From a virus (taxonomy: Duplodnaviria; Caudoviricetes): a DNA stretch of 61,644 bases. A program made the position numbers and the translations under genes. Position 1 is the stretch's first letter. The number at the start of each line of letters is the position of its first letter. Positions 1 through 61,644 of this stretch are shown in pieces. The stretch is taken from positions 1-61,644 of IMG/VR virus record IMGVR_UViG_3300032069_000399; one strand, written 5' to 3'. The notes under the pieces were generated by a model. That model did no database searches. It saw only the letters and a program-made list of their open reading frames with translations, and was not told the origin of the DNA.

Positions 1-81
1 TTTCGCATGCCCTAGATACCATCAGAAACATCCGCGAATATATGTCAACTCTGAGGCATGAGATTGTTGGTGATCTTTTTT

Positions 82-142
82 AAGTTGTTGATTTTACTGG
101 AGCCAGCGCCCGGACTTGAACCGGGGACCTACTGATTACGAA
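82..142. repeat. Left att site (displaced tRNA-Thr 3' fragment plus 16 bp downstream)
   Basis: aagttgttgattttactggagccagcgcccggacttgaaccggggacctactgattacgaa is identical to 61471-61531; identity ends at the anticodon loop. Confidence 0.96.
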
Positions 143-226
143 GCGCCTCCCCGCCCCTTTACCAACAACAACTTACAGCAGAATCTATAGTTTAGAGAAA
201 GGCAATTCCGTACTTTTTGGCCTAAA

Positions 227-248
227 AAGGCAACTATAGGGCAACCTG
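227..248 (+). promoter_or_regulatory. Putative integrase arm-type site (tandem GGCAAC)
   Basis: aaggcaactatagggcaacctg matches 61410-61431 at 21/22 positions; both copies lie inside the prophage next to the att cores. Confidence 0.6.
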
Positions 249-352
249 GGCATCAGGAACGATGCGAGGAAGCGGCAGTGCCCTCCACGCATTTCCCCGG
301 CACCGATCCCCACGCTGCGGCGCCGAGCACAGTTATCTTCACCATACCAATG

Positions 353-1966
353 TTAGAACCGTTCCAATTTCTCTAGAAATCTCTTCGGCTCGAGATCAAG
401 AACAAATATGGGGTAGACTCGAGTTTCTCCTGATGGCTGGCATACCTTCTCTTCAGCCACCTGCCGGAAACCGAAGTATTGGCACAATCTGATCCCAATG
501 TCTGTCACCGGTGAAGCCGAGACGCTTCTTGCCTTCTGTTGGAGTATCCCCCCCACTTCCCTGATCAGATTTCTTCCCACCCGCGATGACGACTTTGTGG
601 GTACGCTCGCAATGACCTCTACATGGTAGAACGGCGTAGCTCCACTTTTGAGAACATCTTCTTTTGAAAACGCAGTAAGTGCACTGCACTTCCCAGCACA
701 TATTTCATCAAAAAGCCGCTCCGTAATCGGCACAACACAGGCATAGGCCATAACCCAGTTCTTTGCATCTCGCACAACATAAAACATATTTGGATTATGT
801 TCATACCAATCGCGGATGCTTGCCACAGACAATATATGACCATACCCAGGAAAGTCGCTCCATTCGATCTGAAGAATGCTCGATAGTTCTTCCTTCCTAG
901 CCACATCGAATGAAAGTTGGCCGTGAATCTCCGCATCTAATCTCTGATATTCGAGGAAAAGGTAATCGAGGCCGTGGTCCTTTTCAATTTCGCAACTTAG
1001 GGGACATCCACCACCACATTGGTTCAGGTTCTCACAAGTCTGGCACCGACCTGGTAGGTACTTTCTAGCCCGGAACGATGCAAGGACAGGTGACGAATTC
1101 CATATCTCCAGAAGTGGGGTCTCCAGAATGTTTCCAAGTCGGCAACGCGGATCGGCTCCGCATCTAGACAAATCACCCTTGTCATTAACAGCAGCTTTAG
1201 TGAATCCCCATGCGCATGGTGTCATGTATTTACGTAACCGGGCCGGAAGAATACACAATGGGAATGGATCTTCAACCGAGATTCGTATGCCGAGTTCGTG
1301 GTCAATTCGTTCAATCTCTATCAATGCGCGCTCTGCATGTTCCCGTCCGATAGTGAACGCCGAGGTCGTCTGGGCATCACCGAAAGGAATGATACGCTGC
1401 ACAATAATATAATCTAAGGGGATACCATGCGTTTCTTTAACCGATTGCGCAATACGAAATATACTACCTGCTGAACCAGGCGTGACATTAACAGCTATTC
1501 CAGTCCGACGCCCGGCCGCAGCTACTTTACGGAGCTGCGAAATCACGAAATCAAAAGCGCCACTCTTGTTGCAGAATGCATCATGTTCTTTCGCTGTCGG
1601 CGCGTGGATCGTGGTTTCGAAAGACGATATGTATCGAATAGCCTCGTCGAAGCTAGCTCCCGGATAACGATGTGTATTTGAGAGTACAGATACAGCCAAT
1701 CCCCTATCGCAGCAGTAATGAGCAAGATCAACCGCTTGAGGGTATATTCCAGGATCTCCTCCTAAAAAGGTAACCTCTCGTACGCCAGCAAAGGCTAACG
1801 CGTCAACGATGCGTTTAAGACGATCAAGAGGTGGGTGTTGCGGGCTTACTTCCCTGACCCTGGCCATGTAGCAGAATGGACATCTGTGCGCGCACGCCGC
1901 CGTAATGTGCAGCGCAACAAGATCCACTTTGTGTTGTTGCTTTCGTTTAACTTGAGCATGACTCAT
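353..1966 (-). CDS. Radical SAM/SPASM protein with C-terminal GNAT-like domain
   Basis: CAHRCPFC (CxxxCxxC), GGDP, SPASM CQTCENLNQCGGGCP; C-terminal region has GNAT-like GRNLI and LCQYFGF segments. Confidence 0.85.
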   Translation of the reverse strand: MSHAQVKRKQQHKVDLVALHITAACAHRCPFCYMARVREVSPQHPPLDRLKRIVDALAFAGVREVTFLGGDPGIYPQAVDLAHYCCDRGLAVSVLSNTHRYPGASFDEAIRYISSFETTIHAPTAKEHDAFCNKSGAFDFVISQLRKVAAAGRRTGIAVNVTPGSAGSIFRIAQSVKETHGIPLDYIIVQRIIPFGDAQTTSAFTIGREHAERALIEIERIDHELGIRISVEDPFPLCILPARLRKYMTPCAWGFTKAAVNDKGDLSRCGADPRCRLGNILETPLLEIWNSSPVLASFRARKYLPGRCQTCENLNQCGGGCPLSCEIEKDHGLDYLFLEYQRLDAEIHGQLSFDVARKEELSSILQIEWSDFPGYGHILSVASIRDWYEHNPNMFYVVRDAKNWVMAYACVVPITERLFDEICAGKCSALTAFSKEDVLKSGATPFYHVEVIASVPTKSSSRVGRNLIREVGGILQQKARSVSASPVTDIGIRLCQYFGFRQVAEEKVCQPSGETRVYPIFVLDLEPKRFLEKLERF

Positions 1967-2520
1967 CAGCTAAGACTCGCAAGAAGCTTCTTCGCTGCTC
2001 GTTTGCATTTATCGAGCACATCAGGTGACTTCTCAATAAGGTCGTTGGGTTCGAGGCAGCCATAAGCTAGGACCTTCGACACGACCTTTATACCTGCATT
2101 TGCACAAAAGGCGACAACGGAGTTGCAAGCTGTCTTAACGCTGTCATCTTGCTCCGGGGAAGTTTGGCCGACTGCAAATACTATTGCCTTTTTCTTTTTG
2201 AGCCGTTCCTGGGCGGCAAGAGGATTAAGTCTATCAATCAATACCTTGAGTTCCCCGGACAAAAGACTCCAGCGAGCAGGTGTTCCGATTATCAATCCAT
2301 CAGCAGCAATAATGCTCGTGATAATATCCGTCATCGAATCATTAATGTGGCACTTTCCATTGCTATCACAGGTTAAGCAACCGTCGCAAAACTTAATGGT
2401 CATGTCCCTAATATGGATAAGTTCTAAGTCACAGTCTGTTCCGATGCCATGGCAGGCACTTTCGACCATGGCATAAGTGTTCCCTCTCCTCGAACTTCCA
2501 ACAATGGCCACTACTCGCAT
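1966..2520 (-). CDS. Flavodoxin-family / iron-sulfur flavoprotein (NADPH-dependent FMN reductase-like)
   Basis: IVGSSRRGNT FMN-binding loop, CDGCLTC...C cluster motif, GTP motif; likely start MRVVAIVG (ORF extends to 2556). Confidence 0.85.
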   Translation of the reverse strand: MRVVAIVGSSRRGNTYAMVESACHGIGTDCDLELIHIRDMTIKFCDGCLTCDSNGKCHINDSMTDIITSIIAADGLIIGTPARWSLLSGELKVLIDRLNPLAAQERLKKKKAIVFAVGQTSPEQDDSVKTACNSVVAFCANAGIKVVSKVLAYGCLEPNDLIEKSPDVLDKCKRAAKKLLASLS

Positions 2521-2563
2521 CTTCACCCTCCACTTTTGAAATGGATTACTCGGCAATCAAAGG

Positions 2564-3379
2564 CTACTGGACGGCAGTTGCGCTCTTGCGTAAACGAGCA
2601 AGGATGCGTCCAACTAAATCACGGGCATAACCCGCTTCCAGGCAAATAAAGAACTCGGATCCTCCCAACGTTGGTAAATTCATGAAAGCTGTCATCGCAT
2701 TCGCATTTCTGCCAACAGGAGCGTAGATGACGATATCCTGTGCGCATACTAAGTCAAATAGCTGATCCGAAACAAAAAGAAAGGAGATCTGATTTGAGTT
2801 GTTGTGTACGCTCTTGATCTGTTCGGCGCGTGCATGCGCAGAATCACCATCGGGCAATACGTGTAGATACTTAATTCCACGCTTCAAGTTTTCCCTGACA
2901 ATAGGCAAAAAGGTGTCTTGACTGGTTTCTTCCTGCAACAATTGAGATATAATCCAGATCTCTTCTGCATCAACGGCTCGCTCGATATCCATTAATTCGG
3001 CACGTGACACAAGCCAGTCCTGTTTTAGAAGGCCCTTGAGGGCTTGAAGCGCATGAGCCACACCTGACAAGCTATTTTTAGTTTCCAGCTGGAGGGCAGA
3101 GACCTGTGTAGAAACTTTAGATTGAAGTTCCTGGCTTATCAGAATTGATTCAGCATGACTCTTTTCAAGATGGTCTTCTATGACTGGGATAAGGAGCTTA
3201 AAAGCACAGAAAACGAGACCCGCAAAAATAATGATGACCAAGATCAAGCCGATGGCGAGTGTCCCAGAACCGAATTGTGCCTTCGCTGAATCAAGGATTA
3301 GACCTGCAATCAGTCCAAGAGCCACGATAACCAGGGCAAGAACACCTTGATCACGCCAGATTGCGGAGCGAGTGCTCAC
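2564..3379 (-). CDS. Membrane protein, 2 N-terminal TM helices, coiled coil and an uncharacterised C-terminal domain
   Basis: Two hydrophobic segments; AGGAGG RBS before GTG; C-terminal EIWIIS...NLKRGIKY alpha/beta domain. Confidence 0.7.
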   Translation of the reverse strand: MSTRSAIWRDQGVLALVIVALGLIAGLILDSAKAQFGSGTLAIGLILVIIIFAGLVFCAFKLLIPVIEDHLEKSHAESILISQELQSKVSTQVSALQLETKNSLSGVAHALQALKGLLKQDWLVSRAELMDIERAVDAEEIWIISQLLQEETSQDTFLPIVRENLKRGIKYLHVLPDGDSAHARAEQIKSVHNNSNQISFLFVSDQLFDLVCAQDIVIYAPVGRNANAMTAFMNLPTLGGSEFFICLEAGYARDLVGRILARLRKSATAVQ

Positions 3380-3867
3380 GTGCGCCTCCTATGTGACCTA
3401 ATAAATGACGACGCTATACCCACCTTTCTCAAGAAGCAGACTGGCAGGATCAGGTAGATCGTCGCGCTTTACCCGAAGGGGAAGCGCGGGCTTCTCTTTG
3501 AGCCAAAAACCGAATCAACGATCCTGAACGACGGCCCAATGTACAGAAAACACGGCGCTTATGTCTATAGAAAAGTGACAGATTCCAACCGACCTCAAAG
3601 GCAACCCTCGTGTACTGATAAGGATTCCATAATCAACCGGCTTGGCGAATCCTTGTTAGAGATTTCGACCGGAAGGTGCGCAATCTGCGCAGAGTTGAGT
3701 TCAACCCCCCGACCTATTGTAAGCCTGCTTCCGCAAGCGAACGGATCAAGAGATCATGCGATGCCGACCTGAAGATGGACGCTTTTTCGCTGCGATCGCA
3801 ATGAACGTTTGCTGTCGGGATACTCACCATTGGGATTTCTGGGAAAGAAAAACGGGCCGAGCGCGGA

Positions 3868-3956
3868 CGCATTTTCCACGCATCCGAGGGGCAATTTTCC
3901 ACGCATGTCCCCGCATTCCCCCGCCTTGCATCGCCGCATGCAAGGGGCTCTACCAT
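3868..3956 (+). promoter_or_regulatory. Putative activator-dependent promoter of the replication operon (phased CGCAT repeats, TTGCAT-19bp-TACCAT)
   Basis: Aligns without gaps to 56273-56337. Confidence 0.6.
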
Positions 3957-4035
3957 GCTCCCGAAGCACACCCCGGAGAAAAGGCTATGAGGTGCGAGGC
4001 AGGGATCGTCATCGAAATTGCGGGAGTCCGGCGCC

Positions 4036-5382
4036 ATGGTTTCTGCTGACGTCACCCTTGAAAGGGCTCTTCCGAACAGCGTGGATTCCGAGCGCGCCGT
4101 TCTCGGGGCGATCCTCCTGAACGAGAAGGCGATCTTCGCTGCAACTGAGGTTCTCACCGCCGATGACTTCTATCTCGAGGCGCACCGCGTGATCTTCCGG
4201 GCGATGCTCTCCCTTGCGGAAGAGAAAGTCTCCATAGACCTGATCACCCTCCGGGAAGAACTGCGGCGAAGGGATAAAGAGGAATCGGCCGGCGGAGCTG
4301 CCTACGTCGCCGCCCTTACGGACGGGCTGCCGCGCGGGCTCAACATTGGCCACTACGCAAGGACCGTCCGGGAGAAGGCCACCTCGCGCCAGCTGATCCA
4401 GCTCTCTCATGAAACGATGTTGCGGTGCTACGAGGGCGAGGAACGTCCGGCGGAGATCCTCGAACGCGCGGAGTCGCAGATTTTCAGAATCGCATCCCGC
4501 GAAATCCGGGGCGGCTTCGAGCCCACGAGCGAACTGGCCCATTCGGCCTACAAAGAAATTGAGGAAACCGCCCGGAATCGCGGGCCCGTCTCAGGGATCG
4601 ACACGGGTTTCGCCGACCTCAATCGGATGACTGGAGGCCTCCACAATCAGAACCTCGTCGTGGTCGCCGCCAGGCCGGGTCTCGGGAAAACGTCCTTCTG
4701 CCTCAATATCGCCTGTCATGCGGCAATCAACGGCCGGCGACCGGTCGGGATCTTCAGTCTGGAAATGTCGAAGCCCGAGATCATGAAACGGATGATCTCG
4801 TCCCTGTCCGAAGTGGAGGCAAACAGGATCCAGAGCGGATATCTCAGCCGGGATGACTGGACAAAGATCAGCCAGGCGACCGCGAGCCTCTCATCCGCCC
4901 CAATCTACATCGACGACTCTGCGAACCTGACCATGCTCCAGGTGCGAGCGAAGGCGCAGCGGCTTGCGCTGGAGCACGGCATCGATCTTCTGGTTGTCGA
5001 CTATCTGCAGCTCGTCTCCGGATCGCGCCGCTACGAGAACCGGACGCAGGAAGTGACGGAGATCAGCCGCGGGCTGAAGAACCTTGCCAAGGAGCTCGAC
5101 ATTCCCGTCATCGCCGTCTCGCAGCTCAACCGCGAGGTTGAGAAGCGCTCCGGCAACAGGAAGCCGCAGCTGTCCGACCTCAGGGAGAGTGGCGCGATCG
5201 AACAGGACAGTGATCTGGTCCTCTTCATCTCGCGCGAGGGCAATGACGAAGATACTGGCGCGGGAGACTGCCCGGCGGAGATCTCAATCGGGAAACAGCG
5301 CAATGGAATGACCGGCACGTTCAAGCTGATGTTCCGGAAACGAATCACCAGGTTCGAGAACTGCCTGAATCAAAGAGACTGA
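4036..5382 (+). CDS. dnaB: Replicative DNA helicase DnaB (phage copy)
   Basis: AARPGLGKT Walker A, FSLEM, VVDYLQL, SQLNR, DLRESGAIEQD, KQRNG. Confidence 0.95.
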   Translation: MVSADVTLERALPNSVDSERAVLGAILLNEKAIFAATEVLTADDFYLEAHRVIFRAMLSLAEEKVSIDLITLREELRRRDKEESAGGAAYVAALTDGLPRGLNIGHYARTVREKATSRQLIQLSHETMLRCYEGEERPAEILERAESQIFRIASREIRGGFEPTSELAHSAYKEIEETARNRGPVSGIDTGFADLNRMTGGLHNQNLVVVAARPGLGKTSFCLNIACHAAINGRRPVGIFSLEMSKPEIMKRMISSLSEVEANRIQSGYLSRDDWTKISQATASLSSAPIYIDDSANLTMLQVRAKAQRLALEHGIDLLVVDYLQLVSGSRRYENRTQEVTEISRGLKNLAKELDIPVIAVSQLNREVEKRSGNRKPQLSDLRESGAIEQDSDLVLFISREGNDEDTGAGDCPAEISIGKQRNGMTGTFKLMFRKRITRFENCLNQRD

Positions 5383-5393
5383 CGGAGGAACGG

Positions 5394-6209
5394 ATGCCGA
5401 GAATCAGGCAGATCAAACCGGAGTTCTACCTGGACGACGAACTGGCCCAGTGCTCCCGGGACGCGCGCCTCCTGTTTCCTGGCCTGTGGATTCTGGCCGA
5501 TCGCGCCGGCAGGCTTGAAAACAGGCCTGCGAAAATAAAGGCTCAGATCTTCCCTTACGATTCCGATATCGATGCCGCGAAGATAACGGAACTGCTCGGC
5601 CAGCTGGAGACGCGCCGGTTCATTCTTGTTTACGAGGTCGAGGGCAGATCTTACATTCAGATTCGCACTTTCGAAAAACACCAGCACTGCCACCGCAATG
5701 AGGTCCCCTCTCACCTTCCAGGACCGGATCAAAACGAGCACTCGGGCGGTCACGCTGTGGCTGCAGCGGCAACACCCGAGGAGTTCCGTCCAAATCCCGA
5801 GCACTCGGTCCAAAATCCGAGCACTCGGGGTACTTATACTTCTACTTATACTTCTACTTCTGGAGAAATACTTTCTGATGACGGCGCGGCGGCTGCGCCG
5901 CCCTTCCCTTTGGATCCCAGGAGCCTGTTTCTGATTTTCTGGGAATGCTACCCCCTCAAGGTCAAGAAGCCGAAAGCCGAGGCCGCCTTCCTGAAGCTCA
6001 AGCCGGACCGGACCCTACTGGACCGCATGCTCGAAGCCATAGACCGCCAAAAGCAGACCGCCGCCTGGCACAGGAACAACGGACAGTTCATTCCGCATCC
6101 CGCGACCTGGCTCAACAACAGGCAATGGGAGGACGAGGTGGCGCCGGCCCAGGGCGAAGGCTCCGTGTGGGATGAGTTCATCGGAAAGCCCGAGAAGGAG
6201 GAATCGTGA
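5394..6209 (+). CDS. Phage replication initiator protein
   Basis: MPRIRQIKPEF N-terminal winged-HTH type, C-terminal FWECYP...HPATWLN..WEDE; internal iterons. Confidence 0.8.
   Translation: MPRIRQIKPEFYLDDELAQCSRDARLLFPGLWILADRAGRLENRPAKIKAQIFPYDSDIDAAKITELLGQLETRRFILVYEVEGRSYIQIRTFEKHQHCHRNEVPSHLPGPDQNEHSGGHAVAAAATPEEFRPNPEHSVQNPSTRGTYTSTYTSTSGEILSDDGAAAAPPFPLDPRSLFLIFWECYPLKVKKPKAEAAFLKLKPDRTLLDRMLEAIDRQKQTAAWHRNNGQFIPHPATWLNNRQWEDEVAPAQGEGSVWDEFIGKPEKEES
5735..5860 (+). repeat. Putative phage origin inside the initiator gene
   Basis: cgagcactcgg at 5735, 5798 and 5818, followed by AT-rich tacttatacttc x2 (5831-5854). Confidence 0.6.
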
Positions 6210-6517
6210 ACGCAAAGCAGCTAGCGAAATGGCTGATGGACCTGGCTGCCTGCTACGACTATGTGCCCCAGAAGGCGGCGATATCGAGATACCTGCGGAT
6301 CCTCGTCCAGTGGAAGCTCGCGCCGGAACAATGGGAAGCACTTGCGGATCGGGCAGTGATGCGCCTCACGAGAAGATTCCCGATGCCCGGAGAGCTCCAC
6401 GAGATTGCATCCGAACTCCGGCAGGAAGCCGAGCTGCGCGCAAACTCCGCACACCTCGACAGGATGCGCGCGGAATGGGAGGAACGGGAAGATGCATGTC
6501 AGGAGGAGCGCGCATGA
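6206..6517 (+). CDS. Hypothetical protein (possible helicase loader/inhibitor)
   Basis: GTGA overlap with the initiator gene; position in the replication module. Confidence 0.55.
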   Translation: MNAKQLAKWLMDLAACYDYVPQKAAISRYLRILVQWKLAPEQWEALADRAVMRLTRRFPMPGELHEIASELRQEAELRANSAHLDRMRAEWEEREDACQEERA

Positions 6518-6948
6518 CTGGTCAGATGGAAGGGTACATCTATTTGAGCAGACGCGAAGAACAGAAGGCCCGTGAGTTCTTCGGTCGGCATGAACGCCAG
6601 ATTCCGGACATGGATGAAGGCGATTCCCTCGGCGGCAAGCCGGTCATCTGCGGCCTTGACGAGCACGCGATTACTGGCCGGCTCATCATTCCGCGCCATA
6701 CGAAGTCCCGTCAGTTAAGGGACATCATCATCGAAACAGCCGGGTTGACAGATCGGGAATGGCAGATCTGGGACCTGCACTGCAGGGGCAACTCCCAGTG
6801 GCGGATTGCGACGAGACTCGGCATCCATCAATCGAGTGTGAGCAGGTCGCTGAATAGCATTGAGGCCAAGATCACGGCTGCACGCGAGCGCACTCGAAAG
6901 GCTATGCGCGAACCTGTCGATCGAAGTGCTGCTACAGCAAAGGCTTGA
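6514..6948 (+). CDS. Sigma-70 region-4-like HTH protein, probable late-gene regulator
   Basis: LTDREWQIW...SQWRIATRLGIHQSSVSRSL; AGGAGG RBS; precedes the packaging module. Confidence 0.7.
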   Translation: MTGQMEGYIYLSRREEQKAREFFGRHERQIPDMDEGDSLGGKPVICGLDEHAITGRLIIPRHTKSRQLRDIIIETAGLTDREWQIWDLHCRGNSQWRIATRLGIHQSSVSRSLNSIEAKITAARERTRKAMREPVDRSAATAKA

Positions 6949-7090
6949 ATGCCCTTCGCGCAAATTTCTGACTATATATAGGGGGAATTGATTTTCGGGA
7001 CCCACCAATCCTGCAAGTCCCCCACGCAGTTCATTCCCACGAGAGCGGGCTGGAGCTCCGAAATCAACCAGCTTTCAGATAGGCGGAGCT

Positions 7091-7522
7091 TTGTCCGAAC
7101 AATTCGAAGGCAAGATCCTCAATCCGTATGGCATCGAGATTGACGTGCCGTTCTGGGTCTTCAAACGGCTCAAGAAATTGCACCTCCTCGAACGCGACCG
7201 CGAAACCGGCATGAGGCGCATCCACGAGCGTATCTTCGGACTCATGGACCTTTGGAGCGGACCCGACTTCAGAATCGATCGCGGCTTGAGGGCCTTCGAT
7301 CCAGGCTACCAGCGTGCCTGTCCGAAGGACGGAGGATATGCGAGCGCCTTTTTGAAAGCGTTGGGGCGCGACTGTTCCGGTCTCGTGAACCCAGCGGTCG
7401 AACGCACCCGCGATTTCGAATCGGATCTCGGGCATTCGCGCCTTTCCGAAGAATACCGTCGCTCCGCTGTGGAAGAAGCGCTGCGAGCAGTTCGAGCGAA
7501 GAGAAAGGCGAGACAAGCGTGA
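7091..7522 (+). CDS. Hypothetical protein
   Basis: GGAG RBS before TTG; GTGA overlap with the next ORF. Confidence 0.5.
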   Translation: MSEQFEGKILNPYGIEIDVPFWVFKRLKKLHLLERDRETGMRRIHERIFGLMDLWSGPDFRIDRGLRAFDPGYQRACPKDGGYASAFLKALGRDCSGLVNPAVERTRDFESDLGHSRLSEEYRRSAVEEALRAVRAKRKARQA

Positions 7523-7671
7523 CTATCGACTGGGGCGTGGTCTATATGCAGGAGCGGAAACGCCCGGCGTACGTAATCAACAACGGTAGATCGATCGCGA
7601 AGGTCCACGGCTCAGACTCGCAGCGGCGCGATGCGACGCCTCCCCGGCGCGAGAAGAAAAAGGCTGCGTGA
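7519..7671 (+). CDS. Small hypothetical protein
   Basis: GTGA overlaps on both sides. Confidence 0.45.
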   Translation: MTIDWGVVYMQERKRPAYVINNGRSIAKVHGSDSQRRDATPPRREKKKAA

Positions 7672-8033
7672 GCCCTGTCGCTCCAAAGCATCCTTGCAGT
7701 TATCCAGGCTGCCCGGTTCTTGTTGATCCGTCTTCAAGCAGGTGTGACCGGCACCAGGCTCGCGAACGCAAGGAACAGGAGAGTCGCCGCGGATCCGCAA
7801 ACTCCAGGGGCTATGGTTCCAAATGGCGCGCGGCAAGGAAACGCTTTCTTGAATTGAATCCTCTGTGCTGCGAGTGCAATCGCTTGGGACGGCTGGCTGC
7901 GGCGACTGTCGTTGACCACATCGTCCCGCACAAGGGCGATGCCAACCTTTTCTGGAGCCAGTCGAATTGGCAGGCGCTCTGCAGACGCTGCCACAACCGC
8001 AAGACCGCCGTGAGCGACGGCAGGTGGGGATAG
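7668..8033 (+). CDS. HNH endonuclease (HK97 gp74-like, packaging associated)
   Basis: CCECNR...VDHIVPHKG...NWQALCRRCHNRKT. Confidence 0.92.
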   Translation: MSPVAPKHPCSYPGCPVLVDPSSSRCDRHQARERKEQESRRGSANSRGYGSKWRAARKRFLELNPLCCECNRLGRLAAATVVDHIVPHKGDANLFWSQSNWQALCRRCHNRKTAVSDGRWG

Positions 8034-8324
8034 ATGCGAGTGCTATGCGCCGTTCTCGAAAAACTCCTGCGCTGCCAACGCAGGATTCTCAGCAACCAAA
8101 TTTTAATTCTGGAAAGGATAGAAGACATGTCACAGGTGCTTGACCAGGTGAAGGATTTCGCGGCGAAGATCGATGAGGCAACCAATGCCATCGCCGCCAG
8201 GATTCAGATGCTCATCGACAAGATCAATGCCGGAACGGCCACTCCCGAGGAGATCGCGGCCGTCCTGCAGCCCGAGGTGGACCGGCTGACCGAACTGGGG
8301 AAGGATCCATCCAATCCTGTGTAG
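8034..8324 (+). CDS. Small coiled-coil phage protein
   Basis: Abuts the HNH gene; heptad-like pattern. Confidence 0.55.
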   Translation: MRVLCAVLEKLLRCQRRILSNQILILERIEDMSQVLDQVKDFAAKIDEATNAIAARIQMLIDKINAGTATPEEIAAVLQPEVDRLTELGKDPSNPV

Positions 8325-8425
8325 CCACCGGGGTATGGGGGCCCAAATCTCTGGGCCCTCATGCCGTAGACCGGGCGCGCAGGGATTTTTTTATGCCGTC
8401 AAAATTGATCGGGGGGGGTAGCCGC

Positions 8426-8986
8426 ATGACGCAAAGACCCAGGAAAAAGAACTCGCCAGGGGTTGACGTGGGTCAAACGAGAGACGTTCCTGCGAGCCTC
8501 CAGATCGAATACAGGGCCCTGGAATCACTGATTACATACGAAAGGAATCCCCGGACCCATTCAGAGGAGCAAATCGCCCAGATCGCGGCCAGTATCAAAG
8601 AGTTCGGGTTTACCAATCCGGTCCTTCTGGACGGCGAAAACGGCATCATCGCTGGGCACGGCCGGCTTGCTGCGGCGCGTCTACTCGGACTGAAGACAAT
8701 TCCCTGCATCGAACTCGGCCACCTGACGCCGGAACAGAAGCGCAGCTACCTCATCGCCGACAACAAAATCGCCCAGAATGGGCTCTGGAACGAGGAGTTT
8801 TTGCGTCTGGAACTGACGGAATTGAAGGATTTGGGCGCGAATCTGGAGCTTTTGGGCTTCAATCCGATGGAAATCGCCGACATCACGCTCGGGAAGGACG
8901 TCAAGTTCAAGGAGTACGACGAATCCGCCGCCGATGATGTCGAGATGCTGACCTGCCCATCGTGCGGACACACCTTTCCAAAATAG
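8426..8986 (+). CDS. ParB/Srx N-terminal domain protein with C-terminal CPxCG
   Basis: NPRTHS..QI..IAASIKEFGF, IIAGHGRL, ADNK; typical partner of phage methylases. Confidence 0.88.
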   Translation: MTQRPRKKNSPGVDVGQTRDVPASLQIEYRALESLITYERNPRTHSEEQIAQIAASIKEFGFTNPVLLDGENGIIAGHGRLAAARLLGLKTIPCIELGHLTPEQKRSYLIADNKIAQNGLWNEEFLRLELTELKDLGANLELLGFNPMEIADITLGKDVKFKEYDESAADDVEMLTCPSCGHTFPK

Positions 8987-9576
8987 AGGACTACCCGGCG
9001 TTCCTGGAGGCCTGCTGGCAGGAGCATCTGAAACCACGGGAGCCCGACGCGCCGACGGTGATCTCGATCTTTGCCGGCTGCGGTGGCTCTTCGCTCGGTT
9101 ACAGCATGGCCGGCTACCGTGAGCTGCTCGCGGTGGAGTGGGACGACCATGCGGTGGAGACCTTTAAGCTTAATTTTCCGGGTGTTCCGGTTTGGCATGG
9201 CGACGTCGCCAAGCTTTCAGTCGAGGAATGCCTCAAGATCACCGGCTTAAAGTCGGGAGAGTTGGATGTTCTGGACGGTTCGCCGCCCTGCCAGGGCTTC
9301 TCGACCGCCGGAAAACGCAAGATGGACGACGGCAGGAACCAGCTCTTCCGCGAATACGTCCGCCTGCTGCAAGGCCTCAAGCCGAAAGTGTTCGTCATGG
9401 AGAACGTGAGCGGTATGGTTAAGGGCAAGATGAAGGTGATTTTTGCCGAGATCATGCGCGAACTGAAGAGATCCGGATATCAGGTTTCGGCCAGGCTGAT
9501 GAATGCGATGTACTTCGGCGTACCGCAGTCCCGCCAGCGAATGATTTTCATCGGCCTGAGGAACGATCTTTGCTGA
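8962..9576 (+). CDS. C5-cytosine DNA methyltransferase, N-terminal catalytic half (motifs I-VIII)
   Basis: FAGCGG (I), VEWD (II), GSPPCQGFS (IV), ENV (VI), QSRQR (VIII); stops immediately after motif VIII. Confidence 0.9.
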   Translation: MRTHLSKIEDYPAFLEACWQEHLKPREPDAPTVISIFAGCGGSSLGYSMAGYRELLAVEWDDHAVETFKLNFPGVPVWHGDVAKLSVEECLKITGLKSGELDVLDGSPPCQGFSTAGKRKMDDGRNQLFREYVRLLQGLKPKVFVMENVSGMVKGKMKVIFAEIMRELKRSGYQVSARLMNAMYFGVPQSRQRMIFIGLRNDLC

Positions 9577-10043
9577 TTCCCGCCCATCCTGCCGCCCAGA
9601 CTGTCCCCATTCCGGCAGGTGAATCGCTCGCCGGCTGCTCCACGCCTCCGGAGCAGCTGGCGGCGCTATTCGAGGCGGCGAGAAAGTACCGCTCGTTCAA
9701 GTACTGGGACAAGGTGCGGATCGGATCGTCTGAGAGTCGCATCACCGGCCAGGGGTTCAACGCCGTGAAGTTCGATCCGAGGAAACCGGCGCGAACGATC
9801 CGCCGCAATGACGGCAACCTCGGCATGCATGGGGCGATGCACTGGGAAACCAGGAGACGGTTTTCCCTCCCGGAGTTCAAGCGCTTCGGGTCTTTTCCTG
9901 AAGAGTTTGCCTTCGCTGGAACATTTGAGGAAGGGATCCGGCAGATCGGCAACAGCGTGCCGCCCCTTTTCATGCGGGCCATCGCCCGGCATATACGGGA
10001 TCAGGTTCTGGTGTCGATATCTGATTCGGATCAGGTGGCATGA
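9570..10043 (+). CDS. C5 MTase C-terminal module 1 (TRD + motifs IX/X)
   Basis: PARTI, RRFSLPEFKRFGSFPEEF, QIGNSVPP; -1 frame relative to the catalytic half, TTG start uncertain. Confidence 0.82.
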   Translation: MLIPAHPAAQTVPIPAGESLAGCSTPPEQLAALFEAARKYRSFKYWDKVRIGSSESRITGQGFNAVKFDPRKPARTIRRNDGNLGMHGAMHWETRRRFSLPEFKRFGSFPEEFAFAGTFEEGIRQIGNSVPPLFMRAIARHIRDQVLVSISDSDQVA

Positions 10044-10480
10044 ACCTTCATCCCCAACCGATGACGATGCCCGTTACGGTGCGCCAGGCCATCGGTCACC
10101 GGATTCGACCTGAACACGAGGGTAGCAGCGGGCGACGGCAGCAACTCGTCGATGCCTGGCGCAAGTGCCCGCCCGGAAAGTCGCTGCGAAAGACGGTCCC
10201 GAATGTTTCTTCTTTCGAGTCTGTGAGGCTTGATCCGGACAGGCCGAGCACCACTCAGACGGCGCATTTCAACTGGCACTATGCAGCCCCACGCTATCTG
10301 ATACTGGAAGAAATGGCGCTGATTGGCAGCTTCGATCCGAACTTTCGCTGGCCGGTAAAGCAAGGGCACTGTAAAAAGCAGATCGGCAACAGCGTGCCGC
10401 CGCTATTTATGCGGGCGATTGCACGACACATCAGAGAAAGCGTCCTCGCATCGATTCCAAAGACGGGAAAAGCGGCATGA
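10040..10480 (+). CDS. C5 MTase C-terminal module 2 (TRD + motifs IX/X)
   Basis: ATGA-coupled start MNLHP; PSTT, RYLILEEMALIGSFD, QIGNSVPP. Confidence 0.85.
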   Translation: MNLHPQPMTMPVTVRQAIGHRIRPEHEGSSGRRQQLVDAWRKCPPGKSLRKTVPNVSSFESVRLDPDRPSTTQTAHFNWHYAAPRYLILEEMALIGSFDPNFRWPVKQGHCKKQIGNSVPPLFMRAIARHIRESVLASIPKTGKAA

Positions 10481-11025
10481 ATCTGCACCCCAGTCCGCTT
10501 TATCAACCGATCCCAGTGAAAGCCGTAATCCCGCGATCACTCGGAACGAGGTCGCAGCGGATCAATCCATGGATTCCGGCCGATCAGCCGGCCGCCACCA
10601 TCTGCAAGACCGAAGCCGGCTATGAGCTGAAGGAAGCCCAGATCAAGCCTACCTGGCAGATGTCACGCGTTTTAGCCGGTCAGGAGAGGAAGAAGCACTT
10701 TGGTCTGGTCCGGTTAGATCCGGAGAAGCCCTCGCCGACGATCCTCAGCGGTACCGGCGGCACGACAACTGGGCTCATTCACCCATGGGACACCCGGCGG
10801 TTGACCATTGCCGAGATAAAAGCGCTTGCTTCTTATCCGGAAGAGTTTCAGTTCGTGGGGAGTTATCGAGAGAGGTGGGCACGGGTGGGAAACAGCGTGC
10901 CACCTTTGTTCATGAAGGCAATTGCTGAGCGCATCAAGTACCAACTCTTTGTAAAGAATCCCTCAGAGCACGCGCCTTCAAGCCTTTCGGAAGTGCAGTT
11001 CACGCAACGCCATCGTGTGCATTAG
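10477..11025 (+). CDS. C5 MTase C-terminal module 3 (TRD + motifs IX/X)
   Basis: ATGA-coupled start MNLHP; PAATI and PSPTI, RRLTIAEIKALASYPEEF, RVGNSVPP. Confidence 0.85.
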   Translation: MNLHPSPLYQPIPVKAVIPRSLGTRSQRINPWIPADQPAATICKTEAGYELKEAQIKPTWQMSRVLAGQERKKHFGLVRLDPEKPSPTILSGTGGTTTGLIHPWDTRRLTIAEIKALASYPEEFQFVGSYRERWARVGNSVPPLFMKAIAERIKYQLFVKNPSEHAPSSLSEVQFTQRHRVH

Positions 11026-11799
11026 ACTCTCTTCAGAGCCGAAGAGGGAGTATCCGTTCAGGTTGTAGCCGTCAAGGAGTCTCAGAACTTTCAGTCGTTC
11101 AGTCGCAGGAATCGTGCATTTCCACAGAATGTCTTGATCAGGTTCATCTCGAAGGAAAGCTGATTCATGCGGTGCGTAATGCCAAGGAGAAGTCACAGAA
11201 TCCCGTGCAACGCAGCATGTGTATTGACTTTGTTGAAGAAAGTGCCTGCGATGTGTCCGAATGTAAGGACCCAGACTGACAATTTCTGGTTCACCGACGC
11301 AGCCTCCTTTGATGCCTTCGGAGGATTCCCAATAAACATAAATAGATACCCTATCGCTGTTTTTTGATGCGTAGGCGAACGCAAAATAAGCCGCGACATA
11401 CGGCGAACGCGTCCAATCGAGAAGCGGTGACGGAAATCCATGGTGCCTGAGATATGCAAGGTAGTCATATGCCGGCACTTGGAAGAACGGTGGAGGATCA
11501 GACTGACCAAGCCAGTTTTCGAAATCAAGCGGCGAAGGCACATCCCAGCGATTTGCAGTAAAACTCTCGATTTGTGATCTGACCCTACAGATCAACCGAT
11601 GGTACTGGGTCATGGTACATTTAATTTCCCCTTCACGTTCCAGGGTAGTTTCAAGAGGCCACTGATAGTTGCTGTGTCCGCGGTAAAGAAACTCTGGACT
11701 TCCTCGCCCGGTCGAGGTCTTTCGGTCCATACGCTCTTGGATTAGAACCTGAACTTGTCTCTCAAATTCTTCCCAGGTGTCGACGTCGATCGTTTTCAT
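10978..11799 (-). CDS. FRG domain protein
   Basis: FLYRGH, RHHGFPSPLLDWTRSPYVAAYFA, QQS motifs. Confidence 0.9.
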   Translation of the reverse strand: MKTIDVDTWEEFERQVQVLIQERMDRKTSTGRGSPEFLYRGHSNYQWPLETTLEREGEIKCTMTQYHRLICRVRSQIESFTANRWDVPSPLDFENWLGQSDPPPFFQVPAYDYLAYLRHHGFPSPLLDWTRSPYVAAYFAFAYASKNSDRVSIYVYWESSEGIKGGCVGEPEIVSLGPYIRTHRRHFLQQSQYTCCVARDSVTSPWHYAPHESAFLRDEPDQDILWKCTIPATERLKVLRLLDGYNLNGYSLFGSEESLMHTMALRELHFRKA

Positions 11800-12004
11800 T
11801 GAGGGGTCTCCCAGTAGCACTAGAAATTGTCGTCCAGCCTAATCCTCGAAATTCCTATGGATGCTGCACACGTTCAAGTCAGACGTGCCGATTCTACAGT
11901 AAGACAGGAAGGGACAGTTGAGAATGGTTGTTGAGGAGGGAGACACACGATTCCCATGGAACCATGTGTCTCACGGATCGGGAGGAGACAAGGAGAGAGG
12001 TTTC

Positions 12005-12475
12005 TTAGGCGAGGGTGTTGTCGGTGAGGATTCCGGCGTCGGCGAAACTGGAGTACTCGCTTTCTCCGAGAATAATGTGGTCGAGCACGCGGATTCCGAG
12101 GATCTTCGCGGCCGATGTCAGCCGTTTGGTGCACTCGCGATCTTCCATAGATGGCGCCGGGTCACCCGAGGGGTGATTGTGCAGAAAAATGGCCGCCGCC
12201 GCGCTGTCGAGCAAAGCAGCCTTGAGGCATTCTCGCGGATGAACGACCGAGGTGGAGAGGCTACCGATGCTGATCGTGTGGTATCCGATCGTTCTGTTCT
12301 TGGAGTCAAGCGTGATCATCACGAAATATTCCCTGTCGAGGGCGGCGAACTCCTCGCGGAAGCTTTCGAAAAGTTCACGGGAGTTCTGAAATCTCGGGTA
12401 GCTCGTGAAAGTCGCCTCCGATTCCTTCACCAGCATGACCCTGTATCTGGGGAGCAGGTTCTCGAATTTCTTCAT
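12005..12475 (-). CDS. JAB/RadC-like (MPN) domain protein
   Basis: RE...VHPRE...HNHPSGDPAPSMED...LDHIILG. Confidence 0.92.
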   Translation of the reverse strand: MKKFENLLPRYRVMLVKESEATFTSYPRFQNSRELFESFREEFAALDREYFVMITLDSKNRTIGYHTISIGSLSTSVVHPRECLKAALLDSAAAAIFLHNHPSGDPAPSMEDRECTKRLTSAAKILGIRVLDHIILGESEYSSFADAGILTDNTLA

Positions 12476-12532
12476 GCGTGAATTCTCCGTTGGTTCTGCG
12501 ACTTCGGAAGCCCCTTCCGATACGGTGTCCGT

Positions 12533-12850
12533 TCATTCTGAGGCTTTGGTCTGTTTCCTTCCGATGGCGGGAATCGCAATGGGCGCGCCCGTCAATGATC
12601 CCTTGCGCGCCTGCGATCGATACCAGGCCGCGTGCCGTTCGTCAAAGGCGGACTTCGGAAATTCCGCTTTGACGGCGGCGATCATTTCGGCATTGGTGGC
12701 GGCATTGTTCGCGGTGATCGTCTCGATGATCACCTGCTTGATGGTGCGTTTTGATTCTGATTCCGGCTTCGTTGTTGCGGCCGGAGTGGCCGCCGGCTTT
12801 TTGCCATTCTTGTGCTGCTTCGTCATCTTCTGTTCTTTTTTGCTTTTCAT
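12533..12850 (-). CDS. Small basic hypothetical protein (possible wHTH)
   Basis: GGAG RBS before MKSKKEQ; lysine-rich N terminus, TNAEMIAAVKAEFP...AWYRSQ. Confidence 0.55.
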   Translation of the reverse strand: MKSKKEQKMTKQHKNGKKPAATPAATTKPESESKRTIKQVIIETITANNAATNAEMIAAVKAEFPKSAFDERHAAWYRSQARKGSLTGAPIAIPAIGRKQTKASE

Positions 12851-12961
12851 CTCGGGTCTCCTGAATCGATCGGAAGGGCTTGATTGCCCGCGTCCGAGGA
12901 CTCCAATCGTGTCGGGGTTGGTCTTGAAAGCCCACGAGAAAACAGCCTGGTCTTGAAAAAA

Positions 12962-13432
12962 ATGACCGCCGGAAGAAAGCCGAAACCAACAGCCTTGAAG
13001 GTAATCCAGGGAACGTACCGGCCCGACCGGGCCAATCCCTCTGAACCTCAACCGCGCACAACGATTCCTCCCTGCCCGAAATTCCTGCAGGGGGAAGCGC
13101 GCGAGACCTATCGCAAATTAGCGAAGAAACTGGCGCGGATCGGCCTTTTGACCGAGATCGACGAGATGGCTCTTGCAATGCTCTGCCAGTCCTGGGCCGA
13201 GTACCTCGAGGCATCGGAAAAACTGAGGGAAACCGGGATGCTCGTCAAGTCGCCGAACGGCTTCCCGATGATGAATCCTTACCTCGTCATTGCCAACACC
13301 GCTGTCAAGAAGGTTCGCGCTCTCCTCACCGAGTTCGGCATGTCCCCGAGCTCCCGGAGCCGGATCAACGCCGCTGGAGCCTCGGCCGCAGCCGATCCCG
13401 GCGGCGAATGGCTGGATCTGCTGAACGACTGA
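12962..13432 (+). CDS. Terminase small subunit (P27 family)
   Basis: GRKPKPTALK, NPYL, EFGMSPSSRSRI. Confidence 0.92.
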   Translation: MTAGRKPKPTALKVIQGTYRPDRANPSEPQPRTTIPPCPKFLQGEARETYRKLAKKLARIGLLTEIDEMALAMLCQSWAEYLEASEKLRETGMLVKSPNGFPMMNPYLVIANTAVKKVRALLTEFGMSPSSRSRINAAGASAAADPGGEWLDLLND

Positions 13433-13435
13433 TGA

Positions 13436-15118
13436 ATGGGGCAAGCTGCGAGAGACTATCCCTCCATCGCCAGGGGCTATGCGGATGCCGTTCTCGCGGG
13501 AAGAATTCCTGCATGCGAGTGGGTGAAAAAGGCGTGCCGGCGGCAACTCGACGACCTGGCGCGGCGGGACTTCGCATACCGCTACGACGAGAAAAAAGCA
13601 GCGCGGGTTTGCAGGTTCGTCGAGAAGCTCCCGCACATCAAAGGGAAATGGGCAAAGACCGGCGGAAGAATCGAGCTTCAGCCGTGGCAGGTGTTCATAC
13701 TGACCGCGGCCTTCGGTTGGGTGTCGCGCGAAACGGGGCTGCGCCGGTTCAAGACTGCCTACCTCGAGATGCCGCGGAAGAACGGCAAGAGCTCGATATC
13801 GAGCGGCGTCGGAATCTACTGCTGCTGCGCGGACGGCGAGGAAGGCGGGGAGATTTACTCGGCTGCGACGACCCGCGACCAGGCGAAGATCGTCTGGCAG
13901 GACGCCTGGCACATGGTCGAGAGGTCGCCCGGGTTGAAGGCGGCATTCGGCGTCTCAACGACGGCGCATGCAATCAGCCAGGTGAGGACGGCGAGCCGAT
14001 TCCAAGCGCTCTCCGCGGAGGGAAACTCTCTCGACGGCCTGAACATCCACTGCGCGATTGTGGACGAGCTGCACGCCCACAGGACAAGGAAGGTGTTCGA
14101 CGTGCTGGAGACGGCGACGGGCGCAAGGTCCCAGCCGCTTCTCTGGCTAATCACGACGGCAGGCTCGGACCGGAGCGGGATCTGCTACGAGCAGAGGACA
14201 TACCTGACGAAGATCCTCGACGGCATAGTCAAGGACGACACCTATTTCGGGGTCATCTATACAATCGATGACGGGGACAACTGGAGCGACCCGAAAGTAT
14301 GGGCCAAGGCGAATCCCAACTATGGGGCTTCGGTTTTTCCCGAGGACATCGCAAGGCTCTGTGCCAAGGCGCTCAAGATGCCGAGCGCCCAGAACAACTT
14401 CCTTACAAAGCGGCTCTCGGTTTGGGTCAACGCGGACTCGGCATATTTCAACATGGTGGAGCTGGCCAAGTGCGCCGACTCGAACCTCAAGCCTGAGGAC
14501 TTCCGGCGCGAGCCGTGCTGGATCGGGATCGACCTTGCCAGCCGGCGTGACGTAGCGCCAAGGATGCAGCTCTTTCGCCGCGAAGGCCACTTCTACTGCT
14601 TCGGGCGCTACTTCCTCCCTGAGACGGAGATCGAGGAATCGAAGAACTCGCAGTACACGGGGTGGGCAAGGGATGGATGGATCACGGCGACGCCGGGGAA
14701 CATCACCGATTACGGCTATATCGAGGATGACCTCAGGGAGCTTGCAAGTGAGTTCCAGATCATGGAAGTCGCCTACGACCCTTTCCAGGCGACGCAGTTC
14801 GCAACGAGAATGTTGGCCGAAGGATTTCCCATGGTCGAGATGAGGGCGATTGTGAAGACCTTCTCCGAGCCCATGAAGAACCTGGACGCGCTGATTTCCG
14901 AAGGCAAGTTCCACTTTAACGGCGATCCGGTCTTGACGTGGATGTTTTCGAACGTCGTCGCACACACGGACAACAAGGACAACGTGTACCCCAAGAAGGA
15001 ACGGCCCGAGAACAAGATCGACGGCGTCGTCGCGCTCCTGATGTGCCTGGGCAGGGCGATGGCCGCCGACGCGCAGGCGGCATCGATCTACGAAAAGAGA
15101 GGACCGGTGTTCGTATGA
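13436..15118 (+). CDS. Terminase large subunit
   Basis: LQPWQ, PRKNGKS Walker A, VDELH, GIDLA, KIDGVVA. Confidence 0.96.
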   Translation: MGQAARDYPSIARGYADAVLAGRIPACEWVKKACRRQLDDLARRDFAYRYDEKKAARVCRFVEKLPHIKGKWAKTGGRIELQPWQVFILTAAFGWVSRETGLRRFKTAYLEMPRKNGKSSISSGVGIYCCCADGEEGGEIYSAATTRDQAKIVWQDAWHMVERSPGLKAAFGVSTTAHAISQVRTASRFQALSAEGNSLDGLNIHCAIVDELHAHRTRKVFDVLETATGARSQPLLWLITTAGSDRSGICYEQRTYLTKILDGIVKDDTYFGVIYTIDDGDNWSDPKVWAKANPNYGASVFPEDIARLCAKALKMPSAQNNFLTKRLSVWVNADSAYFNMVELAKCADSNLKPEDFRREPCWIGIDLASRRDVAPRMQLFRREGHFYCFGRYFLPETEIEESKNSQYTGWARDGWITATPGNITDYGYIEDDLRELASEFQIMEVAYDPFQATQFATRMLAEGFPMVEMRAIVKTFSEPMKNLDALISEGKFHFNGDPVLTWMFSNVVAHTDNKDNVYPKKERPENKIDGVVALLMCLGRAMAADAQAASIYEKRGPVFV

Positions 15119-15252
15119 AGGAATCCTGGCGGGAGATCCTCGGCTGGACGGGAGCGGCAATAGCGAGCGTCGGTCTCGGATGGATCTACCCTCCGCTCAC
15201 CCCAATATCAATCGGCTGCTTTTTGATCTTCATCGCGGTGAGGGCTCGCTGA
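15115..15252 (+). CDS. Small membrane protein between terminase and portal
   Basis: ATGA overlap; two hydrophobic stretches; common position in HK97-like phages. Confidence 0.6.
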   Translation: MKESWREILGWTGAAIASVGLGWIYPPLTPISIGCFLIFIAVRAR

Positions 15253-16487
15253 TGGGAATTCTCACGAGGGCATTTGAGCGCAGATCAAACCTTGCAAATC
15301 CCGACCCCTGGCTCGTGTCACTCTTCGGAGGCCAGAAGACCGCGGCGGGAATATGCGTGTCGCCTGATACGGCTCTTCGTTTCACTGCCGTTTACGGTGC
15401 CGTGAGGATCCTGGCGGAGACGGTCGCAACATTGCCTCTCATCGTCTACCGGCGGCTGCCGAACGAGGGCAAAGAGCGGGCCACGGACTACTTCCTTTAC
15501 GGGCTGCTTCATGACCAGCCGAACGAAGAGCAGACGCGCACGGAGTTTGTCGAGATGCTTCAGGGCCATCTCGCCTTGCGCGGCAACGCCTATGCCCAGA
15601 TCGACAGGAAGGCAGGACAACCTGCGCGCCTGGTTCCGCTTCATCCCGACCGCGTGAAGGTCAATCGGGACCGAACCGGCGGGCTCGTCTACAAAGTGGC
15701 TCCGGATTCTGGCCCGCAGTACCAGCTTCGCAGGCAAGCGGGCGAGATCATGCATATCCGGGGGCTTTCCTCGGATGGCGTAACGGGACTGAACCCGATC
15801 GAGCTTTTCCGGGAGTCGGTGGCGCTCGGCCTCGCGTACGAAGAGTACTCGGCAAGATTGTTCGGCAATGGCGCGAACCTGCAGGGAGTGCTCGAAACGC
15901 CGCAGGCGATGAGCGACACGGCGCTGAAGCGCTTCAGGGAGATGTGGCAGCAGGTTTATGGAGGACTCGCCAACTCGGGCAAGACCGCGATCCTCGAAAG
16001 CGGCATGAAGTGGCAGGCGATCGGCATGCGGCCGGCCGATGCCGAGTTCATCGCTTCGCGCAAGTTCCAGGTTACGGAGATCGCCAGGATATTCCGGGTG
16101 CCGCCGCATATGCTGGCCGACCTCGAGCGGGCGACGTTTTCCAATATCGAGCACCAGTCGCTCGAATTCATCCGGGACACGATCCGTCCCTGGCTCGTAC
16201 GCTGGGAGCAGGCGCTTACCCGCGACCTGATTCCCGCCGAGGATCGCGATAAGTACTTCGTGGAATTCCTGATCGACGGCCTGATGCGCGGCGACCTCAA
16301 ATCGAGGTACGACTCCTATGCGATCGGGCGCAACAACGGGTGGCTTTCAGCGAACGACATCAGGCGGCTGGAGAACATGAATCCACTGCCATCCGAGCAG
16401 GGGGATGTGTACCTGATCCCGCTCAACATGGTTCCGGCGGGAACGGCAGCACAAAAGCCGGCAGAACAAAACCAGCCAGCTGAATAG
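15252..16487 (+). CDS. Portal protein (HK97 family)
   Basis: GNAYA, LHPDRV, IARIFRVPP, FSNIE, NDIRRLEN. Confidence 0.96.
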   Translation: MGILTRAFERRSNLANPDPWLVSLFGGQKTAAGICVSPDTALRFTAVYGAVRILAETVATLPLIVYRRLPNEGKERATDYFLYGLLHDQPNEEQTRTEFVEMLQGHLALRGNAYAQIDRKAGQPARLVPLHPDRVKVNRDRTGGLVYKVAPDSGPQYQLRRQAGEIMHIRGLSSDGVTGLNPIELFRESVALGLAYEEYSARLFGNGANLQGVLETPQAMSDTALKRFREMWQQVYGGLANSGKTAILESGMKWQAIGMRPADAEFIASRKFQVTEIARIFRVPPHMLADLERATFSNIEHQSLEFIRDTIRPWLVRWEQALTRDLIPAEDRDKYFVEFLIDGLMRGDLKSRYDSYAIGRNNGWLSANDIRRLENMNPLPSEQGDVYLIPLNMVPAGTAAQKPAEQNQPAE

Positions 16488-16512
16488 GCCTCAAAACAGA
16501 TTTGATTTGCCC

Positions 16513-16543
16513 AAGGGTCGCATCGCGGCCCTTTTTCATTTTT
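16513..16543 (+). terminator. Possible intrinsic terminator after the portal gene
   Basis: aagggtcgc-atc-gcggccctt stem followed by a T-rich tract. Confidence 0.4.
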
Positions 16544-16553
16544 CGGAGTGCCG

Positions 16554-17300
16554 ATGGATAGGAAAAAGGAAAGGCGCTTCACGGGCAGCTGCGAGCTGCG
16601 CACGATCGCGCCGGAAGAAGGCGGGCGAAAGAAGATCGCCGGCCACGCGGCGGTATTCAACTCCCTGTCAGAGGATCTGTGGGGCTTCCGAGAGAAGATC
16701 GCGCCGGGCGCCTTCAAGAACGCTCTGGCAAAGTCCGATATCCGGGCCCTTCTGAACCACGATCCCAACTTCGTGCTCGGGCGGACGAAGAATAGCACGC
16801 TGCGGGTTCATGAGGATGAGGCCGGCCTGGCCGTCGAGATCGATCCGCCCGAAACGGGCTGGGCCGACGACCTGCTCATTTCGATCGGCAGGGGCGACAT
16901 CAGCCAGATGAGCTTCGCCTTCCGTGTGGGAGAGGACTCCTGGGAAACCGAGGACGGACTCAACATCCGCACGATCCTCAGCTTCGACGAGATCTTCGAT
17001 GTTTCGCCCGTGACCTACCCGGCTTACCCGGAAACGGACGTAGCGCTCCGCGCCATGCCCGAAGTTGAAGCTTTCGATCTGAGAAAGTTAGCCTCGGCAG
17101 TCGTCAGGGCTGAGCGGCGGATGCGTCCCGAGCCGGAAGACGAATCCATCATCCGAGAATCCATCGCAACGTTGCAGTCGTTTCTTCCCCCTGCGCAGAC
17201 AGGCGGGGAAAGTGAAGTTCCGCAGGAGGGCCCGCGCGCGCGGAGCCTGAATCAAATCATGCGCCGGCTCCGGGTTCTGGAGCTGGAGCAATCAATCTAA
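16554..17300 (+). CDS. Prohead protease (HK97 family)
   Basis: GHAAVFN, LLNHD, MSFAF, DVSPVTYPAY. Confidence 0.95.
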   Translation: MDRKKERRFTGSCELRTIAPEEGGRKKIAGHAAVFNSLSEDLWGFREKIAPGAFKNALAKSDIRALLNHDPNFVLGRTKNSTLRVHEDEAGLAVEIDPPETGWADDLLISIGRGDISQMSFAFRVGEDSWETEDGLNIRTILSFDEIFDVSPVTYPAYPETDVALRAMPEVEAFDLRKLASAVVRAERRMRPEPEDESIIRESIATLQSFLPPAQTGGESEVPQEGPRARSLNQIMRRLRVLELEQSI

Positions 17301-17313
17301 GGGAGACAATCCA

Positions 17314-18537
17314 ATGAAGGATCTGAACGAGCTCCGCAGACGGCGGGGCGCAATCATCAAGGACATGCGGGCACTGACGGACAAGGCCGACGCGGAAAAG
17401 CGCGAGCTCACCGCAGAGGAAAACGACCAGTACTCCCGCATGGAAGCCGACCAGGAAAAGCTCCGCGCCGAAATCGAGCGCGAGGAGCGGCAGCAGAAGC
17501 TCGATCGTGAGCTCGAATCGTTCGACCGCGAACCGGGGCGGATGCCCGAGCCGGCGGCGGCAGGCGAGAGAAACACCAACCCTCGCGCCACGGAAGATTA
17601 CCGGGCGCAGTTCAGCGACATGCTCTGCCGCGGCTATCGCCCGAGTGAGCACCGGGCGCTGCAGGCCGACAGCCAGGTCGGTGGCGGCTACCTCGTCGCC
17701 CCGGAGCAGTTCGTCAACAAGCTGATCGAGGCCTTGCGCGACCAGGTCTTCATCCGCCAGCTTTCGACCGTGATCCCGGTCCAGAGCGCCATGAGCCTCG
17801 GTGTTCCGGTACTCCAGACCCGCCCGGACGATGCCGACTGGACCGTGGAGTTGAAGACGGGGACGCCGGACACGGCGATGGGCTTCGCCAAGCGCGAGCT
17901 TCATCCGCACCCGGCAGCGAAACGGATTCTTGTTTCGACCTTCCTCCTCAACAACTCCGTGCTTTCAGCCGACCAGATCGTCCGCGACCAGCTGGCCTAT
18001 AAGTTCGGAATCACCCAGGAGAAGGCGTTCATGACCGGGTCCGGCGCGGGCCAGCCGCTCGGCGTCTTCACGGCGAGCCCGAACGGAATCAACACCGACC
18101 GCGATGTTGCGACGGGAAACCTCGCGACAGCAATCGGAGCCGACGGTCTGATCAACGCGAAGTACGCACTGAAGGCCCAGTACCAGAAGACCGCGCGCTG
18201 GATCTTCCACCGCGACGCGATCAGCGGCATCCGGAAACTGAAGGACAAGAACGACCAGTACCTGTGGCAGCCGGGCCTCGTCGCGGACAGGCCGGACACG
18301 ATCCTGGAGCTGCCGTTTTTCATGTCCGAGTATGCCCCGAACACGTTCACGACGGGATTGTACGTCGGCATCATCGGGGATTTCTCGTTCTACTGGATCG
18401 CGGACTCGATGGAGTTTTCCATCCAGGTGCTCAAGGAGCTGTACGCCGAGTCGAACCAGATCGGCTACATCGGCCGCATGGAGTGCGACGCCCAGCCGGT
18501 GCTGTCCGAAGCCTTCGTCCGAGTGAAGCTGGCGTAA
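17314..18537 (+). CDS. Major capsid protein (HK97 fold)
   Basis: Coiled-coil delta domain, GGYLVAPE, GSGAGQPLG, KLKD..QYLWQP. Confidence 0.96.
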   Translation: MKDLNELRRRRGAIIKDMRALTDKADAEKRELTAEENDQYSRMEADQEKLRAEIEREERQQKLDRELESFDREPGRMPEPAAAGERNTNPRATEDYRAQFSDMLCRGYRPSEHRALQADSQVGGGYLVAPEQFVNKLIEALRDQVFIRQLSTVIPVQSAMSLGVPVLQTRPDDADWTVELKTGTPDTAMGFAKRELHPHPAAKRILVSTFLLNNSVLSADQIVRDQLAYKFGITQEKAFMTGSGAGQPLGVFTASPNGINTDRDVATGNLATAIGADGLINAKYALKAQYQKTARWIFHRDAISGIRKLKDKNDQYLWQPGLVADRPDTILELPFFMSEYAPNTFTTGLYVGIIGDFSFYWIADSMEFSIQVLKELYAESNQIGYIGRMECDAQPVLSEAFVRVKLA

Positions 18538-18609
18538 CCGATTGGGGGATCGAACGGGGCCGGGGGAAAGGGATCCGGCCCCATGGACAACGCATAAGGA
18601 GAACGACAC

Positions 18610-19050
18610 ATGAATCTCAGCAAAGCGGTAAAGGTGGCCCGGGTGCTCAATGGAGTAGCGGCGGGGACGACCGAGCAGACCGGTTCGGTGGTAGACACGC
18701 AAGGATTCGAGGGCGTGCAGTTCGTGGCCCTTTTCGGCGCTCTGACGGCGACGCAGGTGACAAGCGTGAAAGTCCAGCAGGGGAGCCTCGCCGACGGTTC
18801 GGACATGGCCGATTTGGCCGGAAGCCTGCACACGGCGCTTGCCGACGCGGACGGAAACAAGTGTCTGGTGACCGACCTCTTCCGCCCGCAGAAGCGCTAC
18901 GTGCGCTGCGTCGTGGAGCGCGGGACGGCCAATGCCGTCATCGACGGAGCGATCGCCCTTTTGTATGGCCCGAGAGTGGAACCGGTGGCCAAGGACGCGA
19001 CCGTGAAGTCGGTCAAGACTCTGATTTCACCCGACGAAGGGACGGCGTAA
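18610..19050 (+). CDS. Putative head decoration/cement protein
   Basis: VDTQGFE...KRYVR beta-rich protein directly after the capsid gene. Confidence 0.6.
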   Translation: MNLSKAVKVARVLNGVAAGTTEQTGSVVDTQGFEGVQFVALFGALTATQVTSVKVQQGSLADGSDMADLAGSLHTALADADGNKCLVTDLFRPQKRYVRCVVERGTANAVIDGAIALLYGPRVEPVAKDATVKSVKTLISPDEGTA

Positions 19051-19053
19051 ACG

Positions 19054-19272
19054 ATGAAAGTCCGCCTGAAAACAACCATGGCGGGACCGGAGGGCGCGTT
19101 TCCGCCGGGATCGGTGATCGAAGCCTCCGCTGAGGAGGCCGAAATGCTGATCGCCGGCGGATTCGCCGAACCCATCGATGCCGCGCCTGCAATTCCTGAG
19201 GTCGAGACTGCGGCAATCGAGCCGGGTAGCCGCGCCGTGAAGCCTCCAGCCCGGGCGCGGAAAACGCCGTAG
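19054..19272 (+). CDS. Small head-associated protein
   Basis: PGSVIE...LIAGGFAEP motif typical of small post-capsid proteins. Confidence 0.65.
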   Translation: MKVRLKTTMAGPEGAFPPGSVIEASAEEAEMLIAGGFAEPIDAAPAIPEVETAAIEPGSRAVKPPARARKTP

Positions 19273-19279
19273 CCCGAAA

Positions 19280-19456
19280 GTGATCCGGATCGTGGTGCCG
19301 TTGGAGATCCAGCCTGGCCGCAGTGTTCGGCCGATCAAACCGCTGCTTTCCTGGGAACTCAAGCCGGGCATGGAAATCACGCTTCCCCCAGAAATTGAAT
19401 CCATCCTTATCTGCGAGGGGCTGGCGGAACCGGTCCAATCGTCAGAGGTCAAATAG
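19280..19456 (+). CDS. Small paralog of 19054-19272 (58 aa, not in the ORF track)
   Basis: GTG...PGMEITLPPEIESILICEGLAEPV; fills the intergenic gap exactly. Confidence 0.6.
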   Translation: MIRIVVPLEIQPGRSVRPIKPLLSWELKPGMEITLPPEIESILICEGLAEPVQSSEVK

Positions 19457-20058
19457 TGGGACTCAAACTCGTAACGCCTCCTGCGGTCGAGCCGGTCACG
19501 CTCGATGAAGCCAAGGCTCATCTGCGGCTTGATTCGAACGAGGACGACACCTATGTCTCGGCGCTGATCGCGGCGGCGCGGGAACGTGTCGAGCTATTCC
19601 TGCGCCGGGCGCTGATCACGCAGACCTTTGAGTTCACCCTGGACGGCTTCCCCGCGAGCCCGTCCCTTATTTTCTCAACTTCGGTGATCGACTTGCCGCG
19701 GCCTCCGCTGCAGTCGGTCGAATCGATCAAGTACATCGACACGGCGGGCTCCGAGCAGACCCTGCCTCCGGATTCTTATGTGATCGACGCCTCATCGGAT
19801 GAGATCGGGCGCATCGCGCTCGCATGGACCCAGTACTGGCCCATCACCAGATGTTCGATCAATAGCGTTGTCATCCGATTTGTCGCCGGCTACGGCTATG
19901 CGCCGGAGGATGTCCCGCAGGTGATCAGGCAGGGGATTCTGATCGAGATCTCGAATCTGTACGAAAACCGCGAGGACATCGTTGTCGGGCAGAACATCTC
20001 GATGCTTTCGCTGTCAGAGCGGCTGCTTTGGCCGTATCGGGCGCTTTCGGTGGAATGA
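19456..20058 (+). CDS. Head-tail connector (gp6-like)
   Basis: PVTLDEAKAHLR, AARE, RALITQT, YENRE. Confidence 0.9.
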   Translation: MGLKLVTPPAVEPVTLDEAKAHLRLDSNEDDTYVSALIAAARERVELFLRRALITQTFEFTLDGFPASPSLIFSTSVIDLPRPPLQSVESIKYIDTAGSEQTLPPDSYVIDASSDEIGRIALAWTQYWPITRCSINSVVIRFVAGYGYAPEDVPQVIRQGILIEISNLYENREDIVVGQNISMLSLSERLLWPYRALSVE

Positions 20059-20375
20059 TGCGCACCGGGCCGCTCCGTTGCAGGATCACGATCGAAGGTC
20101 CTGTGGAGACGCAGGGGTCAGACGGCTCGATCTCGACCACATGGGCTACGTTCACTGAAACCTCGGCCTCCATCGAGCCGCTTATCGGCCGCGAGTATTT
20201 TGCGCAGCAGCGGGAGCAGGCCACCGTGAGCCACAAGATCCGGATGCGGCACCAACCCGGGATTACCCACAAGATGCGCGTCGTCTGGGGAGCGAGGATT
20301 TTTGAGATCGAATCAGTCCTCAATGTCGGCGAACGCAACCGCGAAATCGTTCTGATGTGCCAGAAAAGCGTATGA
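20055..20375 (+). CDS. Head closure protein (head-tail adaptor)
   Basis: LRCRITIE, GREYF, MRV...FEIESV. Confidence 0.88.
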   Translation: MMRTGPLRCRITIEGPVETQGSDGSISTTWATFTETSASIEPLIGREYFAQQREQATVSHKIRMRHQPGITHKMRVVWGARIFEIESVLNVGERNREIVLMCQKSV

Positions 20376-20779
20376 CGACAGCGACACTCGACGAAGGTGT
20401 CTTTGATTACCTGACATCCCATGCCGGCCTGGCCGCCCTCATAGGCACGCGCCTCCACCCGGACTACTTTTCCGAAGACGAGGAACTTCCCGCGATCGCG
20501 TACTCCCTCGAGGACGACCGCTCCACGCATACCCAGCAGGGGCCTTCAGCGCTGCGCCAGGCGATTTACCGGTTTGATATCTGGACCGACACGGCGGCAG
20601 AGGCCGTGGGAGTCATGAAGCAGTTGTGCGCGGCCCTCGACGGCTATCGGGGATCGTTCAAGGACATCCCCATCGTGGGAGTGTTCTTCGACGGCGCCGG
20701 GCGCAGCCGCGACCCAGACACGCAGACATTCAACGTTTCAATGCGATTCACGATTCATTACCAGGAGAAACTGACATGA
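20372..20779 (+). CDS. Tail terminator/completion protein (DUF3168-like)
   Basis: LAALIGTRLHP...PAIAY...FDIW; position. Confidence 0.75.
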   Translation: MTTATLDEGVFDYLTSHAGLAALIGTRLHPDYFSEDEELPAIAYSLEDDRSTHTQQGPSALRQAIYRFDIWTDTAAEAVGVMKQLCAALDGYRGSFKDIPIVGVFFDGAGRSRDPDTQTFNVSMRFTIHYQEKLT

Positions 20780-21210
20780 GCGACGGTGTTATTGGTTTGG
20801 GGACCTTACTAAAAATCGGCGACGGCGCCTCCCCGGAGGTGTTCACGGCCATCGCCGAGGTCAAGGACATCAACGGCCCCGTGCTGAGCCGCGAGTTCGC
20901 GGAGTTCACGCACCAGCAGTCTACGGGTGGCTACCGCGAGTACAAGCCCACGTTCAAAGCCTCGGGCGACGTAACCTTTAAGTGCAACTTCCTGCCCGAC
21001 GACGAAACGCAGGGTTTCAGCACGACCGGCCTCCTGAAGGACTACGAGGACGGCCAACTGCGCAATTTCGAGCTGCTCTTCCCCGATACCGGCGCCACGA
21101 AGGCTGCGTTTGCGGCATACGTGGCCAACATCAGCCCAGGGGCTCCCATCGCAGGCGCTCTCGAACTCAACGTTACCCTGCGCGTCACCGGGCCCGTGGT
21201 CTGGAGCTGA
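20776..21210 (+). CDS. Major tail tube protein
   Basis: GTLLKIGDG..FTAIAEVKDI...LRVTG. Confidence 0.85.
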   Translation: MSDGVIGLGTLLKIGDGASPEVFTAIAEVKDINGPVLSREFAEFTHQQSTGGYREYKPTFKASGDVTFKCNFLPDDETQGFSTTGLLKDYEDGQLRNFELLFPDTGATKAAFAAYVANISPGAPIAGALELNVTLRVTGPVVWS

Positions 21211-21291
21211 GGTCCAAATAGCTCCTGAAAAGTTTTCAGAACCTATCGCAGCGCCGGATAACAGTCTCACCACAAAACCTGGAGATAGATC

Positions 21292-21681
21292 ATGACTCTT
21301 ACAAAACAGCAGATCCTCGCGACCCCGCCGCGCTTGAAAGAAGTGGAAGTTCCCGAGTGGGGCGGGTCGGTATTCATCCGCCCGCTCACCATTCAGGAAC
21401 AGGCCAAGCTCGCCGACCTCGGGACCAAGTACGAAAAAAGTTCAGTGGTCGACCGGATGAAAAACTGCACCCTGCGGCTTGTGCAGTGGTCCGTATGCGA
21501 CGAGCAGGGGGCACCGCTATTCGAGGCGGCGGACCTCGAGCCTTTGATGAGCAAGGCCGCGAGCGCGTTCCTGCGCCTGCAGGACGCCATCCTCGCGCTT
21601 TCGGGCCTCACGGAAGAATCCCGCAAGGAACTGGAAAAAAACTTGCTGAGCGCCCCGAGCGACGGGCTCGATTCCGTTTAG
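21292..21681 (+). CDS. Tail assembly chaperone (gpG-like)
   Basis: EVEVPEWGGSVFIRPLT; ends near the slippery A AAA AAC. Confidence 0.85.
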   Translation: MTLTKQQILATPPRLKEVEVPEWGGSVFIRPLTIQEQAKLADLGTKYEKSSVVDRMKNCTLRLVQWSVCDEQGAPLFEAADLEPLMSKAASAFLRLQDAILALSGLTEESRKELEKNLLSAPSDGLDSV

Positions 21682-21860
21682 CCGAGACGCTCGGCAGAAC
21701 CGTGGCCGAACTGGAGGCAACGATGAGCTATGCGGAGTTCATCGAGTGGATCGCTTATTTCCAGGCTGAATCCGCCGGCGGATCTCCGTCGGTTCCCCAC
21801 TGGCAGAAGATGATGCAGTCCATGCGGCTCGTGACTGAATTCCAGAAGGCGAAACAGTAA
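21636..21860 (+). CDS. Tail assembly chaperone gpGT extension via -1 frameshift
   Basis: Heptamer A AAA AAC at 21636-21642; the -1 frame reads FRLAETLGRTVAEL..MSYAEFIEWIAYF. Confidence 0.8.
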   Translation, partial: KKLAERPERRARFRLAETLGRTVAELEATMSYAEFIEWIAYFQAESAGGSPSVPHWQKMMQSMRLVTEFQKAKQ

Positions 21861-22265
21861 ATGGCCGGCATTGAGATCAAGGGTTTCGAGGAACTCAGGC
21901 GTAACACCGAGCACATCTGCAAGGACGTCCTCGACCGCGCGATCCAGGCGGCCGAGGATGCAGCGGCGCAGGTCATCAGGCAGGCTGTCGAAGCATCCGC
22001 GCCCCGCCGCACGGGGCAGCTCGCCAAGAGTGTCATCGTCTACGAAAGCGTGAACCGGAAAGCCCTTACCGGCTCTGCCCGCAGGCGGCTGCTCGTCGGC
22101 CCGGAGAAGCGCAAAGGCTTCTACGGGTACTTCTACAACTTCGGCCGCAAGGGGCAGCCCGCCAGACCGTGGTTTGAAACCGCTTCCGCAGGCGTGGAAG
22201 AACAGGCCATGGAAGCGGGAATCGCCGCATTCCAACAAGTGATCGAGCAGGAACTCGGGAAGTAA
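21861..22265 (+). CDS. HK97 gp10-like tail component
   Basis: IKGFEEL, APRRTGQL, QPARPW. Confidence 0.85.
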   Translation: MAGIEIKGFEELRRNTEHICKDVLDRAIQAAEDAAAQVIRQAVEASAPRRTGQLAKSVIVYESVNRKALTGSARRRLLVGPEKRKGFYGYFYNFGRKGQPARPWFETASAGVEEQAMEAGIAAFQQVIEQELGK

Positions 22266-25200
22266 ATGCCCACCATCGGCAGGCTTTTTTATGAGATCGG
22301 CGGCGACACCGACCGGCTCCAGGCCGATCTGCGCCAGGCCGTTGAAATGGCCAAGAACGCAGGCCTCGACGTCAAGCGCGCCGGGCAGTCCTTCCTCGCT
22401 TCCTTCAACGAAGCCCTCAACCCCACGGGCATCCTGACCGAGAAGCTCAAGCTTCTGGAGGCCGCCGGCAAATCGAGCGGCGACATCATCGCGGTCATGG
22501 GCGGCCAGATCAAATCAGCTGCTGAGACCGCGAAAGCACACAGCCAGGCGATCGATCCGCTTGTTCAGAAATACGCTGACCTCGCGAATGCGGCCAAGGG
22601 CGGCGGCTTCTCCCTGGAAAGCCTCGGCAAGACTCTCACCAGCTTCGTCCAGAGTCCGGTGTCGGCCGCGAAGGAAGGGATCGCGGGCTTTGCCGAAAAG
22701 CTCGGCCCCGCGGCAGTCGGTCTCATGGGGATTGCATCGGCTGCCGTTGCGGCGGGTGTTGCCATTTTCAAGGTTGCCGAAAGCACCGCGGAGGAAGCGG
22801 AGCAGATCATGAACCTTTCCTTGCGCACCGGCATCGGTGTCGAGCGCGTCCAGAGCCTGCAGAAAGCTGCCGAGCTCATGGGGGCGAGCGGCGAAACGGT
22901 CGTTTCGGCGGTCTCAAAGATCAACCGGGAGCTTGGGAAGTTCGGTACCGGCGGCGAGTTCACCAAAGGGATCACCTCTCTCGGCATCTCCCTGGAAGAC
23001 GCCTCGGGCAAGTCCAAGACCGCGATCGACCTCCTCGGAGAGCTCCGCACGAAGCTCCTCGCCATCGAGGATCCCGCGGAACGCGCCCAGGTCGCTGCCG
23101 CCGTCCTCGGCAGGCGCAACCAGGAACTCGCGCCGCTACTCTTGAACTCGCAGGAAAACCTCTTCGAGCTGGCAAAGCAGCTCGAGGAAACCGGCGCGGT
23201 CATGGACAAGGTTGCGATCGACCAGGCCATGAAGCTCGACCAGAAGCTGGATGTCCTCGCCGCGCGCTTCGCCACGGTCAAGACCGTCGCGAAGGAGGCG
23301 GCAGTCGAGACTGCTCTCGCGGTAAGCGACATCTTCACCGGGGATTTCTGGAAGCTCCTGGCAGCGAACCTGGCCAAGGGCGCCGGGATGCAGAGCGCGC
23401 AGCTTGCATCGCTTCAGATGAGGATCAAAGAGACGGTGGACGCAGCGGCCGAAGCGGCCAAGAAGCAGGAGGATGCCGGTAAGAAATCGGCAGACGCGGC
23501 AGGCCTCGCCCGCATGAAGGAGGAGGAACTCTACAACGAGCGGCTGAAGCTTCTATCCCAGGGCAAGGAGAACGTCGATCTCCTCCTGAAACTGCAGGAC
23601 GCGCAGGAAAAGTTTAATACGGCGATCGAGAAGGGACTGAGCCACAAGGAAAGAGAGAAGGCGCTTAACGCGGTGCTTACGATCCGGGAGGAGATCAAGG
23701 CACGGGAGGAAGCGACCAAGGGCCTCTCGGAATGGATCGAGAAGATCCGGGGACTGAAACCGCTTGATGCATCGAGCCTTGCGCCTTCGGACATGCTCAA
23801 AAAGCAGATCGAACAGGCAAAGACACAAATCGACTCGCTCAGAGAGGCCTTTGCTGCCCCCGGGGGAAAATCCCGGGAGGAACTTGAGTGGCTGCAGGCC
23901 CAGGTCACGGCCAATGAAGAGAAAGTGTCGCAACTGACCGAGCAAAAGGCGCTCCTGGAGCACATCGCCGGCCAGGTCACGGCGATCACGCTTGCTGACG
24001 ACAAGGACTTGGCGGCGCTCGGGAACACCGTCGCCGCGCGCGAGAAGATCCTCCACCAGGTGACCGAAGCCGAGAAAGCCCTCAAGTCCATAAACCAGGA
24101 CATGGAACAGACGGCAAAGATCCAGGCCAACATCGACCGGATCGGCCACGCCGCGCTCGTCCCCAACCAGAAGGATATCGAAGCCGGCCTGAAGAAGGCT
24201 GACGCGGACATCCTGAAGCGCCTCCGGGAGTATGCCGCGGTCGAGGACGCGATCGACAAAGCCGCCACCACCTCGAAGCTCGAACAGCTGCGCCTGCAGG
24301 AACAGATCGTCGGGACCGTGATCCCGATGAACAAGGATCAGCGCGAGCAGATCGAGATTGAGAAGATCCACCTGCAGTTCGCGATAAAAGCGGAAGAGAC
24401 CCGGGTGCGGTTCACGCAGATCCGAGCCGAGCTGATGGACAAGATCAACAAGCTCGATCCCTCGGACCCACTGCGGAGCAAGGCGCTCGACGACATGTCG
24501 AAGCTGGCGGCAGCCGAGAACGAGCAGCTGGCCATCCTGCAGAAGCTCGAAGGCGCTGAGGTCTTGAAGGAACACAAGAAGGACATCATCGAAGCCGCCC
24601 AGGAGATCCGTAACCAGGTCAGCACGGTCGTGAACGACTTCGGCAAGAAGGTGGCCGATTCGATCGTCCACTGGAAGAGCCTTGGCAGCGCCGTGAAGGA
24701 TTTCTTCACGAGCCTGGCGGAATCGACGCTGCGGATCGTCATGGAAAGGCTCTTCAAGCCGCTGCAGTCGTCCATCGAAAAGGTCATCGACTCCCTGTTC
24801 GAAAAGCTCTTCAACCCGGGTGCCAAAAAGGCATCCGGATCGAATCCGGTCCCAGAGGCCGGTTCCTGGGGGAACCTCCTGGGGACGGCCGGGAGCGGCT
24901 TGCCGGACTGGCTCAAGGCTGCCACCACCCCAGCTGAAGCGGGGCCGAGCATCTCGGGGATCCTCGCGGCGGGAAATCCACTCCTTCAGGTGTATTCGCC
25001 TGCGGAGTATCCCTCGGCACAGTCATCGCCGGATTTCGTCGGCCCGACGCTCGACATGGTGAAGGGCGGAAGCACGGGCGGCATATTCGGCGTAGGAGGG
25101 ACTGCTGGCTCCCTGATCCAGGGCGGACTCATGGCCGGCGGCACGGCGGCGTTCCTCGATTCGTTCAGCCAGAAAGGGGTTCGGGGCTGGGCCGAGGCCA

Positions 25201-27008
25201 TCGGAGGAGGAGCTGCGATCGGCGCAGCGATCGGGTCGGTAGTCCCGGTCATCGGGGCGGCAATCGGTGCCGCCGCGGGGGCTCTTGCCAAAGGAATCCA
25301 GGCTCTGGTCGGCGCGATCAAAGGCAAGAACGCCTACCAGGCTGGTGCGATGGAACTCGGCCGGGACTTCGGCGGCATCAGCATGTCCCCGGACGACTTC
25401 AAGAAGTGGCTCGAGGGGGTGGGGATATCTGAGAACCAAGCCTACCCGATCCGGAAGGATATCGAGTCGAGTTCGAAATTCCTGGCCGAGGTGGCCGGCC
25501 CCCTGGCCGCGGCGCAGGGCAAGACCCAGGAATTCCTGAAGTCTCTCGAAGCGGTCAAGACGGCCTGGGGAACGTTCGATTTCCGGAAGCAGTACGAGTT
25601 GGGCGAACTGACCGGCGATTGGACGGCTCTCGACGAGGCGTTCAAGGCTGCTTTCAAGGACTCGCAGGCGTTGAACCAGAATGTCCCGGACTGGCAAACG
25701 AAGCTCACGATGCTCGGGGACCAGACTAAGAAGACCGCCGCAGAGTTCCAGAACCTCTACAAGCAGTTCGAAGAAAATAAGACAGTCTCGGACGAGTTCG
25801 CGGATTTCCTGAAAAAGAACGCGGATGCGCTCGACGAAGCGGCGAAATCATCCTCGGCTTTCGCGGATGAGCTCGCGGCTGCCAGGAAAGCCCTAGAGAT
25901 CAAACCCCTGCTCGACGGCCTGAAAAGCCTCCGGGATGGGATCTCCGGAATGATCCCCGCGGTTGAGACGATGTACGACCGGTTTCTCAAGACCGGTGAC
26001 ATCACGGACGCCTTTGCCGCGAAGATTACGGAACTCGGCGGGGACATCTCGAAGTTCACCGAGGTGTCGGGGCTCGTGAAGCTCGACAGCTACTTCGCGG
26101 AGATGGTCCAGCACTTTAGGGACACGGGCGAGATCCTCCCTGACCTTCGCGACCTCTTCCAGCAGTTTGGCGGCGATTTGTCGGCACTGGACAAAGCCGC
26201 GGATCTCCCGGGCCTAAAGTCTTCACTGGGTTTCATTCAGGATCTTTCGGACGAGCTCACCAAGTTCCTGCCGGAACAGACCGCCATCCAGAAGCTGATG
26301 GCAGGAACCATGGACCAGTCCGTCATCGACGCACTCACGGGCGCAGGAATCGCTCCCGAAAGCCTGACGAAAATCACCGGCCTTCTGAAGATGGAGACCG
26401 GCTGGGACGACGCGGTGAAGCAGTTCCAGCAGTCGGGGAAGCTGCTCCAGGGCGGGCTGCTCGAGCAGGCTCTTCAACAGTATGGCGGAAGCGCCGGCCA
26501 AACCGCCGTATCCCGATCCGGCCAGGGTTTCAACACCGTCACCGACCAGCTGCTCGCCGGGACCAAGGCCGCGATGGATGCCGCGTTCCGGACCGAGCGC
26601 ACCGGCATCCTCGACATCCTGAAGCAGGCTGCGGGAGACATCACCAAGCAGGTTGGCGACATCACGAAGCCGATCGAGGACCAGTTCACCGTCGTGAGCG
26701 AAAACATCCAGACGGCGTTTCAGGCGGCAGCCGCCGCTGCCATCGCCGAACTCGACAAGATCCTGGCCAAGATCGAAGAGATCAAGAACGCGGCCAAGGA
26801 CATAGTGCCTGAACCCGTGACGCCTGGCGCAGGCGACACTTTGCCCGTGGAACCGGGGCCGGCTGAGCCTGTCCCCCCGGCCGAAGCTTCGCAGGGCACT
26901 TATATCGACCTGCGCGGCGCCACGATTTTCGGGTACGACGAGTTTGCCCGGCGCGTAGCCGAGGCTCAAGCAATGAACGCCCGCCGCGCCGGGCTCGCGC
27001 CGGCGTAG
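22266..27008 (+). CDS. Tail tape measure protein
   Basis: 1580 aa, Ala-rich helical protein with Gly-rich hydrophobic segments, after the chaperones. Confidence 0.92.
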   Translation: MPTIGRLFYEIGGDTDRLQADLRQAVEMAKNAGLDVKRAGQSFLASFNEALNPTGILTEKLKLLEAAGKSSGDIIAVMGGQIKSAAETAKAHSQAIDPLVQKYADLANAAKGGGFSLESLGKTLTSFVQSPVSAAKEGIAGFAEKLGPAAVGLMGIASAAVAAGVAIFKVAESTAEEAEQIMNLSLRTGIGVERVQSLQKAAELMGASGETVVSAVSKINRELGKFGTGGEFTKGITSLGISLEDASGKSKTAIDLLGELRTKLLAIEDPAERAQVAAAVLGRRNQELAPLLLNSQENLFELAKQLEETGAVMDKVAIDQAMKLDQKLDVLAARFATVKTVAKEAAVETALAVSDIFTGDFWKLLAANLAKGAGMQSAQLASLQMRIKETVDAAAEAAKKQEDAGKKSADAAGLARMKEEELYNERLKLLSQGKENVDLLLKLQDAQEKFNTAIEKGLSHKEREKALNAVLTIREEIKAREEATKGLSEWIEKIRGLKPLDASSLAPSDMLKKQIEQAKTQIDSLREAFAAPGGKSREELEWLQAQVTANEEKVSQLTEQKALLEHIAGQVTAITLADDKDLAALGNTVAAREKILHQVTEAEKALKSINQDMEQTAKIQANIDRIGHAALVPNQKDIEAGLKKADADILKRLREYAAVEDAIDKAATTSKLEQLRLQEQIVGTVIPMNKDQREQIEIEKIHLQFAIKAEETRVRFTQIRAELMDKINKLDPSDPLRSKALDDMSKLAAAENEQLAILQKLEGAEVLKEHKKDIIEAAQEIRNQVSTVVNDFGKKVADSIVHWKSLGSAVKDFFTSLAESTLRIVMERLFKPLQSSIEKVIDSLFEKLFNPGAKKASGSNPVPEAGSWGNLLGTAGSGLPDWLKAATTPAEAGPSISGILAAGNPLLQVYSPAEYPSAQSSPDFVGPTLDMVKGGSTGGIFGVGGTAGSLIQGGLMAGGTAAFLDSFSQKGVRGWAEAIGGGAAIGAAIGSVVPVIGAAIGAAAGALAKGIQALVGAIKGKNAYQAGAMELGRDFGGISMSPDDFKKWLEGVGISENQAYPIRKDIESSSKFLAEVAGPLAAAQGKTQEFLKSLEAVKTAWGTFDFRKQYELGELTGDWTALDEAFKAAFKDSQALNQNVPDWQTKLTMLGDQTKKTAAEFQNLYKQFEENKTVSDEFADFLKKNADALDEAAKSSSAFADELAAARKALEIKPLLDGLKSLRDGISGMIPAVETMYDRFLKTGDITDAFAAKITELGGDISKFTEVSGLVKLDSYFAEMVQHFRDTGEILPDLRDLFQQFGGDLSALDKAADLPGLKSSLGFIQDLSDELTKFLPEQTAIQKLMAGTMDQSVIDALTGAGIAPESLTKITGLLKMETGWDDAVKQFQQSGKLLQGGLLEQALQQYGGSAGQTAVSRSGQGFNTVTDQLLAGTKAAMDAAFRTERTGILDILKQAAGDITKQVGDITKPIEDQFTVVSENIQTAFQAAAAAAIAELDKILAKIEEIKNAAKDIVPEPVTPGAGDTLPVEPGPAEPVPPAEASQGTYIDLRGATIFGYDEFARRVAEAQAMNARRAGLAPA

Positions 27009-27072
27009 CTCATCGGCAGAGCAGTCGCTCTGTAAGCGACGGATTCCGGTTCGAATCCGGACGCCGGCTCCA
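26999..27072 (+). tRNA. Phage tRNA-Thr(TGT)-like gene with atypical C33
   Basis: Acceptor gccggcg/cgccggc plus TCCA, D stem gctc/gagc, anticodon stem gtcgc/gcgac with loop TC-TGT-AA, T arm tccgg-TTCGAAT-ccgga. Confidence 0.75.
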
Positions 27073-27111
27073 TTCAAGTAACACAGATCGCCACAAACCA
27101 GGAGGGATTGC

Positions 27112-27543
27112 GTGAAGAGATTTCTTCTTTGCAGTATCTGTCTGCTCATTCTGCTCAGTCCATGCATGACGTTCGCCGCTTCCGCGCGCGTCGTCGCGTT
27201 CCAGGGGACATCCGGCAACACCGTCACACTTGCCTGGGACGCCAACACGGAACCGGACCTCGCCGGCTACAAGGTCTACTGGGGCCGGTCCTCGCGTCAC
27301 TACGACAACTCCCCCGTGCCGACCGTGGCACCCAGCGCAAATCCCACGTTCACGACTCCCACGCTTCCGAACGGGACGTGGTATTTCGCGGTTACGGCCT
27401 ACAACACCGCGGGACTCGAAAGCGACTACTCGAACGAGGTCTCCAAGACGATTGCCACCGCCCCCGCACCGCCAAAAGGCCTTCGCATCTGGATCGTCGA
27501 AGCGATCGCATGGGTTTTCCGTCACCTGAAATTCTGGGCATGA
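27112..27543 (+). CDS. Secreted fibronectin type III domain protein
   Basis: Signal-peptide-like N terminus; VTLAWDAN.EPDLAGYKVY...YFAVTAYN..G.ES.YSNEV; AGGAGG RBS. Confidence 0.85.
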   Translation: MKRFLLCSICLLILLSPCMTFAASARVVAFQGTSGNTVTLAWDANTEPDLAGYKVYWGRSSRHYDNSPVPTVAPSANPTFTTPTLPNGTWYFAVTAYNTAGLESDYSNEVSKTIATAPAPPKGLRIWIVEAIAWVFRHLKFWA

Positions 27544-27641
27544 GTTGACTTTGCTGGCCCGCCCTCAAATGCCGAAAGGGGCGGAGATCGCTCTCCCAAG
27601 GGGTTGAGCCACGCCGCGGCGGGCCGGCAATCCGATAAATC

Positions 27642-30578
27642 ATGATCACAGCAACCTATCGCTACTACGTCGACTGGGACAATGACGGCGACTTCAGCCT
27701 TCCCGGCGAGGATGTCTCCGCATTTGTCTTCGAAGCCTCGTGGGAGTATGGGCGCGACTACGCCTCCCAGCTGAACGGACGCAGCAAGGCCGGGAGCTGC
27801 CGCCTTAGCCTCGACAACTCCGACAGCCGGTTCTCGCCCTTCAATATTTCGAGTCCGATTTACGGCCAGATGCTCCCCGGCCGCCGCATCCGCATCACGA
27901 TGCAGATCGGAAGCGGGTCGGAAGTGACGATGTGGCAGGGTTTCCTCGAATCCATTTCCCCGACCGTCGGGCCGATGGTGCGGGTGTCGACAGCCGAACT
28001 TCTTGCATATGGCTCGCTTGCCCACAGATCGCTGCAAGGCCAGGTGTCGGTCCCGATGCACACCGACATCAAGACCGGCGACGCGATCACCGAGGTTCTC
28101 GACCAGGCGCAGTTCCCGGTTGGCGAGAGAGTCATCGATGCCGGACAGGGCACGATGTCCCGGTGGTGGGACCAGGGAAACGCAATCCAGGCGCTTCGCG
28201 ACCTCGAGGAGACAGAAGCCGGTTTCCTGCGCGAAACCAAGGACGGAAAGATTGCCTTTGAAGACCGCGCCCATCGCCTTTCCGGTCCGCATACGGCTTC
28301 GCAGGCCACATTCGGCGGCGGCAGCCTGGTCCTGTGGAACCCGCAGCAGGGCGATTCCTCGAAGGGCATCTTTAATTACATCGAGGCCGCGGTCAGGAGC
28401 TTCGACGTTTCCGAGGAAATGGTCCTCTGGACGCTCGCCGGGACGCCGCCTGCAATCGCTCCCGGGGCCACGCTGTCAATCAAAGGCCAGTTCCCCAACC
28501 CCACGTCTCAGAGCGGCTACCTTGCAGTATCGGAATGGACGATTACAGACTACCAGGCAAACAGCCAGGCCGACGACGGCGGCAGCGATCTCACCGAGCA
28601 CGTCGATGCGGTTGCCACGAAGAGTGCGATCGAGATCCTGCTCGAGTTCACGAACAACGGCACCGAAACTGCCTATCTCACCCTGTGCCGCTGCCATGGC
28701 GTCGCCGTCATTGAAAGCGATCCTGTCAAGGTCTGGGCCGAGGATGACGAAAGCAAGGATCGATTCGGCTACCTGCCGTACACCAATGTCGGCAAATTCC
28801 TGACGAACATCGCCGAGGCGCAGGATCGCTGCGATCACTTCCTTGCCATCTACAAAGACCCGGTCCCGATCATCTCGTTCGATCTCAAGGCGAACTATGA
28901 TTCGGCGCACCTTGCCGAAGCCCAGATCCGGGACGTCAGCGACCGCATCACCATCACGGCGGGAGCTCCCTATGGCCTCTACATCGATGAGGATTTCTTC
29001 GTCGAGTGGATCCGCCATAGCGTGGGCAGGGACAAGCTCCATGTCATGACCCTGCTTTGCTCCTCGGTTGTCTCGCACCACTGGCCTGCAAGCGGCACCC
29101 CCTACGAACCCAAGGTCATCCCGCCGCCCACTACCGGCGGCTCACCGCATGTGCCCGACGATCTTTGGACGAACGCAATCGCCTCGGGCCTGCGCCTCGC
29201 GATCGGCGCCGTGGCCGACAAGTGGAACGTGGACATCGACGAAGCGGAGATGCGGGCGAAGCTCTTCGCTGAGGGCTTCTCCGAGACGAGCGTGGACCTG
29301 CGCACGCCGGCCGAGGGCGGCACGCTCGTGCACAACGGCACGGACACGTGGGTGGTCACGGGCCTTGCGGCAGGCAAGTTCGGCATCGCAAAGCGGGTAA
29401 AGGTGGAAACCCCGGGACGCCTGTACTTTGCGTTCAGGCTGCACAACACCAAGGGCTGGAGCGTGTGGACCGACGGCAACGACACTCCGGAAGTGGTGCT
29501 CGACTACCTCGACACGGAAGACCCTGATGCCGCTGACATGGGGCCGCCTGAAGACTGGGCAGTGGAAGTGATCAAAGGCTCGTCACCGAACTCGTGCCGG
29601 ATCGTCGCGTCGCGCCCGAAGGTCAACGGTCACAAGATCCTCTTCGGAGTCTTTCAGATCAGGGATTCATCGGTTGGTCAGTGGCGCGGTATCGCGGACG
29701 ATTCGGGCGTAGCTGGAGGCGCCGAGGTCTGGTACGACGGTAGCGCGCAGGCTCACATTTTCGATCCGGTCAACTTCACGATAACCATCGGTCCTGGCGG
29801 TCCGGTCGACTATGGCGCAGATGTGATTGCAAACGGCGGCCTGCTGCTCATGGATGTGCGCTGCGGCCAGTTCCATCACGACTGGGTCATCTGGAACGGC
29901 CTCGCGCCGTCGCAAGTCGACGGCAACGTCCTGCGCGGCTGCGGCGTGGAGCCGGACGTGGGCAATCCCGACGAGAACGGACTCTACCAGGACGTGCGCA
30001 TCATGATCGTAAAGCCGCCTTGGACGTGGACAGGTGAAGGACACCAGGACAATCAGCCCGGGATGGGTGAATGGGGCGGCGAGTACTGGAAGAACGGCGG
30101 CGACAAGGACACGCAGACATTCGAGAGCGAAGACATCCTATATGACCCGGCAGTGAGTTATGAAGACCTGCAGGGGCGCGTGTGGTTCGGAAACGCGCTT
30201 TGCTTCTCGGACGACGACACCTATTCGGCCTGCCCGAAAGACCCGGGCGACCCGACGGACCCCGGGGTCATCATCGTCAAGTGGAGCTCGCACATCGTCA
30301 TCGACTGCAACCTGGGCAGCATCTTCTACCTGCTGCTGACGGCGGACGCAATCCTCGATCCGCTGGTGAACGCGAAACACTGCAAGCCCATCATCCTCAT
30401 CGTTCAGCAGGACAGCGTGGGCGGCCACAGGCTCACGCTTGATGATATCTACAACACCGGCATCGACATCGACGATGTCGCGCTGTCTGGCGAACCGGAT
30501 GGGCGCGACTACTTCGGGTTCATGCATAACGCGGATTATGAAGAAACGGATGTGGTTGCTTTCGTGAGGGGCTACTGA
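27642..30578 (+). CDS. Large tail tip/hub protein
   Basis: VDWDNDGDF, LDNSDSRFSP N-terminal siphovirus tail motifs; follows the tape measure gene. Confidence 0.75.
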   Translation: MITATYRYYVDWDNDGDFSLPGEDVSAFVFEASWEYGRDYASQLNGRSKAGSCRLSLDNSDSRFSPFNISSPIYGQMLPGRRIRITMQIGSGSEVTMWQGFLESISPTVGPMVRVSTAELLAYGSLAHRSLQGQVSVPMHTDIKTGDAITEVLDQAQFPVGERVIDAGQGTMSRWWDQGNAIQALRDLEETEAGFLRETKDGKIAFEDRAHRLSGPHTASQATFGGGSLVLWNPQQGDSSKGIFNYIEAAVRSFDVSEEMVLWTLAGTPPAIAPGATLSIKGQFPNPTSQSGYLAVSEWTITDYQANSQADDGGSDLTEHVDAVATKSAIEILLEFTNNGTETAYLTLCRCHGVAVIESDPVKVWAEDDESKDRFGYLPYTNVGKFLTNIAEAQDRCDHFLAIYKDPVPIISFDLKANYDSAHLAEAQIRDVSDRITITAGAPYGLYIDEDFFVEWIRHSVGRDKLHVMTLLCSSVVSHHWPASGTPYEPKVIPPPTTGGSPHVPDDLWTNAIASGLRLAIGAVADKWNVDIDEAEMRAKLFAEGFSETSVDLRTPAEGGTLVHNGTDTWVVTGLAAGKFGIAKRVKVETPGRLYFAFRLHNTKGWSVWTDGNDTPEVVLDYLDTEDPDAADMGPPEDWAVEVIKGSSPNSCRIVASRPKVNGHKILFGVFQIRDSSVGQWRGIADDSGVAGGAEVWYDGSAQAHIFDPVNFTITIGPGGPVDYGADVIANGGLLLMDVRCGQFHHDWVIWNGLAPSQVDGNVLRGCGVEPDVGNPDENGLYQDVRIMIVKPPWTWTGEGHQDNQPGMGEWGGEYWKNGGDKDTQTFESEDILYDPAVSYEDLQGRVWFGNALCFSDDDTYSACPKDPGDPTDPGVIIVKWSSHIVIDCNLGSIFYLLLTADAILDPLVNAKHCKPIILIVQQDSVGGHRLTLDDIYNTGIDIDDVALSGEPDGRDYFGFMHNADYEETDVVAFVRGY

Positions 30579-31402
30579 TGGCGGTGCCGGCCTTTCTCAA
30601 CGCGCCTTTCCGGTCGCTGAAGATCACGATCACGGACGTGGCGGACATCATCACGAATCTCCGGAGCGAGCTCCTGGCGCTGGCCGATCCCTGGACGGAG
30701 CCGGTGGCCGGCACGTTTAAGTCTCCGGCGCGCGCCGACGGCGTGTTCTTCACCGTCACTGTGGCGAGAATCATCGTCACACGCATCAGCTATGTCGTAA
30801 AGGATCACCAGGGGCTGCTTATCAACAACGACACGGACACGCGGCAGGACATTAAGGCTTCGGGCACGACCGATGTCTACATCTACACGAGTCCGTTTTA
30901 CGTGATCGTCGACTCAGCCGGGGCGACGGCTGGCACGCCGGAATGCTGGGGCGCCGGCATAGCGTGTCGCGAGCCCGAGCCGTTGGCCATTCCGCGTCCC
31001 AGCTATTGGGCGTCGCGCGGTCCCCGGCACGCGGCAGGCGCGTACGCGCTAACGTATAACGCGTGGTGGTACACATGGTATTTAAGCGTCGGGGCGACTG
31101 CCTACGCGACGGACAACTACGGCATCCTCAACCTTCGCTCAAAGGCAACAAACTACTACCTCGACCGCTTCTCGATGTGCGGCACCCTGATGTTCATCTC
31201 GATGGAAATGTGCGCTGCCTCGTGGCTGCTGGGACGCAGGTTCAACATGGTGATCTCTGACGGAATTCAGCCGGATCAGAGCGAGTGGTCGGTCCCATTG
31301 GACGCGGAAACGGTGGGCACGTTCCGCGCGCTGGGCTGGGGTGTGTTGGGAGGCGGCGTCTCCGTCCACTACGAACAAAAGGTCTACGTGAGGGTTGCCT
31401 GA
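30578..31402 (+). CDS. Tail-region paralog A
   Basis: FKSPARADG.FFT and NN.T.T.QDI shared with 32245-33060. Confidence 0.75.
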   Translation: MAVPAFLNAPFRSLKITITDVADIITNLRSELLALADPWTEPVAGTFKSPARADGVFFTVTVARIIVTRISYVVKDHQGLLINNDTDTRQDIKASGTTDVYIYTSPFYVIVDSAGATAGTPECWGAGIACREPEPLAIPRPSYWASRGPRHAAGAYALTYNAWWYTWYLSVGATAYATDNYGILNLRSKATNYYLDRFSMCGTLMFISMEMCAASWLLGRRFNMVISDGIQPDQSEWSVPLDAETVGTFRALGWGVLGGGVSVHYEQKVYVRVA

Positions 31403-32244
31403 TGGCAGTGCCTTCCTACCTGAACACCGGCTTTCGCTACTTCGAGCGCGTCGGCGTGTCGGACGTTCAGCAGATCATCGACGATGTCGAGGACGAGGTG
31501 CTGGCGAGCTCGGGGCTGGGTGATGTGGCGTGGTCGTCGTGGACGAATCCAGGTGCGGGGTTATACAAGTCCCCGGTGGATGCATGGAACCGCTTCATGG
31601 ACGTGCTATTGACGAGGGTTACGCAGCAAAAACTCGAAATGAGGCTGCGCAACCAGAACGCCGAAACGATCATGACCCGCCGCATCATCCTGTCCTCTTC
31701 CTATACCTGGACCGTGCGCATCTACAGCGGACCCTACCACCTGCTCATCGATGTCTACATGGGAGGCGCGCCCAGCCAGGGCTTTAGCGCCGGCATCCTT
31801 GACCTGAGCCCCGATCCGCAGGACTGCCACAGCCTTTACGTTTACGGCACCGGCCCATATGACACCTCGGACTTCAACGACAACACCGACAACGCAGACA
31901 GCGCGTTCATAAAGGCTGGGACAAGCGCGGCCGGGCACACCAACTGCGTAGCTCTGTATGGCGTGGTCGGTAGCGGCGGTGGATTCGGATACAGAACCTT
32001 GAGCGGGGCGCGCGTGCACCGCACCAGGGAGTTCTGGACGCAGCAGATAGGCGCGTCCGGCATGTACGGTTATTACCACCACGCGGGAATCGCGTACCAG
32101 CAGTTGTGGTGTCCAACGGCAATGTGCAAGGAAGGCAGCAAGCAGTTTGTGCCGATCGACACTGGCAAGCTCGGCGTCTTTCGTGTCATCGGCGCGGCGC
32201 CGCGGCCGGAATCTAACTGGGCGGTTTGCGCGAGGATGGCCTGA
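31402..32244 (+). CDS. Tail-region paralog B
   Basis: YFER.GVSDVQ and WTNPGAGLYKSPVD shared with 33061-33867. Confidence 0.75.
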   Translation: MAVPSYLNTGFRYFERVGVSDVQQIIDDVEDEVLASSGLGDVAWSSWTNPGAGLYKSPVDAWNRFMDVLLTRVTQQKLEMRLRNQNAETIMTRRIILSSSYTWTVRIYSGPYHLLIDVYMGGAPSQGFSAGILDLSPDPQDCHSLYVYGTGPYDTSDFNDNTDNADSAFIKAGTSAAGHTNCVALYGVVGSGGGFGYRTLSGARVHRTREFWTQQIGASGMYGYYHHAGIAYQQLWCPTAMCKEGSKQFVPIDTGKLGVFRVIGAAPRPESNWAVCARMA

Positions 32245-33060
32245 ATGAGCGTGCTGCCCTGCTACAACACCTCGTTCCGTTACCTGAACACTGCCGGAGT
32301 CACGGACGTGCAGACGATCATAAACGATCTGTACGCGGAGTTGGTGGCGCATGGAGGCTGGACCTGCACGGTTGGTGGCATCGGGGCATCGCCGACGGAG
32401 TTCAAGTCGCCAGCCCGCGCTGATGGGGCATTCTTCACGATCAACCTCACGCGCACGTCCGCCACGCGCCTCTCGTGGATCATCAAGGACCAGTACGGGA
32501 TCCTGGTCAATAACCAGACCACGACCAAGCAGGACATCGACGCCGGCGGCAGTTCAATCGACTACTTTACCGGTCCGATGCATGTGTGCGTGAACGCGCT
32601 GCGGGCCACTCCCGAGACCATGCACTGCGGCATGGCCGAGCAGTCGCCCGAAGGAAGCGACTCCATTCCATATGCGGTTATCTGGGCGCACCGGGGGCCG
32701 AGGAATGACGCGGGCACGCTGGCGGCGGACCGCTATTGGAATACTGTCTTTCTGAGGCTTAATGCCGCGACTACGTACTACGCTTCTGCAACTAACTCAA
32801 TCATGAGGGGCAGGCTGACCAGCGCGCGCACGCGCAGCCAGACGATCGCCGGCACCTGGCAGTTCTTTCCATTGGAGTTCCTGGACTACTCCAACTACAC
32901 CTGGATGGGCCGCGCCGCCCAGTGCGTGCTTGTGGACCAGTCGCAGTTTGCCCCGGGCGCCGAGATCACGGTGCCCTTGGGCGGCGCTGCCACGGGCGTT
33001 TTCAAGGTGGATGGCTGCCTGGCGACTTCCGGGTTGAGAACGGCATGGAGGAGAGGCTAG
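32245..33060 (+). CDS. Tail-region paralog A'
   Basis: Homologous to 30578-31402. Confidence 0.75.
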   Translation: MSVLPCYNTSFRYLNTAGVTDVQTIINDLYAELVAHGGWTCTVGGIGASPTEFKSPARADGAFFTINLTRTSATRLSWIIKDQYGILVNNQTTTKQDIDAGGSSIDYFTGPMHVCVNALRATPETMHCGMAEQSPEGSDSIPYAVIWAHRGPRNDAGTLAADRYWNTVFLRLNAATTYYASATNSIMRGRLTSARTRSQTIAGTWQFFPLEFLDYSNYTWMGRAAQCVLVDQSQFAPGAEITVPLGGAATGVFKVDGCLATSGLRTAWRRG

Positions 33061-33867
33061 ATGGCAGCCCCAACCTTCCTGTCGTCGAGCTTCGCCTATT
33101 TTGAGCGGCAGGGCGTGAGCGACGTGCAGACGATCATGGATGACATCGACCACCAGGTGAAAAACCACACGACGCCGGCGTGGACAAACCCGGGCGCGGG
33201 CCTCTACAAGTCGCCGGTGGATTCGAGCGGGCGATTCTTCGACGTGCTGTTGACGAGAATTACACAGTACAAGCTCGAGTGGCGCGTGCGCGACTACAAC
33301 GCGAACACGATTTGCACCAGGCGCATTAACCTGCCATCGACCAACACATGGACCGTGCACCTGTGGTTCGGCGAAAACCACCTGGAGGTTGGTGTCGATT
33401 GCGGATCGGCGGTGCCGGAGTTCCTGACGGCTGGACTGCTCGACTGCTCGCCGGATTCGCAAAGCTCTCACACACACAATGTCTATGGCCACGGCAGCCG
33501 CACGAATGCCGATGTTGCGGACGGATATGCCACCGTCGCCTATGCGATCATGTGGGACGGCGGTGCCGCCGGCGCAGCCTACACAATCCGCCTGCAGGCC
33601 TTCTGCCCCCAGTCATACGGGCAGGCCGCCGTGCTAACTATGAATGGCGCGCGGATGTACCGCGAAGCGGCATATTTCGCCCTGGCGACGGGCGAAGCGA
33701 CAAACCACAAGATCGCCGGCAGGCGCTACCACACACTCATTTGCGATGCCAACCTGCCGCACTTCTCCCGGATCACGGTGCCGATCGACCTCGGCGTGTC
33801 AGGCACTTTTATGGTGACGGGCCAGGCCGCAAGTGGGGGCCAGAGGCTCTGCATGAGGATTGCGTAG
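33061..33867 (+). CDS. Tail-region paralog B'
   Basis: Homologous to 31402-32244. Confidence 0.75.
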   Translation: MAAPTFLSSSFAYFERQGVSDVQTIMDDIDHQVKNHTTPAWTNPGAGLYKSPVDSSGRFFDVLLTRITQYKLEWRVRDYNANTICTRRINLPSTNTWTVHLWFGENHLEVGVDCGSAVPEFLTAGLLDCSPDSQSSHTHNVYGHGSRTNADVADGYATVAYAIMWDGGAAGAAYTIRLQAFCPQSYGQAAVLTMNGARMYREAAYFALATGEATNHKIAGRRYHTLICDANLPHFSRITVPIDLGVSGTFMVTGQAASGGQRLCMRIA

Positions 33868-33869
33868 CG

Positions 33870-34667
33870 GTGCGGCTCCAGATCAAGAAGCTCTCGGAAA
33901 CGCGCCTCGATGAAGGACTGGCGACGACCGTCAATGCAGCCAGCGCCTCGAACATGATGGCCGAGTTTGCGGCGATCGAAAAAACGGAGTGCATGTTCGA
34001 GTTTGCCTCGCTGAACAAGCTCGAACAGAGCATCGACCTTTGGAACCTGCGCATCCGCACCTGGGACACCCAGCACGAGCACTGGGGCACAAGCAAGCCC
34101 CCGGAAGACTTCCCGGCGCCCGAATGCATCAACCTGCTTCACGCGGAAACGCAGTGGTACCAGGTCACGCTGATCGGCGCGGCCAACAAGGCAAACTGCG
34201 ACATCTCGGCAAGCGCGACCAGCGTGAACGTCTATGACGGCATGAACGGCCCCCCGCCGGGGAACATCTCGCCTCCTGGCGGCGGCGTGATCATGATGAC
34301 GGATGAGCATGCGCATTACGGGAGCCGCGGCGCTACCAGTTACAGCCAGCTCGTGCGCGGCTGGGACAACACGGTGCCTGCCTCGCATTACGGCCACGAC
34401 ATGGGCGCGCAGAGCCCCGGCCCTCCCCCGATTCCGCCGGACACGAGGCATGACCCGGTTTTCATGAAGAAGTTCAGCACCTCGCTGACGCACTTCATTT
34501 CGATGGCGAGCGAACAGACCGTAATGCTGCCGCGGCCGCTCAATTACTCGCCTTCCGGGTCCCGCAGCGGCATCTTCATGCCGATCATCCTTCGTTACCT
34601 TGCGGACAGGCGGATCTCAAAGACGCTGAGCACAGTGCGACGCCGGACCCTGGGGACACCGGCATAA
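33870..34667 (+). CDS. Hypothetical protein, probably virion associated
   Basis: GTG 3 nt after the previous stop; codon usage like its neighbours. Confidence 0.55.
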   Translation: MRLQIKKLSETRLDEGLATTVNAASASNMMAEFAAIEKTECMFEFASLNKLEQSIDLWNLRIRTWDTQHEHWGTSKPPEDFPAPECINLLHAETQWYQVTLIGAANKANCDISASATSVNVYDGMNGPPPGNISPPGGGVIMMTDEHAHYGSRGATSYSQLVRGWDNTVPASHYGHDMGAQSPGPPPIPPDTRHDPVFMKKFSTSLTHFISMASEQTVMLPRPLNYSPSGSRSGIFMPIILRYLADRRISKTLSTVRRRTLGTPA

Positions 34668-34701
34668 GCAGGGCGATGACCTATACGCTGGAGGGCATGG
34701 A

Positions 34702-35013
34702 GTGGGAGAAGTGGGAAAACTGATACTTGAGGGCGCGGCCGGCGCCTTGATCGAAATCGTGATCCTGGTGGTGACCGGAGTGGTTCTCCTGGATCGCGTC
34801 AAAAACCTGACCCGGGACCTCAATACGAGGGTGGGCGCATTGGAGCACTGGCGCGACGAGCACATATCGAGCACCCAGCCGCACGCAGTCTGCATCCTCG
34901 AGGACCGCAGGAAGCTCGATGAGCACGAACGTCTGGAAAGGATCGAACGCAAGATTGACCGCCTCGAAGAGCGAATCGATGCCCTGACCGAGAAGATCCA
35001 TGAGCGAAACTGA
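34702..35013 (+). CDS. Single-TM coiled-coil protein (holin/antiholin-like)
   Basis: One TM segment then a charged coiled coil; precedes the endolysin. Confidence 0.55.
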   Translation: MGEVGKLILEGAAGALIEIVILVVTGVVLLDRVKNLTRDLNTRVGALEHWRDEHISSTQPHAVCILEDRRKLDEHERLERIERKIDRLEERIDALTEKIHERN

Positions 35014-35518
35014 GATCCTGCGGTTCATCAGGGAGACCTATGGCGGGATGATCGCCGACGCTGCCTTGAAGCACCGCCACCGGCCCGAGGTCCTCGCCGG
35101 GATCATCATGCGTGAAACGCAGGGCGGCCTGTCCTCTTTGCTCGATCAGCCGGGGCCGGAGGGCCGCGGCGACCGCGATAAGGAAGGCCGATACCATGGC
35201 CACGGCTTATGTCAGATCGACGACCGCTCCTTCCCGGAATTCTGCGCTGGCCCGGACTGGAAGGATCCCACGAAAAACATAGAAATGGGTGCCTGGGTGC
35301 TTGCCCGGAAGCGCGCCTTCCTCGCGGCAAGAACACTCAGCTTAACGCTCCCGTTAGATGATCTCGAAAGGGCTGCGATTGCGGCATACAACGCAGGCGA
35401 GGGCCGGGTTCTCAAAGTCATCGAGCAGGGCCTTGACGTCGATATCCGCACCGCGCACGGCAACTACTCCCGCGAGGTTCTGCGATTCGCGGACCTGTAT
35501 CTGAAACTGGAGGTTTGA
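35000..35518 (+). CDS. Endolysin, lysozyme g/SLT (GH23)-like
   Basis: IIMRET catalytic Glu, GLCQIDDR, AAYNAG, NYSREV. Confidence 0.88.
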   Translation: MSETEILRFIRETYGGMIADAALKHRHRPEVLAGIIMRETQGGLSSLLDQPGPEGRGDRDKEGRYHGHGLCQIDDRSFPEFCAGPDWKDPTKNIEMGAWVLARKRAFLAARTLSLTLPLDDLERAAIAAYNAGEGRVLKVIEQGLDVDIRTAHGNYSREVLRFADLYLKLEV

Positions 35519-35521
35519 GAC

Positions 35522-35728
35522 ATGGATTGGCACGATTGGCTACGCAACGACAAAACGCTGCTTGCGCTGCTGATGATGGCCTTCATCGCTGTCTGGTGCT
35601 TCACACGCTACGATAAACTCCTCGATATTGTCACGACGCTGGAGGGCGCCCTCATCGCCCTGATCACGGGCCAGGTGCTGCGACGGGGAAACGGAACCGG
35701 CACGAGCACCCAGGACCAACCCAAGTGA
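35522..35728 (+). CDS. Putative holin (2 TM)
   Basis: 68 aa, two hydrophobic segments, next to the endolysin. Confidence 0.55.
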   Translation: MDWHDWLRNDKTLLALLMMAFIAVWCFTRYDKLLDIVTTLEGALIALITGQVLRRGNGTGTSTQDQPK

Positions 35729-36438
35729 AGAAGTTCACTGATTGCCTGAAATGCCTTTGCCTGTTGGCAGCGGCTTTCGCCCTGGTCGAAGCCGGCCTGG
35801 CATTCCGGAATATCGGACGGGCTTCTTCAGCGGCTATGACAACGGTCGACAATGTCGCCGAAGAGATGGAGAAGACCGCGGCTGTGGTTTCGGAATACGC
35901 TCGATACCAGACGCAGCAGCTCCAGGATCCCCGCAACCGAAAGGCGCTCGACGCCGGCATCCAGGCCCTTGCCGTGTTCAACGGCACCGGCAGGCTCATC
36001 AACCGGCAGGTGATCCCCCGGGCGATGGAGGTACTTGACAGCCTATCGAATGCTACGGCCTCCCTCGACCGGGCAATCCAGGCAACGGACCAATCAGTAA
36101 ACGGCGACCTGCTCCCGGAATCTAAGCGGTTGCTTGCCGGAACCACCGATGCCGTTGCATCCACCCGGAAATCAGTCGACGAGACCACGGCACTGATCCT
36201 CCAGGCCGGCAACGATATCCACACGATCCTTTCGGATCCAGCCCTGAAATCCATCCTGGTCGAAACCCGGGAGATCGCGACGCATGCCGACGGCATCGCA
36301 TCGAACCTCGAGGAGGCATCCAAGCGGATGCCCCTTATCGCCGCTGATGTCGAGCGAATCGCCGCGACCAGTTCCCGTTATCGCAAGGCAATTTTGTTGA
36401 GTCAAATCCTGTCCGCCCTCGCGCGGGCATTCTTCTAG
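35725..36438 (+). CDS. Membrane-anchored helical protein (possibly spanin-like)
   Basis: N-terminal TM and long amphipathic helices in the lysis cassette. Confidence 0.45.
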   Translation: MKKFTDCLKCLCLLAAAFALVEAGLAFRNIGRASSAAMTTVDNVAEEMEKTAAVVSEYARYQTQQLQDPRNRKALDAGIQALAVFNGTGRLINRQVIPRAMEVLDSLSNATASLDRAIQATDQSVNGDLLPESKRLLAGTTDAVASTRKSVDETTALILQAGNDIHTILSDPALKSILVETREIATHADGIASNLEEASKRMPLIAADVERIAATSSRYRKAILLSQILSALARAFF

Positions 36439-36446
36439 GAGAAAAC

Positions 36447-36731
36447 ATGATCAATCTGTTGAAGCGCATCGGCGGCACCCTGAAGGACGCCGTGGTTCAA
36501 ATTTTCGGCCTACAGGTAGTTTTCGGCCCCGGAACCGGGGAAATCAAGAAGGCAGCTATCATGGATTTCCTGAAGAACGCGATCGGTGTCGGCGAGCTGG
36601 CCCTCGGCCGTGACATCGTCGATGAGGCGGAATTTATTGCTGGCCTTGACCAGGCGGCTGAAGGTGTGTTGCGCTCCCTTAAGGCCACCAACCTGTGGCA
36701 AAAGACTTTTGGTGCGAACAAGCCTGCGTAA
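36447..36731 (+). CDS. Hypothetical phage protein
   Basis: AGGAG RBS; end of the late operon. Confidence 0.6.
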   Translation: MINLLKRIGGTLKDAVVQIFGLQVVFGPGTGEIKKAAIMDFLKNAIGVGELALGRDIVDEAEFIAGLDQAAEGVLRSLKATNLWQKTFGANKPA

Positions 36732-36986
36732 CGGAATCGCATGATCTTCGAGCGACCGACATGGTCGCCAACTGGACCCGATACCTGGCAATGCCCCCAG
36801 AAATCCGATCCCTTCCCCTGTTCGCCGCCAAGCTTGCGCGTCAGGTCTAAGTCAAAGTGCCACTCTATCTTAGAAAGACGTCGTGTTTGCTGCCTCGGTT
36901 AGCCCTGGCAGCCGTGTGCTACACTAAAATGATCACAGGGTTCGATCCGACGGAAGGGCATCCCCTCTGCCGGAAAGGACTCTTGG

Positions 36987-37015
36987 TTGTAAAAGCGCAT
37001 GCCGATCTGTAAGAT
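36987..37015 (+). promoter_or_regulatory. Putative sigma70 promoter of the TA pair
   Basis: TTGTAA-17bp-TAAGAT. Confidence 0.4.
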
Positions 37016-37062
37016 GGCGGTTTCAAAATTCTGATTGGCACTTGCGCTGCCCAGGTGGCCCG

Positions 37063-37767
37063 ATGGATTCTCTAACGCCCTCGAAGTTTGTCGAGTGGGC
37101 GGTTTGGTATGCTGAACAGTACGGTGCAAACCTTACTCCCATTCGCATAGTAAAATTCCTTTATCTGCTCGATCTCTATTACGCACGCCAGAGCGGCGGA
37201 AAGATTTTGACCGGATGGCGGTGGAGGTTCATACACTATGGACCTTTCTGCGGCGAGGCGCTGGATGCAATTTCGGAGGCTGAAACGGCAGGGCTCATTG
37301 CTGGCCAAGTGTTTTCAAGCAGATTTGACAAAGACGGCAGATATTATCGGCACTCCGGAGAAGAAGCGCCCGAGGAGATTCCAGACCTTTTGCCTCAATA
37401 CGTCTGCAGCGAAATCAAGCATGCAGTTAAACTGTGGGCAGATGATACGTACGGATTGCTCAACTTCGTCTACTTCAACACGGAGCCTATGATTTCTGCA
37501 CTCCCTGCTCAGACGCTAGACTTCTCTTCGGCAGAGAAACCCCTTGTCGAAAAGCCAATCGCGATGATCCCCCTCTCCAAAAAGAAGCTAAAGAAAGCCA
37601 ATGAGTTATTGGGGAAATTGCGCGCTGCGCAGCAGCGACAGCTTGCACGAAATGACGAGATTGCCAGCAAGGGCCTTCAAGATGCAGCTTATCTTGAGGC
37701 ACTTCGCGCTCTTGAAGATACAGAGACCCTCATTTCTTTCAGTGGCACTCTTGATCTCACCTCCTAG
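37063..37767 (+). CDS. Panacea (DUF4065/SocA-like) antitoxin
   Basis: KFLYLLD...TGWRW...YGP signature. Confidence 0.75.
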   Translation: MDSLTPSKFVEWAVWYAEQYGANLTPIRIVKFLYLLDLYYARQSGGKILTGWRWRFIHYGPFCGEALDAISEAETAGLIAGQVFSSRFDKDGRYYRHSGEEAPEEIPDLLPQYVCSEIKHAVKLWADDTYGLLNFVYFNTEPMISALPAQTLDFSSAEKPLVEKPIAMIPLSKKKLKKANELLGKLRAAQQRQLARNDEIASKGLQDAAYLEALRALEDTETLISFSGTLDLTS

Positions 37768-37773
37768 GCGGCG

Positions 37774-38520
37774 ATGGGAATAACTCAGATAATCGATCCC
37801 TTTTACAGAAACCTCGATCCACAGTCCTTCAGAAAGCAATTCCAAAATGGTCAGATTGCGTGGGTGCCCGCTGCATTTTCCGTGGGACTCCCTATGGTCA
37901 TGGAGGTCGAGCGAGACACCCCCCAAGATCACTTCGCATCGAGATTCAAAATACGTCCAATGCTGGATACGGATTTTCGAAAGCGCAGTAAATTACCAAT
38001 AAAACTGCTGAACCTTGGGGAGACAGAGGAGCTCATTGTAAGCCGGAGCAAACTCCGCCCTGCACTCGTCTTTTTGGCTTCTCCGAGCGTGTTCCCTGAT
38101 TTGACCAAGGATCTCAAGAAGTTCGGCAAAGGATATCTGGAAGAAGACTGCGTGGCTGTGATTCCGCTATATAGTATTCAAAAGTTCGACAACGACACAG
38201 GATTTCCCGCTGTTATGATCGCCAGAATCAAGGCGCTCATGTACAACCAGTTTTTCTTCTGTCCAAAGCGGATTTCCGCCCTTCCCTACGACAGTCTCGC
38301 GAGGTTGGACAGGTTGTTTTTCATGCGACCAATCCATCCTGCGTTTCAACCAACCGATCTTGCCCTATCCGATGATTGCCTGCTGCTATTGAGTGTGATG
38401 CTGAGGCGATTTCTCAGGGTTGGCGGTTCAAGGGAGGAAGAGGAAGCCTTTTTGGCATTCAAAGAGCTGGCGTTGGAAACCCTGCCACCCGAGGCGAAAC
38501 CTCCGGCGGATGCCACGTGA
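37774..38520 (+). CDS. Putative toxin, PemK/MazF-like fold
   Basis: GQIAWVP...KLRPALVF...VAVIPLYS...DSLARLD; directly downstream of the Panacea gene. Confidence 0.5.
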   Translation: MGITQIIDPFYRNLDPQSFRKQFQNGQIAWVPAAFSVGLPMVMEVERDTPQDHFASRFKIRPMLDTDFRKRSKLPIKLLNLGETEELIVSRSKLRPALVFLASPSVFPDLTKDLKKFGKGYLEEDCVAVIPLYSIQKFDNDTGFPAVMIARIKALMYNQFFFCPKRISALPYDSLARLDRLFFMRPIHPAFQPTDLALSDDCLLLLSVMLRRFLRVGGSREEEEAFLAFKELALETLPPEAKPPADAT

Positions 38521-38525
38521 TAACC

Positions 38526-39020
38526 TCAGAGGCTACCTATTTGATCGCTCCTAAGCCTTTGGATAGATCCCCTCATTCCCTTCGCCCTGCAAAGTCCTAA
38601 ACGAATTCTTTTAACGCGACATCCCTCGTGTACCGCCTTGATCCACACACCGCCTCGCTTCTCGTTAACTGCTTGGAATGCACGCTGGAAAACGATACCC
38701 TCACGACTTGTCGCGATGTGAGCCGTTTCCCAATCGCTACGTGCTAGCGCTTTCGTTTCTACAAATGAGATTTGGAAGGGCCAGTAGCTTTGTTTTTCAG
38801 AAATTTCCTGCGGCCAGAAATGTTTTTGGTCGACTTTGGTTTTTGCCACTACACCATAACCAATCAGCCCCTTGACCGGCGCCATTGCATAGAAAAAAAC
38901 AGTATCACCCGGTTCAACCTGCCCCCACGCCTTGCTATGGCGCGGTGTGACTCCCCAGACCTTCTTCTTAATTCCGATCTCCCAATTGTCCGCTGGCCCA
39001 ATCGCAAGCCAATAGCTCAT
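38526..39020 (-). CDS. EVE domain protein
   Basis: MSYWL...NWEIG.KKKVWGV...VEPGDTVFFY...G.GVV; AGGAGGAG RBS. Confidence 0.8.
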   Translation of the reverse strand: MSYWLAIGPADNWEIGIKKKVWGVTPRHSKAWGQVEPGDTVFFYAMAPVKGLIGYGVVAKTKVDQKHFWPQEISEKQSYWPFQISFVETKALARSDWETAHIATSREGIVFQRAFQAVNEKRGGVWIKAVHEGCRVKRIRLGLCRAKGMRGSIQRLRSDQIGSL

Positions 39021-39169
39021 AGCTCCTCCTCCGGCGATCGATTTCTTCCGAAACTTGTTCGCTGCCACCTTTCCTGCTCAGTTCCCGTACAACCAAACCG
39101 CGCATGCAGACTGCAATTTGAAGCCAGTAATGAGGTGAAACCGCTGAACGAGGTGTGCCACAGCCGTTG

Positions 39170-41932
39170 TCAGGGCTCTGGTAGTAAGTCGCTCAGCGCC
39201 TTCAGCTTGACTACGTCGAATACTGATTGATTGACGCGGAGGTAGCGCCATGCGGTCCCTGTCGCCTCGGTGATGCGCTCGCACCACTCGCTTATCGCCT
39301 CATCCTTGGCTGCCGTGCCCTCCCACACCCGACCCTTCGTCTCGATGATCCAGTTGACCTCGCCGGCCTTGGTTTTCTGCACTACCAGCCAATCAGGATG
39401 ATAGAAGCCAACCGCACCACTGGGTTTGAGGTAGTCAACGCGGAACTGAGTGCCGGACTCGCCCTGCTCCGTGGTGCCGAGCGCGGCGAAACGCAGCACA
39501 TCGCCTGCCTTGTTGTCGAGGAACTCGGCGAAACGGCGTTCGAAGTCGTTGTAGGTGGCCACGTAGTTAAAGACAGTCTTCTTCGCGACGAGCGGCGGGG
39601 GCAAGTTTCTTCGCCAGCTAAAGTGCTTGGTCTCGGACAGCCTGTAGTCCGCCCGCTCGAACTCGATGGCACGGCGGTCGATGGTCAGCTCGGCGATCTT
39701 TCGGGCGAGGTACTTGGCGATGCCTTCTTGGATCTCCAGCCGCGAGAGGTGGGATCGCAGCGCGTCGCTCTCCATGTCGACCTCCCGGCCGAAGCAACGG
39801 GTGGCAACGTAGTCCCGCACTGCCGGGTACAGCTCGGCGAAACGATTCGGGAGCTTGGCTCGGTCGATGACCTTGTTGGTGATGGAACCCAGTAGTTGCT
39901 GGGGCGGCGGGAGCTCGCCCGTGCCGATTTCGGCCTGATGAACCTCCGTCTCCGTTGTCGCGAATTCGAGCTTTAGTCGGACCCGATACACCTCCGCGAG
40001 CTCTTCCTGCTCGAACACGGGCTTGAGCAACGCGACATCGAGATCCGATAACTTGCGGATGTCGTGCACCAGCCTCGGTTTGGTGATGGGGATCGCGATA
40101 TCGTAGGCAAGACGCTCCTGCACCGGCTCGATGATGATCGGCCTGGGAGGATCGGTCTTGGTCGTCGTAACTCCGACGCCTTCGGCTTCAAGCTGAGTGC
40201 GTAGGACGTTTAGTAGGTTGCGGGTGCCAAGCACCTCCAGAGTCTGTGTCCGGTCCGGGCTAACGTGCGGCATAAGTCGCAACCCGCGACCGATGACCTG
40301 TTCGGGCAAGATCTCGGCTTTGGCGGTGAAAGGCCGCAGACCGAGCACCACGGTTACATTCTTTACATCCCACCCCTCGCGCAACATCATCACGCTGACG
40401 ATGGCCTTGGTCTTGTTCTCGGGCTTGTCGATGTCGCGAGCCGCTTCGCGCGCTTTGTCGAGGTCGCCCTTGGTGATCTCGCCCTCGGAGTCAGTGTGAA
40501 TTACAAGGACTTCCGCCTCCTTAAAGCCGAACTCCTTGGTCTTCCAGAGGTATTCACCGAGTGCGTCGGCGTAGACGTTCTTCTCAGCCATGATGAAGAG
40601 CACGGGCTTGGTGTCGAGCTTCTTATATACGCCCCAGTGGTCTTTCCAGCGCTGGACGGCAGCTCGCAGCCAGTAGCCGTACTTTTCTGCGACGTTGTCC
40701 TCGGTGACATTCTCGGGGTCCTCCGAAGGCCGCTTGGGATCATTCTCCTTGGTGACGATCAGTGGCGCCTTGACGATGCGGTCCTCCACCGCTTGGGCAA
40801 GCGGATAGTCGCAGACCGTCCAGGGGAAGTACATCCCGTTCTGGTCCTTGGGCGTGGCGGAGAAGTCGAGCCAGAGACCTAGGCCCTTGGGGAGGGTTTC
40901 GTGAAGAGCGAGAAGCGACTGGCTCCACTTGAGGTCCTCGTCGTGGACATGGTGTGCCTCGTCGTTCATGACGACAAGATCCTTGAGCGACTTGATGCGC
41001 TCTAGCATGGAGCGCTGGGTGGCCGCCAGGTCCTTGGCCGGTTTCCTGCCGAGCAGCGCGTCCACCGCGTTCTGCGGTGTCCACTCCTTGTCGCGGGACT
41101 CGTAGAGCTGATGGATGTTGGTGAGGAAGAGGTTGCCCGAGCCGTCCGGCTCGGTGGCCTCACCGCGCAAGATCACCTTTGGCTCGAACGGCCGCCACTC
41201 TGGGGGAACAAGCGGCAGCTGCCTAAAGATGTTATTGCTGGCGAAGTCCTTCTCCAGTCGCTGGTAGACGATGACGTTCGGCGCGACAATCAGGAAATTG
41301 GTTGAAAGCTTCGATCCGGGCACGCGCTTCTTGTGGAAGTGCGACCAGATCACCGCCATCGCGATCACCCAAGTCTTGCCCGAGCCGGTGGCCATTTTGA
41401 ATGCGAAGCGCTGCAGGTCTTCCGGCGGCAGGTCCTGCACGCCCTCGCCATCAAGCTCCGGCACGTAGCGGCGGATCTGCCGCTTGCCGTCCATGGTAGT
41501 CTGAAACTCGATGTTCTTCGAAAGTAGGTCCTTCTGGTAAATCGTGGCATGAGACTGGATCAGGTTCTGTGCGTCGCACTCTCGGGCGATCTCGACCAGC
41601 CAGACAAGCGTCTCGATGGCCTCTCGCTGGCAGAAGTAGTATCGGAAAGGGATCGGAAAGTCCGCTACCTCGTGATCTTCGTCGAACCAGTATTCAAACA
41701 GCCGCCGGGTCACGTCCGACGCGCCAGGGTAGCCCTGCTCCCGCCATGCGTCCACTGCCGCACGGATTTTTGGCACCAGCAGCAGGAGGCTCGGACGTCG
41801 GCCCGAGGTGTCCTCCCGCCATCCCGTCGGGGCCGCATCGTCCTTCATAAGGAATGAGATTGGTTTTTCCCACGGACGTCGGCCGGGGATCTCGGGCAGG
41901 TCTTTGTCGTATGCGATGACTGCTTTGGCCAT
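39170..41932 (-). CDS. res: Type III restriction endonuclease Res subunit
   Basis: YFCQREA, MATGSGKT, NDEAHH, REGWD, Q.IGRGLR, C-terminal PD...IETKG. Confidence 0.92.
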   Translation of the reverse strand: MAKAVIAYDKDLPEIPGRRPWEKPISFLMKDDAAPTGWREDTSGRRPSLLLLVPKIRAAVDAWREQGYPGASDVTRRLFEYWFDEDHEVADFPIPFRYYFCQREAIETLVWLVEIARECDAQNLIQSHATIYQKDLLSKNIEFQTTMDGKRQIRRYVPELDGEGVQDLPPEDLQRFAFKMATGSGKTWVIAMAVIWSHFHKKRVPGSKLSTNFLIVAPNVIVYQRLEKDFASNNIFRQLPLVPPEWRPFEPKVILRGEATEPDGSGNLFLTNIHQLYESRDKEWTPQNAVDALLGRKPAKDLAATQRSMLERIKSLKDLVVMNDEAHHVHDEDLKWSQSLLALHETLPKGLGLWLDFSATPKDQNGMYFPWTVCDYPLAQAVEDRIVKAPLIVTKENDPKRPSEDPENVTEDNVAEKYGYWLRAAVQRWKDHWGVYKKLDTKPVLFIMAEKNVYADALGEYLWKTKEFGFKEAEVLVIHTDSEGEITKGDLDKAREAARDIDKPENKTKAIVSVMMLREGWDVKNVTVVLGLRPFTAKAEILPEQVIGRGLRLMPHVSPDRTQTLEVLGTRNLLNVLRTQLEAEGVGVTTTKTDPPRPIIIEPVQERLAYDIAIPITKPRLVHDIRKLSDLDVALLKPVFEQEELAEVYRVRLKLEFATTETEVHQAEIGTGELPPPQQLLGSITNKVIDRAKLPNRFAELYPAVRDYVATRCFGREVDMESDALRSHLSRLEIQEGIAKYLARKIAELTIDRRAIEFERADYRLSETKHFSWRRNLPPPLVAKKTVFNYVATYNDFERRFAEFLDNKAGDVLRFAALGTTEQGESGTQFRVDYLKPSGAVGFYHPDWLVVQKTKAGEVNWIIETKGRVWEGTAAKDEAISEWCERITEATGTAWRYLRVNQSVFDVVKLKALSDLLPEP

Positions 41933-41934
41933 GG

Positions 41935-43803
41935 CTACTTCACCTCCACGTCGAAGGCTTGCGAGGTGTCGTTTCCGAAGATGTCGATTACTTTTACGAG
42001 AATGCGGTACTTGCCTGGCTTCTCGTAGGTGTGTGGGTCGCAACTGATCGAGAGTTGGCGCTCCTTGCGTGTACGGTAGGCGACCCAGCCTTGCATGAAA
42101 GTGTCGTTCTGGAAATCCCAGTCCACCGCCCAGTAGTCGATGTAGTCCGACCACTTCTTCACTTTGCTGCGGACCTCTTCAGGGATCAGGTCGGTATTGG
42201 GGATGACGAAGTCCCTAAGGGCCACCTGCGCGGTGAGCTTCTTCGGCTGCTTAATCTCGGCCTCCAGGTAGGCCAGCTCGAAGAAGTGGACCTCGCCCTT
42301 GGCGGTAGCCTGCTGCTCCATTACCTCACGCGGGATGATGAGGAGCAGCAACTTCACGCCCTTCTTCTTGGCGGCCTCGACCATCAGGTCGTAAAGCCCC
42401 ATCTCCCACTCCCAGCCGAGGATGTGCAGCTCACCCTGCTTGAGCTTCGCACACTCCTCCACGGCTGTATCGATCTCGGAGATCGTTACGGGTGCGTCCA
42501 CCGCGCCGATGTGAACCATTGCCTTGCCCTTTTTGCCGTGCAATTGCGCCAAGCCAGCCACCGGCTGAGCACCGTAGAGCTTGAGGATGAAGGCGAGGTA
42601 CTCGTAGAGCGCCTGTTCGGCGAGCGGTTTGCCCTTCGCCTCGCCAAAGGTCACGCCCTGCCAGTACTGCCGTTCGTACTTTCCGAGGTTCAGTACTTCG
42701 AAAGGCTTACAGTTTTGTTCGTCTAGTAAACGCTTCCGCGTCAGATGAGTCGACCACCTGGAGAGATCGATGCCAATCCAGCGCATTTTCTGGCGCTCTG
42801 CCGCGATGAGGGACGACCCCGAGCCGACAAATGCATCGAGGAACAAGCCTTCCGGCTTTCCCGCAACCTGAAGAACTCTCTCTATCAGGTCGACAGGTTT
42901 CTGCGTTTGGAAATGAACCCACTCGCCCTTGTTCGCAGGCTGAAGACACCGAATTCGCCAAACATTATCGACCTGACGCTCGGTGCTTTCGTATGTGATA
43001 GTCTTGCCGGATTCATCTTTGTCATTGACGATCTTCCCACCGATAAAGCTGTACTTTAGCTTCTTTACCGGCTTTTCTCTTGGCTCAGATAGTGTGTGGT
43101 AAGTAAAGTTAGCGCTCCGATCTCGCAAGTAGTACAGGATTTGATCAAATGCTTTTGGGATGCACTTCTTCCGTGCGCCGTGGAGCTTGTTGTAGTAATA
43201 CCAAGCAATTTCGTTCTGGAAGTTCTCTTCTCCGAAGATTTCGTCCATTAGGCATTTCACGTAGGGTCCTGTGTGCGCATCGAGATGGACGAAGATGGAC
43301 CCAGTCTCAGCAAGTAGATCGCGAAGCAAAACCAAGCGATCTCTGATCATCTGTAGGTAGCTCGTATAACCGTCGCCCCAAGTATCCCGATAGGCTTTCT
43401 CCTCGATGATACTCGGTTCCTTTCCGGGCATAGCGTCATCGTCTCCTCCTACCATCGTTCTGAAGCTGAAATCTGCTCCAGTATCGAAAGGTGGGTCAAT
43501 GTAAATGAGGTCGATTTTGCCTGCGAACTTCTCCAGCAGTGACCCCATTACTAGCAGGTTTTCTCCCCAAATGAGCTTGTTCCGCCAACCCGCCTCGAAG
43601 GTGTCGCCCTCCTTGCCGTCGTAGACATCGAAGAGACCGCCCTGAACGCCACCCTTCTTCGCCTCGCGCGTAGCGCGGCTCTCGTTGACGGTCTCGATAA
43701 CCTGGAAGGGCAGGTTCACCCGCGGCACTTCCTTGCCCGTACCGTCTTCGTTGTACTTGCCGGGCCAAACAAGTTCGGTTTTTTTGATATCGATTTTTGC
43801 CAT
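41935..43803 (-). CDS. mod: Type III R-M Mod subunit (beta-class amino-methyltransferase)
   Basis: IYIDPPF precedes TQKP and DAFVGSG; AT-richer central TRD. Confidence 0.92.
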   Translation of the reverse strand: MAKIDIKKTELVWPGKYNEDGTGKEVPRVNLPFQVIETVNESRATREAKKGGVQGGLFDVYDGKEGDTFEAGWRNKLIWGENLLVMGSLLEKFAGKIDLIYIDPPFDTGADFSFRTMVGGDDDAMPGKEPSIIEEKAYRDTWGDGYTSYLQMIRDRLVLLRDLLAETGSIFVHLDAHTGPYVKCLMDEIFGEENFQNEIAWYYYNKLHGARKKCIPKAFDQILYYLRDRSANFTYHTLSEPREKPVKKLKYSFIGGKIVNDKDESGKTITYESTERQVDNVWRIRCLQPANKGEWVHFQTQKPVDLIERVLQVAGKPEGLFLDAFVGSGSSLIAAERQKMRWIGIDLSRWSTHLTRKRLLDEQNCKPFEVLNLGKYERQYWQGVTFGEAKGKPLAEQALYEYLAFILKLYGAQPVAGLAQLHGKKGKAMVHIGAVDAPVTISEIDTAVEECAKLKQGELHILGWEWEMGLYDLMVEAAKKKGVKLLLLIIPREVMEQQATAKGEVHFFELAYLEAEIKQPKKLTAQVALRDFVIPNTDLIPEEVRSKVKKWSDYIDYWAVDWDFQNDTFMQGWVAYRTRKERQLSISCDPHTYEKPGKYRILVKVIDIFGNDTSQAFDVEVK

Positions 43804-43806
43804 AGG

Positions 43807-46800
43807 TTACTCACCTTCCTGTGAAACGGGTGTGGCCTCAGCCGCAGCACGCCAGCCGTCGTCGAACATAAAGTGGTTTGCCTTCAGGGCAGGGTTCTGA
43901 ATGCGGTGTAACTGGAAAGAGTCACTCTCTGCTCGTTCGACGGCGTAGAGCCAGAACGAGTCGCCGAGATCCAACGCCTTGTCAAACTGCGGACGGGATA
44001 AGACGGCATATGTGTCGCTCCACTTTCCGGAGAACGACTTCACCTCAATATAGCGCACTACCTTTCCGGTGCCGTCGCAGGATTCCACATCGTACCCCGG
44101 ATTCTTGTGCGGCATCTCCGTTGGTGTGCGGCCCGCCGCGCGTTCGAAGTCCAGGACTCGCAGAATCCCGGCTTGGTCTACGGCGGACCGGCCGTCCTGC
44201 TGCGCGTCTGAATTGGGGGTTGCCTCAAATGGCCGAACTTCCGGTGCTGGGACGTAGCTCCTGAGCACAGGTCGACCCTTCTTCCTGCCCACTTTGCGTG
44301 ACGCGCCATCGCGGAGCCGATCGCTAGTGCTGGAGGGTTCGGTGTCCGGAGAGGAGATCGGTGGCGTCGGTGGTGGTGTGTTGCCGCCGAGAAGCCGCTT
44401 GATGGCTTCCTCGGGAGTGAGCGTCACAGCTCCCTCAGTCTCATCTACTGGCGCTGTGGCCGGAGGGATTTCCGTTCCGACCGGCGTCCCGGTGCCCAAC
44501 GTATCAACGGCCTCGTCCGTGGAAGTCGGTTCCGCTACGGACGTGTCCAACCTTGCAAAACCGAGCTCGTCCAATGTGGCTGCAGCTTCGTCCACAGATT
44601 CCGCGGCAAGCGCCTCCTTGAAGCCAGCCGCAAATCGTCCGGGGTCTTCCTCCGGGAACAATGCTGTGGCCAGCTCGCGCGCGATCGCTGCCCACGAAAG
44701 CGCGCCGTTGCCCTTGGTAAACAACAATGTTTCTCGCTCGGCTTGGTAGATGGCAGGAACAGGTTCTGAGGCACTTTGCAGTTCCCGATTGAAGGCCTGT
44801 AGTCGATACCTGATGGCGATCGCCGCGGCCGCCTGGCACTGAATGGCCTCCAGGCGCCTCAGAATCGCGGCCGTGTCATTTCCCAGGCTGTAGGCTTCCA
44901 GCACACGACCGATCTGATTGGTGCGGGCCCGGAGTCGTTCGCTCATCGCCGGATCGTCGACTGGGTCGACGCACTCCAGCAACTCAACCTGCACGGCGGT
45001 TCCGAGTGCTCGTACTCCCGCCTCGTCCAAGGCGCGGCCAGTGCCGATCGGTCGTTGGATTACATTGTTCGTGAGGAACGCGCCAAACTTCGCTGCGAGG
45101 CCTGCCCTGTTCTCAAAGAACATCCACTCGGGCAGATTGAGCACATGGCTGTCCGCGGGAACGCACTTCATTGACCGTAGTTCCCTTATCGGCTCCGTTG
45201 GTGCCGTGCCCTCTTCGAGAGCCCGGCCGATGACTCGCCAACACGCCATGAGTACAGCGTACGCTTCATCGTCCAGGGGACTATTCTGCGACCCGAAGTC
45301 CCCCGCTATCTCTCGTAGGACGCTAAGGCAATCTTCCCAGGACGGCGTCTCGCGTACGCCGAGTTGCTCAAGAAACCGTCCGTAACTGCGAAGATCCTCC
45401 CCGAGCCGCCGTCGGTAACGGCCGAAGGGGTGCTCGCCCCAGAACACCTCCTTCGCCGAGCGATAGGCCTCTCCAAGCCACAGGCACTTCTGACCCTTCA
45501 ACTGATTGAGCGCTGCCTCTCCTACTTTGTCGTTCAGGTAACGGTAGACCTCAGTATTCACAGGGATCTGCCTGGCTGCGTGATGAAGTAGGTGCTTAAC
45601 CACAAGGTTGGCTGTCGGCGTGAGATGGACACCGAGGAACTCCAGAAGGGGTCGGCTCGCGTTCTGAACGGTCGCCGGGAGATCCACGAACACGGCCTGA
45701 CTCTCGAAAAGGTAGGCCTGATATGTGGCGTGCAGCTCGCTCGGAGAATACCAGCGATCGGTCTGCCCACGTGCCGGAAGCCACCGGCTGCTCCGCAATG
45801 GCGTAAGCTCCGGAACGTCATCGCCGTTTTCCACACGAGTCCCAAGATGCGCCACGATCTTCTGGACCTGTTGAGCAAATGTCGGGGAGTACGTTTTAGA
45901 AGAGATGCCCTGTACAGTTGTGACGACATCTTCAAGTCGCGGCTTGCTCGCAACACCCAACCATTCGTAAAGGTCTCGGACCGCGACTTCGTGCCCTTCG
46001 GGCAGCGCCGCAAGCTTGGCGACACTGCCCAGACAATCTCGCACGGCGCTGTTATCGAAGTGGCACTCCTGAGCCTTTCGAAAGATCCCATCCGCGCATT
46101 CCACCAACGCCGTTTCCGCGAGTGCGATACGGGCTGCTTTGCTGTCCTTCAGCTCGCCAAGGTGACTGGCTAGGAGCAACGCCGCCGCCCGGCGCTTGGT
46201 CTCCGGGATTTCCTCTCGTTTAAGTGCTTCAGGCAGGCGAGAAGTCGCATACGTGAGGAAGTCCAACTCAGGCATTCCAAGGTCTTTCAGAAACTCCCGG
46301 CGCCCGCCAAGAGCGTCGACATCAACGAGTTCTGCCAGTCCGAGTGGATCGCTGAAGTTCCCCGGAAGCGCCATCTTGCCAAGTGGGCGGAGGCTGCCTG
46401 CAGTCGGGAAAAGCGGCAGAGCTCCCAGTCTGGTTTTCAATCGGGGATCCGAGAGGATCTCCTGACGTCGGTTCTCCAACCACTCGAACAGATGCTGCAA
46501 AGGCAACTCACCTTGTTGCCAGACTCGGCCAGGCTCTTGAGCTCCTCTGCCCAGGGCCGCCACGGCTGCGGCGGCATTGAAAGGTTGGCATAGGTGAGCG
46601 AGCGGCGAGAACGAGGGTTCGCTCGCTACAAAGGGAATACCCAAATCCAGGGGCTCGAACAGGACTACCGTCGCATCGTCCGCCGCGTAAACGTCTCCGC
46701 ACGGCCAGAAGGCACCGTCCCGCCCGGGGGCCAAAGCAACTTCACGCACTCGATGTTCGTCCTCCGCCTTCGCTTTTGGGGTGCGTTGCTGCCGTTGTAG

Positions 46801-48297
46801 CAGAATCGCGACCTCTTTCCACAACGCCTCGCGGCCCGTCTTTGTTTCCAGACCGGGGGGTAGCGCCTCCGGTACTGTACGGCGGATCAACCCACGCTCC
46901 ACTAGTGCTTGGCAGAGCTTGCTTACGCTGAGGAGCGGAATCCCGATGGCTTCCGATCTCAGCAGCCCCTGATAAGGGCGAAGATCCTCATGGACAACTT
47001 TCAGGCCTAGGGCTTCCAGAACGCAAAGGGAGTCTGCCTCTTCTTTTTGAAGCAGAAGACAAGCACTGGCGGGAGTCGCCCAGTCACCTATAGTAGTTTG
47101 AATGGTAGGGGAGTTGGAAAGCCGGCACGCGGCTTCTGTCCAAAAATCGGCCAGAGTGGGCTCAGCCCGTCCTTGTTGGCTTCTCTCAGCGGCTTCTTTG
47201 AGCCTTGAAACGAAACGCCAGAAGCACTGAGCACCAAGCAGGCGCGACAGTCTTATGACGGCATTGCCGATCGCGCGCGCTGCAGCTCGTAATGCTTCCC
47301 TATTCCACTCAGACTGGTAATCCCCTGCGAGGATCACCCCCTTTCGGTCATTGGCCGTGAAGAAGTCCGCATTTATGTGAAAAGGGAGGCCCTCATCCTG
47401 CTCGGTTGGCAGACATGCGCAGAGCAACCCGCTCTCTTCTGCCGTAGCTGGAATCGCAATTGTTACAAGCGAGGAGCGCTTGGGCTCGATGCGGTCGAGG
47501 TGTTTCTGACGCAGCTTACCAGCCTCCTCCGAGAAGTTACCGCGAACCACATGCCAGACGCGATCATTCTTCGGCTCGCCATCACTCAAAATGAGGCTAT
47601 TCTCATAGTCCAACCGCTCGAACCTGCGGAGCAAGCGCCCATCACACCGGGTTTCGATTGCTCGCAGCCGTTTGAGAAACAGCATTGCCACGGGCAGCGT
47701 CTGCTGCAAATCCTCGATCATTAGCCGCGGACTGTCGAGTGATACTGCTTCGGCCTGGAGTGCCTTTCGAAGTGTCGAATCAGGGTTCTTAGCCCAAGGG
47801 AGGATGAAACGTGTGCCCGGAGAATCGGGAGCAGAACATTTGGGACACCCAGGGCACACTTCGATACGTTGATCCTCCTGCCTGTCTTCGTTCAGTATCC
47901 AGTGACGCCTGGCTGAGATTAGTTCCGGACGGTCCGTGATTTGGTACACGGCGATGAAGCCAATGCCGAAAGCGCCCGTCGTGCCGGATTCGCCGCGCTT
48001 GTCTCCAGATGCGACGTGGCGAAGGCGGTGGAAATCACACCTGTGTTGACGGGCTGCGTCCAGTTTCCACGGGCATTCCGAACTCTCGATCTGATGGCAG
48101 TCACTAAAGACGCCATCATTATCCACGACGAGTGCATCGTCGCGCACGTCGAAGATCATCGAAGTGGCGTCCACAGCATCGTCCGCGTTCTGGATGAGCT
48201 CGTGCGCGAGGGTGCGGTAACCCTGAAGGTCGCGCAGTTTCGCGCCGAGGTCACCGAGGTAGTCAATACCGCGCGATAGGAACGTCACAGAGCTCAC
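43807..48297 (-). CDS. Sacsin-like GHKL ATPase with C-terminal DUF3883 (NOV_C) nuclease domain
   Basis: ELIQNADDA, DNDG, TGAFGIGF; C-terminal NPGYDVES...IEVKS; GTGA overlap with the upstream gene. Confidence 0.85.
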   Translation of the reverse strand: MSSVTFLSRGIDYLGDLGAKLRDLQGYRTLAHELIQNADDAVDATSMIFDVRDDALVVDNDGVFSDCHQIESSECPWKLDAARQHRCDFHRLRHVASGDKRGESGTTGAFGIGFIAVYQITDRPELISARRHWILNEDRQEDQRIEVCPGCPKCSAPDSPGTRFILPWAKNPDSTLRKALQAEAVSLDSPRLMIEDLQQTLPVAMLFLKRLRAIETRCDGRLLRRFERLDYENSLILSDGEPKNDRVWHVVRGNFSEEAGKLRQKHLDRIEPKRSSLVTIAIPATAEESGLLCACLPTEQDEGLPFHINADFFTANDRKGVILAGDYQSEWNREALRAAARAIGNAVIRLSRLLGAQCFWRFVSRLKEAAERSQQGRAEPTLADFWTEAACRLSNSPTIQTTIGDWATPASACLLLQKEEADSLCVLEALGLKVVHEDLRPYQGLLRSEAIGIPLLSVSKLCQALVERGLIRRTVPEALPPGLETKTGREALWKEVAILLQRQQRTPKAKAEDEHRVREVALAPGRDGAFWPCGDVYAADDATVVLFEPLDLGIPFVASEPSFSPLAHLCQPFNAAAAVAALGRGAQEPGRVWQQGELPLQHLFEWLENRRQEILSDPRLKTRLGALPLFPTAGSLRPLGKMALPGNFSDPLGLAELVDVDALGGRREFLKDLGMPELDFLTYATSRLPEALKREEIPETKRRAAALLLASHLGELKDSKAARIALAETALVECADGIFRKAQECHFDNSAVRDCLGSVAKLAALPEGHEVAVRDLYEWLGVASKPRLEDVVTTVQGISSKTYSPTFAQQVQKIVAHLGTRVENGDDVPELTPLRSSRWLPARGQTDRWYSPSELHATYQAYLFESQAVFVDLPATVQNASRPLLEFLGVHLTPTANLVVKHLLHHAARQIPVNTEVYRYLNDKVGEAALNQLKGQKCLWLGEAYRSAKEVFWGEHPFGRYRRRLGEDLRSYGRFLEQLGVRETPSWEDCLSVLREIAGDFGSQNSPLDDEAYAVLMACWRVIGRALEEGTAPTEPIRELRSMKCVPADSHVLNLPEWMFFENRAGLAAKFGAFLTNNVIQRPIGTGRALDEAGVRALGTAVQVELLECVDPVDDPAMSERLRARTNQIGRVLEAYSLGNDTAAILRRLEAIQCQAAAAIAIRYRLQAFNRELQSASEPVPAIYQAERETLLFTKGNGALSWAAIARELATALFPEEDPGRFAAGFKEALAAESVDEAAATLDELGFARLDTSVAEPTSTDEAVDTLGTGTPVGTEIPPATAPVDETEGAVTLTPEEAIKRLLGGNTPPPTPPISSPDTEPSSTSDRLRDGASRKVGRKKGRPVLRSYVPAPEVRPFEATPNSDAQQDGRSAVDQAGILRVLDFERAAGRTPTEMPHKNPGYDVESCDGTGKVVRYIEVKSFSGKWSDTYAVLSRPQFDKALDLGDSFWLYAVERAESDSFQLHRIQNPALKANHFMFDDGWRAAAEATPVSQEGE

Positions 48298-51140
48298 TTG
48301 AGAACCCCCTCCGCCAAACACAAGTTCCGCAGATCGCACTCCTTGCAGATTGCCGACTCAGGAAGTATTTTCACCGCGAACGCGCCCGCCTGGATGCGGC
48401 TAACTGTCTCATCGAAATGACGCCCCGCCTCCTCAACGCGCTTTGGATCGTAGGGCAAAACCATCAGCGCATCTTGCTTATCACGCTCGGAAGTCCAGTA
48501 AAGAAGCAGCCGATCAACGTGTCTCCCATGTCGTCGCTCCAGGATGTGTGCATAGGTGCAGAGCTGTCGCTCATATGCGGCGATCAGATCCCGCCTGTCC
48601 TTGGGCCGCGGTGACGTCTTGAAATCCAGCAACTCCAGCTTGCCGTCCCCTCCAAGCAGAAGATCTACCTTGCCTGCAAGGATGTAACCATCCTTTTCGA
48701 TCGAAACGTCCACTTCAGTCTGAATCACGCGGCGCATCTCCGGTTGATTCTGGCAAAAGTAGTTCATCACCTGACCAAATCCGGCTTCCCTCGCCGTGTC
48801 GCCGATGGGACGCACATCACTCAGGCAAAGGAATCGGAAGGTCCGGTCAAAAAGCTCCCGGATGCGAGGCTCGTCTAGAGTGTCAAGTCTGCCGTCAAGT
48901 GCTATGCGGTGGATTTCCTCAATAGTTTGGTGCACGAGCAATCCGAAAAAAATGACCGCCGAGCGGGAGGGCGTGAAGTCGTACTCGCGGAAGAACTGAT
49001 ACTGGCGCGGGCAAGTCTCGTATATCCTGAGGTCGCCTGTAAAGCTGTAGGTCTTTTTAACTGGCATTCGGTCATGCAGCGCGAAGCGTTGGGCCGCAAG
49101 GAGGTCCTTCTGCACGTAGGGCCACTGTGGAAGGCCCTGCCAGATGGGTGCGAAGTGATCTTTAGGCGGCTCGGAGGCGGTAAGTACTAGCACGTTTTGG
49201 GGTCGGGAGAAGGCGACGTAGTGCAGGCGCATTCGGTCAAACAACGTGATGCGAGCTTCAGGCTCGAACGGCAGCCGGTGATAGAAGGGGCCGAGGTCGC
49301 GATCGATCTGCTTTTGGCTCGATAGCTGGGTCGACAAAGAACCAACCACGACGACCGGAAATTCCAGCCCCTTGGCTTGATGGATCGTCATTACCTGCAC
49401 GTAACCCTTGGGAAAGGGCCGGTCGGGGTCCTCGTACTCGTTGATGCCGCCGTCGTAAAGCAACCGCAGGAAACTGTTGAAAAGGTGGAAGCGCAGGAAC
49501 TCGCGATTCCTGTGCGTGACCACCGTATAGTGGTAGTAGTTCTGAAAGACGTTCAGGAGCTCAGAGAAGATCGCGAGGTTCCGGGCTGAGTTTTCCTCCT
49601 TGAGTGCCGCGACAAAGGGTTGGAGCGCGAGCAACCGGTAGAGGTAGTCCGCAGGGCGAAGGTCGAGGGCTTCACCTTCCTTGAGACGCGCGATCTCATC
49701 GGTCCATTCGCGGAGCACGCTGGAGAGAGGATGAGGCGCTGCAAAGCGACGTCCCAGTTCAACGATCGCACTGTCCACGTAAGTTGCGAGTTCCGCCACA
49801 GCGCCGGCGACTTGGCCGCGCCCCGCGCCGTGCCATCCAAAGAGGACGGCGAAGCAGCCGACCATGTCACGGATCACGTCGCTTTCGAAGTAGGCCCGTG
49901 CACGAGGACAGAACGCCGGGATGCCGTGCGCCGCCAGGGCGGCCAAGTAAGAGCCACTGTGGTCCTGTCGCACGCTGTGCAGCAAAAGCGCTACCTGACT
50001 GAAGTCTGCAATGATTGCGTTCTTCATGAGGAACTCGACCAGGTCTGCGAACCGTGTGGCCTCGTCGCGACGGTTACTACCCCAGATAGCGATGACTGCG
50101 GGGTAGGCAGGGTGTGTGGAGGCTTCGTTGGCTGTGATGGTTTTGTCGTAGCGGAAGGGCGTGCCCGCCGGGTTCGACCAGTCGGCCGAAGACATCCAAC
50201 GATCGTACCGCTCGACGATCGCACGGTGCGAGCGGTAATTGGTTGTGAGCTTGATCACGGTGCAGCCAGGCATGCGCTGCGGAAACTCCAGGATGTTCCG
50301 GACCGTTGCACCCCGGAAGCGATACAGGCTCTGGTCCTCATCGCCCACCACGCACAGGTTGCGCGTCCGCTCCGTTAGCTTCAAGAGTAGCCGCTCCTGC
50401 ACGTAGTTCGTGTCCTGGTACTCATCCACAAGAACGTATTTAAGCTGTCGCGTGACGGCTTCAGCGGTGCCGGCATCGTCAAGGATGTCGAGAACGGTAC
50501 GTTGCAGATGAGCAAAGTCGATACGGTTGGCCCCGAGAAGAGCCTTCTGGTAGGCTTGGTAGGCATTCCCGATCGTCGCGAGGAAAGGATCTCCAGAACC
50601 GACGAGTTGTGCCGGATCAACAAGTTCCTCTGTGATTTTGTCAAAGTAGCCGCGTACGCCCTCGATCGCGGTCCAGCGGGTCTTCCATTTGCCAAGATAG
50701 AGGTCGTTCTTCGCAGGTCCGATGATCGCCTCGAACTGCTCAAAGATGAACAGGAGCTGGGTCAGCTCGTCGAGGGTCTCGTAGTTGTTGCCTAATGCCG
50801 TGTGGTGCCGGTGTTGGGTCAGCACGCGATTACAAAGGCTGTGGATGGTGGAAACGGTCAGTTCCGACAAATCGTGGTGGTACCCAACCTTTCGTGCAGC
50901 TGCGGCCAACCGGTCGCGCATCTCGAAAGCAGCCTTCACGGTGAAAGTGCAGAGAACGAGTTGCTTCGGCTCTGCCTTTTCAAGAAGCAACAAGTTCAGC
51001 GCACGTAGCACAATGCTGTAGGTTTTGCCGGAGCCCGGTCCCGCGATAACCAGCAGTGGCCCGTCGACATGGCCTACGACTTCGCGCTGCGCGTTGCTCA
51101 GCTCCGGGTAGTGCTGTGGAATGGCCGGGGCGATGTTCAT
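48294..51140 (-). CDS. UvrD/Rep SF1 helicase fused to PD-(D/E)xK nuclease with Cys cluster
   Basis: AGPGSGKT, VDEYQD, TIHQAKGLEF; CPRQY, GKVD..LDFKT, CKECDLRNLC. Confidence 0.9.
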   Translation of the reverse strand: MNIAPAIPQHYPELSNAQREVVGHVDGPLLVIAGPGSGKTYSIVLRALNLLLLEKAEPKQLVLCTFTVKAAFEMRDRLAAAARKVGYHHDLSELTVSTIHSLCNRVLTQHRHHTALGNNYETLDELTQLLFIFEQFEAIIGPAKNDLYLGKWKTRWTAIEGVRGYFDKITEELVDPAQLVGSGDPFLATIGNAYQAYQKALLGANRIDFAHLQRTVLDILDDAGTAEAVTRQLKYVLVDEYQDTNYVQERLLLKLTERTRNLCVVGDEDQSLYRFRGATVRNILEFPQRMPGCTVIKLTTNYRSHRAIVERYDRWMSSADWSNPAGTPFRYDKTITANEASTHPAYPAVIAIWGSNRRDEATRFADLVEFLMKNAIIADFSQVALLLHSVRQDHSGSYLAALAAHGIPAFCPRARAYFESDVIRDMVGCFAVLFGWHGAGRGQVAGAVAELATYVDSAIVELGRRFAAPHPLSSVLREWTDEIARLKEGEALDLRPADYLYRLLALQPFVAALKEENSARNLAIFSELLNVFQNYYHYTVVTHRNREFLRFHLFNSFLRLLYDGGINEYEDPDRPFPKGYVQVMTIHQAKGLEFPVVVVGSLSTQLSSQKQIDRDLGPFYHRLPFEPEARITLFDRMRLHYVAFSRPQNVLVLTASEPPKDHFAPIWQGLPQWPYVQKDLLAAQRFALHDRMPVKKTYSFTGDLRIYETCPRQYQFFREYDFTPSRSAVIFFGLLVHQTIEEIHRIALDGRLDTLDEPRIRELFDRTFRFLCLSDVRPIGDTAREAGFGQVMNYFCQNQPEMRRVIQTEVDVSIEKDGYILAGKVDLLLGGDGKLELLDFKTSPRPKDRRDLIAAYERQLCTYAHILERRHGRHVDRLLLYWTSERDKQDALMVLPYDPKRVEEAGRHFDETVSRIQAGAFAVKILPESAICKECDLRNLCLAEGVLK

Positions 51141-51826
51141 AGGAGCCCTGCCTTCCGAAAGCTGAAAGACTCGTTCGCCGAGACGATCAAATGGTCGACG
51201 ATCTTTACTCCGACTGTCTCGGCTGCCAACAAAATGGAGCGAGTGAGTACCTTATCCTGCTCGCTCGGGGTGACCTGACCGTTCGGGTGGTTATGGGCAA
51301 TCACGAGCGCAGCCGCACCGCGGCGGAGCGCCGACTCGATCACCCGGCGCGGGTAAACGGCCGCACGGTCAATTGTTCCTTCTTGGAGCGTCTCGACACC
51401 ATCTCGCAGCAGGTGATAGCAGGAGTCGAGGTACCCGACCTGAAACACTTCGTTCTGCAGAGCACCGATGCGCATTCTCCAGAAATCGGCGAGCCGTGAG
51501 GCGTCGGCAAGGGAATCCTGATGCTCACCATTCTGCTGGAGGTAGAGAGTCGCAGCCGCCCTGATGATCTTCAGTGCCACCGGTGTCACGGAACCGATGC
51601 CCTTGACGGCTTGCAGATCTTCTATCGGAGCGTCGAGGATACCGCGCAGGTTGGCGAACCTGGCAATCAGCGCCTTTGCACTTTGCTTTACGTCCGACCG
51701 CGGAATGGCAAGCGTGAGCAGGAGCTCAACGACTTCGTAATCGGCGAAACCATCGAGGCCGGACTTCAGGAAGCGTTTGCGGAGCCGCTGCCGGTGGCCA
51801 AGGTTATTGGGAACGCTTTCGCTCAT
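51137..51826 (-). CDS. radC: RadC family protein (HhH + JAB)
   Basis: GHRQRLR, VKGIG, YPRRV, HNHPNG..PS.QD, DHLIV. Confidence 0.92.
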   Translation of the reverse strand: MSESVPNNLGHRQRLRKRFLKSGLDGFADYEVVELLLTLAIPRSDVKQSAKALIARFANLRGILDAPIEDLQAVKGIGSVTPVALKIIRAAATLYLQQNGEHQDSLADASRLADFWRMRIGALQNEVFQVGYLDSCYHLLRDGVETLQEGTIDRAAVYPRRVIESALRRGAAALVIAHNHPNGQVTPSEQDKVLTRSILLAAETVGVKIVDHLIVSANESFSFRKAGLL

Positions 51827-52041
51827 AAAGAAGCACTCGCATAAGTTATGCACGGCGACACACAGCGTAAACCCTGCACTTATCTTGTTTCTCTGGCTCC
51901 GCTAGCCCGTCGCTGTCGTTGAAGAACGGGATGGTTTGCACATAATCGGCCTTGAGGTCGAGGTGGTCGCATTTGTGAACTCACTCAGCCATTTGCCACA
52001 GCTGGGCTCCGTATCAGACGGTGGCGCCGGTTTCCGTGCCA

Positions 52042-52248
52042 TCAGTCTCTCTCGTTACCTCTGTTGGTGCTATCCTGACCGGCGCCGCCGGCATGAACCC
52101 ATTCATCGATCTCCGAAAGCTTGAACTTCCAGAGCCTCCCCACCCGGTGAGCTGGCAAGCCCTTGCTCTCGATCCAGCGGTAAACCGAGTCTTTGGCCAC
52201 ACCGAGGTGACGTGCAACTTTGTCAATAGCAACCCAAGGTTCAGGCAT
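52042..52248 (-). CDS. Excisionase-type HTH regulator of the defence operon
   Basis: VARHLGVAKDSVYRWIE.KGLPAHRVGRLWKFK. Confidence 0.85.
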   Translation of the reverse strand: MPEPWVAIDKVARHLGVAKDSVYRWIESKGLPAHRVGRLWKFKLSEIDEWVHAGGAGQDSTNRGNERD

Positions 52249-52675
52249 CGTCTTTCCTATGGCTACGTTCTAGAGTTTTCCCTTCCGGGCTTGCTCCCGG
52301 TCAGCCTTCAGCGAGGCTACTACCATCGAAGCATGAGAACAAGAACAAACGTTACTCTATGAAAGTCGACGAGAACCAACGACGCCTCCCAGTGATGCCG
52401 AGGCGAGCAAACCTGGGAGGTCAAAGGACTGGAGGGCCTGTGTTTCCTCCGAAAAGTCCGTCGGATGTGCATTTGGAGTTGTCTGCATCCGGGATGTGCC
52501 TGCTCCTTCGCCCATCTGTTAGGATTTGCTGCAGGAGCAATTCAGCAGGTTTTTCCTGGCCTCACATTCAAAGATTGCGGTCAGTGCGCGGACAGAGAGC
52601 AAAAGAGAAGATTCTGCCTTCCACCGTGATCGATGGGAGAAGTGTATTTCATTGACAGAGTGGGCCTTGTAAGGG

Positions 52676-53524
52676 TTAGGTCTGTTCGTCAAGTTGTTTG
52701 AGCGATTTATTACCCTCAGTTTTCCAGGCGGTAAGTCCATTTGCGCTTCCGCCATGTATGACAGCCGCCGCCGCGGATGGACTGGAGAACTCCGCATCCC
52801 TGGTGAAAACCAAGAATCCGTCCTTTTCGGTGAGCACGCCCTCGGCGATGAGTTGTTTGCGCTGGATTATGACATATGGATAGTTCTCGGCAGAGGGGCG
52901 CTCCTCCAAGACGGCGGTAGAGCCCTGGAAAATCACGAAGCCGTTCGCTGAACGCTGGCCTCTCCCCTCGGCGCCCTTGATACGGCAGTAAAGCACGCCC
53001 CCGGGCTGAGCTATCGCAGCGGGTTGAGCGATCGGTGTAAGGATATCGGAACCGAGGACCGGGAGCAGCTGCCGAATTCGGGCAAGAAATACCTCCATGT
53101 CCTCTCGGTCTGATTCAGGAAGTTTTGAGCCGCCAGCCTGATTCTGTTCGAGCGTGAACCTGTTGATCCGAGCGGTTTCAGCGAGGAGCCGGCTCTCAAG
53201 GTACCTCACATGGGCCTTGGTCAAGTTCTCATCCTTGCTGACGAAGACGATGGCCGAAACCCAAAACTCCTTTGCCTTGTGCTGCTTGATTCGTTCGCGG
53301 ATTATCTCCGCCTCACCAATGTAAGCGCGGGGTGCGTTGGTAAGAGGGTCGTTGCCCGTGAGTATATAGACTCCAGCCTTGTCGAGTTCCTCGCGAGCCA
53401 GAAGTTCATCAAGTTCGGTGCGGGGAGCGGCGACAGCCTTTCCGGTCCAGTTAGAGATTTCGGCGGTGCGCAGGCTTTTCGCATCTCCGCGTGGAAGGTA
53501 GAGCCTGATAGTTGCCGATGTCAT
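52676..53524 (-). CDS. GIY-YIG nuclease with DUF4357-like C-terminal domain
   Basis: GVYIL...AYIGE; FSSPSAAA..I.G.SANG..AWK. Confidence 0.85.
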   Translation of the reverse strand: MTSATIRLYLPRGDAKSLRTAEISNWTGKAVAAPRTELDELLAREELDKAGVYILTGNDPLTNAPRAYIGEAEIIRERIKQHKAKEFWVSAIVFVSKDENLTKAHVRYLESRLLAETARINRFTLEQNQAGGSKLPESDREDMEVFLARIRQLLPVLGSDILTPIAQPAAIAQPGGVLYCRIKGAEGRGQRSANGFVIFQGSTAVLEERPSAENYPYVIIQRKQLIAEGVLTEKDGFLVFTRDAEFSSPSAAAAVIHGGSANGLTAWKTEGNKSLKQLDEQT

Positions 53525-53563
53525 GTGAGCTCCATGTTCTACCATATCGTTCCGGCAAGGGTG

Positions 53564-54418
53564 TCATACCGATCCTTCGACTATACTGAGCACCACGCCC
53601 TTGATCTCGAACTGGTCGGTTTCCATGACCTCAATGTCCGCATACTGCGGATTCATGGATTTGAGGACAATGCGTCCTTCCCGGTGCAGGTACTTTTTCA
53701 CTACCACACCGCCATTGACTGTCGCAACGACAATATTGCCGGGGTGCGGCTCTTTAATGTAATCGACCAGGATTAGGTCACCATCCTGGATCCTCGGCGC
53801 CATTGAATCGCCCTTCACGCGGATGACGTAGCGGTTTTCCTTCGCCAGGTGCCGCACGACTTTGTGTGTGCTCGCTGTCGGGTCTGCAAGGAACTCGTCC
53901 GGCCTGCCCGCGGGAATGCGGAACTGGTCGAAAAACGGGAGGTCTGCGTACCGCTCCTCCTGCGGCTCGTCGTGCTCATGCCGGGGATCGTTGTAGTCGA
54001 CGGCGGGCGATTCTTTTACCGTGAAGTCGCCCTTGATCACGTTGCCCGCGGGGGGCGATTCTCTTGGCGCCGGCGACGCCGGCGCGGCCTCGAGCCAGTC
54101 ATCAATATTCCGGCTGACGCTGCGGAATCCGGGCACGTACATCGTTTCATACAGGCGTTTCATCCTTATGTAGCACTCCCGGAGCTCTTCCGGATCCGGC
54201 GGATGGCTCGTCGCTGCCTCGATGTCCCCGAGCGTAATGCCGAGCACATCGCACAAAGCCTCGATCCACTTCTCGCTTAAGGTGCGGGAGCCATTGAGGA
54301 TATGGGACACCGTCGCCTGGCTGCATCCAAGCGCTTTTGCAAGATCCTTTTGTCGGATCTTCCCCATCTCCTGCTTTTCCGCATAGATAGCCGCGATCGC
54401 CTTTTGTATCTTTCCCAT
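53564..54418 (-). CDS. CI-like repressor (HTH + S24 peptidase)
   Basis: QKDLAKALGCSQATVS HTH; PAG cleavage site; VKGDSM and VKKY catalytic motifs. Confidence 0.93.
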   Translation of the reverse strand: MGKIQKAIAAIYAEKQEMGKIRQKDLAKALGCSQATVSHILNGSRTLSEKWIEALCDVLGITLGDIEAATSHPPDPEELRECYIRMKRLYETMYVPGFRSVSRNIDDWLEAAPASPAPRESPPAGNVIKGDFTVKESPAVDYNDPRHEHDEPQEERYADLPFFDQFRIPAGRPDEFLADPTASTHKVVRHLAKENRYVIRVKGDSMAPRIQDGDLILVDYIKEPHPGNIVVATVNGGVVVKKYLHREGRIVLKSMNPQYADIEVMETDQFEIKGVVLSIVEGSV

Positions 54419-54420
54419 GG

Positions 54421-54516
54421 ATTATTACTATTAGTGATAATCTTCGCGATTACAAGCAGTATTTATGCGGTTATAGCATTTTCTATCTTGACTGAGGTAT
54501 TGCGGGCGGCTATCGT
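54421..54516. promoter_or_regulatory. CI/Cro switch region: 21-bp palindrome and rightward promoter
   Basis: attattacta-t-tagtgataat (1 mismatch) at 54421-54441; TTGACT(54488)-17bp-TATCGT(54511). Confidence 0.6.
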
Positions 54517-54525
54517 GCGGTCACT

Positions 54526-54804
54526 ATGAAGCGGCAATCCATTAAGACTTATAAAAACATCAGAGACTTTCTTAAAGGCTCCGGGACGACCGAAGCCGAG
54601 TTCGCCCAACTGGCCTGCATCTCCCAGGCTCACGTGAACATGATCAAGAACGGCACCCGCCGCCCGACCCCGGAGGTCGCGGCGCGACTGGAGGCCATCA
54701 CCGGCGTTCCCCTGAGAACCCTCCTGCTCAAGTGCGAGAGGAAGCCCCGCAAGGGATCACGACCGCGTCAGGCGGCAAATGCGCCGCTCTCGCGGGCCGG
54801 GTGA
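54526..54804 (+). CDS. Cro-like HTH protein
   Basis: EFAQLACISQAHVNMIKNGTRRP; divergent from the repressor. Confidence 0.85.
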   Translation: MKRQSIKTYKNIRDFLKGSGTTEAEFAQLACISQAHVNMIKNGTRRPTPEVAARLEAITGVPLRTLLLKCERKPRKGSRPRQAANAPLSRAG

Positions 54805-54921
54805 ATTTCAAAAATCCGGGTGGGAAGCCACAGCTATACGACTTGCCCGGACCCTTTGCAATCATTTTTTTCGAACTGATTTGAGGTGAAACTCAAGTCC
54901 TTATTTAGGGCCAATTTACAG

Positions 54922-54980
54922 TCCGGAGGCAATCATGGAAAAGTTCATGAAGGCAAAAAGCGAACAGGCGTTTTTCAAGG
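54922..54980 (+). repeat. Diverged duplicate of the RBS and first 15 codons of the AAA ATPase gene
   Basis: 49/59 identical to 58072-58130 by manual alignment. Confidence 0.8.
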
Positions 54981-55095
54981 TTGCAAGAAGCTGCTTCGCA
55001 AGCAGCTGGACGCATCGGCCAGCAGGACACAATCAACGCGATTTGTGAGTTAATTGTCCAAACTTACCGAGGTGAATAAATGGTGAACATTGAGC

Positions 55096-55124
55096 TTGAC
55101 TCGGTTGGTCACGACGGCTATAAA
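55096..55124 (+). promoter_or_regulatory. Putative sigma70 promoter
   Basis: TTGACT-17bp-TATAAA upstream of 55178. Confidence 0.5.
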
Positions 55125-55177
55125 GGTCCGCTGCCTTAAACTACCGCATTCTCGGAATTATTTCGCAGGATTGGCGT

Positions 55178-56233
55178 ATGCCTCTCGGAAGTCTGCAGGG
55201 AATCATTATCGCTTATGCCCAGCACCTCTATGAAGCGGGCCGATTGCGGGCCCTCGACTCTTCGATCGAATACCCATATGACGGCCCCGTCTTCGCCTTC
55301 AGACGCAAGGGCGACGATTTCGAGATCATCGACAACACAGGGAAAACCGTCAAATTGCCCAGCGGCGAAGAGGTCGTGGTATCCGTAAATCATCGTTTTT
55401 TCGGTAAACCCAAAAGCAACCAGGTCAAGGCGGCATTTGGGAGATTCCAGTACTGGGAAAGCAAGATCCAGAAGGTTCGGAAGGACACTAAGACGGGTTA
55501 CCCTGACATGCTGCAACGGGAACTCGAGATCATAGCCAAGAAGTTGTTGCCGCTTGCCATCGACATCCTGAAACCGGCAGCCGAATCATATTCCCTGCTC
55601 GAGATCGACCCGGAAGCAGGGCAGACTTGCTGGACACATCCCCCATGCGATCTCAGGTGCCGAGCGGGCGCACTGGAATCAGGAGAAAGCGTACCGGCTG
55701 AGATTCAGGTAAAGGTAGAAGAATTCAACGACCTTCTCTGGGAAATGAAGAGGGAGATCAAAGGCATAAGGAAAGAAGAGTTTACGCGCGCGAAGCCGTG
55801 GCCGGGAGAAGCTGATGCCGGCGCAAAATGTTGTGAGGCGTTCAGTCAAAAAGAAATGACAGAGCCAGCACTGTGCGACAGCACGAATAGGGAGCGAGCG
55901 AGCGGTCCAGTAATCCGAATCCAGGCAGGAGAATCAGGTGAGGTTCCGGGTCCAGCTCCGCAAGTCGACAGCCGGAATGGACGGACGAAACCGAGGAAAG
56001 CAGCGCCAAAGGATGATCCGTGCGCCGCAGAACGGCGCGCCGCAGTGGAGGCTTACATGGCCGAAGTACTCGAGAAGACCGGAAAACGGATCACACGGGC
56101 CGATATCTGGAGATCCGCGCGCTACAAGACCCGGACGGAATTCGAGAGATGGCAGCGCGACGACCCCAAAGCCACAAGGACCGCGGGCGAACGATTCACC
56201 CGGCTGCTGAAGGAAAAGCCACACCTGAAATAA
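55178..56233 (+). CDS. Hypothetical protein with C-terminal HTH-like domain (candidate activator)
   Basis: ITRADIWRSARYKTRTEFERWQR resembles an HTH; immediately followed by the repeat array. Confidence 0.55.
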   Translation: MPLGSLQGIIIAYAQHLYEAGRLRALDSSIEYPYDGPVFAFRRKGDDFEIIDNTGKTVKLPSGEEVVVSVNHRFFGKPKSNQVKAAFGRFQYWESKIQKVRKDTKTGYPDMLQRELEIIAKKLLPLAIDILKPAAESYSLLEIDPEAGQTCWTHPPCDLRCRAGALESGESVPAEIQVKVEEFNDLLWEMKREIKGIRKEEFTRAKPWPGEADAGAKCCEAFSQKEMTEPALCDSTNRERASGPVIRIQAGESGEVPGPAPQVDSRNGRTKPRKAAPKDDPCAAERRAAVEAYMAEVLEKTGKRITRADIWRSARYKTRTEFERWQRDDPKATRTAGERFTRLLKEKPHLK

Positions 56234-56240
56234 TTTCCCG

Positions 56241-56337
56241 CGCATTTCCCCGCATCCCCCCGCATTGCCTCTCAATTTTCCACGCAAGGCCACGCATTTC
56301 CCCGCATTGACCCACGCTATGCAAGGAACCCTACTAT
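56241..56337 (+). promoter_or_regulatory. Phased CGCAT repeats and promoter TTGACC-19bp-TACTAT
   Basis: CGCAT at 56241, 56251, 56261, 56293, 56303; homologous to 3892-3956. Confidence 0.65.
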
Positions 56338-56343
56338 CCCCGC

Positions 56344-57192
56344 ATGAAGATCGCGGACATAAGAATCGGCAGGCGGTCGCGCAAGGACCCGGGGGATATC
56401 GAATCGCTGGCCCGCAGCATCGAAACCACGGGGCTTATCCACCCGATCGCAGTCACCCGGGATGGCGGCCTGGTCGCCGGCTTCCGGCGCATCGAGGCTT
56501 TCAAGCTCCTTGGACGGGACGAGATCCCGCACCGCGTGATCAATTCCATTGATGATGCCTTGAAGATCCTCCGGGCCGAGCGCGACGAAAACACCGAGCG
56601 CAAGCCGTTCACTCCATCCGAGGCGCTCGAATTGGCAGAGCGTCTCGAACCTCTGGAGCGGGAAGCGGCGCGACAACGGCGCCAGAAGACCGAATTTCCG
56701 AAGGCAGGCGCCGCAAGTCCAATCGAATCAGGAGTGGAAAAATTTTCCACACCGTGCGGCGGCCGCGCCTCCGACAGAGTTGCGGCCGCCATCGGCCTTT
56801 CCCGTCCGACTCTCGCGAAAATTAAGGCCGTCACAGAAGCGGCAAAGCAGGATCCCGCGCGTTACCAGCCACTCGTCGAGGAGATGGACCGCACCGGGAA
56901 AGTGGATCGCGTTTCCAGGCAGCTCGGCCGCATGCAAGCGGAGGATGCGGGGCCCATTCCGGCGGAGGCCTCCCGACGCAATCCGGAATGGCGCTGGACC
57001 ATGGCTTTTCACGATCTCTACAAGTTCATGAATTCGACGCGGGATGCCGGCGGAATCGAGCGCCTCGTGGCGTCATGGCACGGAAAGGCCCGGGCTCAGT
57101 ACCTCGAGGAAATCCGCAAGGTGATCGCGGTCCTCGAGCGCTGGGCGTCATATCTGGAAAGGGGGAAAGATGAAGTCGAAAGAGCGGGTTGA
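56344..57192 (+). CDS. ParB N-terminal domain protein
   Basis: LARSIETTGLIHPI.V...LVAGFRR, EN.ERK.FTPSE, HTH. Confidence 0.85.
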   Translation: MKIADIRIGRRSRKDPGDIESLARSIETTGLIHPIAVTRDGGLVAGFRRIEAFKLLGRDEIPHRVINSIDDALKILRAERDENTERKPFTPSEALELAERLEPLEREAARQRRQKTEFPKAGAASPIESGVEKFSTPCGGRASDRVAAAIGLSRPTLAKIKAVTEAAKQDPARYQPLVEEMDRTGKVDRVSRQLGRMQAEDAGPIPAEASRRNPEWRWTMAFHDLYKFMNSTRDAGGIERLVASWHGKARAQYLEEIRKVIAVLERWASYLERGKDEVERAG

Positions 57193-57604
57193 GGAAACAA
57201 CGATCGAGCGTTTCGTCGGCTGTCTTCAGGCGGTGAACCGCTGGGCGACCATTGGCGAATTCGTCGACGCACTCGACGAGGCGAACTTCTGGGACGAGGC
57301 CTTCTACTCGAAAGTAGAGGATCAGGCGAAAAAGCAGTTTATCCGCCGCATGATCCGGAAGGCCAAGGACGACACAGACTGGCCGATCTGGGCGAACGTC
57401 AAGATCCAGGATGCCGCCACCGGTGTCGAGGTCCGCGTTTACAAGCAGGAATCCCTGTTCGATGTAGCGGACTACGCCCAGGTCTGCGCGTATCACCACC
57501 AGGCGGGGCTTCACCATTTCGGCATGGCGCGCGGCTACAAGGACCGCGCGGAGCGGCGGTTCGGAAAGCAGATCACATTCGCGTTCGAAAATAGCGCGGC
57601 TTGA
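57170..57604 (+). CDS. Hypothetical protein
   Basis: Overlapping operon gene with GGGGG RBS. Confidence 0.6.
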   Translation: MKSKERVEETTIERFVGCLQAVNRWATIGEFVDALDEANFWDEAFYSKVEDQAKKQFIRRMIRKAKDDTDWPIWANVKIQDAATGVEVRVYKQESLFDVADYAQVCAYHHQAGLHHFGMARGYKDRAERRFGKQITFAFENSAA

Positions 57605-57619
57605 ATGCAGGCGAAGTCC

Positions 57620-58084
57620 ATGAAAACCATCACCCTCTCCAATGGACAAATCGCGCTCGTTGACGACGAGGACTTTGGATTCCTATCCCAATATCGATGG
57701 TACCTGTCGGTTCAGAAATACGCAGCAAGGATGAGCGGCCGCAAGCAGTTATATATGCATCGCGTCATCATGGGGAATCCGCCGGGCAAAGAGATCGATC
57801 ACATTAACTACGACGGGCTGGACAACCGAAAGCAGAACCTACGAGTTTGCGAGCATCGCGAAAACATCAGGGCGCAGAGGCGAACCAACAGAGGGACTTC
57901 TCAATACCGGGGTGTCCATTTCGATGCGAGCAGGATTACCCAGAGGAACAAGTGGGCAGCAAAAATAATGGTCGATAGGAAGACCATCCATATCGGCCGT
58001 TACGCAACAGAAAAGGACGCGGCATGGGCCTACCAACAGGCTGCGCGCCGCTATTTCGGCAACTTCTATCATCCGGAGGCAATC
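57620..58084 (+). CDS. HNH-AP2 homing-endonuclease-like domain, no stop, reads in frame into the AAA gene
   Basis: ALVDDED, MHRVI, DHIN.DGLDNRKQNLR, SQYRGV..W.AKI..GRY.TEKDAA.AY. Confidence 0.85.
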
Positions 58085-59065
58085 GTGGGGAGATTTGTGA
58101 AAGCAAAAAGTGAACAGGCATTTTTCAAGGCAGCCTTGTACGGCAAACCAGGAAGCGGCAAGACACTTACGTCTCTCCTTTGGGCGGAGGGCCTGGCCGT
58201 ACGCGACGGGAAGCGCGTCGCGCTGATCGACACGGAGAGAGGATCAGATTTCTATCTTCTTGATATTCCGGAGAGGACTGTTCATCCAAAGGCCTTCGAC
58301 TTCGATCGGCTGATAACACGCAGCCTGATGGAAACCTTGGAGGCAGTCTAAGAGCTTGATCCGAAAATCTACAGCGTTCTGATACTGGACAGCATCACCC
58401 ATCTGTGGGAGGCGGCGCGCGCCGCATACAATGGCAAGCTCCTCCCGAACGGCGGCCTACCCATCCAGGCATGGCAGCTGATCAAGAAGCCCTACAAGAA
58501 GCTCATGTCGCTGCTGCTGGATGGGTCCTTTCACGTAATCATCTGCGGACGCGAAGGCGTCGTCATGGAGCAGGACGAAGACGGCGAGATGCGGGTCACC
58601 GGCACAAAGCTCAAGGCCGAGGGCGAAACGCCTCATGAGCCGCATGTTCTCGCACGTATGTGCCCGGAGCGGGACGAGAAGGGCGGGTACATTATCAAGA
58701 TCTTCTTCGAAAAAGACCGCTCCGGAGTTCTGACCGGCAAAGAGTTCAAGTGGCCGACTTACGAGACCATCGCTCCGGTCGTCAACTACCTCTGCGGCGG
58801 AGAGCAGGGCCGCATCGGATCGCAGGAAGAAGCCGCCGAGCGCGACATCTCCGCCCAGGAAGCCGAGAAGGAAAAGGCCGAACGCGAACGCAAGGACCTG
58901 TTCGAGCAGATCCGCACGGCCCTCATGACCGCGAAAACCATCGCGCAACTCCAGACCGCCTGGAGCCTGACGAACGGCAAGAAGACCCGCCTCGGCGAGG
59001 AGTTCCACTCCCAGCTTCAGGCAATCAAGGACAGCCGCAAGGCTGAGCTTCTGGAGGTCGCATGA
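58085..59065 (+). pseudogene. AAA ATPase (Sak4/AAA_24-like recombination protein) interrupted by in-frame TAA at 58349-58351
   Basis: GGAGG RBS, GKPGSGKT, IDTE, then past the stop LILDSITHLW and HVIICGRE in the same frame. Confidence 0.8.
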
Positions 59066-59478
59066 GCGTCAAAGCCGACACGAAATACAACGGCACTGTG
59101 GGATCGGGGTCTCAGCTCTACGAGACCCAGACCGGCACTCTCGGGTATCAGGTCATGCTCGAATGCGCGGACGGATCCACTTCGTTCGTCATCTGGCTAA
59201 CCCAGAAAAACCGCGAACGCGCAAAGAAGTACTTCGAAGTCCTCGGCATCGATCCGGAACTTCTGAAAGATCCCGGCTACATCGAGTATCAGATGGGCCT
59301 CGACATCGAAGGTCGTGAAATCTCATTCGGCACCAAAAACGAGGAGTACCAAGGAAAGCACAGCGTCAAGGTGGTCTGGATCGGCAGGAAATCAGATCCA
59401 AACCTGTCCCGGAGCGCAGCCCGTTTTTTCGGATCTACCATTACCGATTCCGAAATTCCTGGTGACACTCCGTTCTGA
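59062..59478 (+). CDS. Putative ssDNA-binding protein (DUF669-like)
   Basis: Acidic C terminus ending DTPF; follows the recombinase-like gene. Confidence 0.55.
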   Translation: MSVKADTKYNGTVGSGSQLYETQTGTLGYQVMLECADGSTSFVIWLTQKNRERAKKYFEVLGIDPELLKDPGYIEYQMGLDIEGREISFGTKNEEYQGKHSVKVVWIGRKSDPNLSRSAARFFGSTITDSEIPGDTPF

Positions 59479-59489
59479 TTGAGGATCCA

Positions 59490-59810
59490 ATGAGCGGCCT
59501 GGAAGACATCCTCGAACAGCACATTCGGCTGGCTAGATTGCCCACTCCGGCGCGGGAGTTTCGTTTCCACCCGCGCCGGCGGTGGCGCTTCGATTTCGCC
59601 TGGCCGCTCTACAAGGTCGCCGCCGAAGTTGACGGCGGGATCTACTGCCGCGGCCGCCATGTCCGCGGCGCCGGGTTCGAGCGCGACGCCGAAAAAGGGA
59701 ATGAGGCGGTCCTGGCCGGCTGGCGCGTGCTTCACTTCACGCCGCGCCAGGTAAAATCGGGTACGGCCGTACAAATGATCGAATCTCTCATGCGAAGCAC
59801 CGGTCAATAA
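59490..59810 (+). CDS. PD-(D/E)xK endonuclease (Vsr/DUF559-like)
   Basis: REFRFHPRRRWRFDFAW...EVDGG...GWRVL. Confidence 0.82.
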   Translation: MSGLEDILEQHIRLARLPTPAREFRFHPRRRWRFDFAWPLYKVAAEVDGGIYCRGRHVRGAGFERDAEKGNEAVLAGWRVLHFTPRQVKSGTAVQMIESLMRSTGQ

Positions 59811-59914
59811 CGACGCTCTCGAAATGCGGCTCCCCGCCGTTGCTCTGGCCCGCGCCAATATCGTCAAAACGTGGAGATTGGCGCTGATTCCCGACAATAT
59901 AGCCGAGGCATGCG

Positions 59915-60157
59915 ATGAACAGATACGTACCGATCAAAACCCTCTGCGAGCAGACGGGCCTGTGCGAAAAGACCATCCGCAGGCTGATCAGAACCCACGG
60001 GATGCCGCATCACCGGAACACCCCGAGGGGCAAGATCCTCGTCGAGGTTGCCGCGTTCGAGCGCTACATGCGCTCGACGCTGGTCGAGATCAAGCAAGAC
60101 GACGTCGTCATCGGCGTGCTGCAGGAGTTGGCGAGTTTTATCCGAGAGGCCAGGTAG
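59915..60157 (+). CDS. Excisionase-like HTH protein
   Basis: LCEQTGLCEKTIRRLI..GMPHHR...GKILV; directly upstream of the integrase. Confidence 0.75.
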   Translation: MNRYVPIKTLCEQTGLCEKTIRRLIRTHGMPHHRNTPRGKILVEVAAFERYMRSTLVEIKQDDVVIGVLQELASFIREAR

Positions 60158-61409
60158 GCACATGGCGGTAAAGCCGGTCGAGCGTCCCAAACGAAGCGGA
60201 AAATGGTGGATCAGGATACGGTGGCAGCTGGCGCCGGGCCGGCGGTTCCGGAAATCCAAATTCATCGGCGCGGGCGAAGAAGGAAGGGACGCGGCGTTCT
60301 CCAAGGCGAAGCTCCTGAACGATGCGTGGATGAAGTTCGGGGCCGACGCCATGAAGCTGGTCGAACCGGAAATCCCCGAGCCGCCGCGAATCCCGACCCT
60401 GGAGGAATACGGGCCGGGCTTCGTCGCGAGGGCGACGGCGGCAGGCCTGAAACGCTCGACCATCACGATGTACTCGACGACGCTTAGGCATCACATCTAT
60501 CCGGCGCTCGGGAATATCGAGCTCGACAAGATCAACTACAAGGTTCTGGCGGACTTCCTTTCCTGGAAGGCCGAGATGAAGTACAGCACAGCCAGGTTCC
60601 GTAAACCGCTCGCCGACGAAGAGGAGGAAAAGGCGAGGCCACGAGGCATAGGACGGCGTTACAGCCGGGACAGCATCCGCATCATGGCGATGGTCATGCG
60701 CGCCCTTCTGTCCGAAGCCGTCAGGGACCAGATCGTGCAGATGAATCCGGTTGTCGGGCTGAGCAGGTTCTACCGCAAGAAGCGCAAGGACCGGGAGGTT
60801 CAGCGCGCCGGCGTGTACACGGCGGACGAACTCCACCGCATTGAGGACCAGCTGGCCGCCAGGAATCCCGAATATCACGAGTTCAGCCTGGCGATGAGCC
60901 GCGAGGGAATGCGCATCGGGGAAGCCATGGCCCTGACCATTCACGACATCGACTGGGGGCGCGGGACGATCATCATAAACAAGAACCTCCCCGCCGGGAT
61001 GGCTGAAGTCGAGGACAGCGCGAAGACGGATGCATCGGACCGCGAGATCGAGTTCTGGTCAACCGACTTCAGGACGGCCCTCGAAGCCATGCTCAGGAGG
61101 CGGCGCGCCGAATGGCTGGCGAAAGGCGAGCCTGCGCCTGAGACGCTCTTCTGCGAGGAATCGGGACGGCACATCGACTACAGCAGGTTCATCAAGGCGT
61201 GGAATCGAGCCCAGAGGCTGGCCGGCGTCCGTCAGAGATCTCCGCATTCATTGAGGCACACCTGGGCGTCCCAGATGATCGCGGCCGGCGAGGATATCGC
61301 GTCGGTATCGAAGCACATGGGGCACGCGAATGCGGGAATAACCCTCGGGCTGTACACTCATTTCGTGCCCAAGAAACGCCGGCTTGAAGGCACAGTTCTG
61401 GACAGGAAC

Positions 61410-61431
61410 AAGGCAACCATAGGGCAACCTG
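61410..61431 (+). promoter_or_regulatory. Putative integrase arm-type site
   Basis: aaggcaaccatagggcaacctg, near-identical to 227-248. Confidence 0.6.
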
Positions 61432-61470
61432 AGCCCGGAAACGAACGAAATGTGCTTTCGGAAAGTCTAC

Positions 61471-61562
<92 letters not shown>

Positions 61563-61644
61563 TGATCGCGGAAAAGCTTGTACCATTTTTAGCGGAGGTG
61601 GTCAAGGAAGCAGGGTCGAAAGGGCATGAGCGGAAAATCGGCGC

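Follow-up and report, generated by a model that had tools for sequence, protein, structure and literature searches.

How does a phage use three different C-terminal halves of a C5 DNA methyltransferase when its record encodes a single catalytic half? This question is raised by a methylase cluster in which the genes parB_N, alpha, beta1, beta2 and beta3 follow one another. The cluster lies in the 61.6-kb record of a tailed phage from soil or sediment, which was analyzed over its whole length of 61,644 nucleotides (hereafter the window); the host of this phage is probably an Acidobacteriota bacterium. Based on the analyses described below, we consider it probable that the cluster specifies a multi-subunit C5 methyltransferase with one alpha pool, three specificities and an anti-restriction role. 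Its features are as follows.

8393..8986, + strand: ParB N-terminal-domain protein of 197 aa with a C-terminal zinc ribbon (PF02195, E 1.3e-6), the first gene of the cluster
8962..9576, + strand: alpha, the catalytic/AdoMet-binding half of a C5 DNA methyltransferase with motifs I-VIII (PF00145), 204 aa, GTG start
9558..9563, + strand: Shine-Dalgarno-like hexamer GAGGAA inside the 3′ end of alpha, read from the sequence, 6 nt before the TTG of beta1
9570..10043, + strand: beta1 (type T0), 157 aa, with docking peptide, TRD and motifs IX-X (GNSVPP at 9948-9965; PF00145 positions 234-322)
10040..10480, + strand: beta2 (type T3), 146 aa, with docking peptide, a different TRD and motifs IX-X (GNSVPP at 10385-10402; PF00145 positions 236-323)
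10477..11025, + strand: beta3 (type T1), 182 aa, with docking peptide, the largest TRD and motifs IX-X (GNSVPP at 10888-10905; PF00145 positions 230-323)

Alpha contains motif I (FxGxGG; FAGCGG at 9070-9087), motif IV with the catalytic cysteine (PCQ; PPCQGFS at 9283-9303), motif VI (ENV at 9400-9408) and motif VIII (QxRxR; QSRQR at 9526-9540), as is characteristic of C5 DNA methyltransferases. Only 11 residues separate QSRQR from the end of the protein, which is set by the TGA at 9574-9576; the original prediction of an ORF carrying motifs I-VIII and then stopping was correct in every motif it named. Against PF00145, alpha aligns with profile positions 2-165 of 324 (E 5e-52), and no other alpha-type match occurs anywhere in the record. 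The other hallmark of these enzymes, a TRD followed by motifs IX and X (GNxVPP), is found three times, once per beta (PF00145 E-values of 4e-11, 1.5e-9 and 2.4e-9 for beta1, beta2 and beta3). All three betas begin at an HP..P segment (LLIPAHPAAQ in beta1, MNLHPQP in beta2, MNLHPSP in beta3), continue with a variable region and end in GNSVPPLFM.AIA..I, just as had been read initially, and the two P..TI strings noticed in beta3 are present as PAATI and PSPTI. All three betas have a conserved motif X helix, motif X being the best-conserved part of each, and a conserved N-terminal HP.P segment, which in fused relatives comes after motif VIII.

The genes of the cluster are tightly packed. The end of the parB_N gene overlaps the alpha start by 25 nt; beta1 starts with the TTG at 9570 in the -1 frame relative to alpha and overlaps its stop codon, and ATGA overlaps at 10040-10043 and 10477-10480 hold the starts of beta2 and beta3, which the original prediction had described as coupled. 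The final 21 nt of alpha contain a stretch matching AGGAGG over 5 nt or more in 19/46 distinct split versus 7/95 fused sequences, counts that ignore relatedness. A scan from 7500 to 12600 for promoters and terminators was uninformative: it returned one promoter-like site where 2.1 would be expected, and no internal terminator on the + strand was convincing. The ParB_N protein matches phrog_620 (E 1.4e-53) as well as positions 25-183 of the 633 of phrog_498, annotated as ‘DNA methyltransferase’, and a homologue is located immediately 5′ of alpha in 104/122 fused and 46/58 split loci.

The split is real and is neither an assembly error nor the result of decay: Logan contigs, an independent assembly of a run that is probably the source sample, span the junctions at 9570, 10040 and 10477 without a single difference or gap, and the -1-frame junction recurs among relatives with differing sequences, start codons (TTG, GTG or ATG) and alpha tails. 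Overall, split relatives comprise 51 distinct loci from Acidobacteriota phages and prophages. Throughout these loci, motifs I-VIII and IX-X are kept in separate frames with separate starts, and the gene order (alpha, T0, optional T3, T1) is invariant. This recurrence of both the split and the order across the 51 related loci shows that the pattern cannot be due to chance. The phylogeny further indicates that the split arose once and then persisted, since 57/58 split alphas fall into one pure clade of 60 (support 0.95), the 51 loci are distinct and dS within the clade is ~1. The nearest homologues are thus not full-length enzymes but split ones, and alpha relatives at 83-93% identity have ~204-213 aa. 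All computational results that had been named beforehand as grounds for refutation were looked for, and none of them was obtained. In particular, the split point is conserved across loci, while local sequence, start codon and alpha tail vary, and the number of modules ranges from 1 to 3 betas per locus.

In ~15 loci, 0.4-2.2 kb of unrelated genes, some of them on the opposite strand, intervene between alpha and T0 or between T0 and T1, and the betas nevertheless have intact frames and their own starts; the betas are therefore autonomous genes. In total, 38 distinct T0, 19 T1 and 5 T3 orthologues were identified in the loci. T0 genes start with TTG (15), GTG (11) or ATG (5), and ~8 of them have only a CTG instead of ATG, GTG or TTG at the expected position. 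For T1 the start codons are ATG (11), TTG (4) and GTG (4), and for T3 ATG (4) and TTG (1).

Substitution patterns indicate that alpha and all betas are under purifying selection, with median dN/dS values of 0.065 for alpha, 0.156 for T0, 0.198 for T3 (from as few as 5 distinct sequences) and 0.139 for T1, which are rough because dS is near saturation (~1). The TRD segment represents the most constrained part of T0 (0.07-0.11) and of T1 (0.10-0.12), and the TRD of T1 is strongly conserved among orthologues. Apart from a short F..VrLDP.kP..T core, the three TRDs of the window cannot be aligned with one another. Their nearest monomeric C-halves also differ by type (T3 to the T2 class at 49-53%, T1 to L197 at 57%, T0 to L082 at 41%). 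According to these alignments, the three betas carry distinct TRDs, although differing TRDs alone do not prove differing target sequences. PDB sequence searches with the individual betas yielded no matches beyond the conserved IX-X region (best 8yf3_A, E 5e-11, 2e-3 and 3e-12; the rest DNMT1), and for this reason no target sequence can be deduced for any beta from these matches.

Modelling of a complex, as proposed in the original prediction, was carried out for alpha with beta3 among the three betas, and the two proteins were predicted to assemble in the canonical fold. The ipSAE reached 0.91 in 3/3 runs, while the best of three controls scored 0.00, with contact agreement of at least 94% and a partner pLDDT of at least 66. 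The benchmark mark for ipSAE is reached by 58/80 solved complexes and 2/110 mismatched pairs, a calibration which holds only roughly here because own alignments were used; the score may also reflect likeness to solved monomeric C5 methyltransferases. In the predicted interface, residues 139-151 of beta3 (motif X) lie on residues 39-52 of alpha (motif I loop), and residues 1-17 of beta3 contribute in addition.

Relatives of the cluster also allowed us to weigh other explanations. It is rather unlikely that only alpha and beta1, the module in the ancestral position, are active, with beta2 and/or beta3 being recently captured 3′ methylase halves that are decaying or of minor relevance. Decayed modules do occur, namely an internally deleted T3 (L086), a T0 with a frameshifted 3′ end (L007) and partial pieces in L131, L135, L166 and L169; T3 is present in a minority of loci, and the extra betas are dispensable, since four distinct loci carry T0 alone despite 209-2693 nt of downstream room. 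In most roomy loci, however, T1 stands beside T0 (T0/T1 in 12 and T0/T3/T1 in 4 distinct loci). Moreover, T1 and T3 retain start codons, their dN/dS values are 0.14 and 0.20 at dS ~1, with 0.10-0.12 in the T1 TRD, and beta3 is the module predicted to bind alpha. The original view of modules 2 and 3 as maintained genes rather than decay products is borne out by this conservation. We regard it as extremely unlikely that the cluster is an artefact or dead gene, created by an assembly frameshift and junk duplications, or that alpha and beta1 form one chain via programmed -1 frameshifting. Alpha and beta1 would indeed be fused in frame if the TTT run at 9569-9571 had a fourth T, and L170 represents an alpha-T0 fusion through a 1-nt shift, but this is opposed by the agreement of the independent assembly, the differing junction sequences of the 51 distinct split loci, a distance of >1 kb between T0 and alpha in several loci, and purifying selection. 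Programmed -1 frameshifting itself was rejected, as no conserved slippery heptamer exists at the alpha-beta1 junction across loci.

Two further scenarios concern the way in which the betas are used. That they are alternative 3′ cassettes, recombined singly behind alpha via motif X/HP.P in the manner of an hsdS shufflon, would fit the direct repeats at motif X in all three betas and the variation of module order and content among loci, but is very unlikely. The motif X repeats share 71-80% identity over 49-114 nt and are direct, so that recombination would delete modules instead of switching them; neither notable inverted repeats nor a recombinase were found in the cluster, every beta starts with a codon of its own where its module begins, ATGA coupling is present, and the Logan contigs contain a single arrangement without joints. 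Recombinational switching was considered unlikely in view of these repeats and of the lack of significant inverted ones. Little probability is likewise left for betas acting without alpha as sequence-specific DNA-binding proteins, be it as regulators or as occluders that block restriction. A few beta-only PF00145 matches far from any alpha in five Acidobacteriota MAGs (G001:C18:938493-938705, G002:C7:42975-43133 and 45506-45613, G003:C10:631239-631448) point in this direction, and so do 56 of the best 150 representatives, which are B-only (B denoting a TRD-IX-X module and A a catalytic domain), though many of them stem from short contigs. In the same MAGs, an alpha-type match is found no more than a few kb away from the beta-type matches at G001:C20, G001:C18:774171-776014, G002:C7:68383-71647, G004 and G005. 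Betas follow an alpha in all split loci examined, however, and their best-conserved part is motif X, which is predicted to pack on the motif I loop of alpha and would have no role without a catalytic domain.

The cluster is best read as a source of two or three heterodimeric methylases that draw on one alpha pool and differ in specificity. Alpha would provide the AdoMet pocket and the catalytic cysteine (motifs I-VIII) without recognizing DNA sequence, and each beta would be a separately translated specificity subunit. Its docking peptide (M-x-L-H-P-x-P...) and motif X helix would clamp the beta onto alpha and complete the canonical fold, while its TRD and motif IX would read the target sequence. 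Because unrelated TRDs sit on the same docking elements, one alpha pool could give rise to three heterodimeric enzymes and, in turn, to methylation of three different sequences, which would protect the phage DNA, and possibly also the lysogen, from several restriction systems. We infer the catalytic activity of each alpha-beta pair, the difference between their target sequences and the anti-restriction purpose. Of the original prediction that this phage swaps subunits between one alpha and three betas, the single alpha beside three betas was found in the record, but swapping is not required; three heterodimers from one alpha pool offer the simpler picture.

In its architecture, the locus resembles M.AquI of Agmenellum quadruplicatum, for which motifs I-VIII and IX-X are described on two polypeptides that are encoded by adjacent genes and are both needed (PMC3404938). 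M.AquI is interrupted within the variable region, to which both of its subunits therefore contribute, and it has a single beta (PMC3404938), whereas the break of the phage locus directly follows motif VIII and the whole TRD resides on the beta. Furthermore, the window has three betas and most related loci have two or three, with unrelated TRDs. M.EcoHK31I also needs two polypeptides, but there the small one carries only motif IX, and TRD and motif X are on the large one (PMC3404938). The same source reports in vivo complementation between separated N- and C-halves of BspRI, BsuRI, HhaI and SssI: engineered N-halves (I-VIII) and C-halves (TRD, IX, X) of M.BspRI/M.BsuRI, M.HhaI and M.SssI form active enzyme in E. 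coli, and M.SssI fragments do not have to overlap if the break is in the proximal variable region (PMC3404938). In contrast to these laboratory constructs with one C-half each, the phage split is natural, conserved and equipped with several C-halves. Type H circularly permuted C5 methyltransferases (M.BssHII, M.Alw26I, M2.Eco31I, M.Esp3I, M2.BsaI) each consist of one chain that carries one TRD-IX-X module; the window shares their breakpoint position, but its modules are separate chains downstream of alpha. The type H topology recurs in the relative L053 with B-A order, and B-A-B relatives combine permuted and canonical modules around one catalytic domain.

In Type I systems, a shared catalytic subunit receives its target from the separate specificity subunit HsdS, and several alternative specificity genes are present in some genomes. 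The likeness to the phage betas is one of analogy, as fold and chemistry (N6-adenine) are unrelated and there is no family relationship. Multispecific Bacillus phage enzymes have one set of motifs IX-X, with their tandem TRDs placed between motifs VIII and IX, whereas every TRD of the phage locus comes with its own motifs IX-X and docking peptide as a separate gene product. The literature on the SPR, phi3T and rho11s type describes one catalytic core with several TRDs, arrayed in a single polypeptide and giving protection against many restriction systems (PMC12707154). Both precedents named in the original prediction, M.AquI as a two-polypeptide enzyme and the Bacillus phage enzymes as multispecific within one chain, agree with the respective sources (PMC3404938, PMC12707154). 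A published description of a C5 methyltransferase with one alpha and several betas was not found in the passages of the literature that were searched; related architectures may be listed in the supplements of PMC5944983 (Dataset S5, 27 permuted REBASE enzymes) and PMC11954522.

Some relatives are single-chain proteins in which one catalytic domain is joined to several TRD-IX-X modules, in the orders B-A-B and A-B-B and in one case BBAbBB, and the same module class is found both N- and C-terminally. Since one module class thus occurs as free subunit, N-terminal fusion and C-terminal fusion, phages appear to trade modules. The chances are about even, in our estimate, that the whole family follows a common design, for which no description was found in the papers searched, of one C5 core with interchangeable TRD-IX-X modules, either separate (1-3 betas) or fused at the N-terminus, the C-terminus or both, with up to five modules (P0214). 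Such traded modules would constitute an HsdS-like principle for 5mC, by which anti-restriction could be re-tuned through the addition or loss of small genes. An AlphaFold model of the B-A-B relative L013 had a mean pLDDT of 83.5 and a pTM of 0.71; its output comes without contacts and therefore cannot show which module docks.

If the three pairs are active on different targets, the locus would add a third natural route to multispecific cytosine methylation, besides the known forms, in which TRDs are arranged in tandem on one chain or a single enzyme is made of two polypeptides. The specificity of a C5 methyltransferase would then be carried wholly by a small (~150 aa) detachable subunit, which is relevant to the way in which phages keep up with the variety of restriction systems in their hosts. 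Genome and REBASE-style annotation would be affected as well, as betas are now listed as ‘hypothetical’ or truncated methylases and alphas resemble pseudogenes. In addition, split halves that have co-evolved in nature and dock through a common interface could serve as existing building blocks for programmable or conditional DNA methylation.

Beyond the related loci, a DNA search of GenBank phage records returned no close relative, with only the ParB part matching three records at ~74%. At the protein level, the best alpha match among these phage records was the annotated C-5 cytosine-specific DNA methyltransferase of Aphanizomenon phage CL131 (59.9%), and the TRD of beta3 was unmatched. In the protein database, 16 further T3-type standalone clusters were found at ≥62% identity, plus the window’s own. 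Searches of viral contigs with betas alone re-found the alpha-bearing loci L005-L007, in 3/3 contigs for the beta3 type and in 2/2 for the beta2 type (77%). The viral-contig beta search also gave 11 further matches at 29-55%.

The window record (IMG/VR; 61,644 bp, estimated completeness 82%) represents a tailed phage encoding a DnaB-like helicase, a replication initiator, an HNH endonuclease, large terminase, portal, major head protein and tape measure. Between its replication and packaging modules lie five overlapping plus-strand genes, including the catalytic half of a C5 DNA methyltransferase (alpha) and three betas, each consisting of a docking peptide, a target-recognition domain (TRD) and motifs IX-X:

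8393-8986, plus strand: ParB N-domain protein, zinc ribbon at the C-terminus; its 3' end shares 25 nt with the start of alpha
8962-9576, plus strand: alpha; PF00145 profile positions 2-165 of 324, E 5e-52; motifs I, IV, VI and VIII
9570-10043, plus strand: beta1; PF00145 positions about 230-323
10040-10480, plus strand: beta2; PF00145 positions about 230-323
10477-11025, plus strand: beta3; PF00145 positions about 230-323

ORFs, motifs and Pfam positions agree in all details with the split alpha and three betas of the original prediction. No second alpha-type match occurs in the whole window record. The betas, with an overall pairwise identity of 33-36%, have in common the HP.P segment at their N-termini and a motif X helix (GNSVPPLFM.AIA) that hardly varies, while their TRD segments are unalignable except for a short F..VrLDP.kP..T core.

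The alpha and beta1 frames differ, and one extra T would join them. An assembly error splitting a full-length methylase is excluded by contigs from an independent assembly, by the length of the nearest homologues and by recurrence in related loci. Logan contigs of run X1, which is probably the source sample but was assembled with a different assembler, cross all three junctions (9570, 10040, 10477) without a single difference or gap. The closest alpha homologues in a 5.8-billion-protein database, at 83-91% identity, measure about 204-213 aa, and full-length homologues of 315-357 aa appear only at about 83% identity and below. From viral, metagenome and genome collections we gathered 208 related loci, classified using the alpha query and a beta profile. 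A near-complete alpha was present in 198: 122 fused (A-B in one chain), 58 split, 9 with the order B-A-B, 3 with B-A followed by a stop, and 6 cut by the contig end. All but one of the split alphas (57/58) belong to a single clade of 60 that holds no fused alphas (FastTree, midpoint-rooted, support 0.95); the remaining one, in locus L210, is an unrelated sequence (37% identity). The source collections overlap (loci L013 and L151 are the same 31,623-bp contig), and removal of identical alpha sequences left 51 distinct split loci. The split point, whose conservation had been proposed as a check, is conserved. What is kept at the alpha-beta1 junction is its kind, not its letters: beta1-type genes among distinct sequences start with TTG (15), GTG (11) or ATG (5), about 8 have CTG alone at the start position, and the alpha stop follows 1 to about 8 codons further on, depending on the locus. 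Across the loci compared, no conserved slippery heptamer was found at this junction. Within the final 21 nt of alpha, a Shine-Dalgarno (SD)-like run (at least 5 nt of AGGAGG) is present in 19/46 distinct split and 7/95 fused sequences, as raw counts that ignore relatedness.

Unrelated genes spanning 0.4-2.2 kb separate alpha from T0 or T0 from T1 (the beta1 and beta3 types defined below) in about 15 loci. Where a beta remains intact at a distance of over 1 kb from alpha, read-through or frameshifting is ruled out as its origin. The intervening ORFs include opposite-strand metallophosphoesterase-like and RadC-like genes and a Crp-like gene, names read from translations, with only the window's own RadC-like gene scanned. 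In L097 (3299-3404), a second, remnant copy of the alpha 3' end (QSRELMIFIGVRED) is kept before beta1 after a foreign insertion of about 1.1 kb and still supplies an SD-like GGGAGGA upstream of the CTG at the beta1 start position; L099, L101 and L169 show the same arrangement. In L170 (4190-4300), a 1-nt shift in the alpha 3' end joins alpha and beta1 in one frame and changes about 10 of the residues that follow QSRQ, whether by natural re-fusion or through a mistake in the MAG assembly.

Grouped at 60% identity, the split-clade modules form three types, T0 (beta1), T3 (beta2) and T1 (beta3), in the invariant order alpha, T0, optional T3, T1. Their number, which the original check asked about, varies: among distinct loci with downstream sequence remaining, 12 carry T0/T1, 4 T0/T3/T1 (window included) and 4 T0 alone. 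Several others have partial or decayed pieces, among them L086 (internal deletion in T3), L007 (3' frameshift in T0), L131, L135, L166 and L169. Pairwise Nei-Gojobori dN/dS among distinct sequences gave the following medians, which are rough because dS is about 1-1.5:

alpha: 0.065 (563 pairs)
T0: 0.156 (346 pairs)
T3: 0.198 (8 pairs)
T1: 0.139 (83 pairs)

The TRD is the segment under the strongest constraint (T0 0.07-0.11, T1 0.10-0.12). Besides the window's own, beta2 has 16 further standalone clusters at ≥62% identity in the protein database (122-182 aa, the majority 137-147 aa). With purifying dN/dS, and with frames that stay intact at a distance from alpha, the betas are maintained rather than decaying, as originally suggested.

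The three beta types each resemble the C-half of a different fused methylase more closely than they resemble the betas beside them. T3 is nearest to a class termed T2 (L133, 53%; L083, 49%), T1 to L197 (57%) and then L055/L041 (50-54%), and T0 to L082 (41%); T2 also serves as the N-terminal module of the B-A-B proteins of L013 and L151. These relationships point to capture of modules from other phage methylases rather than in-place duplication. Distinct targets are the natural expectation under module capture, and the three betas likely recognise different ones. In the PDB and among GenBank phages, matches were confined to the conserved IX-X part, and no target sequence was assignable.

For the alpha-beta3 pair, complex prediction from alignments of 45 (alpha) and 19 (beta3) rows gave an ipSAE of 0.91 in 3/3 runs against 0.00 for the best of three controls, with contact agreement of at least 94% and partner pLDDT of at least 66, in line with the proposed assembly. 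This mark is reached by 58/80 solved complexes and 2/110 mismatched pairs, a calibration that holds roughly because custom alignments were used. In the model, residues 139-151 of beta3, its motif X helix, pack against the motif I loop of alpha (39-52), and beta3 residues 1-17 and 116-128 sit on alpha 182-204. The predicted interface is that required by the canonical fold; given the solved monomeric C5 methyltransferase structures, the result may reflect likeness and does not count as independent evidence. The docking peptide and motif X of beta3 recur in beta1 and beta2.

PMC3404938 names M.AquI and M.EcoHK31I as the exceptions to the monomeric C5 methyltransferases, M.EcoHK31I detaching motif IX only, and states that BspRI, BsuRI, HhaI and SssI, when divided into halves, show complementation in vivo. 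On these descriptions, M.AquI breaks inside the variable region, whereas the window system breaks before the TRD, placing specificity wholly on beta, and has several betas per alpha; its breakpoint is that of natural circularly permuted 'type H' enzymes. In Bacillus temperate phages, multiple TRDs are arrayed within one polypeptide (PMC12707154). The window system lacks two features that define the M.AquI type and one that defines the multispecific Bacillus-phage type, making it a C5 methyltransferase variant that belongs to neither. In keeping with the original statement that no described system of one alpha with several betas was known, the article texts covered by full-text search held no description of this break combined with several betas per alpha.

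Several modules on one core are found more widely. In the 9 B-A-B loci, one complete TRD-IX-X module stands on each side of one catalytic domain. In the single-chain methylases listed here, and also in those of L058, L072 and L151, both modules open with a shared (W)FPKAE/HPKAE docking segment:

L013, 4563-6038
L033, 4503-5933
L140, 3578-4987
L171, 754-2184

The AlphaFold model of the L013 protein had a mean pLDDT of 83.5 and a pTM of 0.71, with no contact read-out. L057 and L046 combine B-A with a separate B, and L153 A-B with a separate B. The beta profile was run against 1.84 billion cluster representatives; the best 150 included 56 with B alone, many of them from short contigs, 28 aB, 24 AB, 14 BAB plus 5 close variants, and 2 ABB. 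The representative P0214 (813 aa) carries one alpha and five TRD/IX modules (two N-terminal, three C-terminal), three with motif X, and P0235 is A-B-B; P0225 and P0229 were noted alongside them. The window's split operon thus seems to be one form of a wider multi-module habit in this phage methylase family.

Overall, one alpha gene is accompanied by two to three autonomous betas with unrelated TRDs, conserved in order and coupling and under purifying selection. The multispecific reading is supported, agreeing with all available comparative tests, and nothing requires the dynamic subunit swapping that had been considered. Alpha, translated first, would form a pool, from which each translationally coupled beta, often with a weaker start codon, would capture one alpha via the common docking peptide and motif X helix. 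Two or three heterodimeric enzymes with different targets could then be present together, methylating phage DNA, and possibly lysogen DNA, against several restriction systems. In 104/122 fused and 46/58 split loci, the gene immediately upstream of the methylase encodes a homologue of the ParB N-domain protein, and in other phages this domain is found fused to a methylase (phrog_498). The protein may thus work together with the enzyme. The nearest relatives are found on Acidobacteriota MAG contigs 0.66-1.6 Mb long, which indicates temperate phages and makes this the probable host phylum. Three such MAGs carry a few beta-type PF00145 matches, covering motifs IX-X alone, far from any alpha-type match (G001:C18:938493-938705; G002:C7:42975-43133 and 45506-45613; G003:C10:631239-631448), which could be orphan betas, remnants or pieces of other prophages.

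Further features of the window were recorded:

10978-11820, minus strand: FRG-domain protein (PF08867, E 5e-20), convergent to beta3 and overlapping its last 48 nt
12005-12475, minus strand: RadC-like 'DNA repair protein' gene (phrog_10276), next after the FRG-domain gene
353-1966, minus strand: 537-aa ORF with weak radical-SAM/Fe-S oxidoreductase matches (phrog_1802, phrog_16999, E about 1e-7)
26999-27072, plus strand: tRNA-Thr (TGT), overlapping the end of the tape-measure ORF (22266-27008)
61487-61562, minus strand: tRNA-Thr (CGT), at the extreme end of the record

In L118 and L168, a RadC-like gene is instead positioned between beta modules, which marks this region as a gene-insertion hotspot. 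The tRNA-Thr (CGT) may mark an attachment site.
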